14,838 bases of DNA from positions 1 through 14,838 of IMG/VR virus record IMGVR_UViG_3300044614_000224; one strand, given 5' to 3'. The stretch is from a virus (lineage: Duplodnaviria > Heunggongvirae > Uroviricota > Caudoviricetes). The position numbers were made by a program, and so were the translations under genes. The notes below the pieces were generated by a model. It worked only from the letters and a program-made list of their open reading frames with translations, made no database searches and had not been told where the DNA came from. Numbering within the stretch: position 1 is the stretch's first letter; the number at the start of each line of letters is the position of its first letter. Shown here piece after piece: positions 1-14,838 of the stretch.

Positions 1-3000
1 CCTACAAAAGAATAATCTCCTGAAGCAACATTATTTACACCTGTTCCTATAAAAGATACGTTACCATTTGCTGTATTTGCACCACCATTACCTATGAAAG
101 CATAATAAGTACCACTTGCTGTGTTATTAGCTCCTCCAACTACTACATTATAAGAAGTACCGCCAATTGTATTACCATAACCTGCTAAATTACCTGTATA
201 AGAACCTGTTGCGCTATTACTTACTCCACATCTAACAGAAGAACAAGCTCCTGCTCCAAGTATAACCACAGCACTAGAACCAATATCTCTACCAGAGCTA
301 CCTGAGCTACCACTTGTACCTGACGTACCACTGGTGCCAGAAGTTCCACTTGTGCCTGAACTACCACTGGTTCCTGTTGTACCACTAGACCCACTAGAGC
401 CTGTTGTACCAGAGGTTCCTGTTGTACCAGACGTACCACTTGTAGCTGATGTACCACTAGAGCCTGAAGTACCTGTGGTACCTGATGTACCACCTGTACC
501 ATTGGTTCCACTTGTACCACTTGTTCCTGAAGAACCAGCTGTACCTGAGGTGCCATTAGATCCATTAATACCAGATGTTCCTGAGGATCCTGTAGTACCT
601 GAGGTTCCATTTGTGCCATTGATGCCACTGCTGCCAGAAGAACCTGATGTTCCAGTGGTTCCTGAAGTACCACTTGTACCACCTGTTCCATTAGTACCAG
701 ACGTACCACTAGAACCTGCTGAGCCACTAGAGCCAGAAGTTCCTGTTGTGCCACTTGTTCCACTTGTTGCAGAAGTACCACTTGATCCACTAGTACCTGT
801 AGTTCCACTAGAACCTGAAGAGCCTGAGGTACCACTAGTACCACTTGATCCTCCTGTTCCATTAGTTCCACTAGATCCTGAAGTTCCTGAAGACCCACTA
901 GTTCCAGTAGTTCCAGAAGTACCAGTTGTACCACTAGATCCACTTACACCACTGCTTCCACTGGTTCCTGAAGACCCACTAGTGCCAGATGTGCCACTAG
1001 TTCCTCCAACACCTGATGTACCTGAAGATCCAGAGGTACCACTAGGAGGAGTGAATGTGGTTTGTGCGTATGAATAATTACTTGTTCCTTCTGTATAGAA
1101 TGTAATGCTTTGACTTCCTGCACCTGTATGCTCTACATAGATTTGACAGTAAAGTCTATCTGTAGATAACATTGCAGTTTGAGGTAAGAATAGATCTATG
1201 AAAAACTCTTTAATAATACCACTTAACATTGATTCAGTATCAATGTTAGTTGTTCCAAGAAGTGTTGCACTTCCACCTGTAGAGTTACATTTGTAAAACT
1301 CTACATCCACCTTCATATTAACATTAGCGTTGATAGAGAAGTGTGTTACCCAAGCCCAAAGTCCTGAAGGTATACTTGTTATACCTGGAACATTTGAATC
1401 TGTAGCATATGTAGCAAAGAGAGTTCTTGTGCTACCTGCAATACTTGCTGTTACAGTTTGTTCTGCAGTGCCTGTTCCAATTGGAGACCACTGCTTATAT
1501 GTAGGACTGCCAAAAGCAGAACTTGTATTTAATGATTGATTTAGATAGTAGACAAGTCCTCCTGATACACCATTTATACCTGATGTACCTGCTGTTCCAC
1601 TTGTGCCACTTGTTCCAGTGGTACCTGAAGAACCTGAACTTCCACTACTTCCTGAAGATCCAGACGTACCTGTAGTACCACTAGTTCCTGTGGTTCCACT
1701 AGATCCTGATGTCCCACTAGTTCCACTAGTACCTCCAGTACCATTTGTACCAGATGTTCCTGAACTTCCTGAAGATCCACTAGACCCACTTGTACCTGTG
1801 GTGCCTGATGTACCAGCACTACCACTAGTTCCACTTGATCCGCTAGTTCCTGTTGTACCTGAAGAGCCTGAAGAACCTGTTGTTCCTGATGTACCAGAAG
1901 TACCTCCTGTACCATCAGTTGCACTAGTCCCACTAGTTCCACTGGTGCCACTAGTACCAGATGTACCAGATGTTCCACCAGAACCATCAGTACCTGAAGA
2001 TCCACTTGTTCCTGTAGTACCTGACGTACCTGTGGTTCCAGATGATCCACTAGTACCAGTTGTTCCAGAGGTTCCCCCTGTTCCATCTGTACCACTAGTT
2101 CCAGACGTACCTGTTGTACCTGCTGTACCACTTGATCCTGAAGTTCCAGAACTGCCACTAGTACCTGTAGTACCTGAAGTGCCACTGGTACCTGCTGTAC
2201 CTGATGTACCTGTTGTACCAGCAGTTCCTGAACTGCCAGATGTGCCAGAGCTACCTGAAGTTCCTGTAGTTCCGCTTGTACCAGATGTGCCATCTGTACC
2301 TGAGGTACCTGATGTAGCACTTGTACCTGATGAACCTGAGCTTCCAGAAGTGCCTGCTGTACCGCTAGTTCCAGTTGTTCCTGATGTACCGCTAGTACCT
2401 GAAGTACCGCCAGTTCCATCAGTAGCTGAAGTTCCTGAGCTTCCTGAGGTACCAGTTGTTCCACTTGTACCGCTAGTGCCAGATGTTCCGCTTGTACCTG
2501 CAGTACCAGAGGTACCAGCTGTAGCTGTGAAGTTACCTAAGGTACCATCACCTCTTATATATTGAGCTATTGATCCTGTTGCTATAACATTTATAGTTCC
2601 AAAAGAAGTTATAGGAGGTGTTGTGATTTGAAATGCTTGAGGCATAGCAAGTTGTACACTTGTCACAGTGCCTACAGACCAGTTTCTATTTGCTGATAAG
2701 TCATATGTTACACCATTAATACCCAACGTTCTGCTTGTAGGAACTGGTACATACCCTAATGCAGATACAATATCTCCTTGTGTAACAGGAGCAGCAGAGG
2801 TCACAAGACCTTTACCATTTACAGCAAACTTAAGGAATGTGTTACTTCCATATACATTAGAATTAACTGTATCTAATGTTAGTGTAACTGGAGATCCAGT
2901 GAACCCAGATCCACTTACATCGCCTGTAAAACTTAATGATTGAGATGGATAGTTGATTGGTACAGGAGTAACGTTTGTAATCCTACCCTTACCATCCACT

Positions 3001-3500
3001 GTAATACTAGGAACACTTCCTGAATTACCATATGTTCCAGGTGCACCAAATACTGTTGCTAGTGTAGCAGTTACAGAACCTGGTCCGTTAGCTGTTACAT
3101 CACCTGTTAAATTTGAAATATAATTGCCTGCTGGCTGATAGCTAGTTGGATCTAAGCTACCATCACCCTTTACAAAATCTGTTGATAAACCACCTGTGGT
3201 GATGAGAGCAGATGCTTCCAATGTACCAGCAAATGCAAGATTGTATGACCCACCAATTGTAGTGTTTTGAATCAATGCTCCACCCAACATAACTGCACCA
3301 CCAGGAGTCAGTTGTTCAATACCATTCGTAAATATATAACCTAAACCAGCGTCTTGAAACTTTTGATCTATTTTCTGTAGAGCAGTCTGAAGATTGTCAT
3401 TAGTATTAATACCTGTATACACCAAAGTGTTACCCTCGTAGAATACGCAGGTAGCATTTAGTATAATCGGGCACGGTTCAGCTGAACAAGTAATGTCCAT
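1..3500 (-). CDS. Large modular tail fibre / collagen-like structural protein (>1166 aa, 3' end runs off the window)
   Basis: Hand translation from ATG at 3500-3498: MDITCSAEPCPIILNATCVFYEGNTLVYTGINTNDNLQTALQKIDQKF..., then fibre modules, a (GTS)n block, a globular domain, a second (GTS)n block and N-x-A-S-G-x-Y-S-F repeats. Non-repeat parts were read codon by codon and repeat blocks were checked via the antisense ORF translations. No stop found in this frame down to position 3. Confidence 0.85.
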   Translation of the reverse strand, partial: MDITCSAEPCPIILNATCVFYEGNTLVYTGINTNDNLQTALQKIDQKFQDAGLGYIFTNGIEQLTPGGAVMLGGALIQNTTIGGSYNLAFAGTLEASALITTGGLSTDFVKGDGSLDPTSYQPAGNYISNLTGDVTANGPGSVTATLATVFGAPGTYGNSGSVPSITVDGKGRITNVTPVPINYPSQSLSFTGDVSGSGFTGSPVTLTLDTVNSNVYGSNTFLKFAVNGKGLVTSAAPVTQGDIVSALGYVPVPTSRTLGINGVTYDLSANRNWSVGTVTSVQLAMPQAFQITTPPITSFGTINVIATGSIAQYIRGDGTLGNFTATAGTSGTAGTSGTSGTSGTSGTTGTSGSSGTSATDGTGGTSGTSGTSGTTGTSGTAGTSGSSGSSGTSATSGTSGTDGTSGTSGTTGTSGSSGTSGSSGTAGTTGTSGTAGTSGTSGTTGTSGSSGTSGSSGTAGTTGTSGTSGTDGTGGTSGTTGTSGSSGTTGTSGTTGTSGSSGTDGSGGTSGTSGTSGTSGTSGTSATDGTGGTSGTSGTTGSSGSSGTTGTSGSSGTSGSAGTSGTTGTSGSSGSSGSSGTSGTNGTGGTSGTSGTSGSSGTTGTSGTTGTSGSSGSSGSSGSSGTTGTSGTSGTAGTSGINGVSGGLVYYLNQSLNTSSAFGSPTYKQWSPIGTGTAEQTVTASIAGSTRTLFATYATDSNVPGITSIPSGLWAWVTHFSINANVNMKVDVEFYKCNSTGGSATLLGTTNIDTESMLSGIIKEFFIDLFLPQTAMLSTDRLYCQIYVEHTGAGSQSITFYTEGTSNYSYAQTTFTPPSGTSGSSGTSGVGGTSGTSGTSGSSGTSGSSGVSGSSGTTGTSGTTGTSGSSGTSGSSGTNGTGGSSGTSGTSGSSGSSGTTGTSGSSGTSATSGTSGTTGTSGSSGSAGSSGTSGTNGTGGTSGTSGTTGTSGSSGSSGINGTNGTSGTTGSSGTSGINGSNGTSGTAGSSGTSGTSGTNGTGGTSGTTGTSGSSGTSATSGTSGTTGTSGTTGSSGSSGTTGTSGSSGTSGTSGTSGTSGTSGSSGSSGRDIGSSAVVILGAGACSSVRCGVSNSATGSYTGNLAGYGNTIGGTSYNVVVGGANNTASGTYYAFIGNGGANTANGNVSFIGTGVNNVASGDYSFV
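3..218 (-). repeat. ~15-aa beta-roll / YadA-head-like repeats within the fibre gene
   Basis: NSATGSYTGNLAGYG / NTIGGTSYNVVVGGAN / NTASGTYYAFIGNGGA / NTANGNVSFIGTGVN / NVASGDYSFV..., continuing past the window edge. Confidence 0.75.
285..1040 (-). repeat. Gly-X-Y collagen-like block 2 (84 triplets, mostly GTS/GSS/GTT)
   Basis: 9-nt periodicity; Gly in register from 1038-1040 to 291-293; two Gly->Ala substitutions (768-770, 444-446). The antisense shadow reads (PLV/PEV)n. Confidence 0.95.
1041..1562 (-). other. ~174-aa globular, probably beta-sandwich domain between the two collagen-like blocks
   Basis: GGLVYYLNQSLNTSSAFGSPTYKQWSPIG...IPSGLWAWVTHFSINANVNMKVDVEFYKC...LSTDRLYCQIYVEHTGAGSQSITFYTEGTSNYSYAQTTFTPPS; alternating hydrophobic beta-strand pattern, rich in aromatic residues. 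Confidence 0.7.
1563..2516 (-). repeat. Gly-X-Y collagen-like block 1 (106 triplets, mostly GTS/GSS/GTT/GTA)
   Basis: Gly in register from 2514-2516 to 1569-1571; three Gly->Ala substitutions (2424-2426, 2316-2318, 1920-1922); no proline seen. Confidence 0.95.
2784..3119 (-). repeat. Tandem duplicated ~52-aa fibre module
   Basis: ISNLTGDVTANGPGSVTATLATVFGAPGTYGNSGSVPSITVDGKGRITNVTPVPI (3119-2955) versus LSFTGDVSGSGFTGSPVTLTLDTVNSNVYGSNTFLKFAVNGKGLVTSAAPV (2936-2784); shared pattern TGDV..G....T.TL.TV...YG......V.GKG..T...PV. Confidence 0.75.
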
Positions 3501-3524
3501 ATTAATAGATTAGAAGTGTATTGT

Positions 3525-3561
3525 AAATATAACAAAGCGAATGTGCATGGAACACATTCGC
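3525..3561 (-). terminator. Putative intrinsic terminator hairpin (or palindromic operator)
   Basis: Minus strand GCGAATGTG-ttccatg-CACATTCGC, a perfect 9-bp stem (3561-3553 / 3545-3537), followed by TTTGTTATATTT; 73 nt downstream of the 3635 stop codon. Confidence 0.6.
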
Positions 3562-3589
3562 AAAGTTAATGAATATAGTTTATTTTCAA
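3561..3589 (-). promoter_or_regulatory. Putative Bacteroidota housekeeping-sigma promoter for the fibre gene
   Basis: Minus strand TTG (3589-3587)-N18-TAACTTTG (3568-3561). The -7 element matches TAnnTTTG exactly; the spacer is slightly shorter than the usual ~19-21 nt; 60 nt upstream of the ATG. Confidence 0.55.
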
Positions 3590-3634
3590 TGAGTTACGAT
3601 GAAGAATGCCACATAATATAGCAATAATTCACCA

Positions 3635-6600
3635 TTATTGTCTGCGTGATTCAGCACTAACCCTGATACCTAACTCTTTAGCTAACTCTGGGTCAACTAT
3701 TGGTAGGATTTCGCTCTGGAACTGAGATGCAATAGGTATCATATCAAGGAAAGATTTAATAGGATGACCCTTTTTAACAAGATCTTCATCCTCTGTAATA
3801 GTTCCAGCTGACTCTTTAAGTAGGGCTTCTAGGAATCTTTCACCCTTGGTTAATAGACTAAGAGATGGTAGAACACTTCCCTTGGTCATGCCCTCAAAGG
3901 ACATAGGATTATAGTAGAATAGAATTTCATCTGCTATCTTATTACTAGCCTTAGCCCAGAACTTATATCTATTTTGAGCCAATAAGTCTTCCTCATCATC
4001 AGGAACAGCAGCTCTAGCAGCAAGTAATAAACCAAGTACACCAACCACTACACCTAGTTCTTTCATTTGATTTGATAGTTCTTTTCTCATCAAATCATAG
4101 AACTCCTCGTTAGTAATCTCTAATACCTGACCTGTCTTTCTAAGATGCTCTTGTCTTTTATCTTCTAATATCTCATCCATGATAGCAAGCCCTTCAGCTG
4201 TACCAGCCATGATATCTCTCATCTTTGTGATGTTTCTAAAACCTAGGTTAACTAAAGTTTTCAAAAACACCCTTGATCTACCGTATTCCCACTCATCAAG
4301 TTCCATGTTCTTTTGGATATCCAGGGTACGAATACTCACTTGTTTAGGTATCCAGTTCTTGAACATCATAAAAGACTTAAGGATTGTATCTCTTCTATAA
4401 GCAGCCTTGTTATCTTGGTTCATTTGACCATTGATGTTTCTACCGTATTCAATAATCTTTACACGGTATTTAGCAAGCTCTTGATCACTTACACCAGGGA
4501 TAACTAGTTCATCGTTCTCAATCTTAGCCACCTTAGGTAGAGACCTAGTTTCTCTTAACTTTGTCACTCTATCTTCAAATGACTTTTCAAGAGCTCTTCT
4601 TTCATTATCTGACATTGTTAATTTGCCAGACTTATCTTTTGCATATTTAGTCTTTCTATCTTCAGCTCTTAGGTATTGTCTAATATTCACTAGCTTACCA
4701 TTCTCCACCATAGTGTTATCATTGAATGACTTAGCATTAGAATATTGTATTAGTTTTTCAGGTGCTGAGTTTGTAATCATCATTACATCAGTGAAGTTCC
4801 AAGCACTCAAGGTTTTCATAAGTCCTTGTTTTCTAGCAAGTTCCTTTTGTTTCTCAACAGCAACATCTTCATTTAATGGAACAATTAAGTTCATTAACCC
4901 TTTATCTATTGTAGTGAGGTTTGTATTTGATACAATAGATAGGTGGTTCTTTTCAAAGTTCTTGAAGTTGTAAAACCCTCCAGCATTAATGTATGCTTGG
5001 AAATGGTTACCAACATAGTTTGGAATAGCTACTAACGCTTTTAAACCTACAGCTAAACTTTGTGTAAGACCATTGGCATTATTAAATAGCTTCTTAACAG
5101 AAACAGTTTTTCTTTCTGCTTCTTCTTCTCCTTTACTAAGTTTTTCACTTACAGCAGATATACCAATGTTACCAATAGATGTAAGGTCTTCGTTCAATCC
5201 ATATAATGCATCATCTATGATTGTTTGTAATACATCAGCGTTCTTGTTAGAGCTTTCATCTATCTTAGGAGAACCAGCCTCAAATACAATCTTCTGTTCA
5301 GAATCAACAATAATACTTCCTTTAGACTTCTCTACAGAGTGCATGGTTAATAACATGTCCTCCATATCCTTAGCGGATTGGTATTCTAGTAAAGCCTTAA
5401 TCCATAATGGACCAATCTTAGTTAGATCTCTGGATAGTTGAGTTACATCCTTATTTGTCTTAGTAAAGAACTTAGGAACTTCCTTCTTAAGTTTGTTTGT
5501 CTCAGGATCTATTCTTGAATAGCTTTGACCTTCAGTTTCTTTTACAGTGTAAATATCTCTAAAGAAGTCTTTGCCCTGACCAACTATGCTGTTAGTTTGA
5601 GCTAGCTTATCCATCATTGTAGCTTCAACTAATGGGAAGAATGACATTCCCTTCTTAGCCAAATAGCCCATCTGCTTACCCTTCTGATTAAGTTCTGTAA
5701 AGAAGTTCCACATATCTAATGCAGCCTTGTTCTTTGACATCTCCTTATACTCCTTAGATAAGTGCTCATCTTCTTTTAACACCTTACTATAGATGCTAGA
5801 GAAGGCATATCCTTCATAGCCATCAAATGATTTTAAGTTGATGTCTATAGAGTCTCTTAGTTTTTTCTTTCTATATTGTTTAATAGAATCATCCATCTCC
5901 TCATCTGTAGAGAATAATGTACTATCTATTTCTTCTTCACCTTTCTTAATGGCTGCTTTAGCAAGTTCATTAAACTTTGCTACATCCATATTCTCTATTA
6001 AGAAATCTTTATTCTTACTAGACTTAGCTTTAGATAGTTCATTCCAGAACTCTTTATCGATCTTCTTGATTAAAGAAAGCGTATCACCATCTACGTAACC
6101 AATTAGATCAAATGCAGACTTACCTGTTCTAGAAGCTTCTTTCTCTAGCTCTAATAACAATGGTTCAAATGTCTTAACCATCTTAGATGTCTGGATAGCT
6201 ACACCACTCTTAGCATTTAGAATAGCATTTGAAGCTAGTCTAATAATCCTAGGAGAAAGCTTACTTCCTTCTAAGAATGTCTTTGCTAAAAATCCAATCT
6301 CTAATTCAGGATTTAATATTGTTTTTGCCTTATCTTTTGTAACAGCTCCTTCTTTCAATGCATATTGTACAACAAAGTTTTTTTGTAACTCACTGATTTT
6401 CAACAACATTGCATCTGTAGACTTAGATACATCTTTCAATGAACTAAGTATCTTCTGCTCCTCAATAGTCATATCTTCTTTAGAGACTTGAGATAGATAT
6501 ACACTATCTACTTTAGAAAACTTCTCAGCACTCTTCTGAAGCTGAATAAGTTGTCCTAGTCTCTCAGCTATTTCATTTTGCTCTAGCTTTGAATAGTCAA

Positions 6601-7786
6601 TAGCTTCAAATGAATCTAATGTTTTCTTTGCATCCACTAGGAAGTTCTTACCAACAATAGACAATGGAGCAAAGTCCTGCTTCATGTGTAAGTAACGAAT
6701 AGCTTTAGCTAACTGATTGAGTTTTAACTTCTTAGCTAAGTATTCCTCTTCAGTGCGTGGTTTTTTGTATAGCTTCTCCCATTGAGTTCTAAGAGATTTA
6801 ACTAACTCATCCACCTTCTTATTACCTGTTGTTTCTGTATCTAATGCTACAGGGAGTAAATAGAGTTTGGTTTCTTTTAGGTTATCCACCTTACCAATCT
6901 CTAATGATTTGAGAATCAATGGACTCTTCTTATCTCCTCTCACCTTATTCTCATAGTTAGCATAGAATGGAATCATTCTTGCTTTTCTTAATTGCTCAGG
7001 CTTAAGACCATAGCTGTAAAGCATCTTTGAGTATTCACCCATCTGAGCTTTCCATTCTGTTTGCTTATAGAAAGGAATATCTTCGTTAGTAGATTTGTTG
7101 AAGTTGGTAAACTTCCAGTCAAATATATCTACTCTCATATCCCTAGTACCATCAGCTTTTCTAATAGGCTCAACAATAATCAAGTCCATTGTAGAAGATA
7201 TCATACCCTTTACAGATGTATTGGTACCTTTTCTTTCTACAAGGAATCTTGTTCCTGGAGGATATGATCTAACTAGTTCCTCTAGATAAGATCTTATTCC
7301 TGTTTGTATAGTGCTGTTTAATCTAGATGCTGTAGCAGTCTTTGTGAATACATCTTTAGCATAACCATCTTCATCAAGTAGGTCTGTCTTAAGTGTCACC
7401 TCAGCAAAAGCATGCCCATCAGATCCCCAGTCTTTCTTCTGTGTATCTTGACCTTGTTCAAACTCTGTACGCTCAGTGGTCTTTTGTTTAACCTTTTCAG
7501 TTACACTGCTTGCTACTCTCTTATTATCAAAACCGTAATGTCTTTTATCAGTTTCAGTTGCAGGAATAAGAACAGTTCTATTATCCATATCAATAACTTT
7601 ATTTACAAAGTTATCAACAGTTTCATTAGGAACACGTCCTCCCTTCAAAGGATCAGTTGCTCCTGATAGTACATCAGCAGGAACTTCTCCTTCATATAAA
7701 TCCCATAGATAGTATGCTATATTTTCTCCTCTAGAGGCTACTAATTGTTTCCAGGAATCAAGATTTTCGTTTGGACAGCTTGCCAT
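3635..7786 (-). CDS. Large virion cargo/ejection-type protein with N-terminal PD-(D/E)XK nuclease-like domain (1383 aa)
   Basis: Full ORF, ATG to TAA. Nuclease-like motifs in aa ~80-280; long charged, apparently alpha-helical body; one hydrophobic segment LGVVVGVLGLLLAARAAV (4057-4004); immediately downstream of the virion-type RNAP. The ejection role is inferred from context. Confidence 0.7.
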   Translation of the reverse strand: MASCPNENLDSWKQLVASRGENIAYYLWDLYEGEVPADVLSGATDPLKGGRVPNETVDNFVNKVIDMDNRTVLIPATETDKRHYGFDNKRVASSVTEKVKQKTTERTEFEQGQDTQKKDWGSDGHAFAEVTLKTDLLDEDGYAKDVFTKTATASRLNSTIQTGIRSYLEELVRSYPPGTRFLVERKGTNTSVKGMISSTMDLIIVEPIRKADGTRDMRVDIFDWKFTNFNKSTNEDIPFYKQTEWKAQMGEYSKMLYSYGLKPEQLRKARMIPFYANYENKVRGDKKSPLILKSLEIGKVDNLKETKLYLLPVALDTETTGNKKVDELVKSLRTQWEKLYKKPRTEEEYLAKKLKLNQLAKAIRYLHMKQDFAPLSIVGKNFLVDAKKTLDSFEAIDYSKLEQNEIAERLGQLIQLQKSAEKFSKVDSVYLSQVSKEDMTIEEQKILSSLKDVSKSTDAMLLKISELQKNFVVQYALKEGAVTKDKAKTILNPELEIGFLAKTFLEGSKLSPRIIRLASNAILNAKSGVAIQTSKMVKTFEPLLLELEKEASRTGKSAFDLIGYVDGDTLSLIKKIDKEFWNELSKAKSSKNKDFLIENMDVAKFNELAKAAIKKGEEEIDSTLFSTDEEMDDSIKQYRKKKLRDSIDINLKSFDGYEGYAFSSIYSKVLKEDEHLSKEYKEMSKNKAALDMWNFFTELNQKGKQMGYLAKKGMSFFPLVEATMMDKLAQTNSIVGQGKDFFRDIYTVKETEGQSYSRIDPETNKLKKEVPKFFTKTNKDVTQLSRDLTKIGPLWIKALLEYQSAKDMEDMLLTMHSVEKSKGSIIVDSEQKIVFEAGSPKIDESSNKNADVLQTIIDDALYGLNEDLTSIGNIGISAVSEKLSKGEEEAERKTVSVKKLFNNANGLTQSLAVGLKALVAIPNYVGNHFQAYINAGGFYNFKNFEKNHLSIVSNTNLTTIDKGLMNLIVPLNEDVAVEKQKELARKQGLMKTLSAWNFTDVMMITNSAPEKLIQYSNAKSFNDNTMVENGKLVNIRQYLRAEDRKTKYAKDKSGKLTMSDNERRALEKSFEDRVTKLRETRSLPKVAKIENDELVIPGVSDQELAKYRVKIIEYGRNINGQMNQDNKAAYRRDTILKSFMMFKNWIPKQVSIRTLDIQKNMELDEWEYGRSRVFLKTLVNLGFRNITKMRDIMAGTAEGLAIMDEILEDKRQEHLRKTGQVLEITNEEFYDLMRKELSNQMKELGVVVGVLGLLLAARAAVPDDEEDLLAQNRYKFWAKASNKIADEILFYYNPMSFEGMTKGSVLPSLSLLTKGERFLEALLKESAGTITEDEDLVKKGHPIKSFLDMIPIASQFQSEILPIVDPELAKELGIRVSAESRRQ
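6947..7549 (-). other. PD-(D/E)XK (RecB/Cas4-like) nuclease domain
   Basis: HY...SVT (aa84-96), WGSDGHAFAE (aa120-129), FLVE (E184), STMDLIIV (D201, nt 7186-7184), VDIFDWK (D223-W-K225, nt 7120-7112), QMGEYSKML (Q248/Y252). Order and spacing fit the RecB-family fold. Confidence 0.75.
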
Positions 7787-7787
7787 G

Positions 7788-10700
7788 TTAACAGATTTCT
7801 TTTAATACTTTACCAATTTCGATAGGGCTATATCCCATATCTTTTAATAGTTTACCGTTTATATCTATGATGTTGTATCTTTTACCATCTCTCAATTCTA
7901 CAGATACTTCCCCTTCTTTAGAGAACAAGTTTGTTTGAGCAGTGTCTACAAGCTTCTGGTTATTGTCTAACAATAGTTGAGCATATTGCGGTATTGTTAA
8001 ACCATTTGCTTCATCATTGTTAGAAATATTTTCTACAAAATCAATTGCAAATATAGGATTATTTTGTAAGAACGTAGCTTCTTCTACAGTAATTTTATCA
8101 GTAACTTCTCCTACATAATAATCTACATCAGGTCCATATTTTTCATTTTCAAGATCTTCAATACTAACAATCTCTCCTTCAGAACTAAGTCTTGCTGCCT
8201 GTTGCAATAAGTTACTATCCATACCTTGTATTGTTTTAGGATAGTCTATTCTAATTCTTTTATCTGCATCTTTAAACACAAGCTCTCCTGAAGGTAAGCT
8301 AATTGCTTTCTTTTCACCAGGTTCTGCAACTTGTTGATTCTCAGTAGGTTGACTAGATACAGGCTTAACAGCATATACAAATCTAGCTTGTCTACCATTG
8401 ATGAAGTTAGTTGAATATTTGTTGTATAGTTTAAATTGACGCCAGTCTTGAAATCCTTCCTTCTTAGCAAACTCATCTAGACGATAAGTTGTTTTATCAG
8501 TTAAAGACATCACCACATCAAGTACCACTTGGAACTGACCAAGTTTAGTTAGCTCAACTCTTGAACCATCAGGAAGAGCGTATACACCATCTCTGTAGTT
8601 CTCAGTTCTATTGGTGATAGTCTTAGTACCAGCTTTGATTCTAAGTACATTGTCACTCTGCATAGCAAGGTTACCTATGATTTCATTCTCCTTAGGAACA
8701 GCATTAACCACTACGTTTGAAGTTTGAATCTCAGGAGACACAGCTACTTCTTCTGGTAATGGAGAAACCATTTCCTCTTTAGTAACACCAAAGTATTGTA
8801 GAATAACGTCATCTGGTATAGACTCATCAGCTTCTTCAAAGCCATTCTTTATAACAGACTTTCTATTATCTGGATAGAACTCATTAGCATTACTTCCATC
8901 ACCCCAAGCATTGATAAGTTTGTATAGGTATGTTTCAGATAAACCATCAGCACTAGGAATGATTCCTACATATTTGAATAAACCTTTTTTCTTATATGAG
9001 TAGTCACCATCCTTTCTCATCTTTCTCTTTTCAGAAGGAAGGAATTCTTTTTCCCATGTATGCACAATTACATCATAGTTTGCTTCTCTGTTACCTGAAG
9101 GAATTTTTAACAATAAAGGAAGGTCTCCTTTTCTCATTGCCTCATAGATACCATTTCCAAACTTCATTTCCTCATTGTAATAAGTTTGTTGTGTATAGAA
9201 GTCAAATCTAGATGTAGCCTTATGATGAGGAACTATATCATCAAAGTTCCAATACTTTCTTTCAAACACATTCAAGTTAGCAAAGTCTTCTAGACTTGCA
9301 TATGAAGGTAAGTCAGCTATCACATCATTGTATTCTTTCACAATATCTAGATAAGGAAGCTGAGATGTAAATGATATGTTAGATTCATTTAAACCAGACT
9401 GTAGTATAGATAAGGTTACTAACTTATCGTAAATATCACCATTACCTTCAGTTTTTAAGAAGTCTCTTAGCTCTGCAAAAGAAGCAGTGATCTGATTTTG
9501 ATCATACACCTTGTTGCTCTTGTTCTTAATCTTTATGTTATTCACCTCACCTGGCTTACCAAATAAAGGTTGTAATATTCTGACAATATGATTGTTATGT
9601 AAAGGATGATCTTGGTTTGCAGGATCTAATATAGGCTTAATAAACTCACTAATTTGTTTAGCTGTATTAGTATCTTTGTTCAACAAAACTTCTGTAATCT
9701 TCTCGTTCAACCCATTCTGTGTTTGAACAGCCCAATCAAACAATGCAGCTACAGCTCTTTGAGAAGTCTTAACAAAGTCTCTATCATTCATACCTACGTA
9801 TGGAGTGAGTACCTTTTGAATAACCTCTCTTACATTACCTTGGTCTGCTCTAATGATTGTAGCTAAAGCATCTCTCATTTCAATAATAGTGTCTTTCAAC
9901 TGACCAATGAAAGCGTTGTCTAACATATCATCTACAGAGCTGAAGATAGTTTTTCTAGCTTTTTCTAACTGCATCAACTTCTTAAATACTAAGAATGGAT
10001 CGTTGAAAGAAGCTGTATCAAAGTTAGTTCCTTGGGTAACATTGAATGACTGTTCAGCCATCTTAGCATACTTCAAGAACTCTTTTAATATAAATGTTTG
10101 TTCAGCTTTATCAAGTTGAGTTAGTTCTCTCTTACCAACAGTGCTTTCTAATTTCTCAAGAGAAGGCATTTCTTTGATGGTAAGCTTGTTGTTTTTATAC
10201 TTCCTTATTACTCTGTTGTATGTCTTATTATTGAATAACCAAGTTTGACCATCCCTTTCTAATGTACGTAAGTAGTCACGAATGATTGGTTGGTTCATGA
10301 AATAAGCTACAGTGTTAATAGGTACCCCCACCTTAGTTAAGAACATCCATGTAGAAGCTACGTTTGGTGTAGCACCTAATTCCATAATCCATGGACCCTT
10401 AGAGATATCCACATATCCATCAATGAACTGACCTAAGATGTCAGAGATGTATTCACCTTGAGGGAATTTTTCACTTCTCTCAGCATTTCTAGTCATTGAT
10501 ATTGTAGGGAATACACCTTTTCCAGGTATCTCAATCTTGTTATATTCAGGGAATTTAATCTGACCATCACCTAACCATTTCAAATCTCCGCCATCTAATA
10601 GCCCAGATCTTCCGTTGAAATCAATATAGATAGGTTGTCTTTGATTTAAAGAATGGTTTGTTTGGTTTACAGCTGCAATACCAATTGCATATTTACCAGA

Positions 10701-13700
10701 TACAAACGCATGTCTAAGTCTAGACATAAAGTTTCTATCTAACATGTTACCTGGATCCTTATAATCAAATGTACCAAAGCCTAACTTAGTAGTGATGTCT
10801 TTAGACAAATCTTTCAATTGATCTGCAGAGTTAGGTTTAACTAGATTCTTAAAGTTTAAAGGATGTGAGATGAGTCTTTGTAAAGATTCAACATATGCAT
10901 TCTCTAAGTTCGATTTACCCCTACCATTAACAGATATAAGTCTAGGTAGTCCCTTAGAACTATCATCTACGTTCTTAAGGTAGATTGACAATTTATCTAT
11001 ATCAAAGTCAGATCCAACCTTCTTCACTAAGGCAGAAGGAATCACCACAGAATCTCCAAACTCCTTAGGAAGGAACTTAGCTATTCTGAATACATCAATA
11101 GAGTTTTGTTTTTGTGTAGGAATACGGAAGGCAACACCTTCTAATATTCTTTGTCCTTCTGGAGTGCTATTTAATTTCTTAAGAAGGTCTTCATCAGATA
11201 GGTCACTTTCAAACCATCTGCCCACCATGATTTCACACACACGCTGTCCATCTTTATCTTCGTAGAACTTCAACACATCAGATGTGTATGCTCCTTTTTC
11301 AGACTGGATTCTATTAGATTCTAATAGTGTAGAAGGGATTTGTACCTTCATACCACCATTAACCTTAGGGCTAATGATTTCTCTATCAGCAATTGAATAT
11401 AGAATGTTTCTAATTTGTTTGTATGCAGGAGTTGCTTCAGCCATTACAGTACCAGTAGAGTATCCTCTAAGAGCCTCACTGATGTTATCACTGATTTCTC
11501 TCTTGGTAAACTCTTTACGTAATGTTTCAACAACCTTTTCAAAGTTGTCAATCTTATAACCACCATCAACCTTACTGATACCAAATGTATCAAGTAGAGA
11601 ATCCATACCAACCTCCATCATATCTTCTACGATCTTTTGGTTGTTCTTGATCTCTTTGTATAAAGGAGACTTTGCTTCTTTCTCTGTTTCAGAAAGACCA
11701 AACCATTCCATGTAACGATCTGTAAATGAACCAGTTGGATTGTAGTCAATAGGTATACCAGCATCCATGAAGTCTAATGTAACAAGTTTAGTCATTTGAG
11801 AACCTCTTGTTACAAGACCATCATCTTTAGAAGGAACCTCAGATTGAATACTAATGATACTGAATGGTACATTAATAATTCCTTGCTTTAAGTCTTTATT
11901 GTTTGTCTGTGCTTCTGTTTGGAAAGGTTCATTGTTAAACTCGCCATTCTTATATAATTTATGCACAGCTTCAGCCCCTACCTTTCTACCACTGTTGTAT
12001 ACAGCATAGTCTACATCCTCTTCTTGCATCTTGTTATACAACTTGACAGCATTAGATTCAGGATTCATTTCATGTAACACTCTGAAACTCAATGGGAAAA
12101 GGGCAAACTTATCTAATACAATATCATTAAAGTTTCTACCATTAGCTTTGTTTCCAGATACAATAGGTTTGATTGGAGTGTAAGCACGCTTGATTGCAGG
12201 GTTACCTCTCTTTAAAGCGTTTCTGTCAACTCCTGATAACTTAACACCCTTAACTTTTTTCTCGTAAGCAATGTCATACTTATATTGTCTTTCTTTATCA
12301 CCATCCCATTCACCAGCACGTATCAAATAATTACGATAGGCTTTCATGGTAATCATACCACCACCATCTGTTTCTTCCCAAGTACCATAATCAGGTAGGT
12401 CAGTAGTTGCTATAACATCATCTAATGTAACTGATCTAAAGAAGTCTTTATTAAAGTCTGTATAACCAATAGTACCTTCAGCTACACCCTTATTCCAAAT
12501 TCTATTTGCAGAAGAGTTGAATGAATCAGATCCACTTACAATAGCTTGTCTAGGAGAACTAAAGCTTTTAATACGCTTAAGTTCATCTGAGTATTGATAT
12601 GGATCAGAATATAATAATTTATGAAGCTCAATATTGTTAATCATGTAGTTAGCAGACAAAGCTGTTAACTCTCTGTTTAAGTCTTCTGCTGATATTAAGT
12701 CTTTAGCAAAAGATAAACCTTCAGCCATGAAACCATTACCCACTTCATCAAGCACTCCATAGTTTACTAGAGAGGTCATTAATGCATCTTTTTGCTTAAG
12801 TAGGAATGCACTAACAGCATCATCAATAACTTGTTTATTATCTGCATAGATTTCTTCTGCTGTAAATACTTCCCCTTCCTCAGCTATAATATCATCATGT
12901 AACTTCTTACCAAGGATAGCTTTGAAGAAACGTAAATCTAGAGCATCTCTATCTTTTGCTACATTACGATTTTCTCTAGCTAGGTTTATCTCATCTATGA
13001 AATATCCTCTAAATATATCATGTACACGATTGAGGTTTAATAGGATGTCATCAGTTGATACTGCATTACCCATGTTCATCATCCACTCAATAGTTGCATC
13101 TCCAGGGATTAGGTTTAGATAGTAACCAGCAGAGTTAAGGTTGATTTCCTGTAATAGTCTTTCTTTAGAAGTTAACTTAGAAGACTGCTTTTGTTTACCA
13201 CTCTCTTCGTTAACTGTACCATCAGCATATGCTGTTTGCATTAGGTCCTCTGTATCATCAGCACGTTTGCCTGTAGCCTTATCAAACATTCTTGATAGAA
13301 TGATTGAGTTCTTAGCAAATGAGTCTGTAAGTAGATATTCATATTGTGTACCTACTAACTCATTGATATTCTTAAGCTTTGATAATGTATCATATAAATC
13401 ACTAGCTGCGTTTGTACCAATGAATGTCTGTGTAAGTTCACCATTAACATTATAGAATGTGCTGCTGAACTCTGGGTTATCCATGATAGCCTTAATCTCA
13501 GATAGTTGGTATAAACGTTTGTTGATATCAAGTGTTTTACCACTTACAGTGATGAGACGCTTGCCATCAGCAATACTTGTTCTAATACCATTAACTGCTT
13601 CTGAGAATGTAGTTTTCTCACGCATCTTAACAAGTCTGTCGTAATCAAACTCAATTCCAAACTCTTTTAAGAATTCCACTTGAGCCAATAAGCTTCCAAG

Positions 13701-14838
13701 CTTTGCTTCTTTTATAGAATCTTCATTACCTATGTATGAGTTACTAGTAGCTGAATAGGTGATATATTTGTTTCCGTTGTTAACAGCATCGATAATGTTA
13801 TTAACAAATCCTTCTTCCACTTGTCTAGCAGCAGTGGTGAAGTTAGAATCACCCACTTGTATATCTCCATTCTCTAGAACATACACATTCTTAACTGTAG
13901 GAGATTGTTTCTTGAACGTTCTCCAGAATGCAGCTAATAATTGAATATCGTTCTGATTGTTTAACTGGCTGATTTCCTTTAACTTAGTTAAACGATTGTA
14001 AAGTTTTGTATACTTAGAATCGTTAGAAGACATATCCTTTACAGTGGCAATCATTGAATCAAGGGTCACTGAACCACTTACGTTGTTCATGATGCCTATG
14101 TAAGCCTCACTCATTGGGATTAATGTGTAACCACCAATAGATGATAATCTTTCTGAACCATTGTTGTATACAGCAGGAAGGCTAGCTAACAATAACTTGA
14201 TAGCAGAGTTAGCCTTTCTCATATGGTCTATCTTAGAAGCATCACCATAAGGATCATCTTTACTTCTTTCATCTCCTAATACCATCTCATCATTCTCATC
14301 AAACTCAATTGAATAAGACTTAAGATATTCTTGGTGTCTTTCTACAATATATTCCCAGTTGTTTAGGATGTTATTATTTAATGTATTTTGTGCATCAATA
14401 CCTTGAGCCTTCACCTCTTCAGAAACATCTGTCATTTTCTCTAGCTCAACAATATTATCAGCAATCAAATCACTCATCTCATCTTTGAGTCTTGAGTAGA
14501 GTTGAGTCTTATTTAGACTAGGAATATTAAACAAACCTTCATTTGTTTCAAACAAATCCTTCACAACTGTATAAGTCATGTGTTGAATGATGTCATGTAA
14601 CTGAGCACCTGTGAATCCAGTGATTCTGTATTCAGAAGCCTCAGTACCTGCAGCATCTTCAATATCTATGATTCCTTGTTCAGCGTAAGATAGTGCTCCT
14701 TGGTATGGAGAATATTGTGCATAGTATCCAGAACCAATGTTCTCAAATAACTTATCTGTATTCTCTTGAGCTTTATCTCCTGTAAAGAATCCTTTGATGA
14801 AGTCTACGATTTGTGAGAATATTCTGGAAATCAATGAC
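7788..14838 (-). CDS. crAss-like virion DNA-dependent RNA polymerase, single-chain two-barrel (phi14:2 gp66-like), >2348 aa, 5' truncated
   Basis: Catalytic GSDFDIDKL (DFDID at 11009-10995), upstream FRIPTQKQNS (11129-11100), ETDGGGMIT (12374-12348), RGSQMTKL (11807-11784), GQFIDGYVDISKGP (~10431-10393). The track's start at 14834 is a TTG with an open frame upstream, so the true start lies outside the window. Confidence 0.88.
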   Translation of the reverse strand, partial: SLISRIFSQIVDFIKGFFTGDKAQENTDKLFENIGSGYYAQYSPYQGALSYAEQGIIDIEDAAGTEASEYRITGFTGAQLHDIIQHMTYTVVKDLFETNEGLFNIPSLNKTQLYSRLKDEMSDLIADNIVELEKMTDVSEEVKAQGIDAQNTLNNNILNNWEYIVERHQEYLKSYSIEFDENDEMVLGDERSKDDPYGDASKIDHMRKANSAIKLLLASLPAVYNNGSERLSSIGGYTLIPMSEAYIGIMNNVSGSVTLDSMIATVKDMSSNDSKYTKLYNRLTKLKEISQLNNQNDIQLLAAFWRTFKKQSPTVKNVYVLENGDIQVGDSNFTTAARQVEEGFVNNIIDAVNNGNKYITYSATSNSYIGNEDSIKEAKLGSLLAQVEFLKEFGIEFDYDRLVKMREKTTFSEAVNGIRTSIADGKRLITVSGKTLDINKRLYQLSEIKAIMDNPEFSSTFYNVNGELTQTFIGTNAASDLYDTLSKLKNINELVGTQYEYLLTDSFAKNSIILSRMFDKATGKRADDTEDLMQTAYADGTVNEESGKQKQSSKLTSKERLLQEINLNSAGYYLNLIPGDATIEWMMNMGNAVSTDDILLNLNRVHDIFRGYFIDEINLARENRNVAKDRDALDLRFFKAILGKKLHDDIIAEEGEVFTAEEIYADNKQVIDDAVSAFLLKQKDALMTSLVNYGVLDEVGNGFMAEGLSFAKDLISAEDLNRELTALSANYMINNIELHKLLYSDPYQYSDELKRIKSFSSPRQAIVSGSDSFNSSANRIWNKGVAEGTIGYTDFNKDFFRSVTLDDVIATTDLPDYGTWEETDGGGMITMKAYRNYLIRAGEWDGDKERQYKYDIAYEKKVKGVKLSGVDRNALKRGNPAIKRAYTPIKPIVSGNKANGRNFNDIVLDKFALFPLSFRVLHEMNPESNAVKLYNKMQEEDVDYAVYNSGRKVGAEAVHKLYKNGEFNNEPFQTEAQTNNKDLKQGIINVPFSIISIQSEVPSKDDGLVTRGSQMTKLVTLDFMDAGIPIDYNPTGSFTDRYMEWFGLSETEKEAKSPLYKEIKNNQKIVEDMMEVGMDSLLDTFGISKVDGGYKIDNFEKVVETLRKEFTKREISDNISEALRGYSTGTVMAEATPAYKQIRNILYSIADREIISPKVNGGMKVQIPSTLLESNRIQSEKGAYTSDVLKFYEDKDGQRVCEIMVGRWFESDLSDEDLLKKLNSTPEGQRILEGVAFRIPTQKQNSIDVFRIAKFLPKEFGDSVVIPSALVKKVGSDFDIDKLSIYLKNVDDSSKGLPRLISVNGRGKSNLENAYVESLQRLISHPLNFKNLVKPNSADQLKDLSKDITTKLGFGTFDYKDPGNMLDRNFMSRLRHAFVSGKYAIGIAAVNQTNHSLNQRQPIYIDFNGRSGLLDGGDLKWLGDGQIKFPEYNKIEIPGKGVFPTISMTRNAERSEKFPQGEYISDILGQFIDGYVDISKGPWIMELGATPNVASTWMFLTKVGVPINTVAYFMNQPIIRDYLRTLERDGQTWLFNNKTYNRVIRKYKNNKLTIKEMPSLEKLESTVGKRELTQLDKAEQTFILKEFLKYAKMAEQSFNVTQGTNFDTASFNDPFLVFKKLMQLEKARKTIFSSVDDMLDNAFIGQLKDTIIEMRDALATIIRADQGNVREVIQKVLTPYVGMNDRDFVKTSQRAVAALFDWAVQTQNGLNEKITEVLLNKDTNTAKQISEFIKPILDPANQDHPLHNNHIVRILQPLFGKPGEVNNIKIKNKSNKVYDQNQITASFAELRDFLKTEGNGDIYDKLVTLSILQSGLNESNISFTSQLPYLDIVKEYNDVIADLPSYASLEDFANLNVFERKYWNFDDIVPHHKATSRFDFYTQQTYYNEEMKFGNGIYEAMRKGDLPLLLKIPSGNREANYDVIVHTWEKEFLPSEKRKMRKDGDYSYKKKGLFKYVGIIPSADGLSETYLYKLINAWGDGSNANEFYPDNRKSVIKNGFEEADESIPDDVILQYFGVTKEEMVSPLPEEVAVSPEIQTSNVVVNAVPKENEIIGNLAMQSDNVLRIKAGTKTITNRTENYRDGVYALPDGSRVELTKLGQFQVVLDVVMSLTDKTTYRLDEFAKKEGFQDWRQFKLYNKYSTNFINGRQARFVYAVKPVSSQPTENQQVAEPGEKKAISLPSGELVFKDADKRIRIDYPKTIQGMDSNLLQQAARLSSEGEIVSIEDLENEKYGPDVDYYVGEVTDKITVEEATFLQNNPIFAIDFVENISNNDEANGLTIPQYAQLLLDNNQKLVDTAQTNLFSKEGEVSVELRDGKRYNIIDINGKLLKDMGYSPIEIGKVLKEIC
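8358..8681 (-). other. ASCH/PUA-like domain in the RNAP C-terminal extension
   Basis: LAMQSDNVLRIKAGTKTITNR (GxKTxTxR at 8630-8607), then VELTKLGQF, DEFAKKEGF (EGF 8459-8451) and the terminal strand FVYAVKPV; flanked by Pro/Glu-rich linkers. Confidence 0.7.

Follow-up and report, generated by a model that had tools for sequence, protein, structure and literature searches.

The window analysed here is a stretch of 14,838 nucleotides from the 114,588-bp genome of an uncultured crAss-like tailed phage. Its minus strand, which carries all features described below, holds one open frame from 7788 to 14838 that continues to approximately position 20261 of the genome. The start lies near that position, outside the window, giving a full ORF of about 4,157 codons, of which the window contains the C-terminal 2,349 codons and the stop. 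The frame is of the giant virion RNA polymerase type. Comparison with gp66 of Cellulophaga phage phi14:2 (g066, "Catalytic RNA polymerase subunit") gave a tblastn E-value of 4e-11 and, in pairwise BLASTP, an E-value of 1e-18 over about 830 residues at about 21% identity, with the motif GSDFDIDK included in the aligned region. The DFDID catalytic metal-binding motif of crAss-type polymerases is encoded at 10995–11009 and aligns with the DFDID of gp66 (residues 1361–1365; bioRxiv 10.1101/2020.03.07.982082). A phmmer search of the PDB sequences with the whole 2,349-residue fragment missed gp66, although both tblastn and BLASTP detect it. These matches bear out the initial annotation, which had called the polymerase a crAss-like virion enzyme, and judging from its sequence the ORF is a distant crAss-type virion RNA polymerase homologue of gp66. 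Like gp66 (PDB 6VR4; Drobysheva et al., bioRxiv 10.1101/2020.03.07.982082), it has a homologous polymerase body with DFDID, a place within the virion gene block and very few cysteines, one of them at or next to the C-terminus (C3 and C2179 of 2180 in gp66). In contrast to the protein of about 4,157 residues found here, gp66 comprises 2,180 residues and lacks an ASCH domain or any other tail cassette; the present protein further differs by an N-terminal region of about 1,800 residues that resembles other virion structural proteins and by a 260-residue insertion ahead of the C-terminal end-piece. The polymerase gene adjoins a tail-fibre gene, and this position by the tail-fibre genes, together with the homology to gp66 (about 21% identity), suggests that the virion carries the polymerase and passes it into the host cell.

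The final conserved stretch of the polymerase body (8772–9740), which is 32–84% identical across 29 IMG/VR contigs, served as the anchor for finding the 29 nearest relatives. It is followed by a first linker rich in Pro, Glu, Val and Ser (8682–8771, MVSPLPEEVAVSPEIQTSNVVVNAVPKENE), an ASCH-fold, YqfB-like domain of 108 residues (8358–8681), a second linker (8307–8357, SSQPTENQQVAEPGEKK), a stretch of 124 residues with no recognised fold that forms part of the same insertion (7935–8306), and a conserved end-piece of 48 residues defined by alignment with the relatives (7791–7934), with a terminal cysteine codon at 7791–7793 and the stop at 7788–7790. The initial annotation had placed a domain at 8681–8358 between two linkers and had pointed out two motifs in it. 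This interval is indeed a stop-free stretch of 108 codons in frame near the C-terminus of the ORF, and both linkers are present (VSPLPEEVAVSPEIQTS within the first), as are both motifs, IKAGTKTITNR, which includes the octapeptide GTKTITNR (8607–8630), and AKKEGF (8451–8468). The coordinates correspond almost exactly to the folded unit, since the first-to-last strand of the AlphaFold model (residues 4–111 of the translation of 8343–8690) spans 8681–8358. The 124-residue stretch was matched by phmmer only in this protein and its two closest relatives, L023 and P0002, has no Pfam match and gave no usable match in the ESM Atlas; AlphaFold modeled the C-terminal 184 residues with a pLDDT of 38. The end-piece (about 45 residues, with the terminal cysteine) is common to relatives that carry a NADAR domain or have no insert (alignment A4). 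The domain flanks of the relatives are likewise of low complexity and unconserved, and a search for a repeated linker motif at the cassette borders found none conserved in the ASCH family flanks; linker-guided exchange is not claimed. The GC content of the insert is 0.37–0.39 compared with 0.32–0.35 nearby, a difference too slight to argue for recent acquisition. The genome holds no second copy of the domain, and a Pfam ASCH search of the genome gave no match.

The AlphaFold model covers the whole domain with a pLDDT of 93.3 and a pTM of 0.85. Its best match in VIA-align is E. coli YqfB (9kyf_A), with a Z-score of 10.0 and a root mean square deviation of 2.3 Å over 91 of 102 residues. Ranks 1–12 among 48,161 chains are all occupied by ASCH proteins with Z-scores from 10.0 to 4.2 (besides YqfB these are PH0355, 3s9x, EF3133, ZmASCH, PF0470, CXorf40A, 3iuw, af2351, ASC1, 1wk2 and TRIP4), after which the score falls to 3.4 for other PUA-like folds; the lower-ranked rows include YTH, EVE/THYN1 and PUA domains. 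The top rows of Foldseek are ASCH proteins as well, with an E-value of 6.5e-3. As modeled, the domain is of the ASCH/PUA-like fold, with YqfB as the closest solved structure. The ASCH identity proposed at the outset, which was to stand or fall with a profile or structural match to ASCH or PUA, is upheld by a clear structural match, with Pfam alone sub-threshold.

The relationship is distant at the level of sequence profiles. The Pfam ASCH model (PF04266) scores the domain at 12.9–13.1 bits (E 0.16–0.19), below the gathering cut-off of 21.2, and just 2 of 16 relatives reach E ≤ 1. The NCBIfam YqfB equivalog model NF003443, which gives YqfB itself 177.5 bits, had no match at E ≤ 10 in the domain and three relatives. 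No significant family for the domain was found in Pfam, PHROGs, NCBIfam or PADLOC, and searches of the PDB sequences with the single domain, a 16-sequence profile (A1) and a trimmed profile (A2) returned no ASCH entry and chance matches only. Aligned by hhalign to the YqfB family, a 67-sequence profile reached a probability of 89.6% (E 1.9e-6); the YqfB profile is shallow, the homologues among the matches listed being all near-identical enterobacterial sequences. A 15-sequence profile compared with the single YqfB sequence aligned the octapeptide only, at a probability of 23%. Among 1.84 billion cluster representatives, 76 relatives of the domain were found at E ≤ 1e-3 and 46 at E ≤ 1e-10, a family far above chance, whereas none was detected in 50,697 GenBank phage records. 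The fold of the model and the motif together would place the domain in the ASCH superfamily as a divergent subfamily; acquisition of a YqfB orthologue from a host is rejected on the identity of about 18% and the failed equivalog model. That a true ASCH-fold cassette is present on a crAss-type polymerase is, in our assessment, very likely.

The ASCH domain occurs in 2 of the 29 nearest polymerase relatives (L023 and L036). The same junction holds a cpYpsA SLOG domain in L030 and L048, a NADAR domain in L046, and unknown inserts or nothing in the others, with most of the 29 ending 13–60 residues past the polymerase body. Whatever the junction contains always precedes the shared end-piece of about 45 residues. 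Giant proteins with polymerase cores just 22–23% identical have ASCH units that are 45–50% identical. From these sequence comparisons, the domain looks like an optional cassette between the polymerase body and the conserved end-piece. Variable enzymatic domains that differ between close relatives, the hallmark of polyvalent proteins, are found at this junction as ASCH (two), SLOG (two) and NADAR (one). The resemblance extends to the N4-type virion RNA polymerases fused to MPTase, ART, lysozyme and PBECR domains (Iyer et al. 2017, PMC5512222), where an early-acting virion giant likewise collects variable small enzymatic domains via linkers. In contrast to the two-barrel crAss type found here, that study treats N4-type single-subunit polymerases, and ASCH, PUA, NADAR and SLOG each have 0 occurrences in its main text. 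The initial annotation knew of no described fusion of this kind, and our literature search likewise found no paper describing one between an ASCH domain and a crAss-type polymerase.

The octapeptide GTKTITNR satisfies the ASCH pattern G-x-K-x-x-[E/T/S]-x-R and is of the GK[T]R type. Alignments to YqfB (ILAGRKTITIRD) equate its Lys, Thr and Arg with Lys21, Thr24 and Arg26 of YqfB; in the hhalign alignment IKAGTKTITNRTE is paired with ILAGRKTITIRDE of YqfB, in which the counterpart octapeptide is GRKTITIR. In the AKKEGF motif the Glu-Gly pair is nearly invariant, and the Glu, which sits after the first helix, is from this position a putative counterpart of YqfB Glu74, although hhalign did not place the two residues on each other. 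YqfB is an N4-acetylcytidine (ac4C) amidohydrolase, in which the K21A, T24A and R26A variants are inactive and E74A is reduced 1000-fold (PMC6972931). Across 67 family members, the Lys is conserved in 59, the Thr in 61, the Arg in 63, the Glu in 65 and the Gly in all 67, and the phage members are just 30–55% identical to one another. The retention of these residues in about 90–100% of the family points to catalysis, and the domain is predicted to act as an enzyme and not as a scaffold for binding. The domain resembles YqfB (GK[T/S]R subgroup; PDB 9KYF/9KYH, 1TE7; PMC6972931) in size (about 105 residues), in the type of its octapeptide, whose Lys, Thr and Arg line up with those of YqfB, and putatively in the conserved Glu following the first helix. 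It differs in the identity of about 18% and the failure to reach the Pfam ASCH cut-off or to match the NCBIfam YqfB model, in an extra β-hairpin (model residues ~57–70), in being fused inside a virion protein of 4,157 residues where YqfB stands alone, and in having no evident counterpart of the substrate-framing His70 and Tyr89, with His70 falling on Phe or Tyr. According to a 2026 preprint, ac4C is stripped from tRNA by all of 19 diverse ASCH proteins; the preprint assigns GK[T/S]R to bacteria, archaea and a subset of eukaryotes and places viruses under GKER, unlike the GK[T]R type of the phage domain.

The lack of evident His70- and Tyr89-type residues would also suit a non-catalytic nucleic acid-binding domain or modified-base reader that anchors the polymerase on RNA or single-stranded DNA or detects a modified base, in the manner of YTH, EVE or the TRIP4 ASCH domain. 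The PUA-like superfamily, of which ASCH is a member, binds RNA and modified bases, YTH, EVE/THYN1 and PUA domains appear among the lower structural matches, and gp66 transcribes single-stranded or denatured DNA, for which a nucleic acid-handling helper is conceivable. However, conservation in the family is highest at the Glu-Gly pair and at the very Lys, Thr and Arg whose loss abolishes catalysis in YqfB, and the closest fold match is an enzyme. Moreover, most close relatives transcribe without the module, indicating that it is not needed for polymerase function. A purely binding role is considered unlikely.

We favor the reading that the domain is a divergent YqfB-type (GK-T-R) ASCH hydrolase cassette, catalysis and delivery in the virion included, to which we give a probability of roughly 55%. 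The whole polymerase would, by homology to gp66, be packaged in the virion and enter the cell with the DNA, so that the ASCH unit would be ready-made in the first minutes of infection. YqfB and further members of the ASCH superfamily act on ac4C and tRNA, and by analogy the unit would most likely hydrolyze an N4-acyl (acetyl) group from cytosine in nucleic acid. It might remove a mark from host RNA or an acyl mark from the RNA or DNA of the phage, and such an activity would parallel the base-repair or de-modification roles expected of the alternative NADAR cassette. The function put forward in the initial annotation, namely processing of modified nucleotides or RNA or an anti-host effector role after delivery with the polymerase, appears plausible in that it agrees with the conservation of the catalytic residues and with the way the domain behaves as a cassette. 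In Bacteroides thetaiotaomicron, the only control from the Bacteroidota, the phylum to which the hosts of cultured crAss-like phages belong, neither a TmcA-type GNAT (PF13718) nor TmcAL (PF05636) was found; if the host of this phage resembles B. thetaiotaomicron, tRNA ac4C may be absent, leaving nothing to erase. The polymerase protein is also present late in the producing cell and may act there.

An active ASCH hydrolase need not be injected. It could work late in the producing cell, for example by recovering ac4C released as host RNA is degraded, or proteases could cut it off before the polymerase is packaged. Salvage of free ac4C is the role described for YqfB and EOLA1, the giant protein is a late product, and the flexible linkers flanking the domain could be cut. 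A salvage enzyme carried on a low-copy virion protein would, however, be an odd arrangement for bulk metabolism, the retention of the end-piece whatever the insert suggests that the tail is part of one functional polypeptide, and the co-occurring NADAR and SLOG cassettes are conflict-type domains, which makes late or cleaved action improbable. It is very improbable that the ASCH likeness reflects merely a common small β-barrel arrangement in an unrelated structural spacer, as the weak Pfam, PDB profile and Foldseek values and the VIA-align caveat that Z-scores of 7–8 can come from common arrangements might suggest, because the score of 10.0 lies above this noise band, the twelve top chains are all ASCH proteins followed by a gap, the octapeptide that defines the family occurs in the domain and is aligned by hhalign, and the model spans the entire domain.

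Extending the hydrolase reading, crAss-type phages may inject a ready-made, polymerase-fused cytosine N4-deacylase that erases an acyl mark on nucleic acid within minutes of the start of infection, with ASCH, NADAR and SLOG as interchangeable "base-cleaning" counter-defence cassettes; the target would then be a modification of host RNA on which normal translation depends or the product of a so far undescribed host defence by which incoming phage DNA or RNA is acylated. We regard this proposal as speculative and rather doubtful; if true, a class of base-acylating defence systems would still be to be found.

The activity of ASCH proteins as ac4C amidohydrolases or erasers of tRNA ac4C is a recent discovery. 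The 76 cluster representatives define a new divergent ASCH subfamily, below the Pfam cut-off, that could enter annotation resources, and the isolated domain of 108 residues is a small, high-confidence prediction that is easy to assay. With this finding, the concept of polyvalent proteins reaches beyond N4-type virion polymerases to those of the crAss type. An ASCH domain on a virion-type polymerase, swapped with NADAR or SLOG in relatives, offers a natural setting in which nucleic acid de-acylation would matter in infection.

A minus-strand reading frame is open from the window end to a TAA at 7788–7790, and in the complete virus record (114,588 bp with direct terminal repeats, the window being its first 14,838 bases) it forms an ORF at 7788–20261 of ~4,157 residues with an ATG near 20261, outside the window. 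The stretch 8681–8358 is in frame with this giant ORF and encodes 108 stop-free residues; the motifs IKAGTKTITNR and AKKEGF and the two bracketing linkers, all quoted in the initial annotation, are present in the translation. A 2,349-aa fragment of the ORF has no match in Pfam or PHROGs, and by tblastn against 50,697 phage records it matches crAss-like phages only, including Cellulophaga phage phi14:2 g066 (gp66), annotated "Catalytic RNA polymerase subunit," at E = 4e-11. In pairwise BLASTP, gp66 and the giant ORF align over ~830 residues with 21% identity (E = 1e-18), and the segment KKVGSDFDIDKLSI of the giant ORF, aligned to TKTGSDFDIDKMYV of gp66, contains the DFDID motif (window 10995–11009, minus strand). 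Its counterpart is gp66 1361–1365, where each aspartate is essential for transcription (bioRxiv 10.1101/2020.03.07.982082). This homology bears out the earlier proposal of a virion RNA polymerase, and by sequence the giant ORF is a crAss-type virion RNA polymerase homolog. As phi14:2 gp66 is packaged in the virion and translocated with the DNA (bioRxiv 10.1101/2020.03.07.982082), the polymerase of this phage would by analogy be packaged and translocated likewise. The N-terminal part of ~1,800 residues, encoded beyond the window, is similar to structural proteins from crAss-like phages of Cellulophaga and Bacteroides, and the polymerase is followed by a 1,383-aa ORF and then a collagen-like tail fiber, an order consistent with a virion gene block. 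In window 7780–7800 a single base separates the stop codon of the polymerase from the ATG of the 1,383-aa ORF (minus strand, TGT TAA C ATG), and no similarity between this ORF and phi14:2 gp65 was detectable by BLASTP.

Sequence profiles by themselves are unconvincing for an ASCH domain at 8358–8681, and the predicted structure is decisive. Pfam ASCH reached E = 0.16 and 13 bits (cut-off 21.2) and matched 2 of 16 domain relatives at E ≤ 1; PDB sequence and profile searches gave no ASCH match, and NCBIfam none for the domain, with Escherichia coli YqfB as positive control scoring 177 bits. The AlphaFold model from a 16-sequence alignment has a pLDDT of 93.3 and a pTM of 0.85, with five models within 0.5 pLDDT units. 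Exhaustive structural alignment of this model to 48,161 PDB representatives placed YqfB (9kyf_A) first, with Z = 10.0 and an rmsd of 2.3 Å over 91 of 102 residues, and ranks 2–12 are occupied exclusively by ASCH proteins (PH0355, L. crispatus ASCH, EF3133, ZmASCH, PF0470, mouse CXorf40A, 3iuw, af2351, ASC1, 1wk2, and human TRIP4). Below these the Z score drops to 3.4 for other PUA-like folds (ATP sulfurylase N-domain, TruB PUA, EVE, YTH). Foldseek returned the same ASCH families at the top (probability 1.00, E = 6.5e-3), and hhalign of a 67-sequence phage-family profile with the YqfB family alignment, itself a shallow profile, gave a probability of 89.6% and E = 1.9e-6 over 72 columns. The predicted fold of the domain is that of ASCH, as the initial annotation had claimed.

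The surroundings of the domain were compared with those in the 29 nearest IMG/VR relatives (32–84% identity), with the last conserved polymerase-body segment as anchor. The alternative inserted domains that the initial annotation had suggested looking for are indeed found at this junction. An ASCH unit is present in L023, the closest relative, and L036, a cpYpsA-type SLOG in L030:4982–5680 (E = 3e-10) and L048:5099–5728 (E = 1e-8), a NADAR in L046:4934–5680 (E = 3e-9), and an unassigned insert of 100–240 aa in L033, L040, L045, and L049, while about 19 proteins end 13–79 aa past the body. The tail of L050 runs for at least 1,333 aa, beyond the retrieved stretch, with unassigned content. The L049 insert (5003–5716) carries the motif NGIFVFGSNDRGIHGLGAAKTAMDEFGA, has no Pfam match at E ≤ 0.01, and may be another nucleotide-processing module. 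The final 48 residues of the giant protein (window 7791–7934, ending in VELRDGKRYNIIDINGKLLKDMGYSPIEIGKVLKEIC) align with the short insert-less tails and the terminus of the NADAR-bearing one, with L, G-K, L, G, E, G, and a terminal Cys invariant. This pattern, ...L[KR]DGK.Y...L..MGY...E.G....C over ~45 aa, is kept with ASCH, NADAR, or no insert, and appears to be the genuine functional C-terminus in the polymerase clade. Since insert-less and NADAR-bearing tails share this end-piece, the ASCH unit and the 124-aa stretch that follows it (window 7935–8306) constitute an insertion between body and end-piece, with the ASCH unit as one of several alternatives at this site. Outside this protein, the 124-aa stretch has counterparts in just the two nearest relatives; neither Pfam nor the Atlas gave a match, the AlphaFold model reached a pLDDT of 38, and the stretch may be a second cassette.

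The ~4,157-aa protein has only two cysteines, at stop-to-stop position 3018 and at the very last residue (codon 7791–7793). Exactly one tail Cys, always within the last 1–6 residues, is found in 28 of the 29 nearest relatives, a Cys is also the last residue, or adjacent to it, in most of the distant giants, and phi14:2 gp66 likewise has only C3 and C2179 of 2180. The terminal Cys could be a covalent or metal-mediated point of virion anchoring.

When 1.84 billion cluster representatives were scanned in full with HMMER, 76 relatives of the domain emerged, 46 at E ≤ 1e-10, most of them located toward the C-terminus of proteins 3,000–6,000 residues long. In most such giants a D[FY]D[IVG]D motif is present, and for many the alignment to the protein of this phage extends over thousands of residues. 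Distant giants pair ASCH in the same tail with NADAR (P0004, P0007, P0077) or SLOG-like modules (P0003, P0069). Between giants with polymerase cores only 22–23% identical, the ASCH units still share 45–50% identity (P0009, P0011), a difference compatible with strong constraint, with exchange between lineages, or with the two together. A few giants have the unit at other positions, in some cases before the catalytic motif: it lies upstream of DFDxD or in the N-terminal third in P0061, P0063, P0008, and P0065, indicating that it is mobile within giants beyond the C-terminal junction, and P0061 (4,712 aa) has two tandem ASCH-like copies at residues ~1599–1830. By tblastn the domain matched nothing at E ≤ 1e-3 in 50,697 GenBank phage records, so that this ASCH subfamily is known from metagenomic contigs only. 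The ASCH model also has a structural match (probability 0.99, TM 0.54) to BFVD entry A0A7M1RU68_5 (uncultured phage cr272_1), a piece, annotated "NTF2 domain-containing protein," of a giant protein from a published gut crAss-like phage; gut crAss-like phages may contain a still more divergent ASCH-fold unit.

In YqfB, activity is abolished by K21A, T24A, and R26A, lowered ~1000-fold by E74A, and mildly affected by H70A and Y89A (PMC6972931). In the hhalign alignment the octapeptide G21-T-K23-T-I-T26-N-R28 of the domain, with residues numbered along the translation of window 8343–8690 (minus strand), falls on YqfB G19-R-K21-T-I-T24-I-R26, making the domain one of the "GKTR" type; a 2026 preprint assigns this type to bacteria, archaea, and a subset of eukaryotes and places viruses under GKER. 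Among 67 domain instances with mutual identity of only ~30–55%, G21 (64), K23 (59), T26 (61), R28 (63), E78 (65), G79 (67), Y37 (63), and R103 (58) are kept. The pattern argues for a retained enzymatic site in the predicted ASCH domain, against the rival of a non-catalytic reader or tether. Position 23 is Ala in a small subgroup, with lysines at neighboring positions, and YqfB His70 and Tyr89 have no clear counterparts. From its location after the first helix, E78 would correspond to YqfB Glu74, although hhalign placed the E78 motif elsewhere, in a low-confidence tail.

An ASCH fold with conserved YqfB-type Lys/Thr/Arg is fused in frame to a crAss-type RNAP, where it is optional and interchangeable with NADAR and SLOG. 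It combines a known fold, that of ASCH amidohydrolases, with the known principle of the polyvalent virion protein. YqfB hydrolyzes N4-acylcytosines and ac4C (PMC6972931), removal of ac4C from tRNA is reported for nineteen diverse ASCH proteins (2026 preprint), and N4-type phage virion RNAPs gather effector domains (PMC5512222). The ASCH unit would enter the cell together with the polymerase and there hydrolyze off an N4-acyl group from cytosines of RNA or DNA; the rival to entry, on the same enzymatic reading, is an enzyme acting late in the producing cell, or cleaved off. A chance likeness of folds, for all the low Pfam score, is very unlikely. The fusion appears undescribed, as initially supposed: no paper was found on ASCH with crAss-like phages or Crassvirales, the only hit being a wastewater virome comparison with "asch" once, and ASCH, PUA, NADAR, and SLOG are all absent from the main text of the survey of polyvalent proteins (PMC5512222). 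Bacteroides thetaiotaomicron, the only Bacteroidota control genome, has no match to the TmcA GNAT (PF13718) or to TmcAL (PF05636), which, if the host of the phage is similar, would count against a simple "host tRNA ac4C eraser," a single control being thin evidence. The same genome carries a Pfam ASCH gene, and its presence there without PF13718 or PF05636 raises the question of what ASCH proteins target in Bacteroidota.
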